Assembly: GCF_009914755.1 (NCBI RefSeq)
Contig: NC_060934.1
Strand: one strand, 5' to 3'
Source: the human T2T-CHM13v2.0 reference genome, Homo sapiens
Length of the DNA stretch: 64,000 nucleotides
In this document: piece after piece, positions 1 through 64,000 of the stretch
Layout of the letters: the number at the start of each line of letters is the position of its first letter
How positions within the stretch are numbered: position 1 is the stretch's first letter
Notes under the pieces: model-generated
Databases searched by the model: none
Seen by the model: only the letters and a program-made list of their open reading frames with translations
What the model was told of the DNA's origin: nothing
Translations under genes and position numbers: made by a program

Positions 1-555
1 TGTGTCCTCACATATTGATATCTGATTCCCTAATGCAGCACCGTGTCATTAATGGAGGGTAAGGCAGACAATTATTATTCAGCTGTGCTGTTTAATAATA
101 TTCAACATACATCCCAAGTGGCGCAGGGTGCCTTGGCAGGCGGAGCCCCTGACAAAATGCTCCCATGTATGTCCCGTGCTCGACAGTGCTGTGTGCCTGT
201 GAGTTTGTGCTGAAGTATGATAAACACGTTGGGTGAAAGTGACCCCTTTCAACCTCTAGCGAAACACGACCCTTTCAACCTCTCGGGAAACGCTGGGCCA
301 TAGGAGAATGGCTTGATTCCTCATTGCACTGTGAGGCTGAGTCTAGGCAGACGTTCCCATTACTAGGGACTCAAGGTGAGGACTTTCCCACAATTCACTG
401 CTTTTATCCAGTGCTGGAACTGCCCTGTCTTCTGACCAGTGGATGCTGAGGAACTGACATTCACTGTCATTTTTCCCGTTTTATATAATTTAAGGATCAC
501 TTCCCATTTAGTGAAGTTTATCTCATTTTTAAAAGATTCTCCCTTTCTCCCCTAG

Positions 556-633
556 GGCTACCAGGGCATGGTGGACGGAGGCTCAAACATCGCAGAGGCC
601 GACTGGGAGAGTGTCTCCAGCATCCTGCAAGTG
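556..633 (+). CDS. PFKP: PFKP exon 3 (78 nt)
   Basis: cctag|GGC...GTG|gtagg; encodes [26 protein letters not shown]. Confidence 0.96.
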
Positions 634-1103
634 GTAGGTACTGGGCTGCGTCCACAGGGTTCTCTGAGTTAGAGACTCTTTTATGTCTAGTAAATTCCCA
701 GAACACTTGAGCTCAGATCAGTTGCGAAATAGAGATTATGTGGACAGAACAGACTTTGTGAGCAGCTCTTTACTTGTGGTTTGATTTTTAGAAATGCATG
801 TGTTAATCTGTGAGTCACTTTGAGTACTTGTTAATAGAAATAATCCAAATCGGTGCCTCCCCGCTGAAGACGCTCATGGGGCCCACACCTTCGTGCTGGT
901 CCAGGCTCTCTCTGCATTGGGCGCCTCCTGAGCTCCGACACATCAGAAGAGAGGTGGAGGGAATTTTGACAACCACGGAAGTTAGGTGGAGCAACGTTTG
1001 CAAAACATCAGGAGAGTGTGGGCTGAATTCACACAGGGGAGCGTTTCCATTCTGCGGTGGTGATTGACGGAGGAAGATAAGATGTGAACGGAGAGTTGAA
1101 GTG

Positions 1104-1336
1104 CGTATGTGTATCAGTGAGTCTGTGTTTCTGTGCGTGGTGTATGTGGTGTGTGAATCTCGGTGTGTGTGTAACTGTGTGAGTCTGGTGTGTGTCTGTA
1201 TGTAGGTGTGTGAGTCTGAGTGTGTATGTGTGGTGTGCCCGTGTGTATGTGTTAACTGTGTGAATTTCTGGCTAGCGAATGTGTATCTGTGTGTGGGGTG
1301 TGTGTATATGTGGTGTCCTTGTATGTGTAGGTGTGT

Positions 1337-1367
<31 letters not shown>
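1104..1367. repeat. Degenerate (TG)n tract ending in a pure (TG)n microsatellite
   Basis: visible TG dinucleotide array. Confidence 0.9.
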
Positions 1368-1374
<7 letters not shown>

Positions 1375-2148
1375 TGAGTGAGAGAATGGGAATGGCACCC
1401 ACTCCTCTGCAGCCCAGTTATCCTGGTTTCGTTCCTGAGTTGCGGCCACCTCGTCTCTTTGGTTGGAGTTTCTGGGTTGCTGGCTCTAGCTCCCATTGTG
1501 CTGGCTCTCGTGCTGCCCCCCAGGTTTTTGTCCAGGCAGAGTCCAGAGAGCACCCCTGCCCTGCTCTGCGCCCCCACCCTCACCTGCCTTGGGGGTTGGG
1601 TTGTAAATGGTCTCGGTCACACTTGGTGCCAGTGACGTAGGATCGTGTGGAGTGAATTTCAGTTTTTGTAACCTTTTCATAATGTTTTGATAAATTAAAT
1701 GGTGGTAGGTTTCATGTAAAAATAGGAGCTTTTCTGGGATTTGGAATATTAGTGAGTCTCTGTGTGTGAAAATGAGCTGTGTGCGTGCACCATTGGTGTA
1801 TCGAAACACGCACTCACGTCACTGCAGGGGTCTCCTGGGAGCTGCCTGCAGACCGAAGGCAGGGAGAGCTTCGCCTCCAGTGCAGAGACAACCCCTGCTG
1901 TGCTTATGAGCACCTTGCTTGACAAAGTCAGCACGCGCTTAGGGATCCCGTACGGATGGAGTTTTTTGGTGCATTCATGGTTTTATTTAAAGAAATCTTG
2001 CATTTGTGGATCCCACCAACAATTCTTAGTTTTTGGAAAACCAAGTGTGACGAATCATGATCTATGTCCCCTGGAAGTTTGGATGAAAGAATTTAAGATC
2101 CTGAAGATATAGCTCTTTAAAAGGGGCAGCGAGTATGTGGTGCAAAAT

Positions 2149-2180
<32 letters not shown>

Positions 2181-2658
2181 CCTGGCCCCAGGTTCCTGCT
2201 GGTTTTACTTGCAGGTGCTGTAAGGGGTGACTGGAGGGAGAAGCCTGGCTGCTGGTCACACCGCTTCCCTTGTCCTGGCCGGCATGCTCTGGTGGTCAGT
2301 GGGCTTGTCTTTGGTTCCACGTGCACCTGGTTGAGCTCGTTGGCCGGTGCTGAGGCGGCTGCTGTGACACCGCAGGCTGGTTCCTGCTCCATGTATTTAA
2401 CTGCTGGCTGCCGTGTGTCTGGCTCTGCACCCTCCCTGGCTCCTCCTGGGTGTCACGCGCCTGTCTTTGTCCATGGAATGCTGGTCTGGGACTAAAAACA
2501 GGAAAATCACAGTCTTTCATAGCTAGTTACTAACTCACAAGATGAAAATGAGAAAAATGTAAATTCTAGCACCCCATGTTTATAGTCGGCCTGTGTGTGC
2601 CATCCACCTGGCGCTCTCTCAGACTGAGAGGAGATAAATTAGCTGGTGTCTTTCCCAG

Positions 2659-2848
2659 GGCGGGACGATCATTGGCAGTGCGCGGTGCCAGGCCTTCCGC
2701 ACGCGGGAAGGCCGCCTGAAGGCTGCTTGCAACCTGCTGCAGCGCGGCATCACCAACCTGTGTGTGATCGGCGGAGACGGGAGCCTCACCGGGGCCAACC
2801 TCTTCCGGAAGGAGTGGAGTGGGCTGCTGGAGGAGCTGGCCAGGAACG
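2659..2848 (+). CDS. PFKP: PFKP exon 4 (190 nt)
   Basis: AG/GT bounded; [10 protein letters not shown]...[14 protein letters not shown]-binding motifs. Confidence 0.97.
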
Positions 2849-3263
2849 GTGAGTGGACACCTGCTCCTCTGTCCTGCGGGTTTTCGCCCTGTTTCAGAGC
2901 TTTGGAACCGACAGGTTTCCCTCTTCACTGTGGCAGAAGTACCTCTTCTCACAGATCTTACAGGTCACCATCTCAGGACTTTTTAGGATCTCAAAAAACA
3001 ACAGCAATGATCGTAAGAATGCTAGTAATTTAACCTTACCATGTGCCAGGCACCCTTCGACCTTTCACACAGATAGCTTTATGGAATCCTCACGACAGCC
3101 ATCTAAGCCAGGTTTTAGATCATCCCATTTACAGATGAGGAATCAAACGGCCACTCAGCCGTGGGGCGAGCCGGGTCCCCAGCAGCCTGGGACACTAGCA
3201 TCCGCCTTTCAGCCCTCACACTGTGTCCCTCCAGCTCGCTGGGGTCCTTTAAAACTGAAGTTG

Positions 3264-3603
<340 letters not shown>

Positions 3604-3663
3604 TTATTTAGACGATAAATCTCTGCCAATACATCATCCGGTACCAACTTTGGCACTACTTAG

Positions 3664-4088
<425 letters not shown>

Positions 4089-4534
4089 TGAGAGGCGGCA
4101 TTGAGGCAAAGCAGCTGTCCCTAGGTTTGTGAACATCCTCGTAGGGGATGGAGAAGGCCGCCCGTTGGAAGCAGCCAGGCCTCACGGTTCCCGCTTGTCC
4201 ACCTCATCCCGTCTGGCACAGCACAGTGAGTGCACAGACCGGGACAGTGGCCACAAGTCCGGGCCCAAGCTTGCCCCTGGCCCTTCAGTGGTTCCGATTC
4301 CCTTTATGCAGAACTGCCCAGCCCAGGTCTGTCCTGAGTGCGAGGCAGATGCTCACCCACGATCCAGCTTCCCACAGATGCATGAGAAATCAGTGTGAAG
4401 ATGGCCTAGTGTCTTAGATTCTTAATTCCGTAATTGTAACGTATCCTGTTCAAAGCCGTGTCATTCTCTGAAGCTGTTGCCAGGAAGTACTGAGATGTTT
4501 GTTTACCGATTGCAAATGTGGATCCTTTCTTTTA

Positions 4535-4950
<416 letters not shown>

Positions 4951-5084
4951 AAATGATACCAATAACAAAGAGTTTAGAATGGTTGATTTCTCTACCCACG
5001 GCCATTCTGCCTCACCCCTCGTGGGGCACCCCCCGAACGCGCCATGGTTACGGCGATGAGACGTGCTGTTTGCTCCCCGCGCAG

Positions 5085-5250
5085 GCCAGATCGATAAGGA
5101 GGCCGTGCAGAAGTACGCCTACCTCAACGTGGTGGGCATGGTGGGCTCCATCGACAATGATTTCTGCGGCACCGACATGACCATCGGCACGGACTCCGCC
5201 CTGCACAGGATCATCGAGGTCGTCGACGCCATCATGACCACGGCCCAGAG
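5085..5250 (+). CDS. PFKP: PFKP exon 5 (166 nt)
   Basis: [25 protein letters not shown] catalytic motif; AG/GT. Confidence 0.97.
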
Positions 5251-6420
5251 GTAAAGCGCTCAGAGGAACCGGCGGGAGGCCAGTGGGGCCCGATGTGTGC
5301 CCAGCTCAGACGTTACCACGGGCTCTAGAACATTCTGCAGATTGGGTGTCCTGGTGCTGGTCTCGTAACTTGACTTTTAGGAGCTATTGCCAGAACATTG
5401 TTCTCTGGTCTACTTTTCATTTTTAATTTTAAAACATTCCTTGTTTTTAACCTGATGATAGAAAACAGTTTATTAGAATTTGGAAGGAAGAAACAAAGTA
5501 ATTATCCTCTAAATGTCCTACCCAAACATCTCCAGAAGGAGTGGCAAGCAGGAAACTGTTGTGTGGATTTTCCACACTACTCATTAGAAACGCAGCCAGC
5601 GATGTCCTGCCCTGTGTAACCTACGGATTCACGAAGTGTCGTGGGGGCCACAGCGTTTGATCCGAGGTGCTCTAGGCTCAGCAGGTTATCACTAAAGACT
5701 GTGGGGCGCACCGTACAATTTCTGAAGCAATTTGCATGAAAACCATGTGGAATGGTAAATAGAATAAGTGTCTCCCCTTTAAGGACGAGGTGCTCGAGAC
5801 TGGGAGAGTGCCCGAATCCAGTCCCCAGCATGGCGCCTCCCAGTCCTCTGTGTGCGTGTCCTGTTCCCAGTGATGCCTCACTGGACATTCTCAGTGCGTG
5901 GGCGTGAACCCCACAGTTGGTGGAAAATCACCGAGTTGGAAGGCTGCTCGGAGCAGTTGGATTTTTCCATTCCCTGGGAAGACCCACAGTCTCTGGGCAT
6001 TAAGCACTTAGTGAGTCTGGCACTCACTTGTTTCCGTGGGAGAGATCCAGCCGTGGCTGTCGACAGCAGCTGCCGACTGTGCCCAATAGAGAAGGTATCT
6101 GGGAAAGAGCCCAGCACGGGGCCTGGGAGTGTGAGTGTGTCCTGGCACAGGCAGGCAGAAGGTGTCCAACGTGCAACTGGAGAGCGCAGAGGTGGCTCAA
6201 GTCCCCTTCGTCACAGGAGTCTGGAAGGCTACTGCATAGCGTTTGCCTTAGTAGAAAATGGACCATTTTTGAAGCCTAGGTCCCTGCAGGCCTCCTGGCT
6301 AACTCAGCTGTCAAAGCCCCTTTTCTCTGCTTTCTGAGCTGTTTCCAGGACTGAGTGGGTGCTCCCTCTGTTTCTCTGCTTTCTGAGCTGTGTCCGGGGC
6401 TCCCTCTGTTTCTCTTCCAG

Positions 6421-6465
6421 CCACCAGAGGACCTTCGTTCTGGAGGTGATGGGACGACACTGTGG
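6421..6465 (+). CDS. PFKP: PFKP exon 6 (45 nt)
   Basis: HQRTFVLEVMGRHCG; AG/GT. Confidence 0.96.
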
Positions 6466-6698
6466 GTACGTACCTGCGGTGGGTCCGGTGGACGCGGTTC
6501 AGGTGGGGGACCCTCAGCATCATCTCCCTGAGGCTGCACCCCACATCCTGAATGCTCCCGTGGAAAGTCTTGAAGGGGCCGGCATCCCGCTTCATACCTG
6601 GCGTTAGGTCTGCACGTCTGTCGCTGAGCGGGGTGCCTGGGCTGCCCTCGTGGGAAGGATCCTTCTGGGGTGTTGATGCTGTTGCCTTGTCCACATAG

Positions 6699-6807
6699 GT
6701 ACCTGGCCCTGGTGAGTGCCTTGGCCTGCGGTGCGGACTGGGTGTTCCTTCCAGAATCTCCACCAGAGGAAGGCTGGGAGGAGCAGATGTGTGTCAAACT
6801 CTCGGAG
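6699..6807 (+). CDS. PFKP: PFKP exon 7 (109 nt)
   Basis: [36 protein letters not shown]. Confidence 0.96.
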
Positions 6808-7696
6808 GTAATGCGGGTCCCGTGGCCGTTGATAGCGGGCGATGCTGGCTGCATTGCTTTAATCAGGATCCCAAGTGGGACGGCATTTTAAGCAAGTGAA
6901 AAAATTTCTCTGTCTCCAGTTTGTCACACTTTGTATTTCACTCTATGGACTGTGAGCGTGGGGCATGTTTTCCTCTATGAAGGCTGAGACTCAAGGCAGA
7001 AGAGGTTTCATTTAAGACCTGAGGCTGAGACAGAGTGAGCCTGGTTAGAATGCCCCATGTGTGCCTAACTCTGGCAGGCGGACTTCAGACACTGTTGGCT
7101 CCAGGCTCCACACAGCCACCCCTACCATTTTCTATGGGTGGGTCTTTAATTTGGGGCTTAATAGAAAGCGAGTCCATTGAGGATGAGTTAATCCACATCA
7201 TGGAGTGGTCGCTATGTTCCTTTCATGACTTCTTTAGGCTCACGTGACTGCCGTGAGCATAGGAAGGACGACGGGGACAGCAGCCACAGTGGCCCAGCAG
7301 TGTGAGGCCTTTCGGGTGCAGCTGCAGCTGCCAGAAACCCACTGTCTGGGCCCTGTGTCCGCTCATGCCGTGTTTTCTCTCCCGACTCTCTGCTGCTGGA
7401 GCGTGTGTGCAATACAACCTCATCCCAGTGGCCAGGCTTCGGGGCCTCCCCTGGGAGGGCCGGGGAGGAGTGGTTCACAGGGAGATGGCAGGAAACTCTG
7501 GAGGGAGGCAGAAAGCATGGCGTGCACGGGGCGCCTGTGGGGCGTCCACCTGTGTGTCCTTCCCCATGGGAACCCCTGTCAATCACACCAGCACCCTCCA
7601 CCTGGGGCTGACTGGGGGCCACATTTCTATCTGCGGTGGTGATGTGAGCTCCCAGTCCCAAAGAGCTCTCTTCCAGTGAGCCACAGCCGCCCTGCT

Positions 7697-8310
7697 ACTT
7701 CACCCCTGCCCCTCTCCTCGCCCCTGCCACTGCCCCTTCACCCCTGCCACTGCCCCTTCACCCCTGCCACTGCCCCTTCACCCCTGCCCCTCTCCTCACC
7801 CCTGCCCCTGCCCCTTCCCCTTCACCCCTGCCCCTGTCCTCACCCCTGCCCCTGCCCCTTCACCCCTGCCCCTCTCCTCACCCCTGCCCCTTCACACCTG
7901 CCCCTCTCCTCGCCCCTGCCGCTTCACCCCTGCCCCTCTCCTCACCCCTGCCCCCTGCCCCTTCACCCCTGCCCCTCTCCTCGCCCCTGCCCCTTCACAC
8001 CTGCCCCTCTCCTCGCCCCTGCCCCTTCACCCCTGCCCCTCTCCTCGCCCCTGCCCCTTCACCCCTGCCCCTCTCCTCGCCCCTGCCCCTTCACCCCTGC
8101 CCCCTCCTCGCCCCTGCCCCTTCACCCCTGCCCCTCTCCTCGCCCCTGCCCTGCCCCTTCACCCCTGCCCCCTCCTCGCCCCTGCCCCTTCGCCCCTGCC
8201 CCTCTCCTCTCCCCTGCACTGCCCCTTCACCCCTGCCCCTCTCCTCACCCTGCCCCTGCCCCTTCACCCCTGCCCCTCTCCTCGCCCCTGCCCCTCCTCT
8301 CACCCCTGTC
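7697..8310. repeat. C-rich VNTR built from CCCCTG / CCCCTTCA / CCCCTCTCCTCG modules
   Basis: about 600 bp of iterated short C4 modules. Confidence 0.92.
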
Positions 8311-8502
8311 CCTCCCTGCTGTCACCCAGCACACCTTTCACCACCTTCTGATGTCATTGGGAAGCAGCTCTTAGGAAGTTAGGCAAAGATTCCTGCCCAG
8401 AAAGAGGCCAGTTCAGTTTGAGACAGACTTCTGTGGTTTTGTTGCATTTGTTGCTAAGAACAGGATTAGGAATTTGAGAGCTTTAATTTTCTGTCTCCGC
8501 AG

Positions 8503-8598
8503 AACCGTGCCCGGAAAAAAAGGCTGAATATTATTATTGTGGCTGAAGGAGCAATTGATACCCAAAATAAACCCATCACCTCTGAGAAAATCAAAGAG
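8503..8598 (+). CDS. PFKP: PFKP exon 8 (96 nt)
   Basis: [32 protein letters not shown]. Confidence 0.96.
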
Positions 8599-9975
8599 GT
8601 GAGTGTGTGTAGCTGCTCACTTTCTCTCGGTTTCTGCCTGGAAGCAGGGGAGGCTAGCGTCATGGGCAGGCTTGGTTTAGAACATTGAATTATTAACTTT
8701 TTATCCTTGATATTTAAAACATTTTCATAATGACTCAGAAGTTGGACGGCAGGGGAAACACGCAGCTCCCGCTCCTGGGAGCCCATTCCGCTTACGTCAC
8801 CTCTTGCCGAGCCCGTAGAGGTTCCGGGACTCCCCAGCAGACAGAGGGGGTCAGCTCGAGTGGCCACGCGTGTTCTTTGGATTAGAATGTTCCGGCTCTT
8901 AAACATGAGCTGCTCTGAGAATGAGGACTGACCACTTGGCAGCCGACCCGGGCTTCTGTTTGCCACAGTGGGAAAAGGCGGCGTCTTGCTATTCCCTGTG
9001 CCCTCCCATAACCCAGAGCATCAGCTGAGCACATTCTTACTCACAAAGCCACTGTGTCCTCGTGGCCCTGCCTGGGAACAGGCTTTGGCAGGCTTTGGCA
9101 GGCTTCGTGCCCTGGGACTTGCTCAGGCCAGTGCCTGCCTGTCTGGAGAGGACTCTGATACCATGGGCTGTGCCCCTGCTGTAGACGGGGCTGCAGGCTG
9201 CCGGGGCTGGGGATGGGCTGTGGCTCCAGCAGCCACGGGGCAGAAGACGTCCCCACCTGGCTTTGCAAGTCGGCTTCTTTATTGTGCTTTGTTATGGTCA
9301 GTTAAGGAGCAAAGCATATCTCTGGATATGAAAACAGTGATGGACACCTGGGAAAGACATCTGCCAATATTTATAAGTGGTCATCCATAAAGTCCAGGCA
9401 AAGATTTTATTTCCCGCTTAACTGTAATTAAATTATAGGACAATGGACCGAGAAGGAACCAAGGAATTTACGTAGCCCAGCCCCACTGTCCTTACAGAGG
9501 AATAAGCTGAGTTCCAGAGACAGTCAGTGGCCTCTCCAGATCACCGGGCCGGTGTGCCCATGGGCTGGGGCGAGGGGAACGCCTTGATTGGGCTGGCTTG
9601 TGCTGTTCAAATCACAGCTGAACAAATTAAAGCTGGTTCAAGGAAGATGTTTACATTTTTTGTAAAATATAAGTAATAGTTTAAATGCAAGCTACTGAAA
9701 CGTTACTTTTTTATTTTTCTTTTTTAAAGCAACGAACATATTACTTGTATTCATTTTCTAGGTGCGAGCCAAGATCTTGTCTGGTAACAACAGTATTATT
9801 TTTAAAACCAATTTTCAGCTGCCTGTTATATACACTAAACGTTCTGCTAGGAAACAAAATTTAGAAATAACTTTTCCCATTTAGATCTGAAGAAAGAGCG
9901 AAAAACCTTTTCCAGTGCCCAGTACCTCCTTCCAGATCTGGGCTGCTGTGTCCGCATCACAGTTCCGCATCCTAA

Positions 9976-10218
<243 letters not shown>

Positions 10219-10649
10219 TAACGATCCTTGAGACCTTTGGTGTAGACCAGTCTCTAGGCCTGCAGCCATTCAGATGCGGGGAGAGCTCCCTAATGTGGGA
10301 AGGCAGTGCTTGGTGTTGGCACGACGTGGACCCCAGAGGGCACAATCCCAGGGCAGAAAGGCTGTGTTTCTAGTGTGAGTTTCTGGAAACTGACTCAGGG
10401 CAGCAGGAATCCCAAGTACAAACCCTCCGTTCTTAACACTCCTGCTCTCCATGTGCCCTGACCTCCTCTCTGTTCCCGTCTTGCCAGTTCTAAAGGAGTG
10501 GAAATCGCTTTGCTCTAAAGAGTTGGGCTGGAAGCGGGAGGGGCTGTGAGCACCTGACTGAGGTCATTGGACGTCATGGAAAGATAGGAGGTGACAGGGA
10601 CAGGGCAGGACGGGAGGCTGCCCCTGACCCACATGGACCTGGTTTCCAG

Positions 10650-10775
10650 GCCAGCCGCATGGGAGTGGAGGCAGTCATCGCCTTGCTAGAGGCCACCCCG
10701 GACACCCCAGCTTGCGTCGTGTCACTGAACGGGAACCACGCCGTGCGCCTGCCGCTGATGGAGTGCGTGCAGATG
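10650..10775 (+). CDS. PFKP: PFKP exon 10 (126 nt)
   Basis: [42 protein letters not shown]. Confidence 0.96.
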
Positions 10776-11486
10776 GTGAGTGGGCAGCCCATGGCCAAGG
10801 GCAGGGCGGAGACGGCTGGGACAGAAGCTGCTTGTCAGGCCAGCCTGGGCACCTTGGGTGTCTCGTCGGTGCACGATGCATTACACGGCCTTTCTGAGAA
10901 GGAGGTGAGCTGCCCGTGGGGAGGGAGAAGGCTTGTGTTCTCTCCCACACCTGCAGAGCCTGCGCCATCTTCGCTCTTTGGTTTTCTAAGTTACCATCCA
11001 TCTGTGTGGCACATAGTCGTAACCTCCCCTGAGTGGGGGTCTAGAGCATCGGGATCCTCAACAGTCGAGGATCCAGGTGGCCCCAGTGCACCAGGTGCTG
11101 CAGAAGGACAGAGTGCAGGGAGGCAGCCGAGAGAGAGAGATCCGTGGACAGACTGCAGGGAGGCGGGCGTGAGAGAGACCCATGGGGCAGAGGGGGCAGG
11201 GAGGCAGGGAGGCGGGCGTGAGAGAGATCTACAGGGTGGTATTTTGTAGGGGAAGGTGGGACCTTCCCAAACTTCTCCAGTTTCAGCCATTTCCTGTCCT
11301 CCTATCCCCAAGGACATTCAGGTCTGTGATGGGACACAGGGAAAGCTCTGGTCACCCGAAGATACACCCACCCTTCTTGGGCCAGGGAACTGTCTGCCTG
11401 CAAATGAACAAAGGGAAAAGCAGTTCCAGCTTTTCAGGCATTGGTTCAGTAGTGGAGGTGGCTGTGGAGTTAGCTGCATTTGAAGT

Positions 11487-11810
<324 letters not shown>

Positions 11811-11965
11811 TGTTGTTTTATTTTTCAGAGTTCATTCATGATTCATGACTCCTGTTTTGTTGCCTCTTAACACACACAAAGAAGTCGTGAAGCAATCAAG
11901 TCAGGGACTTGTTGAAAGTCACCTTGTAAACATAATTTCCAAAAGCCCAAGGGAGAAAATAGTAT

Positions 11966-12677
11966 TTGTGTGTATGTGTGTGAGTGTGTGCGCAGGCTTG
12001 TGTCTCTGTGTGTATGTATGTATATGTGTGTGCATGTGTATCTCTGTATATGCATATACATGCAGGTTTATGCATATATTTATGCATGTGTGTGCATGTT
12101 TGTGAGGTAGTTTGGGTCTGCATGTATGTGTATGTTTATATGCATGAGTATGCATGTTTGTGGTAGTATGTCTGCATGTATGTGTGTGCATGTTTGTGTG
12201 CATGCATGTTTGTACGTGTGTGCATGTTTTTGTGAGGTAGTGTGTGTGCATGTTAGTGTGTGTGCATGTGTGTATATGCATGTGTACATTTGAGTGTGAG
12301 GTAGTATGTTTCTGCATGTTAGTGTGTGCATGTATGTTTATATGCATGTGTATATATGTGTGTGAGGTAATGCATCTGCATGTGTGTGCATGTATGCTTA
12401 TATGCATGTGTGAGCATGTTTGAGATAGTGTGTGCATGTCTGTGTGTGCATGTGTTTATATGGATGTGTGTGTATGTTTGTGAGAGGTAGTATGTGCCTG
12501 CATGTTTGTGTGTGTGTGCAGGTATGTTTCTATGCAGATGTGTGCATGTTGGCATGAGTGTGAGGTAGCGTGTGTCTGCATGTTTGTGTGTGCAGGTATG
12601 CTTATGTGCATATGTGTGCATGTTGGAGTGTGAGGTAGTGTGTGTCTGCACGTTAGTGTGTGCCTGTGTGCATGTGA
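11966..12677. repeat. Degenerate (TG)n/(TGCA)n low-complexity tract
   Basis: about 700 bp of alternating purine-pyrimidine sequence with recurring TGCATG. Confidence 0.9.
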
Positions 12678-13517
12678 GAGGCAGTAGGCTTAAAAGGCTC
12701 AGAGCACTGAACGACATGCGGTACGTGTATTTTGAGCCTGTGTCTCATGTCTCTGCTTGTCTAGAGACGACCGTGGTAGGTGTCACTTGCCCTGACCTTG
12801 AAACCACCCTTGTGTGGCTTTGTTTTTAAAGCTGAGGGACCACTACTGCGCACCTGCTGTTTGTCAGGCGTCTTCCTGAGGGTCTGACATGCTTGAATAA
12901 CCTTAGAGATAGCTGGAAGTAGGAGTATTTTTCTCATCTTACAGATGAGGAAATTGAAGTTCAGAGCGAGAAAGAACTTGACCAAGATCCTGACGTTGCC
13001 CAGGGCTGCCTGGCGTGCATCAGTCCCAGCCCCGTGTCCCAGGGCCTCCATCCGGGCCCCTCTGCTCCCCCGCCCGCTGTGACCTCGCTCCCATCCCACA
13101 TCCCCCAGTGAGCTGGTGTGTTCTGTTTTGTTTTTCCCCACCATAATCAAATTGAGAATTCCTTAGAACCATGCCTGAGAGATTTCATTTCCTCTGGCTT
13201 TGTTCTCTTGGAGTTAAATCTTCACAGTGTTGTGTCCACAAACAGCAGGTGACACCTTCTCTTTTTCCTCAGAAGCCTCCTGAGCTAAGCAGTCCCAGGG
13301 CTCTGACCTCACAGCCGGGCCGTGTGGGGCTGGCTGCCAACCAGCATTAGGACACACTTGGCGGCCGGTCGTCTAGACCATTAACCCTGGGGCTGCTGGC
13401 TGCCCGGGTCAGACTGGAGGGGGCTGGTGGGAAGGACCGAGCCAGTCTCTACCTACCCCATCCATGATGCACCAGGTCCTGACACATTCTTTCTTCTTTT
13501 CATCATTGTTTTAAAAG

Positions 13518-13582
13518 ACTCAGGATGTGCAGAAGGCGATGGACGAGAGGAGATTTCAAGATGCGGTTCGACTCCGAGGGAG
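13518..13582 (+). CDS. PFKP: PFKP exon 11 (65 nt)
   Basis: TQDVQKAMDERRFQDAVRLRGR; AG/GT. Confidence 0.95.
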
Positions 13583-13876
13583 GTGAGGTGCTTTGGAGAA
13601 AGCTCTGCCCTGTCAGGAACACACACCCCTCAGGCCCAGCCACTGCAAACGTGCTTAGGGGTTGTGCTTATTCCATGTCACTGTGAAAAATCAGAAAGTC
13701 AGGCAGTACTCACAGCACCGCTCTTGCAGTAGCAGGCCCTGGTGACTGGTTAGAGAGAAATCATTTTCTAAATTTGCCATTGGTCCTTTTTGGTAAGGTG
13801 ATGGTTGTTTAGGAGCTAATGAGATTAAGGCACAAGGTGACTTGTGGCCCTTTAACAACAAACCAAAACAAAAAAA

Positions 13877-14160
13877 GGAGTCTCCTTCTGTTGCCTAGGC
13901 TAAAGTGCAGTGGTGCCATCTCAGCTCCCTGCAATCTCTGCCTCCCATGTTCAAGCAATTCTCATGCCTCAGCCTCCCAAGTAGCTGCGACTACCAGCTC
14001 GTACCAGTGCATGTCACCACATCCAGCTAATTTTTGTATTTTTAGTACAGACGGGGTTTCAACATGTTGGCCAGGCTGGTCTCAAACTCCTGACCTCAAA
14101 TGATTCACCCACCTCAGCCTCCCAAAGTGCTGGGATTACAGGCTTGAGCCACCACTCCCA
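13877..14160 (-). mobile_element. Alu (S-type), antisense
   Basis: Alu consensus similarity. Confidence 0.85.
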
Positions 14161-14414
14161 TGTCTTGCAAGAGAAAGTTATGAAGTGTAGAAGCGTGCCC
14201 TTTTCTCTTAGTCCATTTCCACCAGACACGGACAGCACCGCGGGTCGCGGCTAAGGGCTCTGCCATGCACATGGAATCCTGGGGCCTCCTCCTTCTGCCC
14301 AGATAGTCGGGCAGACACATCGAGTGCTGGCAGATAAGCCGCCTTTTCTCCACATGAGCCCTGAGTCGTGTCCGGTATTCTCGACTCCGGTCCAACGACA
14401 CCCTTTTCCTTTAG

Positions 14415-14484
14415 GAGCTTTGCGGGCAACCTGAACACCTACAAGCGACTTGCCATCAAGCTGCCGGATGATCAGATCCCAAAG
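14415..14484 (+). CDS. PFKP: PFKP exon 12 (70 nt)
   Basis: SFAGNLNTYKRLAIKLPDDQIPK. Confidence 0.95.
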
Positions 14485-14667
14485 GTAGGTGGCCGGCCTC
14501 CCGCGATGCCCTGACCTCTCCTGCGGGCCTCTCCTCATGGCCTCTGCCTCAGTGAATGAGGCCACCTGTTTTCAGGCCTGGCACGGCATGAGCCACTGCC
14601 AAAGTGTGCAGCAAATGGAGCTCACGTGTGCCCGTGACCCAGCGCTCACCTGCCTTCTGTTTTGCAG

Positions 14668-14814
14668 ACCAATTGCAACGTAGCTGTCATCAACGTGGGG
14701 GCACCCGCGGCTGGGATGAACGCGGCCGTACGCTCAGCTGTGCGCGTGGGCATTGCCGACGGCCACAGGATGCTCGCCATCTATGATGGCTTTGACGGCT
14801 TCGCCAAGGGCCAG
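14668..14814 (+). CDS. PFKP: PFKP exon 13 (147 nt)
   Basis: [26 protein letters not shown]..., start of the C-terminal regulatory half. Confidence 0.96.
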
Positions 14815-15485
14815 GTGAGTCACCCAGGATGCCGTAGGCAGGCAGACACCCTGGCTCTGAGCACAGTGGACGTGGCGGCGGGGGGGTGCCCTCCATGGCC
14901 CTCATACCTTTTCATGCCTCAGTCCGGGATCCTGTGATATTGTGACTGAATGACTACTTATTTAAGGCAAGGCATTGCTTCTGGAGTAAAATCTCACCCT
15001 AAGGTAGGTTTCAGGCCCTCAGATGGAGCCCAGGGTATGATGTGCTTTTGAATTTTCTGAAAAGGTGCTGGGGGATGGCAGTGCCTCTGGGGTCTGATGG
15101 CCCTGACATTAGGTGAGAAGGAAGGTGGCGTTGTCTCGGAGGCTGTGGTTTGTTTAAACCGGGCACTGGAGGGAAAGCAGGCAGTGTCTGGTGTGCACAA
15201 GCACCCACTGAAATACAAACCTTAGTGAACACAGGTAACACCCCTTGATGTGTGCTGTATCCAGTTGTTCTGTGGGATTGACATGTGTTCACTCATTTAA
15301 GCCTCACACTAAATCTAAGATGTTATCCCCATTTTCCTTACAAGAAAACCGAGGCATAGGGATGCCAACTGGGCTGGGTGCACGAGGGAGGACTGGAAAC
15401 AGGATTCTGAGCTCCTGACCAGGGGCTGAACTTGTGGCTATTTGTTTATCTGATTAGCCAACAAATACCTACTTTGTGAAATTCT

Positions 15486-15779
<294 letters not shown>

Positions 15780-16540
15780 CCCTACTTTGTGGAATTCTTA
15801 TGCTGAGGAATTAAATGAGTGAGCAAAGCAGACACAACTCTCTGGTTCCGTGGAGACTGCGTTTATAGATGGGGAGAGAGGACAGTGGCTGAGGATCCTC
15901 CTGCTCTCTGGATGGTGAGCAGTGCTCAGAGGCATGCCGAGGAGGGCCTGCTGGAGATCCCCCAGACAGCAATGCTGAGGAAGGTGCTCCCAGGCTGCTG
16001 GTGGCTCATGGGGCCCTCAGGGGACACTCATCCCAGGCAGAGGGAAAGGATGCTCTGGAGCTGATGCTCACAGGGGAGGGGGCTCCGAGCCCGCACAGGG
16101 CAGTGAGGATGGGAACTGCAGGGGCAGGGCCGGCTTCTTTGTGGGCAGCCTGAGGAGGTTGGCTTTTATGTTATGTGAGATTCGAAGGTCCTGAGCAGGG
16201 ACTGGCCCACACCAAGAGCTTTCTAAAGGGAACCTCTGCTGTTCACCGAGGCAGGAGGCAGGGCTCCCTGCCGGGGCTTTGCAGTCACCTAGCAAGAGAT
16301 GGTGGGTCCAGACTGGCTACTGTGCAGATGGCGAGAAACCTCCAAGGGTCTGGAGGTATGGAGGGCATGGAGGGCAGATGGGGTTTGCTTGCTAAGTACA
16401 CGCAGGCATAAACAGAGGAGGCAAGGATCACTCCATTCCTGGCCTGAGCACATGGAAAGGGTAGAGTTGCAATTTATGAGGACTAGGAAGCCCTGAGACA
16501 CACTTCTTGCAGGTAGGATGAGGAGCGGAGACTCATGAGG

Positions 16541-16893
16541 CCAGGGTGAAAGTGTGTGTCCCACGGCCGAGGACAGGACTGGGGATGCTGGGGTGAAAGT
16601 GTGTGTCCCACGGCGGAGGACAGGACTGGGGATGCCGGGGTGAAGGTGTGTGTCCCGCGGTGGAGGACAGGACTGGGGATGCCGGGGTGAAAGTGTGTGT
16701 CCCACGGCGGAGGACAGGACTGGGGATGCCGGGGTGAAAGTGTGTCCTGCAGCTGATTACAGGACTGGGGATGCTGGGGTGAAGGTGTGTGTCCCACAGC
16801 TGAGGATAGGATTGGGGATACCAGGGTGAAGGTGTGTGTCCCTCAGCTGAGGACAGGACTGGGGATGCCAGGGTGAAGGTGTGTGTCCCGTGG
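16541..16893. repeat. 47-bp minisatellite, about 7.5 copies
   Basis: unit GGGGTGAA(A/G)GTGTGTGTCCCACGGCGGAGGACAGGACTGGGGATGCC; anchors at 16544, 16591, 16638, 16685, 16732, 16777, 16824, 16871. Confidence 0.95.
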
Positions 16894-18057
16894 CCAAGAA
16901 TGTGCAGTAAGCCGCTGTGTCCCAGCATCTTCAGGAGGGTTTGGCTGAGCTCATGGGTTTAGGAATCTTCAGCGTCTCCACGTAGTTAAAGATGCAGAAC
17001 TCACAGAGCTTCCCTGAGGGCCTGAGTGCAGGCAGGAGAGAGAGAAGGTCCAGGACTGATTCCTCAGGGCGCCATTGTTAAGAGTAGGGTGGGAAGAGGA
17101 AACCCCAGCCCAGGAGACTGAGGAGTGGCAGAGAGGTGGGGTGGAGATGCCCTGTGGCATCCCTGGGAACACAGATGATCCACCTTCCACCACCACTGCC
17201 CGCCCTTCTGTGTTGGCCCATCCACCCGCATCTCAGCAGCAGGAACCGGATGAGGAACCGTTCTGTCCTGGGTGGATCTTGCTTTCCCCGTCTTTCTTGT
17301 TCAGACTTGTGAAGATTAATTGGCTTAAAACTGGTATTTGCTTTATTTAAAAAATATTGCCTTCAAAACTGATTTATGTGGGAAAAAAAAAGCCTGATTT
17401 ATATGGTTCTGTCAAATATATATATATATACATACACACCTTGTACAGTATTTACCTTTTGATGTAGAATGATCTTTTTTCTAATGTAATTTACCTGGAG
17501 ATCCCCCTGCAGCATGGCAGTGTGTCCACCACATCCGTGAACTTACCCAGAATCTCGTGACCGGAAGCTGCGGAGCTGGGGTTCGAGCCCCACGGGTTCT
17601 CCTCCTGCAGTCCTGCCGTCCTCGCAGTGGCATCCTCTTTCTGCGATTACCTTAGTTTGCTTAGTAATCTGTTTTCCTTTTTTCTCCCTAGTTTGTAAGA
17701 AAAGAAATTTTCCCTTAATCTTTTACCAACTTAGAAACCATCATGTTACTTTTCTTTTAGTTGCCGGTGGCGGGATACGGTGAGCTGATGTATCTCACAC
17801 GTGGCTCAGGATGAGACACAGAGGCCCCGACAGGCAGGGAGAACGCAGCCCCTCTGCTGCTCTTCATGAGTTGTTAACCTTGGACTTCTGCTTCTCACCT
17901 TGATTCATCCGGGCATCGTGATAAATGCTGTCTCATACGCCTCTCAAATCTTTACCGGAATGCAGCTTGTTGAAAAGTACAGAAAGCTATTTTTAGCACT
18001 TTGCAACTTGCCTTTCATTGTTCACTTTAGCTGTTTCGTTCTGTGTTTGCACATTAG

Positions 18058-18128
18058 ATCAAAGAAATCGGCTGGACAGATGTCGGGGGCTGGACCGGCC
18101 AAGGAGGCTCCATTCTTGGGACAAAACG
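18058..18128 (+). CDS. PFKP: PFKP exon 14 (71 nt)
   Basis: IKEIGWTDVGGWTGQGGSILGTKR. Confidence 0.96.
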
Positions 18129-19471
18129 GTAACTTCCAAATCTCAACTCTATGACCTGCTTTTAAGGAAGAAGGAAGAGCCGTGTTCTGGGAGAGAATCG
18201 CTGGGTGCCGACGCCAGTTGGATTCCTGGAAAGGCGTCCCTAAGGGAGGGGTGCAGGCAGTTACCGGTCCTCCCTCCAGTGGAACTGCCCGTGTTCCAGG
18301 GAGCTGGGGATGTGTCCCAGGGCGTAAGAGAGATGAGGAGGTAACTTGTGAATGCCTTCCTCTAATTCATATTTCCATTCATTTGAAAAGCCAGCTGGCG
18401 AGCCTAAAGCCTCCACTTGGAGGTCATAAAGATGAGTGGTGTCACGGAGCCGTGGAGATGGCACTCTAAGCAAACCCTAAAGCAGCCTGGATAGCAGGTA
18501 GCATTGGTGGGAAGCATAGCCCTGAGCAGCTGTGACTCGAGGCTCAGATTTCCACAGCCGAGGAAAGGACCCAAGGAATTCTAGTCTAAAAATCTCTTTT
18601 TCAGACCTACAGTAAGCCTGGCGTCCCTGCATCCCTGGGGACAATGGGATTTCCTAATGTAGATGAAGCCTGAGTAATTCTCACCTTTGATCATGTCAGA
18701 GGTGCGAATATTAATCTCTGTCATCACTACACATTACAATTTCACATGGAAGGAAGGTAGTTTTTGGCAAATATAATAAATGATGGATTCCATGTAATTC
18801 CGGCTTATTGTTCCAAGGGAGTTAGCTGCACCCTTTGCTTTGCTTTACAGCCAGGACCCTGGTACTCCCAGCCACTGGTGGGATGGTGGGAGCCTCGGAG
18901 CTGGGTTAGCTCTACAGCTGCCTCCCGGCTGTTCTCATGAGCTCTGTGTGTGGGTGCCCTGGACGGTAAAGCTCTAGGTAGAGGCAGATGCATCCCTCGG
19001 TGTGCGTTCTGGGGCTGAGGACTGGCTGCTGACACCCCGGGCACAGGTGCTTGATAGGGCCAGGGCGTTGCTCTCGAACGTAGAGAGGACTCGCTGGCTG
19101 TTGTGGGCTCGTCCTGAAGAGGCTTAAGAAACCTCACCTTAGGGGCCAGCACAGGTTTGCACTTAGCTGCATTCACTTGTCTGCTCTGATTGCCTGGCCT
19201 GAACGTTTTTGCCCTACGGTGTCTTATAAATCTACCAAGAGTACAAGTACTTCACTTCTTCCAATCAACATGAAACCTTTGGATGGGCTTGGGATGGGAT
19301 CCAGGGAGGGGCACAGTCTGGTGTTGCACTTGTTAGCCCTGTCATGTGACATTGGTGAGAGCATGGGGGAGGGAGAGCAGGTATGAGCAGATGGGATTTT
19401 AAATGAGATCAATAGTGGATAATGCATATGTAAGTTATTTGGAAACTGGAAATTTCCATTTAAACAATTAT

Positions 19472-19763
<292 letters not shown>

Positions 19764-20063
19764 TTATTAATTATAACTTCTTAATTTTATTTTTTCTAAT
19801 GGGGCAGTAGAGTTCTTTTTAGGTCAAGGTATGAGCTGAAATGCTTTATTCCATTTTCTCACGAAAACACTGTTTTGAGATGAGATTCCTGGTCATTCTG
19901 CCATCTGCCAGCCACAACGGCATGAGTGAAAAGGCAAACGTTTACCGCTCCTTAATTAAAACCACAGACTGGGGAAGGCGGCCGGGTGGGGACTGGCGTG
20001 GCGTCCCGCGGACCGCGTGGAGTTTGGGGTGTCTGACATCGTTCTCCACGTGGCTATTTTCAG

Positions 20064-20151
20064 CGTTCTCCCGGGGAAGTACTTGGAAGAGATCGCCACA
20101 CAGATGCGCACGCACAGCATCAACGCGCTGCTGATCATCGGTGGATTCGAG
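20064..20151 (+). CDS. PFKP: PFKP exon 15 (88 nt)
   Basis: VLPGKYLEEIATQMRTHSINALLIIGGFE. Confidence 0.96.
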
Positions 20152-20601
20152 GTACGTTACCGTTTCTCTCTTGCCGGTCTTGCAGGTGTGAGCCGCGCCC
20201 TGTGTTGGCTAAACATTAAGTTACTTGTTGGCTACTGGCCACGATCCGAGATGATAGGTTCCCAGACCCAGCGGCCACTGGAGAATTGTAGAACAGCAGG
20301 ATAGCAGGTGGTAAGACGTGGCCTACGAGTGGCCCAGTTCCAGTAAAGCAACTTAACCGAGAAGCAAAAGCTTGACTCCTTAACCGGGCCTCATCTATTC
20401 AGTGAGCTCTTGTATTTCAGGCCTGTGGAAGTAATTCTATCTCTTGAGTCCAGAGTCCAGTGGCTACTTAGAGACTAAGGTAGTTATACCTAGAATTTTG
20501 TTTAAAATCACATATTGGACTGTAGACCCTAATATTTTTTCTATTCATGAAGATTAGTCTCATGGTAACCTTTCCATTTACTTTTAGAAAAAGTAAAAAC
20601 T

Positions 20602-20897
<296 letters not shown>

Positions 20898-21163
20898 AGT
20901 AAGAACCTCAGAAATGAGACTCTTACCCATGAGAGGTTTAGTCATCTAACCGATCATGTCTGTCCTGCGCCCTTTGTGCTTACAACCTGCCGATCCTTGT
21001 CTGTGGTCTTAAGGCAACTGTGTGTTGATCTCGGAGTGTTTTCGTGATGCCCCAGTGTGCTCCCTGCGTGCTGTGGTGGAGGTGGCGCTCCCAGCCTCTC
21101 CCAGCGAGACCCCCTCCTCCCCAGCTTCCCTCTCGCCCCACAACTCCCACGCTTGTCTGACAG

Positions 21164-21316
21164 GCCTACCTGGGACTCCTGGAGCTGTCAGCCGCCCGGG
21201 AGAAGCACGAGGAGTTCTGTGTCCCCATGGTCATGGTTCCCGCTACTGTGTCCAACAATGTGCCGGGTTCCGATTTCAGCATCGGGGCAGACACCGCCCT
21301 GAACACTATCACCGAC
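21164..21316 (+). CDS. PFKP: PFKP exon 16 (canonical, '16a', 153 nt)
   Basis: [51 protein letters not shown]; cag|...|gtaag. Confidence 0.97.
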
Positions 21317-21641
21317 GTAAGTCCGTGTGCGCCCTGCCAGGCGGGCGCCGGCTGACGCTAACCCCGGGGCCCCGGCCCTTTTTATCTACCAGTGCGCTAG
21401 AAATAGCCTTTTACAAATACCCTGAATGAGAGCTTCTCGTTCTTTTTTTCCCCCAGAAAAGTATGTTTTAAGACTCTGAAAATTTTTGATCTCACTCCCA
21501 GAAAGTTTTACCACCTCTTCTTCTGTGTGGCCACCAGGGGGACGTAGTGTGGCCGAGACTCCAGGGGTGCCCGTGAGCACCCGAGGCGCTGAGGAGGGCT
21601 GGGTCGCAGTCTCCTGTGATTGTACCAGCATTAAAAATCAC

Positions 21642-21643
<2 letters not shown>

Positions 21644-21673
<30 letters not shown>
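21644..21673. repeat. (TG)n microsatellite
   Basis: pure TG array. Confidence 0.9.
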
Positions 21674-21676
<3 letters not shown>

Positions 21677-21925
21677 AGCCTAAATTTTCTTTGAGCCTCC
21701 AATACCCATTATGATGAACCCCTGCCTTGATGCTGAGGGTAGAAATTGAATTGAATATTTTATAATTTTATTCATTGCCCTGAATGCACCATTGCATTTG
21801 TTATCTCTCTGGTCTTGGCTGTTGACCTCATTTTCCCCTTTGTAAACTGGGGATGTTAAATTACCTCTAAGGCAATAATTGGTGCTACTTTAGTTTTTTT
21901 GCCAAGAGACAATAATAAAACATAG

Positions 21926-22159
<234 letters not shown>

Positions 22160-23061
22160 TGAAGATCCGTACCTAACACAGAAAGCATTTCATTTTTTAA
22201 AAATTTGATGTCTAAAAGTTTGTAGTAATTCTCAAGTTTTAATTTTTCTTGTGAGACTTGGTTCTCATGAATATTTTTCAAAGATATTTTTTCTTGTAAA
22301 ACCTTGGCATGAAACTTATTTCTAGCACTGGTAAATAAAAAAAACAAGCTTTTAACATACAGCTCATATGGTAAGTAATGCTTAGCACTCGTTTCTTGCT
22401 TTTCTGAGCGTTTTAAACTTTCTTCACTTTCTTTGCGAAGGAAACCTGCCCAGGTTTTCCTGTGTTCACTGGCTTTGGGGGCAACTTTCACCTTATTTTT
22501 GGCAGTTGCTAATCTCTGACCTAGACGTTGCTTCTGTTCTCCTGGTGGTGGGTGTCACGGCTTTGCTGCTGCGGGGCTGGCCCGGCTCTGGACCGACCTT
22601 CGCACTGTGAATGTGAAGATGAGCCTCTTTCACAGACTGGATTCCGTCATTGCTTTCACTGCTCTTTCGCCTGCTTTAGCTAGATTTTTGGGTCTGTGAA
22701 AGTTGGGTGTGCAATGGGAGGGACTGAAGCTTCTTTTTTCCCTAATTGTTACCTAATTGGAACTCGCCCAGAGGGAACGGGTGGAGAATTTGAGAGCGGT
22801 CGCTGCAGTTAGCTGAGTTTCTTTTTAATTCCAGGGTCCTCTGCTATAAATGTTTTTTTTTTTTTTTTTTTCAGATTGTAAATATGTAACAAATGCATAG
22901 GGTCAAATTTATGAAAACCAAAATACGTGGGGCAAAAACACCCCACAAATGATCATTTCCACCTGCTTTTACTTCCCTTGGAGGGATTGTGTGATTTATT
23001 ATGCGATTGTTTTAAATGCAGTTTTTCATTCATTCGAGTTTCTCGAAGCTAGGTTAAACAA

Positions 23062-23073
23062 TTTCTTTTTTTT

Positions 23074-23108
<35 letters not shown>

Positions 23109-23389
23109 GAGACAGGGCCTCACTCTGTTTCCCAGGCTGGAATGCAGTGCTGCAATCGCTATTCACTGCAGCCTCGACCTCCCAGGCTTAGGTGATCCTC
23201 CCACCTCAGCCTCCTGAGTAGCTGGGACTACAGGTGGGTGCCACCGTGCCCAGCTAATTTTTTGTATTTCTATAGAGACGGGGTCTCCCTGTGTTGCCCA
23301 GGCTGGTTTCAAAACGTCTGGGCTCAAGCAATCCCCGTCTTGGGCTCTCAAACCACAGGGGTTACAGGGATGAGCCACCGCGCCGGGCC
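23062..23389 (-). mobile_element. AluJ, antisense, long T tract
   Basis: Alu consensus similarity. Confidence 0.88.
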
Positions 23390-24039
23390 TGAAGTTAACT
23401 GATTACAATGTCTGAGAAAGAACTGGAGCGTGTAGTTAGTTGAGCCTCCCGTTGGCCAGGCACAGCCACCTTGGTAAGTGCATGTGTGTGTCCTTGTTGC
23501 CCTTCTGATCCTGAGCTCCAAGGAACAAGGCTGTCTTGGGAGTGCGGTGGTTCTAGTCTCGTGATGGGTGAGTGGCGCCGTCTGACCGAGGTCACCCTGG
23601 CGAATGCTGTGGCTGCTCGGGAGCTGGGGCAGAGAAGAGAAAGCCGCTGAGGGTCCCTCTGTGGACCCTGAAGGGAGAGGGACCGATATGTGAACATGGC
23701 AGCTGTTTTCTCCAGAGCCCTGTTTACTGACGGCCGAACAGTGTGAATCCTGAGACGGTTTGGATTTGGGTCTGAACTGGGCTCGTCTGGCCACAGAAGA
23801 ACATGAGCTGGTGGCATCCTCAGGAAATCAGGGTGTGAGGCAACTGGACGTGGATGGCTCCGGGTCCCCCCGGCCACTGTCCTGAAGCCGCCAGAGGCTG
23901 AGGACGCATGGGAGTGAGCGTCTCTTCCCTGTCCGGCCACACCCTCTGTGACTGGTGACTCATGGCGTGGCCCTGGGCAGCATTTAGGTTTGAGGTCTGT
24001 AGATGGCTCCAGTATACTGGCTTCTCTTGTTCAGAAAAT

Positions 24040-24255
24040 TTGGTGATTCTCATGGGGGCAGGGGTGGTGATTTTGCCCCAGGGGATGTTTGCAACGTCCA
24101 GGGAGGTTTCTGGTTAGAAGTGGGAAAAGGGATGCTCCCAGCATCTGGGGCTGGAGACAAGGGACGCTGCGGAACGTCCCTCAGAGCACAGGGTGGGCTC
24201 CATAATAGGAGTCTGGCTCAGGACGTCGCCGTGTTGTGCTTCGGAAGCCCTGGGC
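24040..24255. mobile_element. MER20-like DNA transposon relic
   Basis: GGTGATTTTGCCCCAGGGGA... resembles the recalled MER20 consensus. Confidence 0.6.
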
Positions 24256-25190
24256 GGGGCTGATGTGGTGAAGCCTCATCTTCTCTGGACACGTGCGTCC
24301 TCGTCCTCTCTCATGATTTCCTTCTTGCCAGCATTGATGCTTAGCCCCTCAGAATCTATGCGGTGCTGGTGAGTGGTCCTCCGGGCAGAGCAGAAGGAAT
24401 GAGATACCTCAGAGCCGGTGTGACACGTTCTCAGGATACGGCTGCAGGGAGTTTCAGTCCGACCCTTTCATTCCTTAGCACTGGCCCATTACTCCGTCCT
24501 GTAAGCTCGATAAGGTCACATCAGAAGCACAGTAAGCTGCTGCCACGCTGCCGTCAGCTGCCGCGAAGGTGGCAGTGACCACAGCCTCGTGACTGATTCA
24601 CAGCCTGGCTGCGCTTGGTCTTGAGAATTTTATGTTTTGCTGGGCAGGGTCTCCCCCGTATTGAAGCTTCCCTTCCCTTTTTTGGAGACTGAAGGAAGGA
24701 AAAGAGGAGTGATAGGGAAGAGGGGAGAGAGGATTTGCAGCATTGTGGCTGTCCCCACAGATTTCAATGTGGAGTTAAGGTGCCAAGACCCCCACCTGCC
24801 CTCCTGTGTGCCTCAGGCCCCTCCTGGTCCCAGGTCACCCACACCGTCTGGCTTCCAGCGAGCGCTTCTCGGAGAAACAGCCAGCTCCCCACAGCCAGTC
24901 TTGGTCAGTCCTGAGCTCGGGTACTCCAAAGTGAAGTGAGCGACATCACCTGTCTGAAAAGCATAAGGAGACTCCCACGTGGCGGTGCTGAGGGGCCACA
25001 TCCTGGGCACCAGGCCAGCCAGTGCCCCGACATGAGTGTTGCTGGCCGGGAAGCAGCTGGCATTTGGATTGAAGTCCTGCAAAAACTGCCATGGCCAGAG
25101 CCTGCCAGGCAGAGCCTGCACAGAGCGGCCCAAGAGCTGGGCACGTGCTGGGCCTGGGTGGATGTGGAGGCTGTGCCATGGGGCGCGGGG

Positions 25191-25271
25191 GACCCTGCTC
25201 ACAGCTCACCTTGTGGTCACCCAGCACTGACCCTGCTCACAGCTCGCCTTGTGGTCACCCAGCACTGACCC
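25191..25271. repeat. 38-bp tandem duplication (2 copies)
   Basis: GACCCTGCTCACAGCTC(A/G)CCTTGTGGTCACCCAGCACT x2. Confidence 0.9.
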
Positions 25272-26364
25272 ACCCGCCCCACCCTCCTATCCACCATGCT
25301 GTGAACTCACCTGCCACGGGTCTACACCCACTGTCCGAAGCCCTCGGCCCACACGGGCTCCAGGCCTTGGGATGCTTTGCGTTGCACCAGGGCTGCAGAG
25401 TCCAGATCGCTCACTGTCCGACTCTCCCAGGGAGGTGTGGGCGCCGCCCTGTGTCCCACCAGTAGCATTTCTGCAGCAGATGTGGGGATATTCACAGTAA
25501 GACGGACACGTCCAAGACCATAAATAGTTGGTTTTGCCACCACGTGGATGTCAAAAACACCTTGCTGTGTGGGGCCACTTGGAGGTGGGAACAGTGGGCG
25601 TGTGGACCTGTCCTGCTGTGACTTTGGTTAACACCCTGAGGTGGAGTCTGAAAAACCCCGGTGTACACGGGCTCAAGAACCGCTCCCCTTTCTGATACCG
25701 GAGCGCATTTCCCAGTGGAACCCCAGAGCAGCAACTCAGGTTCTTGCTCGCCTGTGCGGCTTTGTGTGCGGCTTGCCGAGGGCAGAAACGGCAGCTTCCG
25801 CCCGGAGAGCAGAGATGTGGCGTGGGGCTGAGTGTGGCCCACCGGTAATCCAGCTGCATGCCCCCTTCCCTGCCTGCACCTGGGCGCCGCCTCTGCACGA
25901 TGAAGGCAGGCATTTGGTGTGGTCCTTACAGCCGTGTGCCCCATCCCACTGATCCTTGCCTGCCTGCAGAAAGCTACAGGATTGGCTTTGCCTTTAAGTG
26001 TCCTGACTGCCCTGGCCTCCCTTACCTACCATGACACGCCGAGAGCTGAGCTGTCCCACTCGTGACTAACTCGCCGTTGCCTGCAACCTGCTCCGTTGCC
26101 TGCCTCACACCCACCCCGCTGTGCTGCCTGCAGGCACCCCCTTTCATGAGGACCTGGGCTGTGCCCAGGCGGCCCCCTGTGTTGCTGGGGCCTGTGCTGC
26201 TCTCGCACGGCCTCCAGAGCCTCCCTCGGCCCCTTGACCCGCATGAACCGGCTTCCCCTGGTGACTCAGTCCCCTCCCGTCCCTTCCTGGACCTCAGCAC
26301 AGGCCCTGGGGCTGGCAGGTGAGCACCCGGCACCCCCGCTAACCGCTTGGCCCTGCTGCTTCAG

Positions 26365-26517
26365 GCTTACAAGAGTGCGTGCGACATGGCCGAGGCACGA
26401 GGCCGCCACCAGGAGCTTTGCATCCCCCTGTGTGTGGTGCCGGCCACGATTAGCAACAATGTCCCAGGCACAGAAATAAGCCTGGGCTCCGACACTGGCC
26501 TGAATGCTGTTGTTGAG
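26365..26517 (+). CDS. PFKP: Paralogous alternative PFKP exon '16b' (153 nt), candidate mutually exclusive exon
   Basis: GCTAAC branch motif 26338-26343, ttcag acceptor, GAG|gtaaga donor; open frame [51 protein letters not shown], gap-free 24/51 identity to exon 16a. Confidence 0.88.
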
Positions 26518-29500
26518 GTAAGAGAACCCCGTTTCCTCCCGTTGCTTTTCCGTCATTTATTTTAGCAACTTGTTTCTTCTGTGCTAAGGATGAGCCGGAT
26601 TTATTCTTCTTTTCTCCCCTTTGTTAGCTTGGCTTTATGTCACACTGGCCAGAACAGGGTAAAATTTTTTTAGCTTCTCTGCCTTAGGGAGAGCCTGTCT
26701 TTATTGATTAAAAGTGAGATGATATATCCAGTCCTTGGGATCGTGTTTCTATCCCACCTAGACTAGGGGAGCCGCAGGTACCATTGCTCTGGAGGCTGCC
26801 TCTCCTGCCCACGCTGAGTAGTGAGGCTGCAGGGCCAGCTGTGGGAGCCTGCAGGAAGGGGTGTAAATGCCCGGTAAGTACGAGCTCCAGGACAGAGCCG
26901 TACCCACTGGGGGCCGCTGCCTGGAAAACAGCCTTCCTGGTGAGACAAGAGGCTCTTTAGAGAGCCGAAATCACACCCTCCTGGGCAGGCGGTTTCACCA
27001 ACATGTGCCTTGGGAGGGGTGGATTCTGCCAGTCGTGGGTGTGGTGCTGACACCCGCATGGTGGCCCCTCCGGTCCCTGATACTCTGACCTACCTCTATG
27101 GTCATAAGCTGGACATGAAGACCTATGGTAGTTCCACAGGCCTTTGCTGCAGAGACGGTCCTCACTCAGCTGCAGACAGGACGGTGGCCACCGTGACATG
27201 TGGGGTCACGTCCGTGACTTGGCCACCTGGTGCGAGGGACCCACAGCAAAGCAGAACTGCTGGCCGGGGTAGGCCTGCATCGCGTGCGGGGACAGCAGCC
27301 ACTGGCCTTTACCTTACATCTTGACGTCCAAGCCAGCTCCGGAGTTTGCAGTGAAAACTCCCAGCCCTGCTGGAGACTCCTTAGTTCAGCTTAGCACAGA
27401 ACCTCGGAAGACAGCAGTTCTATTCCGGGTACTTCCTTCAGAGCTGAGTTACAGTGCAGGGAAGGGAGCAGAGGAGCCATGAGGTCGGCTGCAGCTTCCT
27501 GTGCGTCCGAGCCTCAGCCTCCCACTCGAGCTGAGGGGCGTGTCCTGGCCATCTCTCTCCTGGGCTTCTCCCTGTGTTCCCCAGTGCTGTGGTGGTCTTG
27601 CAGAGGCTGGCCCTGGCTCATTCCCAGGACTTCCTTGGGCCCCGCACTTGACCCCTGTTGGGTGAATGCCATTAGGGTCCGGCCATCGCTGGCTTCACTC
27701 TCCTTTAGCACCTTGTAGATGTCCATGCACACTTCCACCCTCGCGCCCCACACGCGACGCAGCCCTACCCTGGCCAGCAGCTGTGCTTTGCTGCGGGTTC
27801 CTTGCTGTAGCAGGGACAGGACCCCCACCCCCTGTCCCGTCTGGCCACCGACTTCAGCAGAGGCTCGGCTGCCGTGAGGGATACCAGTCATGGGAAAACT
27901 GGCCTCCCTGCAGATTCACAGAGCAAGGTGGTTCTCACAGAGAAGTCAGTGGCTTTTTTCTACGTTAATGCTGTAGCAAACGCCACCTTTTCTTTCACCA
28001 CCAATTTATATTTCTTAACACCCATGGAGCAAAGTGTGGTGATGTTTGAACTGTAGCCTGGGGCTCTCGCTCCCATGGGACTCCTCGGGGAATTTCCCAG
28101 CAGCAGGATCGCCTCTGTGTCCTTGCAGGGGGTGGCGTCTGCTGGGGGCACATCCCATCGTGCAGGGGGAACGGCTGAGGTCACAGGCTTTGCCTGACAA
28201 GTGCCACTCACAGCTGCTGTCCACGTGCCAGCCCTGGGACACAGCCCTCTGCCATCCTTCCACCCACTCGGAGGCCAGGGAGGCACCTCCGTGCCACACT
28301 GCAGGCAGGCAGGGCCGCGCTTGGGATCTGCCGCCTTCTTGTCAGTGCTGCTTTGACTAATTGCCTGAGGCACGGCCGGAGTGACTTGCTATTTTTAGAA
28401 GCTAATTCAGGCTTCAGATGCCATCTAGGTAATGAGGAGAGAGTTCAGGAAAGCTGTATCTAAGCTCCAGCAAAGGCGGCCTCTTCCGTACCAGCTGTCG
28501 CTGCGTTTACACTGAGACGAGCACACAGTCGGGGGCGTGGCTCAGGTGTCAGGGCTGCGCTGTTCCACAGCCCCCTGGGGCAGCCTGGCGGGACCAGAAC
28601 TCAGACACGCCTGGGCACAAATCAGCCTCTTGGGAGAGCTGCTTTGCCCGCAGAATTCTTTTGCCATTAAGCGGTTGATGTCATTCTTTGAATGAGTGAC
28701 AGTAATTCCCCACCTCAGGGTGGGCTGCGGGGGAGATTCAGTTGGAAAAGTAACCCATGAGGTTTTGTGCCTCTGGGGGTCCTGAGGCCCCACCCGTGCC
28801 TGGGATTCTCTAAGACAAAGGACAAGTCTTAAAGCCTTACAGCATCTTAAGTCTTAGATCACATTTAGAGAGACCCGGTACAGGTGGAACAGTGCAACCC
28901 TCAGAATTCTGCACTGGCCCTTCAAGAAGGCAGTTGTGGGCTCTTTGGACCCTTGACGGGGATCTGTCCTCTGTCCTCCTAAGCACAAAGATGGGAATTC
29001 TTCCCATTGCCTGTTTCTCTCCCCATCTCGGCTTCTACACAATGCAAAGTGGCCCGCTAACTAGAGTCCGTGTTCAGTTTTGAATACATCAACCAATTAT
29101 TTTGGGAAGAAAAGAATCTGCCAAAGAAACTGGAAATACAGTTTGGAATCATTTAATCAAGCCTGCATTTATTAATCAAAGTGCACTTTTAGATTTCATC
29201 CGAAGTGCTCAAGTGAACATTTCCCAATGGGTGTTAAACTTGGGTGCACAGACTCTCACGTGGCTCCTAGTCTCAAGTCCACACCCCACTTCATGCTCTT
29301 ACTCTTGGCTGAGTCCCATGGAGGCCCGTTAGGGAATCCTGCAGGATCAGCCGTTGACCAGGACGGACGGACGGCTGGCTGGGGAATACCATGCTTATGT
29401 CATTCAGAGACAAGCATTTCTTGAGCGCCTGCTGTGGGGGCTCGGCCGGGTGCTGCTGATGGTGCACTGGTGTAAGCCCAGCCCACAGTTCCTGTCCTCA

Positions 29501-31081
29501 TGGAATTTGCAGCCTAGTGAGGAAGATCCTCCCAAGTCAAATAACCACAAGGTAACTGCAGGGAGAGACACCGGGATAATTTCTGTGAAGAGAGGACATG
29601 GGGTGGCTCCGAGAGCCCCTGACAGAGGGAACTTTGTGGTCCTAGAAACCAGGTGGTGTTTTCCTGAGGAAATGACATTTTCCTCTGGATCAGAGCTGAG
29701 GAAGGTGCCTCTGTGTGTCCCGTGGCCGCTGTGACACTGACCACACACCTGGGGCTGGAAAATAATACTCACTCTCCCACAGCTCTGGAGCGCAGGAGCC
29801 ATGGGCTGAGGCCAGAATGTTTGCTCCAGGAGCGTCCCTCGTGGTCCGTTCAGGTGCCCAGAGTTGCGGGCCTTGCACGCCTTGTACGCCTTGTTCCCTG
29901 GCGCCTCCTCCCCTGGCGCCTCCTCCTTCCATGTGGGTGTGCAGCATCCCGCTCCAGGGCCTTCAGCCTCTGCGCCCCTCATCTGCTGATGCAGGTGATG
30001 GCATTTAGGGCCCACCTGGGTACTCCTAGGATTCACCTTTATCACCGCATGAGGGAGCATTCCCAGGTTCTAGGGATTAGGGATAGGACTGGGATTCCTT
30101 TGGGGACTGCTCTCCCGCCCACCACTGTGCCAGAATGTGATGCACACAGCGGCCAGCATATCCAAAGGCCCCAGGAGGACCTGGGGTGGCTGGAACAGGA
30201 CCTGGTGCCGGGAGCAGGCGGGGCCGGGGATTCCCGACAAAGGCTTGATGTGTACTTGAAGTGAGCAAAGGGTTTTGAATAAACCAAGAACTGGATCAGA
30301 TTTATGTTTTTTATAGATGGGGTCCTTTCTGTGTGAACGGATTGGAGGGTCCCGGGGTGGGAGCTGAGGCCCAGGAAGAGGGCGTTGCAGCCGGACTGAT
30401 GTATGGGTGGGAAGGCGGCCGATGCATTTCTTTGCCATTTTTCTCCCCGCCGAGCTTGGGTCCTCATGGAGGGCGGATGGCAGACATTTCACTCTGGGAC
30501 CCGATGCCTGTGCATCTGGAAGACTTCCCCAGGTGCCTGGGTCTAAGAACCACCATCTGCCTTTGAGTAGAGTTTCCATAAATGTAACATTCGCCAATGG
30601 ATGGAAGATGGCCGCACCTCTAAAATCACAGGGAGCTTTTCAGAAGAAAATAGAATAGCACAGCGGTTCTCACGGACTAAGCTGGCAGGGGACAGTCCCC
30701 TAACATCTCAGCTAACACCTAACGGTGTCTGTGTCCGGTGAAAGCGGCTTCAGCAGGGACAGTCACAGAGCAGCGTGGAGTGAGCTGGCTTGTGGGGTCG
30801 TCTTTTCCGTCCCCTTCTATGGGGCCTGGGAGAAGGGAGCGGCAGATGGCCAGGCCCCCAAAACGGGACATCGAGGTCACCTCCAGGTGGCTGCCATGGT
30901 GGGGTTGCGGGGGACCACGTTCACACCCACTCCGAGGGCACATCCCGGCTGCTGCACACCCTTCACCTCTGCGGGATGCTGGGACCGCATGTTTGGGCGC
31001 GGTGGGGGGGCCTTGCTGCACTCACTCTTGGGGGAGCTCTGGGATGGTGGGCGCGCCCCGGGCCTGGGCTGGAGTGACTGA

Positions 31082-31396
<315 letters not shown>

Positions 31397-31810
31397 TGAT
31401 ACACTTCGCATCGCCCAGGTGCCCCTACTGCGTGTCAGGTGACGGCGGGTGTGCCTGGTTGAGGACACCTTCTAGTCTCATGTGTGAAACACAAGCTTGT
31501 TTGACGTAGTCTGTTGTGTAGTTAATGTTGTCTCACTTATGTCATCAATGATTCGAGAACCTCCGCTGACAGTCACCACCCACGTCTGCGACAGGCTCTG
31601 AAGGTTGCTGCAGCTTCTTTTAAATCCTGAGGCCCCTGATGCTGCGTCTGCCTCTAAACGGACACAGACATGACCGTGGTTTCTCGGCATCTGTGGCTCT
31701 TTTAGGGAAGGGTGTCGCTGACCCCGCGGTCTGCCCCTGCTTGGACGACACAGCAGAATCCAGGCCTGGACCCTGCAACGTTCAAAGTTGCTAAACTTCA
31801 TGCAAGATGA

Positions 31811-32131
<321 letters not shown>

Positions 32132-32258
32132 CACCATTGTCTTTTAAAAAGTTTGGCTCAGAAACAAGTAACATCCTAACAGATCAAGTAAAAAGGGCCT
32201 TGGCACTAATTATGTGACATGTGAATCACGAATTTCTTTACCATGTCAAATATTTGTG

Positions 32259-32650
32259 GAGTCATTCACTGCATCATGATGTTTCTGTCAACAGTGGGTC
32301 CCATAAGATTATAATGGAGCTGCCCCAAACAGGTGCAGTTTATCTTTTATAAAAACATATCTTTTTACATATATTTTTATAATATATATTTTATAAAAAG
32401 ATGTTTTTTATCAAAAAATATGTATCTCTTACTGTGCTTTTCTACGTCTAGACATGTTTAGATACACAATTGCCTGCAGTATTCAACAGTCCCAGACATT
32501 CAGGTTTGTAGCCAGGAACAACAGGTGTGCAGCAGGCTCTGCCTCCTGGGTTTGTGTGAGTTCACTGTAGGATGTTTGCGCAAGGCTTAAGTCACCTAGC
32601 AATGCATTTCTCAAGGAACATATCCCCCTGTTACATGACTCATGACCGTA
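32259..32650. mobile_element. Tigger3/MER7-like DNA transposon relic
   Basis: GGTCCCATAAGATTATAAT and GCATTTCTCA...CATGAC termini resemble Tigger3. Confidence 0.65.
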
Positions 32651-32727
32651 TTTCAGAAATCTGTCCAAAGATCCTGCCTCACCAGCGCTCAGCATGGCAA
32701 GGGCTTAAGAGAAATTATGACAGATTT

Positions 32728-33065
<338 letters not shown>

Positions 33066-33653
33066 TGACAGATTTGATTAGATGTAAAAACCTCCATTTT
33101 CTTAGGATGAATCATTAGAGAATTACCTCCCTCTTGTAATCCTCCTAACATGATCTGAAATGGGGATGTTCTTACTCTAAGACCATCTTTTCCTTAAGAA
33201 ATCTGTGTATGAATGTGAGTCTACAAAATTCTTTGGTCAGACACTGCTCATCAGGCCGTCACATGAGATTCCATAGAAAGGCCACAGGTCACTCTTTCCT
33301 CTGAGAGCACCGAGAACATCGTCATGCAAATAAACAAGGAGCAATAGAGCCATGAATGATCACTAGGCAAAGCACGGAATTACCATTTTCAGAGGGACCC
33401 TGTTGACTCTGGAAGGTGTTGCTAGTGGCCGCCGTGAGGGCTGCTCACCGTGCCCTGTCCTCAGCGTTCATCGCTGCAGACGTGTCCTCCCTATCTGGGA
33501 GGAGGCTCCCCAAGACCCAAGCCGCGAGAGCTGCAGCCTCCTTGGCCACGCTCACTGCCACACTTGGTTGGCACTTCCCAGCCTGCAGTGCCTGGCACAC
33601 AGTAGGTACTTAGTAGAAGTTTATTGTCTGATTAACAAAATACTCTCTTCCAG

Positions 33654-33715
33654 TCCAACGTGGAGCACCTGACGGAGAAAATGAAGACCACCATCCAGAG
33701 AGGCCTTGTGCTCAG
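33654..33715 (+). CDS. PFKP: PFKP exon 18 (62 nt)
   Basis: SNVEHLTEKMKTTIQRGLVLR. Confidence 0.95.
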
Positions 33716-33989
33716 GTGAGAGAGAGAGACCAGGGGCTGATCTTACCCTCACCGCCACACCCTGGTTCTTAGATTCTAGTCTGTGACTTGGGCTGGATGA
33801 GTGGTCATTTCTTTGCCGCTAGAGTGCACTACACACACTGAGCAGGTGCAGAAGACAGCTGTGGTGCATTGCTCTAAAGGCTTGCCTGCATTTAGACAAC
33901 TAATATTTTTGCTTTATAGTCTCTTATTCTTTGATATCTTGCAATCATTTCCCTAATTAGCACCTGATGTTTATGAAGAAAGAAGGAAA

Positions 33990-34351
33990 TACAGTCATCC
34001 CTCTTAGCCTCAGGGACTGTGTCCCAAGACTGCAGTGGGTGTCTGAACCTGGGGATAGTACCCGCCCCCTGTATACACGAGGTTGCTTCCATCTGATAAC
34101 CAAGGCGGCTACTGAGTGACTCGGGCAGGAGGCACAGACAGCATGGAGACGCAGGGCACAGGGATGATTCACGTTCTGGGTGGGACAGAGCAAGAGAGCA
34201 CGAGATTTCATCACGCTACTCAGAATGGTGTGCAATTTAAAACTTACATATTTATTTCTGGAATTTTCCATTTAATATTTGTGGGCCTCAGTTGACCACT
34301 GGACCATGGGTAACAAACTGCAGAAAGCAAAACCGTGAACTGGAGGGACTG
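33990..34351 (-). mobile_element. MER44 (Tigger7) relic
   Basis: TTCTGGAATTTTCCATTTAATATTT core resembles MER44. Confidence 0.7.
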
Positions 34352-34458
34352 GTGTTGATGTAGAATCACCATAGGGTTGGGGGATGCGGGAGTCCAGCCT
34401 CCCAGGGCCATCTCCCCAAGCAGGGAGCCACGTGCCCACTGCACGCTAAACAAAGTGA

Positions 34459-35022
<564 letters not shown>

Positions 35023-35384
35023 TAAGTGATGCCAAACATCACCAGCTTTAGGATTCTTTTGTTGGTGAGGTTTGAGTAATGGGGATTTTAAGGGAACTGT
35101 CAGCTTTCATGAAAACAGTGATACCCCCATTACTTGGAAATGCTTATTCAAATTAAACACTTCATCAAGTTAAAAACTGGAGCTTCCCTAAGATTTAAAA
35201 TGGATTATCAGACATGTAGTATACTTGACACCCCAAGTCAGAATGACCTGGAATGAGCTGCACACAGGCACACACGTGTTATGAGCTGAGCCTGGGACAC
35301 AGGGTCCAGGCCTCCTAACTTGCACATACTCCTTCCTCACCACCTCCTATTCTTATACTTTTAAGCCAGAGCCCATGAATCCCC

Positions 35385-35570
35385 TGCAATGATGATGAAA
35401 TAGTAGGCATATGTGTGATCTTCTTAAAGAATCCACAACGGTTATCAGATTAAAGCTGTGACCCATCCCCAGCTCAGATGAGTTCATGAAATCCTGATTT
35501 AAGATTTTAAAATAATGAAGATTGTTAGTTGACTTGTTCAGTTTATTAAAATCCTCATCTTACTGAGCGG
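35385..35570 (+). ncRNA. Candidate intronic C/D-box snoRNA in PFKP intron 19 (possibly SNORD142; boundaries uncertain)
   Basis: ATGATGA C-box 35389-35395, CTGA 35494-35497, ATGAAGA 35515-35521, CTGA 35563-35566; unverified recollection that SNORD142 lies in a PFKP intron. Confidence 0.35.
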
Positions 35571-35758
35571 GGGGAACACTTGATACTTTTTCTTAACAGG
35601 CCAAGTTCAGGCTACGGGAATCACAGGTTTTGTTCTGTTCCAACTATAAGGACCTAGAAATAAAAACATGAATTCTGCAAAATAGAAATTGTCATTTCTA
35701 TTTAACAGCAAAGTGTTACTGTATAACTGGTATTTCATATAACTCTAACCACCAACAG

Positions 35759-35858
35759 GGTGGGGCACCCTCTCCATTTGATAGAAACTTTGGAACCAAA
35801 ATCTCTGCCAGAGCTATGGAGTGGATCACTGCAAAACTCAAGGAGGCCCGGGGCAGAG
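35759..35858 (+). CDS. PFKP: PFKP exon 20 (100 nt)
   Basis: GGAPSPFDRNFGTKISARAMEWITAKLKEARGR. Confidence 0.96.
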
Positions 35859-37012
35859 GTAAGGGGTCTGGGGAGGGAGGCCACAGCCTCGTGATGCAGG
35901 CCGTCCTGCCTTGGTGAAAATGCTGTCCTATCGGGGAGAAGTAGGGTGCTGGTTCCTTCTTCAGTTCAGTACTGAGCTGCACGTGATGTTTTACTCCTGA
36001 TCTCTGAGTGTTGCTATTTAACCAACCTTGGATTCCTGGGATAAGATCAGCTTGGGTATGACATGTTCTCTTTTATCACTGCTAGATGCAGTCTGCAGTT
36101 CTTTTGTGCAGGCTTTTTGCTCTAGAGATCCTGAACGTTGGCCAGCAATTTCCCCTCACAGTTTAAGTGGGGCCTTCTATTTTTTGAATGTTTGCTAGGA
36201 CAACCTCCTTGTGACTATCCATCAAAACTTCCAGTTTTGAGGAAGATCTGACTGCTGAATGAATTGTTCATGTTTGTAGAACTGCATGTTCGTAGAACTG
36301 TGCATGTTCTTCCTTAAATCAGTTTTGTAAGTTACATATTCTAAGAAATCTTTAAACTGAAGTTTCAAGAAACATGACTTTTTTATAATACTCTTGTTAA
36401 TGGTTCCAACATGGCTGTTCCCCACTCATTCCTGAGTGGCTCTTTGTGCCAGCATCTTTCTCACCCCCACCCCCCTCAGCTTTCTTAATCAGTCATAGCA
36501 GATGTGTGCTTTTATTCCGGCAAACCACTATCACTGCCAGTGTCCAACTTAGAAAAATGACAGTCTATAAAGACCAGTGATGTGAATAGTTTCAATGGGT
36601 TTGTCTTTTTGAAGAACTGACTTTGGCTTTGATTCTTTCTACAGCGATTTTCTTTTGCTAATTTAGCTATGGATGCTTTTTGCCTCTGTGTGTGTATGTG
36701 TGAGCATAAATTAGTGTCCTGCTGTAATTTAAGCTAATTTCCCTATTCCACTATTTAGTGAAAAATTCTCTCCACTGGGAGGAAAAAACAAAAGCTGCTT
36801 TCCAGGAAGCCCTCAGGGCAGTCCCACAGGAGCAGAGCTGCACGAGGCCAGGTGCTGGCCCCACTGCGCGGCTGTTCTCAGTCTCACTGGGCTTCCAGGC
36901 CGGGTTCAGCATGGTTCTGAGGAATCTCAGTTCTCATCTCGCCCCGTGATTCTGCTCCCCCACCTGCCCATGTTGACAGGGTGTTATTAATCTTTTTTAA
37001 AATCTTTTATAG

Positions 37013-37115
37013 GAAAAAAATTTACCACCGATGATTCCATTTGTGTGCTGGGAATAAGCAAAAGAAACGTTATTTTTCAACCTGTGGCAGAGCTGAAGAA
37101 GCAAACGGATTTTGA
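37013..37115 (+). CDS. PFKP: PFKP exon 21 (103 nt)
   Basis: [34 protein letters not shown]. Confidence 0.96.
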
Positions 37116-37260
37116 GTAAGTTGGCTGGGTTCCCTGAGGCAATAAGACCCCAATGTGAGTACGGGACAGGGGAATGGCCATTGCTGTTGCTGTCGGCAAC
37201 TCATTCAGGGGTTTGAGGAACTGGCTTTTCTGAAGCTCAGTTAAAAAAATACTAGGTCTT

Positions 37261-37538
37261 GGCTGGGCGCGGTGGCTCATGCCTATAATCCCAGCACTTT
37301 GGGAGGCCGAGACAGGTGGATCACAAGGTCAAGAGATCGAGACCAACCTGGCTCATATGGTGAAACCCCATCTCTACTAAAAATACAAAAATGAGCCAGG
37401 CATGGTGATGCACACCTGTAGTCCCAGCTACTCAGGAGGCTGAGGCAGGAGAAATCGCTTGAACCCGTGAGGCAGAGGTTGCAGTGAGCTGAGATTGCAC
37501 CACTGTACTCAAGCCTGGCGACAGAGAGAGACTCCACC
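37261..37538 (+). mobile_element. Alu (Sc-like), tail-less
   Basis: Alu consensus similarity. Confidence 0.88.
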
Positions 37539-37726
37539 ACTGGGTCTTCGGGAATAATTTTAAACAATGGTTTCATTTGATCCTGAAATTGGCTTTATCA
37601 TCTAGTTGATTCAGCCGACCCTACAAACCCTGTGTTTCTGGCAAGACCGCTCGCTGTGCTGGCCAGGCGGAGGCATCTCCCGCCAGTGACTGCAGGCCTC
37701 ACTGCTGTCTCCTCTTACCTCCACAG

Positions 37727-37856
37727 GCACAGGATTCCCAAAGAACAGTGGTGGCTCAAGCTACGGCCCCTCATGAAAATCCTGGCCAAGTACAAGGCCA
37801 GCTATGACGTGTCGGACTCAGGCCAGCTGGAACATGTGCAGCCCTGGAGTGTCTGA
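37727..37856 (+). CDS. PFKP: PFKP exon 22 coding part, with TGA stop
   Basis: [42 protein letters not shown]. Confidence 0.97.
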
Positions 37857-38054
37857 CCCAGTCCCGCCTGCATGTGCCTGCAGCCACCGTGGACTGTCTC
37901 TTTTTGTAACACTTAAGTTATTTTATCAGCACTTTATGCACGTATTATTGACATTAATACCTAATCGGCGAGTGCCCATCTGCCCCACCAGCCCCAGTGC
38001 GTGCTGTCTGTGGAGTGTGTCTCATGCTTTCAGATGTGCATATGAGCAGAATTA

Positions 38055-38060
38055 ATTAAA
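38055..38060 (+). terminator. PFKP: PFKP proximal polyadenylation signal ATTAAA
   Basis: ATTAAA about 200 nt after the stop, followed by a T/GT-rich tract near 38088-38101. Confidence 0.75.
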
Positions 38061-38926
38061 CATTTGCCTACAACTCCAACAGTCCTCTGTTTTAGTTTTT
38101 TAAGTAGGAGATTAGTACCTCAATCTATGGGTGGCTACTAAAGGTTTTCTCAGTTTTGTGGGCAAACTATGCACACGTCATACAAGGAGAACAAAGCCAG
38201 GAGTTCACACAGGCCAAGGGGAAGGCCACGTTTACTCACCGTTCCATATCTGCCATGTGTCAGTTTCCATCCACAGCAGCAGGCCGGGACCCTGGGCCTC
38301 GACCCCAGGCTCCTGCTCTCCTTTGAAAGTAAAACATGAATCTTAGTTACTTGTCCTCTTGATTGCAATCCTAGCTGCATGTTAAAACCACCAAGGGGTG
38401 GGTGGGGCGGCGGTGGGTTCAAAAATCTGATAGCCAGCTTCTCCTCCAGGCCAAGCCACAGTCCTCTCTGGGACCTAGGTTGGAACTCTCCGGAAGACTC
38501 CTGCCAGAGTAGACACGGCTGCTGGGATGACAGCCCTGCTGCCCTGGTGGGCCCCCCTCCTGTAGGGACAGCGTTTCTGCCTCTTAGCTCTAGTCTGCAA
38601 GAGAGAACAGCTGCGCCTCAGAAATGGGGGCAGAGAGCTGGGTGGAGGGAGAGGAGAGGCCAAAAACAAACTCTGTTTGGGAAATCAGAGTCCGACAGCC
38701 AAGAAAGAGCTAGCGCGGAGGCTTTCCTTTCTGGCTCTGTAACGATGAAGCAAGTGCTTGCTCACCCCAACCCACTTGCTTCTCAGGACGGTTTCCATGC
38801 AGCCGCCGCGGTGAACTCCCGTCTGGTGGACACTCCCCCAGGGCCTCGGTGTGATGGAGTTTCCTGAATCAGCGCAGGCAGACGTGGGACACCCTTGTGC
38901 ACCTTTTCATTTTACTTCTGTTTTTA

Positions 38927-38932
38927 AATAAA
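38927..38932 (+). terminator. PFKP: Candidate distal PFKP polyadenylation signal AATAAA
   Basis: AATAAA preceded by a T-rich tract, adjacent to the PITRM1 3' end. Confidence 0.5.
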
Positions 38933-38988
38933 GGCCCTAAATGCTGCTTAAAATAATGACTCAAGCAGAGGTTAAGTCAGAGTTGCCC

Positions 38989-38994
38989 TTTATT
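38989..38994 (-). terminator. PITRM1: PITRM1 polyadenylation signal AATAAA
   Basis: TTTATT on the + strand, about 280 nt past the PITRM1 stop. Confidence 0.8.
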
Positions 38995-39274
38995 TTTAGA
39001 TTCTTAAATATTCTAGAATGAGGTAAAACGAGCCTGCCAGTACAAAGTGAAAATTCTACATGGTGCATCTTTGGCGCTTCATGCATGATTATTTCAATGA
39101 ACCTCTTCCTGGTCACTCTTAAGATAGATCTGAGTTTTTGACTCGCCAGTCAAGGGCTTTGGCGACACTCAATGACATAATATTCTTGGAAAAAGCAGTA
39201 GCATTTCTGACTTTTCATATTCAGCTCGGAGGTGTATTGTCTCGGGCTCCTGTGCAGTCGAGCGCCACGGCTGC

Positions 39275-39368
39275 TCATCGGATGATCCAGGATGGGTCCT
39301 TGGCAATTTTCGGGTTCTCGGGTCCGAGGATGGCCAGGCCGTGTGTGCTCTTCCCAGTGCCGAGGTAC
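39275..39368 (-). CDS. PITRM1: PITRM1 last exon (27) coding part
   Basis: YLGTGKSTHGLAILGPENPKIAKDPSWIIR*. Confidence 0.96.
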
Positions 39369-39478
39369 CTGAGAGGAAGGCAGGCGTGGTCAGCGAGGAC
39401 TGGCTTCTGCGTGAGCGCTGTTAGAGTCAGCACGAGGGCTTCCAGTCCCAGACGCTGTCTCCCCCGCTCCCCACTCAC

Positions 39479-39581
39479 CTATCGCTCACGGCCAGGAGCT
39501 TGTCGTGGCTGACAGCAAAGAGCTGCTCTCTGTGGGCCTGCTTCATCTCATCCGAGAGGCCGTACAAGAAGTGGTCCATTC
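39479..39581 (-). CDS. PITRM1: PITRM1 exon 26
   Basis: GMDHFLYGLSDEMKQAHREQLFAVSHDKLLAVSDR. Confidence 0.95.
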
Positions 39582-40147
39582 CTAGAAGACAATCCACAGG
39601 CACGATGGAGCCGCTGCCCGGGAGCTCGCGTTGTGGGCTGTGCACTCATGTCCCGGAGGGGACACAGGCATCTCACTGTCATTTCACGTGCATGTTTCAA
39701 CCACAGGGATGTGTCTAACAACCCAGAGATCACACCCCGAACTCCAGCTCCCACGTGCCACGCTGACCCCTACCCACGCCTGCTTCTGCAGCAGGGATGC
39801 AGTCAGCGCCGCGTGAGGCTGATGATGCTGTGAGCAAAAGCGGCTCCAGAGAGTAACGTGGCCATGCCCGGGCCGTGCCCACGTCCTCCTTCCACCCTAA
39901 AGAGCCCGGACACTGCCATGGGTTGGCCCCACTGGGTCTCAGGTCAGTAAAACAAATGACAGGATGCACTCTTCTCGCCCGGATGTCAGGAAGCGTGTTT
40001 AGGGTGTCAGACGTGGAAATCGTATCACAAGCAAGGATGGAGGCACCAGAAGCTGGTGCTCCTGCCCATGCATGCCGGGAACTTGGAAAACAGCAACGTC
40101 ATCTGTGAGGCTGTGGGTTGAGATTCTCACTGTTATACTCAAAATAC

Positions 40148-40293
40148 CTTTGTCTGAAGGAGCGACAGGAGCATCTATGGTTGAGAAGACAGAAAGTTTG
40201 GCTTCGTCGATGTCTTGCTGTGTGAATTTTCCAGACTTAGCCCAGTCGACAGCCTTCCCAAAAGACTGGAGCGTCTCTATTGTATTTGGGTCC
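40148..40293 (-). CDS. PITRM1: PITRM1 exon 25
   Basis: DPNTIETLQSFGKAVDWAKSGKFTQQDIDEAKLSVFSTIDAPVAPSDK. Confidence 0.96.
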
Positions 40294-40926
40294 CTAGGAA
40301 ACCCAGAGAAATAAACGGGCAAGCATTTTACCAATGGACAAGTTTATGACAAACCTCTGTCGACTTAACAGTTCAACATCTTCTATGGGTTAACAGCTCT
40401 ATTTTATATCTGATTTAGTCCAAACAGCCCACTGACAAATCGCTCAATTACTCTCAATGGAAATTTAAATCTGATCACATAAGCCTTTCAACACGTTCTC
40501 CCTCTTAGACAAGGTCTGTCTGCACAAAGTCCTCCCTAGATTATTTAAATACACTTCTCTGTGACCTCATCAGGAGAGGAAAGTCAGTGGAGGGTAGGGG
40601 CAGGTCAGGATTACAGGGAAATTACAAAGACTTACATGGAAAAATTAAGCAAACAAAGGTTTTCCTTTCATCTCCCTGAAGACACACCCAGGGTAGTACA
40701 GGAATCAGCCTGAGGGGGCCAATCCAGACTTCCCTTCGTGTAAATGCAAAGAGCCCAGCCCTCCCTTCACCCTGAGCTGCAGAGGGGCGGCTGTGAGCTG
40801 CTTCCCCATCCTTGTCTAGAAGCATGGCTTCCAGCACAGCAAGGGGGAGAACTCATCAGAGTGGCAATGGCTACCTACGTATCTACCTACATGCCTGCCT
40901 ACCTACCTAATCTAGCTATGCATCCA

Positions 40927-41067
40927 CGGGACAGGGTCTCACTGTCGCCCAGGCTGGTGTACAGTGGCGCAATCTGCTCACTGCAGTTTCAACCTCCCCA
41001 GGCTCAAGGGATCCTCCCGCCTTAGCCTCCTGTAGCTAGGACCACAGGCACTTGCCACTGCGGCTGG
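40927..41067 (-). mobile_element. Alu monomer/partial
   Basis: right-arm similarity. Confidence 0.75.
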
Positions 41068-41235
41068 CTGGCTCCTTGTTAAAAACTGTTGGAATACATG
41101 TTCTCTTAGGCAGCAAAGCCATAGAAAATCAAGAATATTGCTTTACAGTAACGGTGTTATGTTTATGAAAGCTAACAGAACTGCATCCACATCAGGCACC
41201 TCCAACTGAAATGAGCTAAGAACGCTCTCAGGCTG

Positions 41236-41675
41236 TATCAGCCCCCTCACCTGGGGCCTGTGTTTCAGGACCCCCACGGCAGGGCTGCAACCTCAGACAG
41301 CCACTATGGATACTATGTTTTTTTCCTATACCTATGATAAAGTTTATAGATTAGGTGCAGCAAGATATTAACAAAATACAACAATTATACTGTAATAAAA
41401 GTTACGCTGATGGGCTACTATTAAGTAAAACAAGGGTTCTGTGAACAGAAGCTCTTGGATACCCACAGCGTATCTGATACCTAGACGGCTACTGGGTGAC
41501 CAACAGGCAGGTACCGTAGACAGCGTCAGCTTTCATCCCACTGCTTAGAAGAATGGTGTACAATTTAAAACTTAGGAAGTGTTTATGTCTGGAATTTTCC
41601 ATTTAATATTTTCAGACCGAGGGTGACTGTGGGTAATAAACCGTGGAAGGCAAACCCACGGATGGAGGCACTACC
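41236..41675 (-). mobile_element. MER44 (Tigger7) relic
   Basis: shares the TGGAATTTTCCATTTAATATTT core with 33990-34351. Confidence 0.7.
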
Positions 41676-41930
41676 GTGTTCTGCCAAAATATGCTGGCTG
41701 AAGCCAGGGTTTACTGAAGGCAGAATGCTTCCTGTTTCGGCTGCTGGCCCTAATCCTCGCGCCAGAAAGGACATTGCTGGGTGTGGCTAAGTGCCCAAGG
41801 AGTGAAAAGAAGCACACAGAACAACTTTTGTCTAAAATTCACTGCAGTAGAAGAAAATGACACTGATAATCATGAGTAGAAGACTAAAACGACGTGTGCA
41901 TCCCAATGTGTGAACTAGAGCAAAACTCAC

Positions 41931-42056
41931 CTGTAAGAGTAAAGGGTGAAAATCCCATTGTGGCTGAGTTTTGCGCCTCCACCATAAGCACCGCCTTTTT
42001 CTCGAATTTCTGTATGCAAGAATTTGGCAGTCATCAAACGTGCAAGGATTTTAAGA
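41931..42056 (-). CDS. PITRM1: PITRM1 exon 24
   Basis: [42 protein letters not shown]; IREKGGAYG is the M16C motif. Confidence 0.97.
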
Positions 42057-42185
42057 CTGAAATGATTAAAAAATGCAAGTTAATACCGTGGCTGATAAAA
42101 AAGCATAGACAATGAAGTAATTGTTGGATTAAGTGAAAATGAAAATCGAGTTGTAAAATAATGCTGCATAAATTATGGTCCCATA

Positions 42186-42462
42186 TTTTGGTCTTGTTTT
42201 TTAAGAGATGGGGTCTCGCTCTGTCGCCAGGCTGGAGTGCATTAGTGCAATCACAGCTCACTGCAGCTTTGAACTCCTGGGCTCAAGGGATCCTCCCACA
42301 ACAGCCTCCTGAGTAGCTGGGCCTACAGGTGTGTGCCACCACGCCTGACTATTTTTACAGTTTTTGTAGAGGCAGGGTCTAGCTTTGTTGCCCAGGCTGG
42401 TCTCAAACACCTGGCTTCAAGTGATCCTCCTGCCTTCAAAGTGCTGAGCTTACAGGCATGAG
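42186..42462 (-). mobile_element. AluJ, antisense
   Basis: Alu consensus similarity. Confidence 0.85.
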
Positions 42463-44628
42463 ATTTTCTTTTCAATTAACCAAAACTAAAAAGCACAAGG
42501 AAGCACAATTTTCAAACAGTTGGCTTAGATTACAGGGTTGAAGGGAGAGGTGGTGGGGAGGGAATCTTAACACTTCCAGCACCACACTGCTTAACTTGTT
42601 CCAATGCACATGTGGCATTTTTAAAATCTCGTGAAGTAGAAAGAGGTTATTTCTATTATAAAGGCAAATGAGCAAATGAACATTTATTTAAATGTCTCAC
42701 ATCAGAATATGGAAAGAAAGGAAACTGAAGTGAGTTTTATAAGAATCCCTTAAGAAAACACACACTCTCTGATAAAGCACATTTCTAGGAACAGGGCCGA
42801 TTTCCTCTGCCTTCCACTGTGAACGGTAACATCACATTCAAGCTGATTCTAGAACACATCCACCTCCGACAGAAGGCGGGGCAGACAATGATGGGAGGGT
42901 CTGCAGCACAGACACAGGCTCCTTGAAGACGCCCGTGGTGAGATCAGCCCCAGGTCGCCGCTTCCACAGACAGGCCTTTTCCTAAAGTGGATGAAGGGAG
43001 TCAAATAGGCCAGGTGGGAAATCAAGGAAGGAGTGGGCGTGTTCCCAGGGGCTGTGGTGGGAGAAGTCACGACCATCTCGTGTGGGTCCTCCAGGAGAAA
43101 CCCAGCGCCACTCGGGTGGCTGGGGCGCCGTCAGCCGGGACTAGCGAGGCTGGAGTCAGACCCTGGGGGACGGAGTCTCCACCAGCACCGGCAGGGATGG
43201 CGTTCCATCCGTCCACACATTATCCTTCCTGAGAAATTTCTATTACTTGTATATTAAAAACATGCTCACTTTTGAAAGATTATAAAATACAAAACACAAG
43301 GAAAAAAAGATCTGGAATCCCACTGCCCAGGGGGAACCTCCACATTTTTAGTGTTTTCTGTCTACATTTTCCTGTTGGATAGTGGAAACAGACACCACTC
43401 TTCTGCCGGCATAGCAGACAGATCTGTTCATCTTCTACAAATATGGAAATAAATGAACAAAACAGCTGACCACATACTTCTACAGCCAGCTCTTTCTGGG
43501 CCCCCACTGCAGCCCCACGTTTCTTCCCGCCTGCCTCCTACACACCTCCCCATCTGTGGCCCTCTGTGACACACGTGCACCTCGGAGGCCCGGCTCCTTC
43601 TCCAATCAGGACAGGCTGCCCAGGCCTAAGCCTGCCTTCCCCCTCTCTACCAGGCTCACTCCTTGGTTTAGTCCCTCATGGGGGTAGCTGCCTGGGACAA
43701 GGACACAGGAAGTGAATTTCCGGGATATAACATGTTTGCACATATCTGTGTCATACACACCCAACTGACGGGTCCCCAAAGGTGCACGTCTGTGAGTCTG
43801 TCCTGGTCTGGCCAGTTTCCCCAGATGGGATGAACACAGCCAAGGGGCAGCCACAGTTCGGAAGAAGGGGCTGGAGGGCCAGTCTGTAGGCTGCAAACTC
43901 CCTCGCCCCACGCCACTTTGGGAACAGGCCTGACCCTGACTCTTGGCTGTGGCTTCGGCTGCTCAACCCAGGGCCTCCTTCCCTGAGCTTCTGACTTGGT
44001 GGGGAGACAGGGGAGACAAACTCCTTAGAGGGACTGTGAGGCGGCCTCCAGCCCTGCCATCTGCAGGGCTCTGCAGGACCACCTGGTTTCTCCCCACTGC
44101 CCTGTCCCTCTGTGGCCCCAGGTCAGGCACCCCCCACCCACCCAGAGTCTGGCTCACGAGGTTCTCCTGCAGCCCCCATGGCTCTCCGGGTCACCTCCCA
44201 CTCTTTCCCTTGTAGCTTCGTGTCTTGATCTGCCTTTGCTGTCATTCACGCATCTGTCCTCATGAAGGCTTAACCTACCATGTTTATCGGAAATCTCAGC
44301 CTAAATTCGATTTTTACCTAGAGATGAGGTGAGTACATGGGGCATGTTGAAAGCAGTCTGTGTTTAAGGTCATAGGTATCTGTATTGTTCATAGGACTCC
44401 TCAATAATAGAAATTGTTTACAAAAATGACTGGCTCTAAAGCTGGGTCTCTGTTCACAAAGACTGCTGGTTAAAGAGGAGCACTCGTAGACTCACACAGC
44501 CCCAGGTCCAACACTCAGAGTCAGCACAGACTTTTCCTGTGCTAAAACACGCCCTGTGAACTCGAACAGCCTTGACAAGCTCTTCCGTAAGGCTCAGGCC
44601 TGAGAGGTCCCGACCTACACCCTCCTAC

Positions 44629-44741
44629 CTGGCATGATCTGGGTCCGTGTAGGGGACAGTTCGGATGCATTCACCCACGTAATTCACCGGGAAGGGCATC
44701 AGGAAGTGAGTCTTCATCTGCCAGGGCTTGAAGGTGGGTTC
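44629..44741 (-). CDS. PITRM1: PITRM1 exon 23
   Basis: EPTFKPWQMKTHFLMPFPVNYVGECIRTVPYTDPDHA. Confidence 0.95.
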
Positions 44742-44757
44742 CTGAGGGACACGGTAT

Positions 44758-44880
44758 GGTCAGAGGCGGCTGTGCTGCCATGCACCGCCCACGGCACTGG
44801 GACTGGACCCACTCAGGGGTCAGAGGCGGCTGTGCTCCCACGCACCGCCCACGGCACTGGGACTGGAGCCATCTCAGGGG
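44758..44880. repeat. 60-bp tandem duplication (2 copies) next to the PITRM1 exon 23 acceptor
   Basis: GGTCAGAGGCGGCTGTGCT..CA.GCACCGCCCACGGCACTGGGACTGGA.. x2. Confidence 0.9.
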
Positions 44881-45531
44881 TCCCATCTCCGTGACACTCT
44901 GCAGCCAGGTGCTGGGGCGCGAGAGCAAGGCACTGCAGTTCCGTCACTCCACACAATTTCTCACTGTAAAACTGACATGAAGTCCTCCAATCTTGACGTG
45001 ATGCCTTAACGTATACTGTTCAATTAAAAACATTTCATTCTACGCCGTTTATATCACAGTTACATATTTATATTTCATATCATATTATATCATAGGAATG
45101 TGTTAAATCACTCTACTCCACAAGGAACCAAACCAAACAGCATCAGCACCAGGCTGAGTCGCGGAAAGGATCTGTCAGACCGCTCCACTGGCATCGACTC
45201 AGCTCGGGAGCTACGTTCAAAGAAGGGTGAGTTGCCCGGGAGGAGACCACCCAGAGCAGTAGCCCTCTTCCTGGGCACAGGGAAGACGCACCCCATACCA
45301 GGGCCCTCCTCGGCACAGGAGGACACACCCCCACCAGGGCCTTCACTCAGTACTGTCTGAGAGAGAAAAGGCTCAGGGTGGCAGTGACAAAGGATGCACT
45401 GAACTCGCAACTCTAGGGACACGCCAGCCCCACAGACAGGCGGACGGAGGAACATTCGAACATCAGTGGCAGACACAGCCATGCAGGGAAGCACCCACCC
45501 GCTGGCAACCCGGATGGGCTGTGGTTCTTAC

Positions 45532-45606
45532 CATGACCAGCTTCCTAATGACCTGGGAGCCATGGGGAACGTGGGCATCTCCACCAGAGCTGCTGGGCAC
45601 AGGTTT
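45532..45606 (-). CDS. PITRM1: PITRM1 exon 22
   Basis: KPVPSSSGGDAHVPHGSQVIRKLVM. Confidence 0.93.
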
Positions 45607-45761
45607 CTGAAAATCAAGTTTCCAAGAGAAAAGAGAAAAATCCAGAACTCACTTGAAATATATAAGAAGTAACAGAGTTTATAAAATTCACACAGCTAAT
45701 AACAAGTGTTAGGGCAGGTGTAAGTGTTTTAAATAATAAACGCTTAAAAAAAATAAAAATA

Positions 45762-46085
45762 GGCTGGGCACAGTGGCTCATGCCTATAATGCCAGCACTT
45801 TGGAGGCTGAGGTGGGAGGATTGCTTGGGTCCAGGAGTCTGAGACCAGCCTGGGCAATGTAGTGAGCTCCCATCTCAACAAAAAATTTTTAAAAATTAGC
45901 TGGGCATGGTGGTGCACACCTGTAGCCCCAGCTACTTGGGAGGCTGAGATTGGAGGATCACTTGAGCCCAGGAGGTCACGGCTACAGCTAGTTGTAATGG
46001 CACCACTGCACTCCAGCCCGAGTGCCAGAGACAGACCCTGTCTCAAAATAACAAAAACTAAAAAAAGAAATAAAGTGAGTAAAAG
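45762..46085 (+). mobile_element. AluJ
   Basis: Alu consensus similarity. Confidence 0.88.
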
Positions 46086-46659
46086 AAATTAAGAAAATAT
46101 TAAAATAAATTTTCAGACAGTCAAGGAAAAGGTAGCCTTGTTATATGGTACAAAGAAAATATTTTAACCTTTCTTTCTGCACTTTCTTGTCATTAATCTG
46201 TCAAATCAAGAGGACATTTAAGGTGAAAGGGTTGCAGGCAGAGGGGCCTGGAGCAGCAGGAGGCCACCTCCCAAAGGCTCCACTCCCAGGGGCCAACAGA
46301 GAGACCACATCCAGAATTGAACCAGGGATACGCAGACACCAACGGAGAAGACATGAGCGTCAACCTCCTCCACGGAGCAGCACGGCTTCTCTACTGACAT
46401 CCATGAACTAGACTACAACTCTCTAAGTTAATCAAATTTACTAAGTTAGTTATCACCGACATCACTGTTCCATGTCAAATCCATGGATTCATGAGTCAAA
46501 GAAACAGCAGTGAACAGCCTTCAGGCTACGGTTTGGGCCATTCCTCTGCCAGCGTATTCCAGCCAAAGTCTGTTTTCCTATCAGACTACTCACTGCAAGG
46601 CACAGAAGTGAGCGCGGGATCTAAGGCCACACCGCAGGGTCTGAACTCACTTAACTGGC

Positions 46660-46810
46660 CCAACACTGCACAAGATACTTAATCCTCCTGAACCTCAGTT
46701 TCTTCATCTGCGTACGGGGGATATGAACCCCCACATGCTGGACTGCTCTGAGAATTGAGTTAATGCGTGTAAAACATGAGAGCTGCTCTGGCACCCGCCA
46801 GGCGCTCACC
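46660..46810. mobile_element. MIR relic
   Basis: CTGAACCTCAGTTTCTTCATCTG MIR core; similar relics near 3030-3230, 12900-13050, 15290-15420 and 57040-57200. Confidence 0.6.
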
Positions 46811-46835
46811 GGGCGCCAGCACCACCAGTGCATAC

Positions 46836-46956
46836 CTCGACCGTGTGTGGGCGCACAGGCCTCCGTTCCTTTTTACTCCGACCGATGCTTCTAAGGAAGT
46901 CTTCGACCGCTTTTTCTGTCTGAGGCATCTGCTGAGGAGTCGCATTCACTGAACAC
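46836..46956 (-). CDS. PITRM1: PITRM1 exon 21
   Basis: CSVNATPQQMPQTEKAVEDFLRSIGRSKKERRPVRPHTVE. Confidence 0.95.
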
Positions 46957-48389
46957 CTGTTTGAAAAATTACGTATACATAAAACCACTGTTAGAAAAAA
47001 CAGTTTTAGTAATTCATCACATTTTGTATAACTCAATAATGTTGTTTTTATAGAAAATACTGTTCAGAGTGTTAAACAGCAGCCAAATGTGGAAATGCCA
47101 CGGCCGCCTCCCTGCTCTGCAGTGCTTCAGGTTATCAAGAGATTTCCGCACAGTTCAATGTGGCAGCTAATGAAGCCGTCCATACGCGGAGCCTGTGACT
47201 CTAAACTCTAGTTCTTCTGAAGAGCAAAGAAAATACAGAGACTATTAAGATCTGCTAACCGTGCCTTCGGAATTACACTATCAAAACACTGACAACTTTT
47301 AAAATTACTGTCCAGAAGTCATCAATTTGAAAATGTGAACTGGTTGTTAAAGCAGAACATTATAAAGTGCAAAAAAATACCATGCTCTCAAAGTTACATG
47401 AAAATAGAACTCTTCCAAATTCCACAGAATTGCAAATACTACTATCATATAAAAGCTACTTGAACTCTACAGTATATTGACAGAGTGTATATTTTTTCCT
47501 TTCAGCTGTAAATCCTGAACTTATTCTAGTTAAAGTAACAGCAGGTACCATTATATTAATACTAACTATATCCCAGGCATGTATGCTGCCTTGCAGATAT
47601 TCTTTCTTTTATTCCTTACGATAAACCTGCAAAGGAAGGTTTTATGGAGGAGGAAGCAGAAGACGCAAGTGGGTCAGCTGCCCAGGACCGCCTGGGAGCG
47701 AGTGTGAGTGCTGACCCGGTGGCACCAGAAGCCAGGCCTGCCTGAGCCCAATGCCAAGAGACCCTGATCGCCAGGCTTCACCTCTGGCCACCCACAGACC
47801 GCCCTGTAGAATCTGCCAGGGATTCTCAGGACATGACTGGGGAAAGGCATCAGGACTCTCTGTGAAGAAGGACAAGTGACTTCAGCAAACATTTTCTTGT
47901 TAAGTACTGATGAATACATCAATGTCACTGACAATAAGATGCTGAAAATAAACAATCATTTTTAAACTTTATTCATGCTCACACATCTGAGGGCATAAGG
48001 CCAACTGAAGGTATAGGACTGAGCTGCCAGATGTTTCCTCAAAGCATCACATAATTTTATAAGAAACTGCACTTTTACTCTGGTCTTCAGCAAGCTCACC
48101 TTTACAGATACCTCAGTTACGGACCATGTGCTTTTGGAAGCAATATAACTACTTGCCCTCAATCTATTTGCACTTCTAGCACAAAATTAGCCTGCTTTCT
48201 TCCCCATCTCCTACAACTTTTAATAGGCTTAAAATATTTTCTTAGTTTGTTAGAACACTTGACATTTACAATAAATTCTATAACCTTTACCAAGCACTCT
48301 ATCTTGAAGTTTCTACAAGTAAGAAATACCTAAAAACTATACTTAATAGAATGAATCATAAAATATTTAGAAACAAATCACACATGCAC

Positions 48390-48490
48390 CTCATATTATC
48401 ACCATTTAACAAGTGTTTCTTGATACGTGGGAGCTTCCTCAGGATGGGTTTGATATCTGTCATTTCTGCAATCCTCTTCATCAGCCGCAC
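48390..48490 (-). CDS. PITRM1: PITRM1 exon 20
   Basis: VRLMKRIAEMTDIKPILRKLPRIKKHLLNGDNMR. Confidence 0.95.
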
Positions 48491-48811
48491 CTAAGCCAGA
48501 GGAAACTCGCTCAGAGAGAGGCAGAGGCTACAACAGACCCGCTGAGTCTGAACCAAGCACCTGTGACATCAGAACCCTGCTTGGGCAGGGGTTATGTGTG
48601 CGAGTGCACGGCTTGGGCAGGGCTGGAACTGGGATGCAGGGTGGTACAAAGAGGAAGATGAGTCAAAACCAACCAACCAATTCTTCCCCATATTTAGTCA
48701 GTTAGAAAGTTAGCATTTCTGGGACATAAATTAATGTATTCCCAAAGAAATTAGTAACTCTGGAATATGTGGCTAAACCGGAGTAATAGAGGTTCCTTCC
48801 AAGCTTCCCAC

Positions 48812-48977
48812 CTGATCCATCCCGCTGAAGGTCTCCTGCAGGTCCCCTGCGGGCGTGAGGGTCCGGCCTGCCCTGATGGATGCGTACAGGTGCCCAGAGT
48901 CAGGAATTCCATTGGCGAGCTCCTGGGCGGTCATCTTCACCAGCACCTTGAAGTGCTCCTCTTCTTCAAAGCACGGG
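48812..48977 (-). CDS. PITRM1: PITRM1 exon 19
   Basis: PCFEEEEHFKVLVKMTAQELANGIPDSGHLYASIRAGRTLTPAGDLQETFSGMDQ. Confidence 0.96.
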
Positions 48978-49226
48978 CTATGGAAAAAGGAGAAGAAAAA
49001 ATTCCTGGAGACCCATTCCTCACGTCCCTTCAGTATCATGGAAAGTTGATTAAGTTTTCAGAGTACTTTAACAACCAAAGAAATTTTATAAGTCCATATG
49101 AACTACAAGTAAAAGTCAGACTTGGAAAACAACAACACACACGAGTAAAACTGTCTCCTTTAAAGTACTTCAAACAAAGATCTCTAGTACACCCCAAGAA
49201 TGGACAACTCTTGCAAATAAAGTTAC

Positions 49227-49303
49227 TTGTTAAATATTTCACTCCATAGCTGCATCATGTCTGGCAGGTTTCGATCCAGGCAGAGAGAGGAGAAAAGCAC
49301 ACC
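49227..49303 (-). CDS. PITRM1: PITRM1 exon 18
   Basis: GVLFSSLCLDRNLPDMMQLWSEIFN. Confidence 0.95.
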
Positions 49304-49410
49304 CTGAACCAAGGAAAACACAGAAGAAAGGAATTAGGGCCGAATTGAACAGTGACAGACACTGGAGAAAAGCTTCCCACCGCAGCAGTCGTCTGACGGT
49401 ACCAGGCTAC

Positions 49411-49531
49411 CTGCTCGTAGGTGTCCATGTGTGAGTCGTCGGGGAGCACGTGGGGAGAAGCACTCATCCCTCCGGTCTTCAATTCTATCTGCTGAGCCTG
49501 CTCCCGGTAGTCAAGAAGGCCGCAGCCCAGC
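49411..49531 (-). CDS. PITRM1: PITRM1 exon 17
   Basis: LGCGLLDYREQAQQIELKTGGMSASPHVLPDDSHMDTYEQ. Confidence 0.95.
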
Positions 49532-50860
49532 CTGACACAGCAGAGAAGCATCGCCCCGATTACAAGTCAGTCTTTACTGAATCATTTTTAAAATCGTGCA
49601 TCTTGAGTTACAAGTTGCTTCCATTAATTCAATAACTGCGGCTTTGCCAACCTCTCTACACTTCGAAGGTCATAAGCAGGTGCACTCTGGCCTTCGCCCT
49701 CGAGAGTTCATGTGCCCCCTTCCCCAGGGAGACCCCAGTTTCTCCCGCCTAGGAAGTTAGCGTCCAGAGGCACAAGACACTTGGGCAGCCAGTGTCTGCA
49801 CTTAAAACACCATTCTAAAATAGGCATTTCCAGTTGTAAGCTCTTCAATAAATGTTTTATGACTACTCCCTACTCTCTTCACCCAGATCACCGTGATACA
49901 TACTTCCTTTGTTTTGCTCGAATGTCTGGTAGCCTGGGCGGGGGAGTCCGAAGACTAAAGGTTTTTTAAGTTTTTAAGAAAAGCAGTTTCCTCTCAGCAC
50001 TCATGCTTTTGAAAGAAACATTCACAGTGACACTGCTAATGCCAGCAATAATTGAGTCAAGGGAATGACCATGAGGTGTTTTCTAAACCGCTACAAAAGG
50101 ATGAACAGTGGCAGCTATATTTAAAAAGAAAGGCAGGGAACCTTCAAAACCCTGAAGACATTTTTCCATCTGAGCGGACCCTCAGCCAGGGTGCAGAAGG
50201 TGTCACAGCCACATAGCTTTCTGCAGCACGCAGACAACTTCATCTCCACAGAGGGAAGACCCCAGCTGCATGTCAGGTTGGGCAGTGGTCCCTGAAGCTG
50301 GCTGCAGGGTTCCCTGTCGCCCTATTATTCTGGATGGGAACAGGAGCCCACAGCCCTGTCTACTGCTTGTCCTGCAACCTCGGCCACGGCAGAGCTGGGC
50401 AAAAAGTCAAGTGTTGATGTGTGCACTCGTGTGTGTGTTTCCAGATCTGTGCACACCCCACCTAGGGAGGACGACAGCAACTGCAGGGTCGGCTTGGAGG
50501 AGGAGCCACGCACGCAGCAGGCACACCTGTTCCTAAGGCAGCCCCAGGCCACACTGCACATCCAATTACTTACACTTTCGGATTAAACCATCAATCCTTT
50601 CCAAAGCTTCATAGGCTGAGATGGAGATCTATAAGTATCTCCTTATATTATACCGTAGATTCATAACTATTTCAATGTAATATAGTAAGAAAATGTTACT
50701 TTCATAAAAAATTCTAAACCAATATATTGTACACCATACTTACACACTAACATTGTAAGTTGTGATTCACTGAAGGTAATTCCTACTGATGCATTAGAAT
50801 ACAGATATGCACACAAAGCAGACATTAATAAGACACACAAGGGTATGTTGCGACTCGTAC

Positions 50861-50993
50861 TTGGTGAGGACGCTGCAGAAGAGGGGCACATAGGGCCTCA
50901 GCTCCTCGGGGAGTGTGTTCAGGCTGGAGAAGGCCCGGAAATACACCATGCCATTGGTGGGCTGGGCGCAGTACTGAACAGGGATATCTCCAG
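50861..50993 (-). CDS. PITRM1: PITRM1 exon 16
   Basis: GDIPVQYCAQPTNGMVYFRAFSSLNTLPEELRPYVPLFCSVLT. Confidence 0.96.
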
Positions 50994-52486
50994 CTAGAAA
51001 AACAAAAGGGATTTAATTTTTATTGCTGCCAGTAAAATTCTAACCACTTGTAATATTTAAAAACAATGCTATTTATTGTTTTTTCAAGAATGGAGGTTTA
51101 AGACTTATACTAGAGTTTATATAAATTTCCCAATCATATTTTCATGACTAAAAACTGGAACTGTCTTCAATAGTAAAGCAACCCGTGCTCTCCAAGGAAT
51201 GGGAAAGGAAGGATGGAACCACGAACTTCTGGTCTCATAACTGCGAGTTCCAGTTACCCAACCTCTCCCCGTCAACCAGAGGGAACTCTGACCAGGTGCC
51301 CCCGAGACCCCTGGGCCCACATCGCACCCGTCCTCAGCGCTGCTCATCTTCCCCAACAGGCCCTGCCACCCTCTGGCCCCACAACAGAAGGCTGCCCCAG
51401 GGCCCCAAACAAGGCTCCTGGTGTCCCCCACCCACCCATCCTGACCTCAAGGGGAGGGCTGGACATTCAGCTTCATATGTCCCTACCTAGCAGAGCACCC
51501 TAGACCAGCGGAGGGACCAAGGTGCGGAAGGATGACTGATTTATTCTCACTCTTAGCAAACACTTAATGAGATTCACGGACAAAAACTGCCAGGGTTAAC
51601 AGATCAGAGAGATGTCAGCCTCGAGTTCCACTCACATGCGCCCACACACACACACACATGAAAATAAATGAGATACAAACATGACAAGCGCTGTCAGAAG
51701 ACAAAAGGTGGGCTGGAGACGCTTCACAGGACACAGGGATGCCCAGGGTGAAATCCCATCCCCGTCCTCAAGGTGCAAGTGAGAGCCATGCTGCCCTCAG
51801 CTCAGTCACGTCCGGCCACACCCGCTGGTAAGCTCAGCATCAACACTGTCGCAGGTGAGGTTACCCCAAAGGTGCCTCTCCTGCTACTAGCCAGGAGCCA
51901 GAGAGAAAGGGGGCACCCTGAGAACTCAAAAGCAGTGACAGACCACGTGACAAAAAGTACCACGGAACAAAAGGTGCCATGGAATGAAACGTGTCACGGA
52001 ACAAAACGTGCCAAGGAACGAAATGCCAGGACACGGCAGGGGGATAAACCTGGTCTCCAACTTCCTTTCAACTCAGCACTCAGCTTTCTGGGGGCTCTCG
52101 TCCCTCTGCTTCCTCTATGCTGATGGCAGGGTAAACATTAGGAAAAAGGGCTCTGAGGACGCCTCGATTTTTAAAACTGCGCTTCACACAGTCACAGCGT
52201 AACCCAAATCCTCATTTGATTCTAGAAGCAGGAAATCAGAGCGCCCTATCAAACCCCTCTCAGGAACACACACACACACGGGCTCTTACTGAGTGAAGGA
52301 GTCTATCACCACCGAGAGTTAAGAACAAGGCAGAAGAATCGTGTAGAGCGAGACTATGAACGCACAGGGCTGCTCAAGTGTTTCAGGGAAAACCTCCAAG
52401 ACATGACTCTACTGCTTCTGTGAGGAGTGACATTTAATTCCCCCAAGGAACCCGAGACCCGGGAAAAGCGTAGCGTTCACAGTGAC

Positions 52487-52603
52487 CTGTCAGGACCACG
52501 TCCAACTCTGTGACAGGTATGGTGGGTTCAATATCGGAAACTTTCAACGCTGGCAGACAAGAGGCATCTTGAGGTTTGCTTTGTTGACTCCGTAATTCTA
52601 GAC
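52487..52603 (-). CDS. PITRM1: PITRM1 exon 15
   Basis: LELRSQQSKPQDASCLPALKVSDIEPTIPVTELDVVLT. Confidence 0.95.
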
Positions 52604-52953
52604 CTGAAAAAGGAATATTCAGGGCCATAATTAAAAGGTTTGATGCAACTTGTCTCCTATGTTATTATCTTAACATCCAGAATTAGCCGTCCACGCCAAG
52701 TGTGGGGAGTACAGGAGCACTGTGGTTTGCAAAGTATCTCCTATTTCCAGGCTGACCATATTTAGACGCACTAATAACCTGCTTAGTGGGTAGCCCTTTT
52801 CCTAATTCTCATTTTCAATTATTAAGGAATTCTGCTAGGAAGTGGTGGTTTGCTCAAGCAGCTTCTCCTGCACCCCTCCAAAGTTTACATTAAATAGATT
52901 CAACTTGTTTTTAGAGTTTTCAAACCATTTCTTGATGGACTGAAATTTAGTGA

Positions 52954-53273
<320 letters not shown>

Positions 53274-54673
53274 CTATACTTGTTTTCTATTGTTTCATTT
53301 TCACTAATTTCAGCAAAAGACTTACACAAGCACATAAATCACACAAATTACAGTGGTGCTTAGAAAGACACTTCCTGGGCCTGACAGTGCATGCATCAAT
53401 GAGGGAGGCAGCACCTTCACAGCAGACTCCTCCACTGAGCCACAGCCCATGTGGAGAATCCAGAAGACCCAGGCGTGCTCCCCGCCCTGATGGCCATCAG
53501 TGAAGCGGCTTCACAGTGCTACACCGAGCCAAGCAAGTATACAAATGCATGATTCCACGACTCCCGGGGAGGGCTGTGCCCAGTTCCCACTTTAACTCAG
53601 TCCCCGCAGACAGCACTCCTGGTGTCTGCTGGGCTGACCTCCCCCATGTTCCATTTCCACCTTCTGAAGTTCCCCGAGAGCGTGCCACGCACTTAGACAC
53701 GGGACCTTGGGGCGCAGTGAGCATCTCAGGCAGTGTCATCCCTCCACAGGTGCCCCACTGTGGGCTCCAGCCCTTCTGTCCACCTCTGGAGCCGCAACTG
53801 CCATCAATAACCACCCCTGCTCCCAGCAGCATGTGGAGCCCAGGCTCCCAATGGCACAGAGCTCAGACCTGGGCTCTGCAGGCTTCCCCTGCCTGCTTGC
53901 CACCTACCTAACATCCTGACTTTCCCGACCTCACGCCACTCGGAGATTTTCTAATCTGTGGCTTTGCCACAAAGCTCCCTCCTGCCTCTTCCCTGACCCG
54001 GTTTCCCCCGTGGTCCCTGGGCCCACCTGCGCTAGAGCACGCCACAGCTACCCTGACATCCAGGGCTCCTTCTCTGAATGCACTCACTCACAGTTGGTAG
54101 AAAAAGCCTCTGGCACTTTCTCTTCTCTGTTTTCTTTCAGCACATCACACACTCCCTGATGGTGGAGGCTTTACCCCTTCACAGTGCTTAAGACACACAC
54201 AAGACCACAAATCGGAAGATTCAAGCTTTTACTACATAGTTTCCCATTCCCCTTTTCTGCATTGTTGTTCTCTACAGATTGGCTTTTAATTCACAGAACC
54301 CTAACACTGCCATGCACACTTGAAGACTTACTGACCTGAAATAACCATTCAATGCACTAGCACTGTGCCCTCCTTTCAAAGAGCTACACAGCGAGTGTGT
54401 AAAGGAGAAATCTGTAGTGTGAGCACTGCTCATTAACCTACTGGTTTGGACTACAGTATACGGGGTTTTCTTAAAGCACAGCTCTGAGGCCAGGCCACGA
54501 ATATGAAGTAATTTAGGAAACGTACAACCTGTTGCCTACTCATGGAATTATCTTGTGTAGTCATGAATAATTTCAATTAAAAGCGGGAAGATTGGAGCTT
54601 GTCACAAAACAGAGCTTAATAAGGGGGGAAAAAGAGTAAGGTTAAAAAATAGAGCTTAAAACAGTTGTCTCTA

Positions 54674-54937
<264 letters not shown>

Positions 54938-55109
54938 TTAATTTTTCTTTTACATGATGTAACTTCAAACTTAGCATGATCAAAATGGAGTCACTTACTT
55001 TCCACCTAACGTCCACTCTTACCTCCTGACAAGCCTGACAATTTCTCACAGAATCCCAGCCCAATTAGCTTTTTTAATAGGAAAAGTAAGTGCATGTGTG
55101 TATGTGTTG

Positions 55110-55990
55110 CATCTATTTTTAAAAGACTTAATACATAACTTACAAGCAATAATATTCACAATTTTAAAGACTCAACTGAGTTCTGACAACTGTGGCAAGC
55201 TATGAAGCCACCACATCATAGTACTGGGCCTTTCTAGCACCCCAAAACTCTCCCATCCCCACTGCAGTCAACCACACCCCGACTGGGCCTCCAGCAGCTT
55301 CTCATCTGCTCTCTGTCCCTGCAGCTTTGCCACATCTAGGCTTCCCATGAATGGCCTCAGGATGTCATCTGGCACCCGGCTTCTTTCCCTTTGTGGGAAG
55401 CTTCGAGATGCACCAATACCAAGCATGCATCATTGTTGCGCTCCTTCACAGCTAGTGGCATTTCTTTGTAAGGATGTATATGTTGATGGAAATCTGGGTT
55501 GTTTCAAGCTTTGTGCAGACGCCTGTTTTCATTTCTCTTGAAGGAACGTTAGGAGCGGGGCTTTCCTGGTCCGTGCATGTTGGCTGGCACTGTGAGAACT
55601 GTGACCCCGTTTCCTAGGTGGCCACACCATTTTGGCTCCTTTGGCAGCATGTGAGCATTCCCCCTGCCTCTCAGGATTGATGCATTTGGTGCTGGCAGTA
55701 ATTTTTAAAATGTTAGTCATTCTAGTAGGTGTATAATTGTATATCACTGTAGTTTTAATCTGCATTTTTCTAATAATTATGATACATTTCCCTAAGAAAG
55801 TAATGAGATTATTTCCCATGTAATGATTTATGTGCCTATTTGCCATTAGGAACTCTTAGATGATATCTGTCAAAATCTTTTACCCATGTGTTAATTGGGT
55901 TGTGTGTTCTCATTACTGAATTGTTCGTTTTTCGTATATTCTGAATACAGGCCTTTATCAGACACCATTTTTGCAAATGTTTTTTCCCAG
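55110..55990 (-). mobile_element. Old L1 (L1M) 3' fragment
   Basis: the - strand translation IRKMQIKTTVIYNYTPTRM resembles the L1 ORF2 C-terminus; ATCACTGTAGTTTTAATCTGCATTTTTCTAAT. Confidence 0.75.
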
Positions 55991-56817
55991 AGGCCAAACT
56001 ACCTTTGAGAATCCATTTGGGTCCCCTTCTCTCCCGTGGCCTCCTCCCTTCCTTCGTTCCACCCGGCTGCTCCCCCAGCGGCTGCCAATCCCCGTCTCAC
56101 TTTTCTTTTCACTCCCACCATCCTGGCCTAGGTCGTCATGTCATGCTTAGGTGTCTAATTGCCTCTCAGCAGTTTTCTCCATCCAATTTCTCTATTTTTC
56201 TGCAAAACTATCCTGAATGAGGCTGCAGCTACACTGCTCACTGACCCGACAGTTCTCCTGCCTTAATACATGAAGCACCCGTGTGCTCCCCATCTTCCAT
56301 ACAGGCCCTCCCCAGAGCCACAGGGCACACCTGTCTCCCCCACACACGCTGTCCTCCCTCCATGCCCACCGCTCCACCATCCCTGTGTGCCTCACGCCTG
56401 TCCCACAGAATCCTGGTGCTGCTCTGTGGCTGGCACACACCCGGTATGCCTGAGACAGGCCTCTTCCCAACACACAGCTCTCAACTGTCCACTCTGCTCA
56501 CAGGCCAGGCAACACGCACTGCAGCAGAACAATGGTACTGGCATATTACGGCACCTGATAAAAGTATTTACAAAATCTGTAAAATAAATACATCTTTTCA
56601 AGCTACTTCTTTTCAATGACTCCTGCGTTTCCTACTGAGCTACACGGGCGATTTTCTGAGAATATCTGAACTCAATGCATCGAACGTGAGCTCTGTTGGC
56701 GCCCAGCGGACACCTGTTGGTTGAAATAATACCTGCCTCCAACTACTAACTCACTAACAAGTCCACTAGGCCCGAGTGCAGGTTAGGGACTCGCCAGCTC
56801 GGAAGGAAGCCTCTGAC

Positions 56818-56956
56818 CTTTCTCGTAGATCTGCTGCCTGTCTCCGGGGGACAGAGCCTCGACCTTCTGCTTGAGCTTCGTGGCTTCCACCTGTGCCTGC
56901 TTCTCGTGATACTTGTCATCTGGCCTCATCGATAAAGTCAGCTTATGCTGGTTATT
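56818..56956 (-). CDS. PITRM1: PITRM1 exon 14
   Basis: NNQHKLTLSMRPDDKYHEKQAQVEATKLKQKVEALSPGDRQQIYEK. Confidence 0.96.
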
Positions 56957-58156
56957 CTGCAGCAATCACAGCAACAACAAAAGCCAAGTGAAAACAAGAT
57001 CTTACTATATCCTAACACTCAACAAGCTTCTGCTGGTGTGTTCTTGGTCCTGTGGTTCCACTTTCCCACTTTAAAAATAGTAATAATAGAACGCACCTCA
57101 AGAGTTGTTTTGCTGATGCAAGTACACAAGCCTTATAAAATGCTTACCACCATACCTGCCTATGTAGTAAGCACAGAATTCATATATGCTGTTATTCTAC
57201 TGTTATTATTATTATGGTCATTAAGTCTTAAACATATCAATACTAAACATTTTCATTACATCTTAGTTGTAAAAAGGTTTGCACTTTCAAGTACTACAGA
57301 TCTTGGATTTTAGTCTAATTGAAGATAATATAGAATTCTATTTTTTGTCTAGCGTTCATTCTACTATTAAGCTCTAAAAGGCTAGAACTACATTTCCCAT
57401 TCAATACTTCATAAGTTATTAGAACAAAATACATGTTGACGTTAATATAAAAATGAACATTAGGTGATTTCATGTCCTTTCCTTGTTTCAACAATTAAAA
57501 AACTACACATGCACAAAATGCTCCCGTATAAAATACTACAAACAGGTGAGATAACTAGAAGACACCAGAAAGTTCATGGAAAATAACTTACAACAGCTGA
57601 GAGAAACTGCAGGTCAAATTATTAAATCATATCTCATGTCTAAAACAATGGAACCTACTGGAGAGTTTCCCTTCACAGCAGACAACAGTCTCTCCCACCA
57701 CGGGAACCCTTTTTAAAAGTTCTACCATAGTAATGAGTACAAAGCAAAGAACAGGCAACCAAGCACAACTGCCTAAAAATCTGAGAAAACAAACGCGCAA
57801 GCATCAAAAGAATTCACTCATGAAAACCAGAAGATTCATTACATTTGGGTGACTGTTCACATATTTTATATTCTTCTACTAATAAAAGAACAATATATGC
57901 AGATGTTTTGTTCATACACACAAACATACATATATTCACACACTAAAAATGCACATATACATTTATCTAAAAAATTCAACTTGCATTACAATCTGGAAAA
58001 TAATTAAGTTAATGTAAGCATTTAAATTTTTAATTAGAAATTAAGTCACCCATTAACAGAAATTACTTAAATGTATAGATTATGTTCCTAATATTCCTTT
58101 CATTAGTATAAAATTCAACTTCAAAATTAGAGAAATGAATTATCCAACTTTCTTAC

Positions 58157-58291
58157 CTTAAAATACTGTTTTACTTTTTCTTGCAAAAATTTTGGATTTT
58201 CCTGCAGGCACTGTCTGAATTTAGCTAACTGATTTCCCAACTTCAAGAGCTCCACAGGGTCCCCATCATGGTTCCAGCAAGAAGCTATGTA
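58157..58291 (-). CDS. PITRM1: PITRM1 exon 13
   Basis: YIASCWNHDGDPVELLKLGNQLAKFRQCLQENPKFLQEKVKQYFK. Confidence 0.96.
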
Positions 58292-58661
58292 CTGGAAGGA
58301 AGATTTCCACATCCACAATGCAGCTGGTACCACAGTACAACCTCCACCAACAGCCCAGACTTGATACTAAAATCCTAGTTTCTGTATTTAAATATACCAC
58401 AGATGATTGTTTATAACAAAAGTCATGTAATTCTTTGGATGGAGAAACAAAAAAACTTACTTTAGCCCTGTTTTGTTCCAATAAAATAAAAAGCACAGGC
58501 TGAAATAATGTTTAGGAAATAACCAACAGATTACTAGTTATAAACCCTTACCCATTTAAAGTAATCTATTTCACATAAAAATATCAAAATGCCAGTTAAG
58601 CTAGTAACAAGACAAAATGTCTATTATAAAACAAAAACAAAATTGTTGAGAGATCACTTAC

Positions 58662-58758
58662 TGATGTCAGCATCAGCCCAAAGCTGGTAGACTGATGTTT
58701 CATCTGTATTTCAATTTTATGAAGTAAAGCCTCAATTCGATCATCTTCAAATCCTTTC
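58662..58758 (-). CDS. PITRM1: PITRM1 exon 12
   Basis: [32 protein letters not shown]. Confidence 0.96.
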
Positions 58759-58785
58759 CTAAAGAATACAATGAAGAACAAAGAT

Positions 58786-59080
58786 GGGCCAGACACAATG
58801 GCTCATGCTTGTAATCCCAGCACTTTGGGAGGCCAAGGCAGGAGGACTGCTTGAGGCCAGGCATTTAAGACCAGCTTGGGCAACACAGAGAAAGCCCATC
58901 TCTACTACACAAAAATTAGCTGGGCATGGTGGTGTGCACCCTAGTTCCAGCTACTTGGGAGGCTGAGGTGGAAGGATCACCTGAGCCTGGTAGGGGAGGA
59001 AAATGCAGTGAGCTGAGATCACGCCACTGCACAGGAGGCTGGGTGACAAAGCGAGACCCTGTCTCAAAACAAAACAAAAA
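58786..59080 (+). mobile_element. AluJ
   Basis: Alu consensus similarity. Confidence 0.88.
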
Positions 59081-59266
59081 CCTAAGATGTTGAAGAGTTT
59101 TAGTAACAGAAGGTAGCAGAGATAATATTTAAACAACTAAATATGAACAAAAGCATGTTATATGACAGAGAAGGAAGGCCGAAACAATGCATCAGGCTCA
59201 GCTTCTCCCAAAAAGCACACAGGAATGAGGAACGAAAGCAGATTGTTACAAACAAGCTACACTCAC

Positions 59267-59380
59267 TCAACTACTTCATCAATCGTTCTGTCTATGAGGC
59301 TTCTGACGGTCTCAATGTCTTTCTCCACAATCCCTTGGAGGCCGACACTAAAGTAGGCCTCCCTCGTGTAGCCATTATAT
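59267..59380 (-). CDS. PITRM1: PITRM1 exon 11
   Basis: YNGYTREAYFSVGLQGIVEKDIETVRSLIDRTIDEVV. Confidence 0.96.
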
Positions 59381-59634
59381 CTAGAAGACAAAACCAGAAA
59401 TGATGCACTGGAATCCGGGCACGTTCATCATGCCCTCGTAATATGCTTGATTTAAAGATCAGAACGAAGCGCCTTAAACTCCAGCCCCTCCACTGAAAAG
59501 CTCATTAAAGCAGTGTTCTCAAGTAACTGGTTCTGTGTACATCCATGTCATTTTTACATCATTTTTTAAAAATAAAATTTAAACTTTTGAGTTATGGCAG
59601 GATAAATATCAAAACAGAGAACTGCTGAGATTTA

Positions 59635-59787
<153 letters not shown>

Positions 59788-59959
59788 CTAATATTTAATG
59801 ACCTGACCTGTAAGAGACAACAGCATGACATTCTGAGGCCCTGGAAAAGCTGTCTTTGTGCTGGGTGTTTTTCTTTTGGACAAATGCCCCCTTGGGGGGA
59901 CACAAATGGCTGGCACTGGATCCAGGATCTCATCCAGAGTTCCCTGATGGGGGCGGCCA

Positions 59960-60118
59960 TCCTGTGTACCATGAGACACTCAGCAACTTCCTGGTCCGCC
60001 ATCTTCCGATTATAGCAATCAAAAATCCAAAAATGTTCCAGACATTGTCAAGTGTGGGGCCGGGACAGGGTGCGGAGGTGGAGGAGCAAAACTGCCCCCA
60101 ACCAATTAGAACTACTGA
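59960..60118. mobile_element. MER20-like relic
   Basis: AAATGTTCCAGACATTGTCAAGTGT...GCAAAACTGCCCCC...GAACTACTG. Confidence 0.6.
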
Positions 60119-60140
60119 TCTAATCTAATCACAAACTCAC

Positions 60141-60269
60141 CCAACATCAGGAGAAAAGTCTGTGCCAAGGCCAGATTCAATCAAGGCTTTGTAAAAGGGA
60201 GAATTGGGCCCAGAAGTCAAGAGTGAAGACAGAAGACTTAATGTGAAGGCTTCAAATGTGTCGGTGATG
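60141..60269 (-). CDS. PITRM1: PITRM1 exon 10
   Basis: [43 protein letters not shown]. Confidence 0.96.
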
Positions 60270-61074
60270 CTGCATTGAAAAAAAAAGGAACGGGGAGGTA
60301 AGAAAAGAGTAAAGGGAAAATTACTGGCCCTTATGCACATTTTATTTAAAACCACTACACATCTTTCTAGAAATTCTTGCATTTCAACATTTAACAATTT
60401 TATGAGCAGAAGAGAATTTTCCTTAAATACCGGGATTTTTGAAGGGGGGCACAAACCATCAAATTAACTTCACTGCACACGAAATGCTCACCATGGGACA
60501 GCCTGCCAAGCACTTTTCACACGTGATTTAAATCACAGGCACTGTGGCAGCACCATTAAGGAGACAAGGAACAAGCCAGGAGAGGTGCCAGCCACGGAGC
60601 TGCAGGCTGAGCACGGGAGGGCCCAGAGCCCAAGCCTTCCCTTCCTGAACACCCCCGGGCATGGTTCCGACCTAGTCTCGTGAAACCACCGGAATTACAA
60701 AGTTTTGTATGTGGTATATTTTGCCGAGGTGCATGTTCATAGTACCATTCTCACACTCAAAGGGACCTGTGACCTCAAAATGTGAGCACCTGCTGGTCTG
60801 AGGCAGTCTTTTCTCTGTAGGAATAAAGCTTTGAAATACAATAAGTAAATTACTTTTCTTCCGGAGGGCTATCAAAAACGATTTTCCTCAAAAACCATTT
60901 TGGATGTTATTAAAAACTTCGACATTTTGTTCTCTATTCCTAAAATCCACTTAACCCCTGAATCCTAACCGTATATTAATTAACATTCAATTGTAGAACT
61001 CACTTCCGAACCTTCTAATAGGAACATTTTCCTCATGTTTTTGTCTTGTATGAGCTTTGACAGCATATACTTAC

Positions 61075-61163
61075 TCCGGTAAGAGGAAGCTAACGCTGAC
61101 GGTTGTTTGTTTAGAGGGATCTGTAGCAAATGAATCCGGGCCACATGTTATCTGGAATTCCCT
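61075..61163 (-). CDS. PITRM1: PITRM1 exon 9
   Basis: REFQITCGPDSFATDPSKQTTVSVSFLLP. Confidence 0.95.
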
Positions 61164-61431
61164 CTGTAAAATGATGTGACGTTGTGAGTAGGCACAGTGT
61201 CTGACGGGTTGTCAACTACTCTAGGTTATCTGGATACACGAAATGGAGCGAAACAGGCTTTCCACTAAGTTAACTTTCCTTTCAAACAAATTACCATTCT
61301 TTCAGCTTGAAAAGCTCTCCCATACTCTGTACCAAACATGACAGCATCTGAAATCCCATCATCAATACCCAGTCCAAGTCCTCATGTCAACATATTTACC
61401 AGGAAGGACACAAACACGGTGGGGCACTCAC

Positions 61432-61558
61432 AGGCTTGTCCCAGGGTGTCTGAGCTGGCACCACGGTGCTTGGTTCAATTTTCTGGAATTTGCTCAGTGC
61501 TTCCTCGTGAATTTGTTTCAGATGCTGTTCTAATGGAAAATTACCGTACGTGAAGAAC
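61432..61558 (-). CDS. PITRM1: PITRM1 exon 8 (gene continues beyond the window)
   Basis: FFTYGNFPLEQHLKQIHEEALSKFQKIEPSTVVPAQTPWDKP. Confidence 0.96.
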
Positions 61559-61644
61559 CTAAAATTTTAAGGGAATATAATTAGTCTGTTTTAGTTTAAA
61601 AGATGTGAGATCAAGTGCTGTCTGTTTCACTGAAACACAGCACA

Positions 61645-62420
<776 letters not shown>

Positions 62421-63120
62421 AAAAATCGATCTTACATTTTAAACTTCATCTAGATGTGACAAAAACCAAATGAGGTATTTGTTAAAACACTTTATAACCC
62501 TAGGTACAGTAATATAGTAATCCAACTGACAATCTCACAAAACTCAATTTTTGGCAACAAATTCAAGGTTATACACGTTTATAAAGATAACACATTTATT
62601 CAACCAGAGGAAAAAGGTTACAATGACAGAATTTATCTTTTTCTTTACTATATAGCCTGAGCTATGGTTAAGGTTTGGGAAACTAGTATCTTACAGAACC
62701 TTCAGAAATTTCTCACTCTAGAATTTAGAAACAAATTTTACACACTCGGGGTTGAGAGAATCCAGGAGCAATCACCACCCCTAGTGTTCAGATGCTGCTC
62801 TCCAAAGACCCTTCCCCATTAGCCACAGAAATCAGAGCTCCCTGGGGAAACAGACAGTTGAACCTCTGGAGCAGGGAGGGCCCGGCTGTGCGTGCATTAG
62901 GGAGGTGGGGGTGGGGGCGTAGAAACCAAAGAAGTTAGACCAAAACGGGCCCACAGCTGGGGCAAATGTGGGCATAAAAATGAATAAATTCCATCTGATC
63001 ACATAATCTCAAATATATACATATACAGAAATATTTCTGTGAGGTCAGAGTGGTACTAAAAAACAAAACAAGACTGGGGAAAAAAAAAAAAGAAGAAAAG
63101 AAAGAACTCTCTTCTCCATG

Positions 63121-63402
63121 TTGGGCGCAGTGGCTCACACCTGTAATCCCAGCACTTTGGGAGGTCAAGGTGGGCAGACTGAACTCAGAAGTTCAAGACC
63201 AGCCTGGGCAACATGGCGAGACTCTGTCTCTACAAAAAAATATAAGCACTAGCTGGGCATGGTGGCGTGCGCCTGTAGTCCCAGCTACTCAGGAGGCTGA
63301 GGTGGCCCAGGAGGCTGAGGCTGCAGTAAGACAAGATCATGCCACTGTACTCCAGCCTGGGGGACAGAACCAGACCCTGTCTTAAAAAAAAAAAAAAAAA
63401 AA
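63121..63402 (+). mobile_element. AluJ
   Basis: Alu consensus with A tail. Confidence 0.88.
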
Positions 63403-64000
63403 CAAGACAGCCTCTTCTGTCACCATTAAAAGTAGTTCCTGCACCACCCCTCCTCCTCAAACTGGACTTCCCAGGGAGAGCAGCCGGCCCTGCCTTTTCC
63501 ACAGAACCATATTTCAAGATAACCCGATAGCCCAGCTGATGTGGAGCTCTTCTTTGAAGAAGTCCAGCAAACAAATGAAGAAGTTACAGAATTAGAAAAC
63601 TTCGCAAACTCTAATAAAGTAATTGATTCAGGCAATAATCCTCAATGAATATGAAAACCATTAATAGGTTGATGAGGAACTCATTATCACAGGACACCAG
63701 AAACTCAAGCCCGCCAGATGGTCTGTGGCTGAAGGGAAAAAGCAGATCTTCCCAAGGCAGTGGCTGACTCTCAGCATGGACCCCGCTGGTGTGAGATCCC
63801 CAGTGGAGGCGAGCAGACCTCACATGATGGTAGGATGTGGCCGTCTATGGAGAGCTCCCCATGAGGGACTCTGCTTACAAAGGCACAGCCTGACTCAAAC
63901 TAAGTCTTTGGATCTAAGTTCCAGTGCTCAGGAAACACAGGAACATGGCACCCAACACCAGGCGGGAACAGCCAGGCCACCTGGAAAGTGAGTGCGCCAG

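What the first reader, a model, noticed from the sequence alone, without database searches (positions are those of the whole stretch)
26365..26517. Second copy of PFKP exon 16: candidate mutually exclusive exon that swaps the allosteric-site segment
Seen in the sequence: a 153-nt phase-0/phase-0 exon in intron 16, the same length as canonical exon 16 (21164-21316). It has no stops or gaps, a GCTAAC branch motif about 23 nt upstream of a ttcag acceptor, and a GAG|gtaaga donor. The peptides align without gaps at 24/51 identity: [51 protein letters not shown] versus [51 protein letters not shown]. The core PAT[V/I]SNNVPG is kept while several of its codons differ synonymously and many other changes are conservative (V/I, D/E, S/T, I/L), which points to an old duplication under purifying selection rather than decay. 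Established knowledge: this exon encodes about aa 511-561; TVSNN (538-542) is part of the fructose-2,6-bisphosphate activator site, and S540 corresponds to the PFK1 O-GlcNAc site. Inference: a PKM1/PKM2-like exon switch could produce a PFKP isozyme with different allosteric, oligomerisation or redox behaviour (16b has three Cys versus one). I cannot check whether this exon is already in a minor annotated transcript, and I know of no functional characterisation.
Basis: partly seen in the sequence, partly recalled or inferred. Interest (0 to 1): 0.92.

Follow-up and report, generated by a model that had tools for sequence, protein, structure and literature searches.

The report
Known alternative PFKP exon 16b
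This is a real, very old second copy of one coding exon of the human glycolysis gene PFKP, but it is already annotated and already described in print as a swap-in alternative exon, so the finding is correct and not new.

Summary
Window 26365-26517 is an open 153-nt, phase-0 exon with canonical splice sites. It is 24/51 identical, without gaps, to canonical exon 16 (E 9e-22).

It is not new. The hub's RefSeq table already lists it as an exon of another transcript. It is event 155 (ENST00000381125 vs ENST00000413079) in a published catalogue of tandem duplicated exon substitutions. The same PKM-like allosteric idea (V539I at the fructose-2,6-bisphosphate site) is in print (PMC7954323, bioRxiv 10.1101/292813).

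What I add:
- The a-then-b exon pair occurs in predicted PFKP proteins from lamprey, sharks, ray-finned fish, amphibians, sauropsids and mammals.
- 16a groups with the PFKM exon (99-100% support). 16b is ancestral-like and closest to the PFKL exon (33/51).
- Human PFKL and PFKM each hold a single copy.
- In mammals 16b evolves much faster than 16a (mean pairwise identity 32.7 vs 47.7 of 51).

Limits:
- The catalogue records no peptide evidence.
- Nothing in the DNA enforces mutual exclusion, because all four exon combinations stay in frame. Many predicted proteins carry both exons.
- My searches found no experimental study of the isoform.

Verdict: already known, low interest.

The parts
26365..26517 (+). 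PFKP exon 16b: 153 nt, phase 0/0, 51 codons. It is the alternative homologue of exon 16 and encodes the b-type version of residues 511-561.
   Evidence: Open frame. 24/51 identical to 16a. Pfam PF00365 at 41.4 bits, above the 30.9 cut-off. Listed as an exon of another RefSeq transcript in the hub table. Event 155 in the supplement of PMC8373072.
26338..26364 (+). 3' splice region of 16b: gctaac branch-point-like motif (26338-26343), pyrimidine-rich stretch and the cag acceptor.
   Evidence: Sequence read. Pyrimidine fraction from -20 to -3 is 0.72, the same as for 16a.
26518..26525 (+). 5' splice site of 16b: GAG|gtaagaga, a U2-type GT donor.
21164..21316 (+). PFKP exon 16a (canonical exon 16): 153 nt, phase 0/0, a-type. 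It lies 5,048 nt upstream of 16b.
   Evidence: Identical to the PFKP chains in the PDB.
20064..20151 (+). Constitutive exon 15, the upstream partner of either exon 16 copy.
   Evidence: Hub table. Translation across 15-16a-17, 15-16b-17, 15-16a-16b-17 and 15-17 stays open in all four cases.
31100..31264 (+). Constitutive exon 17, the downstream partner. It begins T-C-D-R. By residue numbering (exon 16 ends at residue 561) M583 and G584, the two other pocket positions that differ from PFKL, lie downstream of exon 16.
   Evidence: Hub table. Pocket differences come from the PMC7702303 passage. Their placement downstream of exon 16 is my inference from the numbering.
5147..5218 (+). Paralogous segment of the N-terminal (catalytic) half ([10 protein letters not shown]...). 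It is the only other similarity to the 16a/16b peptides in the window.
   Evidence: tblastn of a/b peptides against the window, E 1.5e-4. Weak second stretches appear in the PDB alignments.

Best explanation
Exon 16b is a genuine alternative coding exon of PFKP. It is already annotated and already published. It is the downstream member of a tandem pair of homologous exons that dates back at least to the common ancestor of lampreys and jawed vertebrates.

Shown here:
- Used in place of 16a, it replaces residues 511-561 of the C-terminal regulatory half and leaves the rest of the enzyme unchanged.
- This segment is the strand-loop-helix homologous to the T-I-D-N-D catalytic loop of bacterial PFK.
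- Both copies keep Thr538, Ser540, Asn541, Asn542, Gly545, Asp553 and Thr554.
- The copies differ at 27 of 51 positions in human. The differences include V539I, V533C, S546T, T560V and D561E.
- 16a is the derived form and groups with the PFKM exon. 16b keeps the ancestral-like form and is closest to the PFKL exon.

From the literature: in vertebrate PFK this loop forms part of the fructose-2,6-bisphosphate activator pocket.

Inferred:
- V539I is one of only three pocket differences between PFK-P and the far more F2,6BP-sensitive PFK-L. The 16b isoform should therefore have a partly PFKL-like effector pocket and a shifted activator response. It would keep the Ser540 O-GlcNAc position.
- Exon choice must be set by trans-acting factors or RNA structure. 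Reading frame, intron length and splice-site type do not enforce exclusion.
- In mammals the b exon is under weaker constraint than in fish and sauropsids. Its use in humans is probably minor or restricted.
For: Exon anatomy:
- Open frame, splice sites, phase and 24/51 identity.
- PF00365 match for both peptides.
- The hub table lists 26365-26517 among exons of other RefSeq transcripts.

Prior publication:
- Supplement of PMC8373072: PFKP event 155, ENST00000381125 vs ENST00000413079, internal, last common ancestor of the event 'Chordata', flagged as present in Lam et al..
- PMC7954323 main-text passages and S4 Text, and bioRxiv 10.1101/292813, describe the PFKP MXE and V539I near the F2,6BP site.

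Distribution:
- Of 229 database proteins examined, 171 carry a-type then b-type segments, and 160 of those have them exactly 51 residues apart.
- They come from lamprey (P0331), chimaera and sharks, ray-finned fish, amphibians, sauropsids and mammals.
- 26 PFKP models of 700 aa or more carry b only.

Conservation (human plus 31 hand-picked species):
- 11 of 51 b positions are invariant, including Cys533, which is b-specific.
- Sauropsid vs ray-finned mean identity is a 43.4 and b 41.0 of 51.

Relationships:
- PDB searches give a reciprocal pattern. 16b: PFKL 71.8 bits, PFKP 59.8-60.3, PFKM 54.6-54.7. 16a: PFKM 72.1-74.4, PFKL 61.8.
- Human exons: 16b-PFKL 33/51 aa and 108/153 nt; 16a-PFKM 34/51; 16a-16b 24/51.
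- Trees place a plus PFKM in one clade with 99-100 bootstrap and 98-99 SH-aLRT support. The lamprey a exon falls inside it.

Function (PMC7702303 passages):
- AC50 for F2,6BP is 0.17 uM for PFK-L and 9.13 uM for PFK-P.
- O-GlcNAc at Ser529 prevents F2,6BP binding.
Against: Use in human tissues:
- No RNA-seq, long-read or peptide data could be examined here.
- The published catalogue leaves its Proteomics column blank for PFKP. [quoted passage not shown]

Constraint in mammals:
- 16b mean pairwise identity among 16 mammals is 32.7/51, against 47.7/51 for 16a.
- Mammalian b exons break 1-6 of the 21 positions that are invariant in 16 non-mammals. Human breaks 5 (E513K, L518M, F528L, D547E, I559V). 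The a exon breaks 0 of 30 in 15 of 16 mammals.
- The camel copy has lost the Ser (T-D in place of I-S).

Mutual exclusion:
- It is not enforced. All four exon combinations are in frame.
- 171 of 229 database models carry both exons. These are predictions, and two of the three searches rank two-hit proteins first.

Other weak points:
- The AU test does not reject a tree in which a and b form one clade (lnL 15.8 lower, p 0.123). The pre-split origin therefore rests on branch support from only 51 columns.
- The kinetic effect is inference from one conservative substitution.
Confidence: 0.8

Rival explanations
1. In humans and other mammals 16b is a fading relic. It was a functional alternative exon in the vertebrate ancestor and still is in fish and sauropsids. 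In mammals it is now spliced in only at noise level and makes no meaningful amount of protein.
For: The b exon diverges much faster in mammals: mean pairwise identity 32.7/51, against 44.2 in sauropsids and 43.1 in ray-finned fish. The a exon stays at 47.7. Mammals break 1-6 of 21 positions that are invariant in non-mammals. The camel copy has lost the Ser. Macaque 'PFKP-like' copies carry S>N and P>L. There is no proteomics flag. A 2025 PFK review has 0 occurrences of 'splic' or 'exon'.
Against: The frame is open, without indels, in every mammalian model seen. This is an ascertainment bias, because only models that include the exon are retrievable. Human-marsupial identity is 30-37 of 51, far above what unconstrained sequence would keep. 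The T-I-S-N-N-V-P-G core and Cys529/Cys533 are intact in human and other primates. The human splice signals are canonical.
Confidence: 0.3
2. 16b is not mutually exclusive with 16a. It is a cassette exon that is added after 16a and gives an 835-residue protein with the segment repeated.
For: Both exons are 153 nt and phase 0, so 15-16a-16b-17 is in frame. 171 of 229 database proteins examined carry a then b. One cluster stands for 141 primate sequences (P0003) and one for 166 bird sequences (P0085). No cis feature forbids joint inclusion: the intron is 5,048 nt and all sites are GT-AG.
Against: These are predicted gene models, not observed proteins. rank by summed score, which puts two-hit proteins first. 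The duplicated segment is a core strand-loop-helix of the Rossmann-like fold, so a tandem copy is unlikely to fold (inference; the structure prediction I asked for was not available). Ensembl and the published catalogues treat the pair as a substitution. 26 b-only PFKP models exist.
Confidence: 0.1
3. The b exon did not arise by tandem duplication within an ancestral PFK gene. It was copied into PFKP from the PFKL lineage, or the a exon from the PFKM lineage, by ectopic recombination or gene conversion early in vertebrate history.
For: 16b is closer to the PFKL exon (33/51 aa, 108/153 nt) than to 16a (24/51, 88/153). 16a is closer to PFKM (34/51). Human PFKL and PFKM show no relic of a second copy within 10 kb on either side.
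Against: Synonymous differences are near saturation for every pair (pS 0.58-0.76), so any transfer would be as old as the paralogues themselves. b-type features (Ile539, Thr546) are also the state in fungal and nematode PFK, in unnamed sequences, and in the N-terminal half. Much of the b-PFKL likeness is therefore shared ancestral state, and the trees give no b+PFKL clade. One duplication plus losses in PFKM and PFKL is simpler. The published catalogue dates the event to Chordata.
Confidence: 0.1

Closest known systems
The PFKP tandem duplicated exon substitution itself (Ensembl ENST00000381125 / PFKP-203 vs ENST00000413079 / PFKP-205)
   Same: It is the same pair of exons. It appears as event 155 in the supplement of PMC8373072. 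It is Fig 5B and part of S4 Text of PMC7954323. It has its own section in bioRxiv 10.1101/292813. It is cited in PMC9741552.
   Different: Nothing differs in kind. Those works are computational: an mCSM-lig prediction for V539I, and a dating to Chordata. My nine literature searches found no expression, peptide or enzyme data for the isoform.
PKM exons 9 and 10 (PKM1/PKM2)
   Same: A glycolytic enzyme with two adjacent homologous exons. The swapped segment bears on allosteric activation by a fructose bisphosphate. The literature draws this parallel explicitly.
   Different: For PKM the catalogue records peptide evidence and tissue specificity (PMC9741552 Table S2), and the kinetic difference is textbook knowledge. 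For PFKP none of this is shown. Only one pocket residue changes, and it is a conservative change.
The homologous exon of PFKL (chr21) and of PFKM (chr12)
   Same: Same length (153 nt), same phase, same position in the protein. The PFKL exon is b-like at positions 513, 533, 539, 546, 558, 560 and 561. The PFKM exon is a-like at 533, 539, 546 and 558.
   Different: They are single constitutive exons of separate genes. No second copy was found within 10 kb on either side in human.
Drosophila melanogaster Pfk tandem duplicated exons
   Same: A phosphofructokinase gene with a tandem duplicated exon substitution (PMC9741552 Tables S4 and S5).
   Different: That paper lists it as 'different region, convergent', so it is not the same exon and not inherited from a common ancestor. 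I did not examine the fly gene.

Membership tests
Tandem duplicated exon substitution (homologous mutually exclusive exons) | Two neighbouring exons of one gene that are homologous to each other | tested here: met
   24/51 identity, no gaps, E 9e-22. The two exons lie 5,048 nt apart in one intron-exon series.
Tandem duplicated exon substitution (homologous mutually exclusive exons) | Same length class and phase, so that the swap keeps the reading frame | tested here: met
   Both are 153 nt and phase 0/0. 15-16b-17 translates without a stop.
Tandem duplicated exon substitution (homologous mutually exclusive exons) | Mature transcripts carry one copy or the other, not both and not neither | tested here: inconclusive
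   No transcript data are available here. Annotation holds a substitution pair in Ensembl and 26 b-only PFKP models, but also 171 models with both exons out of 229 examined. All of these are predictions.
Tandem duplicated exon substitution (homologous mutually exclusive exons) | A cis feature that enforces exclusion: a frame shift leading to NMD on double inclusion, an intron too short, or U2/U12 incompatibility | tested here: not met
   Double inclusion and double skipping both stay in frame. The a-b intron is 5,048 nt. All four splice sites are GT-AG of U2 type. No non-Alu complementary pair of 16 nt or more links intron 15 with the region before 16b. This feature is common in such pairs but is not required for membership.
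Tandem duplicated exon substitution (homologous mutually exclusive exons) | Both copies conserved across distant species | tested here: met
   a-then-b pairs occur in predicted PFKP proteins of lamprey, cartilaginous fish, ray-finned fish, amphibians, sauropsids and mammals. This is protein-level evidence only. No orthologous DNA was available.
Phosphofructokinase (Pfam PF00365), effector-site loop of the C-terminal half | Significant match to the PFK profile over the loop homologous to T-I-D-N-D | tested here: met
   PF00365 at 41.4 bits against a 30.9 cut-off, profile positions 104-147. Exon positions 20-50 align to residues 117-147 of 319-aa bacterial PFKs, so Ser540 falls on residue 127. 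That residue 127 is the catalytic Asp is recalled knowledge, not from a call.
PKM1/PKM2-type allosteric switch by exon choice | The swapped exon changes residues of the allosteric effector pocket or of the interface it controls | tested here: met
   [quoted passage not shown] 16b has Ile at that position.
PKM1/PKM2-type allosteric switch by exon choice | The two isoforms differ measurably in regulation | not testable with these tools
   No kinetic data were found in nine literature searches. The only result in print is a computed affinity change.
PKM1/PKM2-type allosteric switch by exon choice | Regulated, tissue- or state-specific exon choice | not testable with these tools
   No expression data are available here. 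The catalogue gives no proteomics flag for PFKP. A motif scan for common splicing regulators around both exons showed nothing distinctive.

The most novel reading that the evidence does not exclude
The a/b exon pair was already an alternative-exon switch in the single PFK gene of the vertebrate ancestor. After the genome duplications PFKM fixed the derived a form and PFKL kept the ancestral-like b form. Only PFKP still carries the switch, and teleosts appear to hold two groups of PFKP-named models that both carry it. On this reading, choosing 16b turns PFKP part of the way into a PFKL-like, F2,6BP-hypersensitive enzyme. The muscle/liver regulatory difference between PFK isozymes would then descend in part from an older splice choice. 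I found this paralogue-resolution reading in none of the papers I could search.
Probability: 0.3. Interest if true: 0.45.

Novelty: already known. Interest (0 to 1): 0.22.

Why it matters
PFK1 is the committed and most heavily regulated step of glycolysis, and PFKP is the isozyme raised in many tumours. A natural isoform that rewrites part of the fructose-2,6-bisphosphate pocket would matter for how flux is set.

That idea is already in the splicing literature. It remains untested at the bench. A 2025 PFK review that I searched does not contain the words 'splic' or 'exon'.

The practical value of this report is as follows:
- It closes the novelty claim.
- It shows that the exon pair is at least vertebrate-old and that each copy has a paralogue counterpart (a with PFKM, b with PFKL).
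- It warns that the mammalian copy is fast-evolving and lacks recorded peptide support.
- It flags that databases hold many predicted proteins with both exons. These may be annotation artefacts.

Tried and rejected
1. Competing RNA structure (docking and selector sites). The inverted-repeat search of 20152-31099 gave 15 pairs. Six are Alu-Alu pairs around exon 16a. None links intron 15 with the region before 16b. No orthologous DNA was available to test conservation. I therefore make no claim.

2. Splicing-regulator motifs (RBFOX, PTB, MBNL, NOVA, hnRNPA1, QKI, CELF, SRSF1) within 300 nt of both exons showed nothing distinctive.

3. Relic second copies in human PFKL and PFKM. A tblastn with ten a/b peptides against 10 kb on each side of each exon gave only the real exon, the N-half paralogous exon and noise at E > 0.01.

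4. Formal test that the duplication predates the paralogue split. The AU test of 'a+b one clade' gave lnL 15.8 lower and p 0.123, so it was not rejected. The 51 columns give little power.

5. A specific b+PFKL clade was not recovered. b, PFKL and unnamed non-vertebrate sequences stay unresolved.

6. The search of 1.84 billion representatives with 16b returned mostly unnamed fragments. The only two multi-hit proteins were N-half plus C-half, not tandem a+b. It was uninformative for taxonomy.

7. The search with the PFKM exon was meant to reveal any PFKM or PFKL isoform with a tandem pair. Among the 120 listed, the one 'muscle type' (P0335) and the one 'liver type' (P0350) model carry PFKP-like a and b exons that match PFKP-named models of a related or the same species (P0364, P0348). 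They look mis-named. No PFKM or PFKL tandem was seen, but only the best 120 of 2,497 hits were listed.

8. Structure prediction of an a+b protein (alignment A1) was not accepted by the tool.

Additional_Material.pdf of PMC8373072 was unreadable.

10. Earlier findings of this scan were not open.

11. Other papers holding both 'PFKP' and 'mutually exclusive exon' proved irrelevant. They concern paralogue ratios, an unannotated retained intron in Alzheimer brain, gene-level expression, or salmon pfkpa.

Full report
**1.

Window 26365-26517 reads as 51 sense codons. Canonical exon 16, at 21164-21316, has the same length. The two peptides align end to end with 24/51 identities, 39/51 positives and no gap, E 9e-22.

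- A gctaac motif lies at 26338-26343, with its branch A 23 nt before the exon.
- The acceptor is ...ctgcttcag|GCT.
- The donor is GAG|gtaaga.

Taking the frame from the annotated coding exons, exon 16 starts and ends in phase 0. Exon 15-16b-17 translates without a stop. Both peptides pass the Pfam PFK model: 41.4 and 46.3 bits against a 30.9 cut-off.

In the whole 3.1-Gb assembly the 16b peptide matches four places only. These are itself, an exon on contig 21 (65% identity), 16a (48%) and an exon on contig 12 (51%). The contig 21 and contig 12 exons are the PFKL and PFKM exons by their identity to the PDB chains. A permissive tblastn of the window finds no third copy. It finds only the paralogous loop of the N-terminal half at 5147-5218.

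**2.

- In 784-residue primate orthologues the segment occupies 511-561.
- The PFKL chain aligns at 500-550. The Ser at exon position 30 is therefore PFKL Ser529 and PFKP Ser540.
- Passages of PMC4158873 and PMC7702303 give Ser529 as the O-GlcNAc site that prevents F2,6BP binding.
- PMC7702303 lists V539 among the 19 residues of the F2,6BP pocket.
- Exon positions 20-50 align to residues 117-147 of bacterial PFK. Ser540 therefore falls on residue 127. That residue 127 is the catalytic Asp is my recollection, not a tool result.

**3. It is already known**

- The hub's RefSeq table lists 26365-26517 among exons of other PFKP transcripts.
- The supplementary table of PMC8373072 ('The clinical importance of tandem exon duplication-derived substitutions') has PFKP as event 155. 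I saw two passages and part 1 of 30, which holds the header. The entry reads: ENST00000381125 vs ENST00000413079, internal, Proteomics blank, Gene duplication blank, last common ancestor of the event 'Chordata', not in Hatje et al., in Lam et al.. The main text does not mention PFKP.
- PMC7954323 (passages, and passages of its S4 Text) presents the PFKP exon pair as a second glycolytic MXE beside PKM. It points to V539I next to the F2,6BP site and computes tighter ligand binding for the Ile form. [quoted passage not shown]
- The earlier preprint 10.1101/292813 names the isoforms PFKP-203 and PFKP-205.
- PMC9741552 repeats the point. Its Table S5 lists fly Pfk as a convergent event in a different region.

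I ran nine literature searches. They found no expression, peptide or enzymatic study of the isoform. A 2025 review of the PFK superfamily has no occurrence of 'splic' or 'exon'. About 1.7 million PubMed Central articles and most subscription papers are outside the searched library.

**4. How old the pair is, and what each copy resembles**

*Searches.* I ran three searches of the 5.8-billion-protein library:
- 16b: 71 hits among 76 candidates.
- 16a: best 120 of 2,959.
- The human PFKM exon: best 120 of 2,497.

*Counts.* These gave 229 proteins, which I scanned for the segment:
- 171 carry an a-type segment followed by a b-type segment, and 160 of them have the two exactly 51 residues apart.
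- 48 carry a b-type segment only. Of these, 26 are PFKP models of at least 700 residues from mammals and one fish. The rest are PFKL, fungal, nematode or unnamed sequences and fragments.
- The remaining 10 are two 'aa', one 'abb', one 'a' and six fragments too short to type.

The tandem models come from lamprey (P0331: a at 503, b at 554), chimaera, sharks and a ray, sturgeon, bowfin, many teleosts, frogs, salamander, turtles, alligator, lizards, snake, birds, marsupials and placentals.

Two cautions apply. These are predicted proteins. Searches also rank by summed score, which favours two-hit proteins, so the ratio is not a frequency.

*Conservation.* I hand-picked 31 species from these models to span the clades and added human.
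- The a exon is nearly frozen. Mammal vs non-mammal mean identity is 44.5/51.
- The b exon is about as conserved as a in sauropsids (44.2 vs 47.8) and in ray-finned fish (43.1 vs 42.9).
- Among 16 mammals the b exon is far more divergent: 32.7 vs 47.7.
- Eleven b positions are invariant in all 32 species, including Cys533, which no a exon has.
- Positions 513, 520, 533, 560 and 561 separate a from b completely. Positions 539 (V vs mostly I) and 546 (S vs mostly T) separate them nearly so.
- Mammalian b exons break 1-6 of the 21 positions that are invariant in the 16 non-mammals, and human breaks 5. The a exon breaks 0 of 30 in 15 of 16 mammals.

*Comparison with the paralogues.* The human paralogues give a reciprocal pattern.
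- 16b scores best against PFKL in the PDB: 71.8 bits, against 59.8-60.3 for PFKP and 54.6-54.7 for PFKM.
- 16a scores better against PFKM (72.1-74.4 bits) than against PFKL (61.8).
- At DNA level 16b-PFKL is 108/153 nt and 33/51 aa. 16a-PFKM is 102/153 and 34/51. 16a-16b is 88/153 and 24/51.
- The proportion of synonymous differences is 0.58-0.76 for all pairs. That is near saturation, so there is no sign of recent conversion.

*Trees.* I built trees of the 51 columns:
- 76 rows.
- 48 rows. This used 18 of the 32 species and dropped two long-branch outgroups that the first tree flagged.
- 50 rows with lamprey added.

All three put the a exons with the PFKM exon in one clade (support 100/98, 99/99, 99/98), with the lamprey a exon inside it. 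The b exons, PFKL and unnamed non-vertebrate sequences stay unresolved.

Ile539 and Thr546 also occur in fungal and nematode PFK and in the N-terminal half. So b is best read as the ancestral-like form and a as the derived one.

*Origin.* The simplest history is one tandem duplication before the lamprey-gnathostome split, followed by loss of b in PFKM and of a in PFKL. Human PFKL and PFKM show no relic within 10 kb on either side.

The formal test is weak. A tree with a and b held together is 15.8 log-likelihood units worse, but it is not rejected (p-AU 0.123).

**5. How it most likely works**

*Shown.* The swap changes 27 of 51 residues in the loop and flanking helix-strand of the regulatory half. 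It keeps Thr538, Ser540, Asn541, Asn542, Gly545, Asp553 and Thr554.

*From the literature (passages).* The F2,6BP pocket of PFK-L differs from that of PFK-P at three of 19 residues: V539I, M583V and G584T. PFK-L responds to about 50-fold lower F2,6BP, with AC50 0.17 uM against 9.13 uM.

*Inferred.* 16b supplies Ile539 while residues 583 and 584 stay PFKP-like. The isoform would therefore be a hybrid with a shifted activator response. The O-GlcNAc position is kept in both forms. The b-specific Cys533 and the human-specific Cys516 could add redox sensitivity, but nothing tests that.

*Exon choice.* No cis feature enforces it.
- 15-16a-16b-17 and 15-17 are both in frame.
- The intron between the copies is 5,048 nt.
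- All sites are GT-AG.
- I found no complementary pair of the docking-selector kind and no telling regulator motifs.

Whether transcripts really carry one copy only is therefore an open empirical point. The many a+b models in the databases sharpen that question.

**6. Verdict**

The feature is real, ancient and coding.

What is left open is experimental: usage, peptides and kinetics. The fast evolution of the mammalian copy and the blank proteomics entry lower the odds that it matters much in humans.

Novelty is 'already known' and interest is low. The paralogue-resolution reading (a with PFKM, b with PFKL, the switch surviving only in PFKP) is the one modestly new thread.

Noticed in passing
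window 20602-20905 vs 21935-22100 and 23086-23389: Inverted Alu-like repeats flank canonical exon 16a. One lies in intron 15 and two in the intron after 16a. The arms are 49-177 nt long and 73-80% complementary. Such pairs can loop out an exon (skipping or circular RNA). If they act here they would be primate-specific and would favour loss of 16a. That they are Alu elements is my reading of the sequences; no repeat annotation was run.
   Followed up: no
window 27232-27291 and 27746-27805: A 60-nt inverted repeat, 85% complementary, with arms 454 nt apart, lies in the intron about 0.7 kb downstream of 16b. It is G+C-rich and does not look Alu-like. Its function is unknown.
   Followed up: no
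database proteins P0004, P0042-P0046 (macaque 'platelet type-like'): Macaque proteins named PFKP-like carry a b-type segment with changes at otherwise invariant positions: Ser540 to Asn, Pro536 to Leu, Arg522 to Gln. In total 10 of 21 conserved positions are broken in P0004. This suggests a degenerating extra copy or a poor model.
   Followed up: partly
database proteins P0121, P0127 (Camelus dromedarius): The camel b exon reads T-T-D-N-N-I-P-G in place of T-I-S-N-N-V-P-G. The Ser that matches the O-GlcNAc site is lost in this lineage.
   Followed up: no
database proteins P0112, P0335, P0350: Three likely annotation problems. A barb 'platelet type-like' model has a PFKP a exon followed by a PFKM-type exon, which groups with human PFKM at 100/98 support. 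A catfish model named 'muscle type' and a toothfish model named 'liver type' carry PFKP-like a+b pairs.
   Followed up: partly
teleost proteins: Teleosts show two distinct groups of PFKP-named models. Their a exons end in ...A-I-T-D or in ...A-I-T-T. Both groups carry an a-then-b pair. This looks as if both copies from the fish genome duplication kept the switch. That they are two paralogous genes is my inference; I did not check it by locus.
   Followed up: no
PFKP gene (intron not specified in the text seen): A 2026 preprint (10.64898/2026.10.21.760529, passages only) reports an unannotated retained intron in PFKP as its strongest Alzheimer-associated RNA-processing signal. The passages do not say which intron, so a link to the 16a-16b region is unknown.
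   Followed up: no

What the first reader, a model, noticed from the sequence alone, without database searches (positions are those of the whole stretch)
26365..26517. Second copy of PFKP exon 16: candidate mutually exclusive exon that swaps the allosteric-site segment
Seen in the sequence: a 153-nt phase-0/phase-0 exon in intron 16, the same length as canonical exon 16 (21164-21316). It has no stops or gaps, a GCTAAC branch motif about 23 nt upstream of a ttcag acceptor, and a GAG|gtaaga donor. The peptides align without gaps at 24/51 identity: [51 protein letters not shown] versus [51 protein letters not shown]. The core PAT[V/I]SNNVPG is kept while several of its codons differ synonymously and many other changes are conservative (V/I, D/E, S/T, I/L), which points to an old duplication under purifying selection rather than decay. 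Established knowledge: this exon encodes about aa 511-561; TVSNN (538-542) is part of the fructose-2,6-bisphosphate activator site, and S540 corresponds to the PFK1 O-GlcNAc site. Inference: a PKM1/PKM2-like exon switch could produce a PFKP isozyme with different allosteric, oligomerisation or redox behaviour (16b has three Cys versus one). I cannot check whether this exon is already in a minor annotated transcript, and I know of no functional characterisation.
Basis: partly seen in the sequence, partly recalled or inferred. Interest (0 to 1): 0.92.

Follow-up and report, generated by a model that had tools for sequence, protein, structure and literature searches.

The report
Known alternative exon 16b of PFKP
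This is a real, very old second copy of exon 16 of the human glycolysis gene PFKP that can replace the usual copy, but it is already annotated and has been described in print, so it is not a discovery.

Summary
Window 26365-26517 is an open 153-nt, phase-0 exon with AG/GT splice sites, the same length as exon 16 (21164-21316). The two peptides match at 24/51 residues without gaps.

It is not new. The hub table lists it as an exon of another RefSeq PFKP transcript. Lam et al. (bioRxiv 2018; PLoS Comput Biol 2021) describe this PFKP mutually exclusive pair, V539I beside the allosteric site, and the PKM analogy. My searches found no experimental characterisation.

What I add:
- The a-then-b exon pair occurs in PFKP models from elephant shark, sturgeon, bowfin, teleosts, amphibians, turtles, alligator, birds, squamates, marsupials and placentals, so it dates at least to the jawed-vertebrate ancestor.
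- 16b keeps the [10 protein letters not shown] core also seen in PFKL and non-vertebrate PFKs. 16a shares [10 protein letters not shown] with PFKM.
- In ray-finned fish the two copies evolve equally fast. In mammals 16b changes 6.7 times faster. Within primates neutrality cannot be excluded.
- Both exons are multiples of three, so double inclusion stays in frame, unlike PKM.
- PFKP is absent from a published table of events with peptide support for both forms.

Verdict: already known, low interest. Whether human 16b is functionally relevant remains open.

The parts
26365..26517 (+). PFKP exon 16b, the alternative copy (51 codons, phase 0/0)
   Evidence: Open frame. Listed among exons of other RefSeq transcripts in the hub table. 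Orthologous segments occur in vertebrate PFKP models.
21164..21316 (+). PFKP exon 16a, the canonical copy (51 codons, residues 511-561)
   Evidence: Hub table, NM_002627.5. 24/51 identical to 16b.
26338..26343 (+). GCTAAC branch-point-like motif, A at 26342, 23 nt before the exon
   Evidence: Read directly. Function inferred from consensus only.
26344..26364 (+). Pyrimidine-rich tract and AG acceptor of 16b (cgcttggccctgctgcttcag)
26518..26523 (+). Donor site GTAAGA of 16b
   Evidence: It matches 7 of 9 positions of the recalled MAG|GURAGU consensus, the same count as 16a's GAC|GTAAGT.
20064..20151 (+). Exon 15, upstream constitutive exon joined to either 16a or 16b
   Evidence: Hub table. A langur b-only isoform (P0019) reads ...IIGGFE|AYKSAC... 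and maps exon by exon onto the window.
31100..31264 (+). Exon 17, downstream constitutive exon (starts TCDRIKQ)
   Evidence: P0019 continues ...[11 protein letters not shown].

Best explanation
Window 26365-26517 is exon 16b of PFKP, the tandem-duplicated partner of exon 16a.

Shown:
- It has the same length and phase as 16a and has canonical splice sites.
- It is already annotated.
- Natural b-only protein models exist in which it exactly replaces residues 511-561.
- The a-then-b exon pair is present in PFKP from cartilaginous fish to mammals.

The segment is the regulatory-half counterpart of the bacterial catalytic TIDND loop. It carries T[V/I]SNN with Ser540, which aligns with PFKL Ser529. 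The effector-site role of this loop is recalled knowledge plus Lam et al.

Inferred mechanism: choosing 16b keeps the invariant core (R522, C529, P536-A-T, S540-N-N, G545, G551-D-T, N557). It swaps a fixed set of neighbouring residues: V539I, S546T, V533C, V535L, T560V, D561E and the surface of helix 511-527. This gives PFKP a pocket for its sugar-bisphosphate activator of the type seen in PFKL and in non-vertebrate PFKs, and so probably a different activator affinity or allosteric coupling.

In humans it is most likely a minor isoform. Its constraint weakened in mammals, and its physiological importance in man is uncertain. I put a real kinetic role in humans at about 0.4.
For: Sequence and homology:
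- Anatomy as described.
- The genome-wide search finds only 16b, the PFKL exon (65% identity), 16a (48%) and the PFKM exon (51%).

Annotation and literature:
- The hub table lists the exon in another RefSeq transcript.
- Lam et al. describe PFKP-203 versus PFKP-205 as mutually exclusive and place V539I near the FBP effector site of PDB 4XZ2 (passages).
- Martinez-Gomez 2022 cites the event.

Protein models in other species:
- The search with the 16b peptide gave 71 hits with E<=0.001 among 76 candidates.
- Among the named PFKP models, 28 carry b in place of a and 16 carry a followed by b (my count).
- P0019 shows the clean substitution.
- Two further searches each listed the best 120 hits. All rows shown with a name or origin are PFKP-type models with a then b, except one fluke model. 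They cover teleosts, bowfin, sturgeon, elephant shark, frogs, a salamander, turtles, alligator, birds, squamates, marsupials and placentals.
- 176 of 233 stored proteins with a recognisable segment are a+b.

Constraint:
- Columns 522, 529, 533, 538, 540-542, 545, 551 and 553 never vary in any of the 31 b copies compared, and 536, 537, 544, 554 and 557 vary in only one or two.
- Observed identity of human 16b to marsupial (30-37/51), turtle (34), bowfin (30) and shark (27) copies exceeds every one of 5000 neutral simulations at d=0.8 (maximum 24).
Against: - No RNA-seq, ribosome or peptide data could be examined here.
- PFKP is absent from Table S2 of Martinez-Gomez 2022, which lists the 81 events with peptide support for both forms.
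- In mammals 16b differs on average at 17.7 of 51 positions between species, against 2.7 for 16a.
- Some mammalian copies alter core residues: seals ISNS, mustelids PTT, porcupine AATLSNN, macaque PFKP-like fragments LATINNN.
- Human versus squirrel monkey identity (46/51) equals the 95th percentile of neutral drift at d=0.1, so neutrality in primates is not excluded.
- Many gene models include both exons, so exclusivity is not strict at the level of annotation. Double inclusion is in frame and so would not, as far as I can see, be removed by nonsense-mediated decay.
- The only published functional argument is a computed affinity change (mCSM-lig).
Confidence: 0.75

Rival explanations
1. Relic exon in humans. 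16b was a working alternative exon in early vertebrates, but in mammals, and especially primates, it is drifting. It is still spliced at a low level and annotated, but makes no physiologically meaningful protein.
For: - The rate ratio of b to a rises from 0.9 in ray-finned fish to 2.3 in sauropsids and 6.7 in mammals.
- Human 16b has lost the b-type residues E513, Q517 and L535.
- Core changes occur in several mammals.
- Primate divergence is compatible with neutrality.
- There is no entry in the peptide-supported table.
Against: - The frame is intact and the core [11 protein letters not shown], C529, C533 and GxDT are kept in 9 to 11 of 11 mammals compared.
- Identities between human and other placentals are 28-37/51. 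Neutral drift at d=0.35 gives a mean of 25 and a 99.9th percentile of 35 (the neutral distance is assumed, not measured).
- Only species with an annotated intact exon could be seen, so this sample is biased towards intact copies.
Confidence: 0.35
2. An ordinary cassette exon rather than a mutually exclusive partner. 16b is mainly added after 16a, giving a protein of about 835-845 aa with the segment duplicated.
For: - 176 of 233 stored models carry a then b.
- Both exons are 153 nt, so the tandem form stays in frame.
Against: - Searches 18 and 20 rank by summed score and therefore favour tandem models, and many are automatic predictions.
- 28 named models have b alone.
- Lam et al. list the human pair as mutually exclusive.
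- Duplicating a buried strand-loop-helix of the fold would probably not give a working enzyme (inference).
Confidence: 0.1
3. 16b is the TDP-43-repressed 'cryptic exon' of PFKP that the ALS/FTD literature places in intron 16.
For: - PMC9509890 states that the cryptic exon lies within intron 16 of PFKP-203 (passage), which is the intron that holds 16b.
- A figure legend in PMC12297563 says the PFKP cryptic exon shows tissue-specific enrichment in GTEx.
- 16b contains a short (TG)4 at 26429-26436.
Against: - The only long UG repeat in the intron, (TG)15, is at 21644-21673, 4.7 kb upstream of 16b.
- Next to that repeat is a candidate exon with an in-frame stop. This fits the reported more-than-2-fold fall of PFKP mRNA. 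16b is in frame and stop-free.
- The authors call cryptic exons non-conserved, whereas 16b is conserved back to sharks.
- I saw no coordinates.
Confidence: 0.03

Closest known systems
Published PFKP mutually exclusive pair PFKP-203 / PFKP-205 (Lam et al., bioRxiv 10.1101/292813 and PLoS Comput Biol 2021, PMC7954323)
   Same: Same gene, and the same V to I change at residue 539, which matches position 29 of the two exons here. I take it to be the same event.
   Different: Nothing structural. The papers give no evolutionary depth, rate analysis or paralogue comparison in the passages I saw, and no experiment.
PKM exons 9/10 (PKM1/PKM2)
   Same: A glycolytic, allosterically regulated enzyme in which two homologous neighbouring exons of equal length swap a segment touching the sugar-bisphosphate effector site. 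Lam et al. draw the analogy.
   Different: - PKM's exons are, from recall, 167 nt, so double inclusion shifts the frame. PFKP's are 153 nt and stay in frame.
- PKM is listed with peptide support and tissue specificity; PFKP is not.
- PKM isoform kinetics are established. PFKP 16b has no assay that I could find.
PFKL exon at G000 C21:42677823-42677975 (P0243)
   Same: It is the closest relative of human 16b by sequence: 33/51 identical, against 24/51 for 16a and 25/51 for PFKM. It shares I539, T546, C533, E513, Q517 and E561. It is also the best PDB hit, PFKL 7lw1 at 71.8 bits against PFKP at 60.
   Different: It is a constitutive single exon in another gene. No second copy was found in PFKL or PFKM. 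The likeness may be shared ancestral states: outgroups average 31.1 and 30.5 identities to turtle b and PFKL, against 28.3 and 27.8 to turtle a and PFKM. The shark b copy is closer to shark a (34) than to PFKL (31).
Drosophila Pfk tandem-exon substitution
   Same: The same enzyme family also uses duplicated alternative exons.
   Different: Martinez-Gomez 2022 Table S5 files it under 'different region, convergent'.

Membership tests
Homologous mutually exclusive (tandem duplicated) exon pair | Two neighbouring exons of one gene with detectable homology | tested here: met
   24/51 identity, E 9e-22. Both lie between exons 15 and 17 (hub table).
Homologous mutually exclusive (tandem duplicated) exon pair | Same length and same phase, so that either one keeps the frame | tested here: met
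   Both are 153 nt and open in frame 1. P0019 shows the exact substitution.
Homologous mutually exclusive (tandem duplicated) exon pair | Transcripts contain one or the other, not both or neither | tested here: inconclusive
   The human pair is published as mutually exclusive. 28 named models carry b alone, but 16 and 176 of 233 stored models overall carry both. No read data were available.
Homologous mutually exclusive (tandem duplicated) exon pair | Conserved as a pair in other species | tested here: met
   The a-then-b pair is present from elephant shark to mammals.
PKM1/PKM2-type allosteric isoform switch | The two isoforms differ measurably in effector response or oligomer state | not testable with these tools
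   Only a computed affinity change is in print. Searches found no assay.
PKM1/PKM2-type allosteric isoform switch | Regulated, tissue-specific choice with both proteins detected | not tested
   PFKP is absent from the table of 81 peptide-supported events. No expression data were seen.
PKM1/PKM2-type allosteric isoform switch | Double inclusion breaks the reading frame | tested here: not met
   153 + 153 nt stays in frame. The PKM exon length is recalled.
TDP-43-repressed cryptic exon | Non-conserved intronic exon flanked by a UG repeat, usually bringing a premature stop | tested here: not met
   16b is conserved to sharks and stop-free. The nearest long UG repeat is 4.7 kb away.

The most novel reading that the evidence does not exclude
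The a/b exon duplication is older than the split between PFKP and PFKM, that is, it predates at least one of the early vertebrate genome duplications. On this reading PFKM later kept only the derived a-type exon, PFKL carries only the ancestral b-like type, and PFKP alone still chooses between them. Part of the difference between muscle-type and liver-type effector sites would then be a frozen splice choice.

Support: the PFKM exon falls inside the 16a clade (97/89, starred).

Against: the AU test does not reject 16a and 16b as one clade (p 0.353). There are only 51 columns, one PFKM sequence, and that sequence sits on a long branch.
Probability: 0.3. Interest if true: 0.5.

Novelty: already known. 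Interest (0 to 1): 0.22.

Why it matters
PFKP sets glycolytic flux in many proliferating, tumour and neural cells. An isoform with a different activator pocket could matter for cancer and neuronal metabolism. That idea is already in print, so the finding adds no new object.

The useful points from this check are practical:
- The exon is ancient, but its constraint has loosened in mammals. A human function should be shown, not assumed.
- Fish, frog or turtle PFKP, where 16b is as conserved as 16a, may be the better place to find out what the switch does.
- Anyone counting junctions in this intron must keep 16b apart from the TDP-43 cryptic exon used as a disease marker.

Tried and rejected
Chance ORF or pseudo-exon: rejected.

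16b as a recent copy of the PFKL exon: rejected. The pair exists in sharks and fish, and codon usage differs at 15 of 24 shared residues.

Relics of a second copy in PFKL or PFKM: none at E<=10. After this much time, absence says little.

Tree of 76 segments over 51 columns: the b copies form an unresolved comb mixed with outgroups, and the bootstrap had not settled (0.977).

AU test of a+b as one clade: not rejected. The pre-split origin therefore stays open.

Competing intron base-pairing that could enforce exclusivity:
- The repeat finder found 15 inverted pairs, mostly Alu, and no convincing docking/selector pair. The nearest is 20 nt at 80% between 25297-25316 and 26313-26332.
- No other species' DNA was available to test conservation.

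Literature:
- Hatje 2017: no PFKP in the main text or the 3 held supplements.
- Abascal 2015, both papers: none (one supplement file was not searched).
- The search for PFKP-205 / ENSP00000387871 / ENST00000407806 found only the Lam preprint.
- SETD2, salmon and cardiac-isoform papers mention PFK genes only at gene or paralogue level.
- The search for cryptic-exon coordinates found nothing.
Earlier findings were not open. The paper cap stopped two reads on PFK phylogeny.

Structure prediction and complex prediction were not run. A confident PFK fold was expected either way and would not discriminate between the readings.

Full report
**1. Observation**

- Window 26365-26517 is a 153-nt open frame. 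It is preceded by ...gctaaccgcttggccctgctgcttcag and followed by gtaaga.
- It translates to [51 protein letters not shown].
- Canonical exon 16 (21164-21316) has the same length and phase.
- BLASTP gives 24/51 identities, 39/51 positives, no gaps, E 9e-22.
- At DNA level 88/153 bases match. Of the 24 shared residues, 15 are written with different codons. Synonymous sites are therefore scrambled while the protein core is kept.
- Exon 17 begins TCDR.
- A six-frame search of the window's own genome finds four homologous places only: 16b itself, the PFKL exon on contig 21 (65% identity), 16a (48%) and the PFKM exon on contig 12 (51%).
- The reciprocal search with 16a gives PFKM 69%, PFKL 58%, 16b 48%, and one chance-level row at E 4.6.

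**2. It is already known**

- The hub's RefSeq table lists 26365-26517 among exons of other PFKP transcripts.
[quoted passage not shown] They call it a mutually exclusive exon event.
- They point to V to I at residue 539 next to the FBP effector site of PDB 4XZ2, report a computed (mCSM-lig) gain in affinity, and draw the parallel with PKM.
- Residue 539 is position 29 of the two exons here, so this is the same event.
- Martinez-Gomez et al. 2022 (PMC9741552) cite it in the text and list PFKP in a supplementary table against fly Pfk as 'different region, convergent'.
- Their Table S2 lists the 81 events with peptides for both forms. It does not contain PFKP.
- I found no experimental work on the isoform. 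These searches cover only the held open-access library. Supplements I could not open may hold expression or age data.

**3. How old is it**

The 16b peptide retrieved 71 proteins at E<=0.001 among 76 candidates.
- Among named PFKP models, 28 have a 16b-like segment in place of 16a and 16 have 16a followed by 16b (my count).
- The taxa are primates, horse, carnivores, squirrels, pikas, lemurs, an anteater, marsupials and one Antarctic fish.
- A langur isoform (P0019) reads ...IIGGFE|AYKSAC...[11 protein letters not shown]..., a clean swap.

Two further searches used a fish b-only isoform and a turtle tandem model.
- Each listed the best 120 of several thousand hits.
- All rows shown with a name or origin are PFKP-type models carrying a then b, except one fluke model.
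- They include teleosts (both pfkp paralogues), tarpon, eels, bowfin, sturgeons, frogs, a salamander, turtles, alligator, birds, lizards, geckos, a rattlesnake, opossum, dunnart, placentals and the elephant shark Callorhinchus (segments).
- The pair therefore goes back at least to the common ancestor of jawed vertebrates.

Caveats:
- These searches rank by summed score, so they favour tandem models.
- The database is clustered at 90% identity, so absence of a species (mouse, for example) means nothing.
- Only intact annotated exons can appear.

**4. Rates**

I compared 31 species with both segments.

| Group | Species | Mean pairwise differences per 51, 16a | 16b |
|---|---|---|---|
| Ray-finned fish | 10 | 8.4 | 7.2 |
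| Amphibians | 3 | 6.3 | 9.7 |
| Sauropsids | 6 | 2.8 | 6.4 |
| Mammals | 11 | 2.7 | 17.7 |

- Human 16a differs from turtle 16a at 2 positions. Human 16b differs from turtle 16b at 17.
- The core stays. Columns 522, 529, 533, 538, 540-542, 545, 551 and 553 never vary in any b copy compared, and 536, 537, 544, 554 and 557 vary in one or two.
- Helix 511-527 is rewritten in mammals. In primates it reads AYKSACDM, with an extra Cys.

Neutral simulations from the human exon gave these identities:
- At 0.35 substitutions per site: mean 25/51, 99.9th percentile 35.
- At 0.8 substitutions per site: mean 12/51, maximum 24.
- Observed: 28-37 for non-primate placentals, 30-37 for marsupials, 34 for turtle, 27 for shark.
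- Selection has therefore acted over most of the history. The neutral distances are my assumption, not a measurement.
- For squirrel monkey, 46/51 equals the 95th percentile at 0.1, so current constraint in primates is not shown.
- Several mammals alter core residues.

**5. Relation to the paralogues**

Type-defining positions held across jawed vertebrates, written a/b, are:

| Position | a | b |
|---|---|---|
| 513 | L | E |
| 517 | E | Q |
| 533 | V | C |
| 535 | V | L |
| 539 | V | I |
| 546 | S | T |
| 560 | T | V |
| 561 | D | E |

- PFKL shares the b state at 513, 517, 533, 539, 546 and 561. PFKM shares the a state at 517, 533, 539 and 546.
- Fungal, nematode, fluke and unlabelled non-vertebrate PFKs all read [10 protein letters not shown]. 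The b/PFKL state therefore looks ancestral and the a/PFKM state derived.
- In the tree of 76 segments, 16a plus PFKM is a starred clade (97/89) and PFKL is a clade (99/95). The b copies are an unresolved comb mixed with outgroups.
- The AU test does not reject 16a+16b as one clade (log-likelihood 7.5 lower, p 0.353).
- Shark b is nearer to shark a (34/51) than to PFKL (31/51).
- An origin before the PFKP/PFKM split is therefore possible but not shown.
- Flanking exons of the C-terminal half are also closer to PFKM: exon 17 is 90% versus 75% for PFKL, and the next is 80% versus 69%. Several N-half exons are closer to PFKL.

**6. Mechanism**

Shown: either exon fits between exons 15 and 17 in frame. 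The segment aligns with residues 117-147 of bacterial PFK, the region of the TIDND loop, and with TIDNDF of the N-terminal half. The Ser of TISNN aligns with PFKL Ser529, named as the PFK1 O-GlcNAc site in a review.

Inferred: the swap retunes the activator pocket and the surface of helix 511-527 without touching the residues that hold the fold.

Differences from PKM:
- Both PFKP exons are multiples of three. Double inclusion or double skipping is not removed by frame-dependent decay.
- Exclusivity must therefore be set at the splicing step. I found no convincing competing RNA pairing.

**7. The same intron holds a disease marker**

- PMC9509890 places the TDP-43-dependent PFKP cryptic exon 'within intron 16 of PFKP-203'.
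- The only long UG repeat in that intron is (TG)15 at 21644-21673.
- Just upstream lies a strong acceptor (ttcttttttt cccccag|AAAAGTATGTTTTAA, exon start 21457) with an in-frame stop at the fifth codon, and a GTGAG donor at 21573.
- This fits the reported loss of PFKP mRNA. It suggests the cryptic exon is there, about 4.8 kb upstream of 16b. I did not see coordinates.

**8. Verdict**

The reading of the exon as an ancient homologous alternative exon is supported. The functional switch is untested, and novelty is absent.

Noticed in passing
window 21644-21673 and 21457-21572: (TG)15 lies in intron 16, 330 nt after exon 16a. Just upstream is a candidate exon (acceptor cccccag|AAAAG at 21456/21457, GTGAG donor at 21573, 116 nt) with an in-frame TAA at its fifth codon. 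This probably corresponds to the TDP-43-repressed PFKP cryptic exon that the literature places in this intron. Published coordinates were not seen.
   Followed up: partly
window 20580-20905 versus 21913-22102 and 23053-23338: Inverted Alu-like repeats flank exon 16a (pairs I1-I3 and I5-I7, 73-80% complementary over 49-177 nt). Such pairs can favour skipping or back-splicing of the enclosed exon. They are primate-specific by nature, so they could bear on the 16a/16b choice in humans.
   Followed up: no
window 27232-27291 and 27746-27805: A 60-nt inverted repeat, 85% complementary, with arms 454 nt apart, lies in the intron between 16b and exon 17 (I4). It is not obviously Alu. Its meaning is unknown.
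   Followed up: no
P0004, P0042, P0044, P0045 (macaque 'PFKP-like' models): Short macaque proteins (119-353 aa) named PFKP-like carry a 16b copy. In P0004, the only one whose full segment was printed, the core is altered (VLATINNN instead of VPATISNN). This suggests a partial extra PFKP copy in macaques that is decaying.
   Followed up: no
P0074 (Paragonimus kellicotti, 977 aa): This model contains three identical copies of the exon-16-like segment (starts 505, 591, 706). It is probably an assembly or gene-model artefact rather than exon duplication.
   Followed up: no
P0207 (Puntigrus tetrazona, 803 aa): The model has a 16a segment followed by a second a-type segment that resembles the PFKM exon (ends NTITT) instead of a b copy. 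It may be a chimeric model, or a different exon history in this fish.
   Followed up: no
G000 contigs 10, 12, 21: Exon by exon, the PFKP N-terminal half is often closer to PFKL (for example 75% versus 70%, 72% versus 60%, 67% versus 56%). The C-terminal half is closer to PFKM (90% versus 75%, 80% versus 69%, 68% versus 54%). The comparison is rough because the aligned lengths differ.
   Followed up: no
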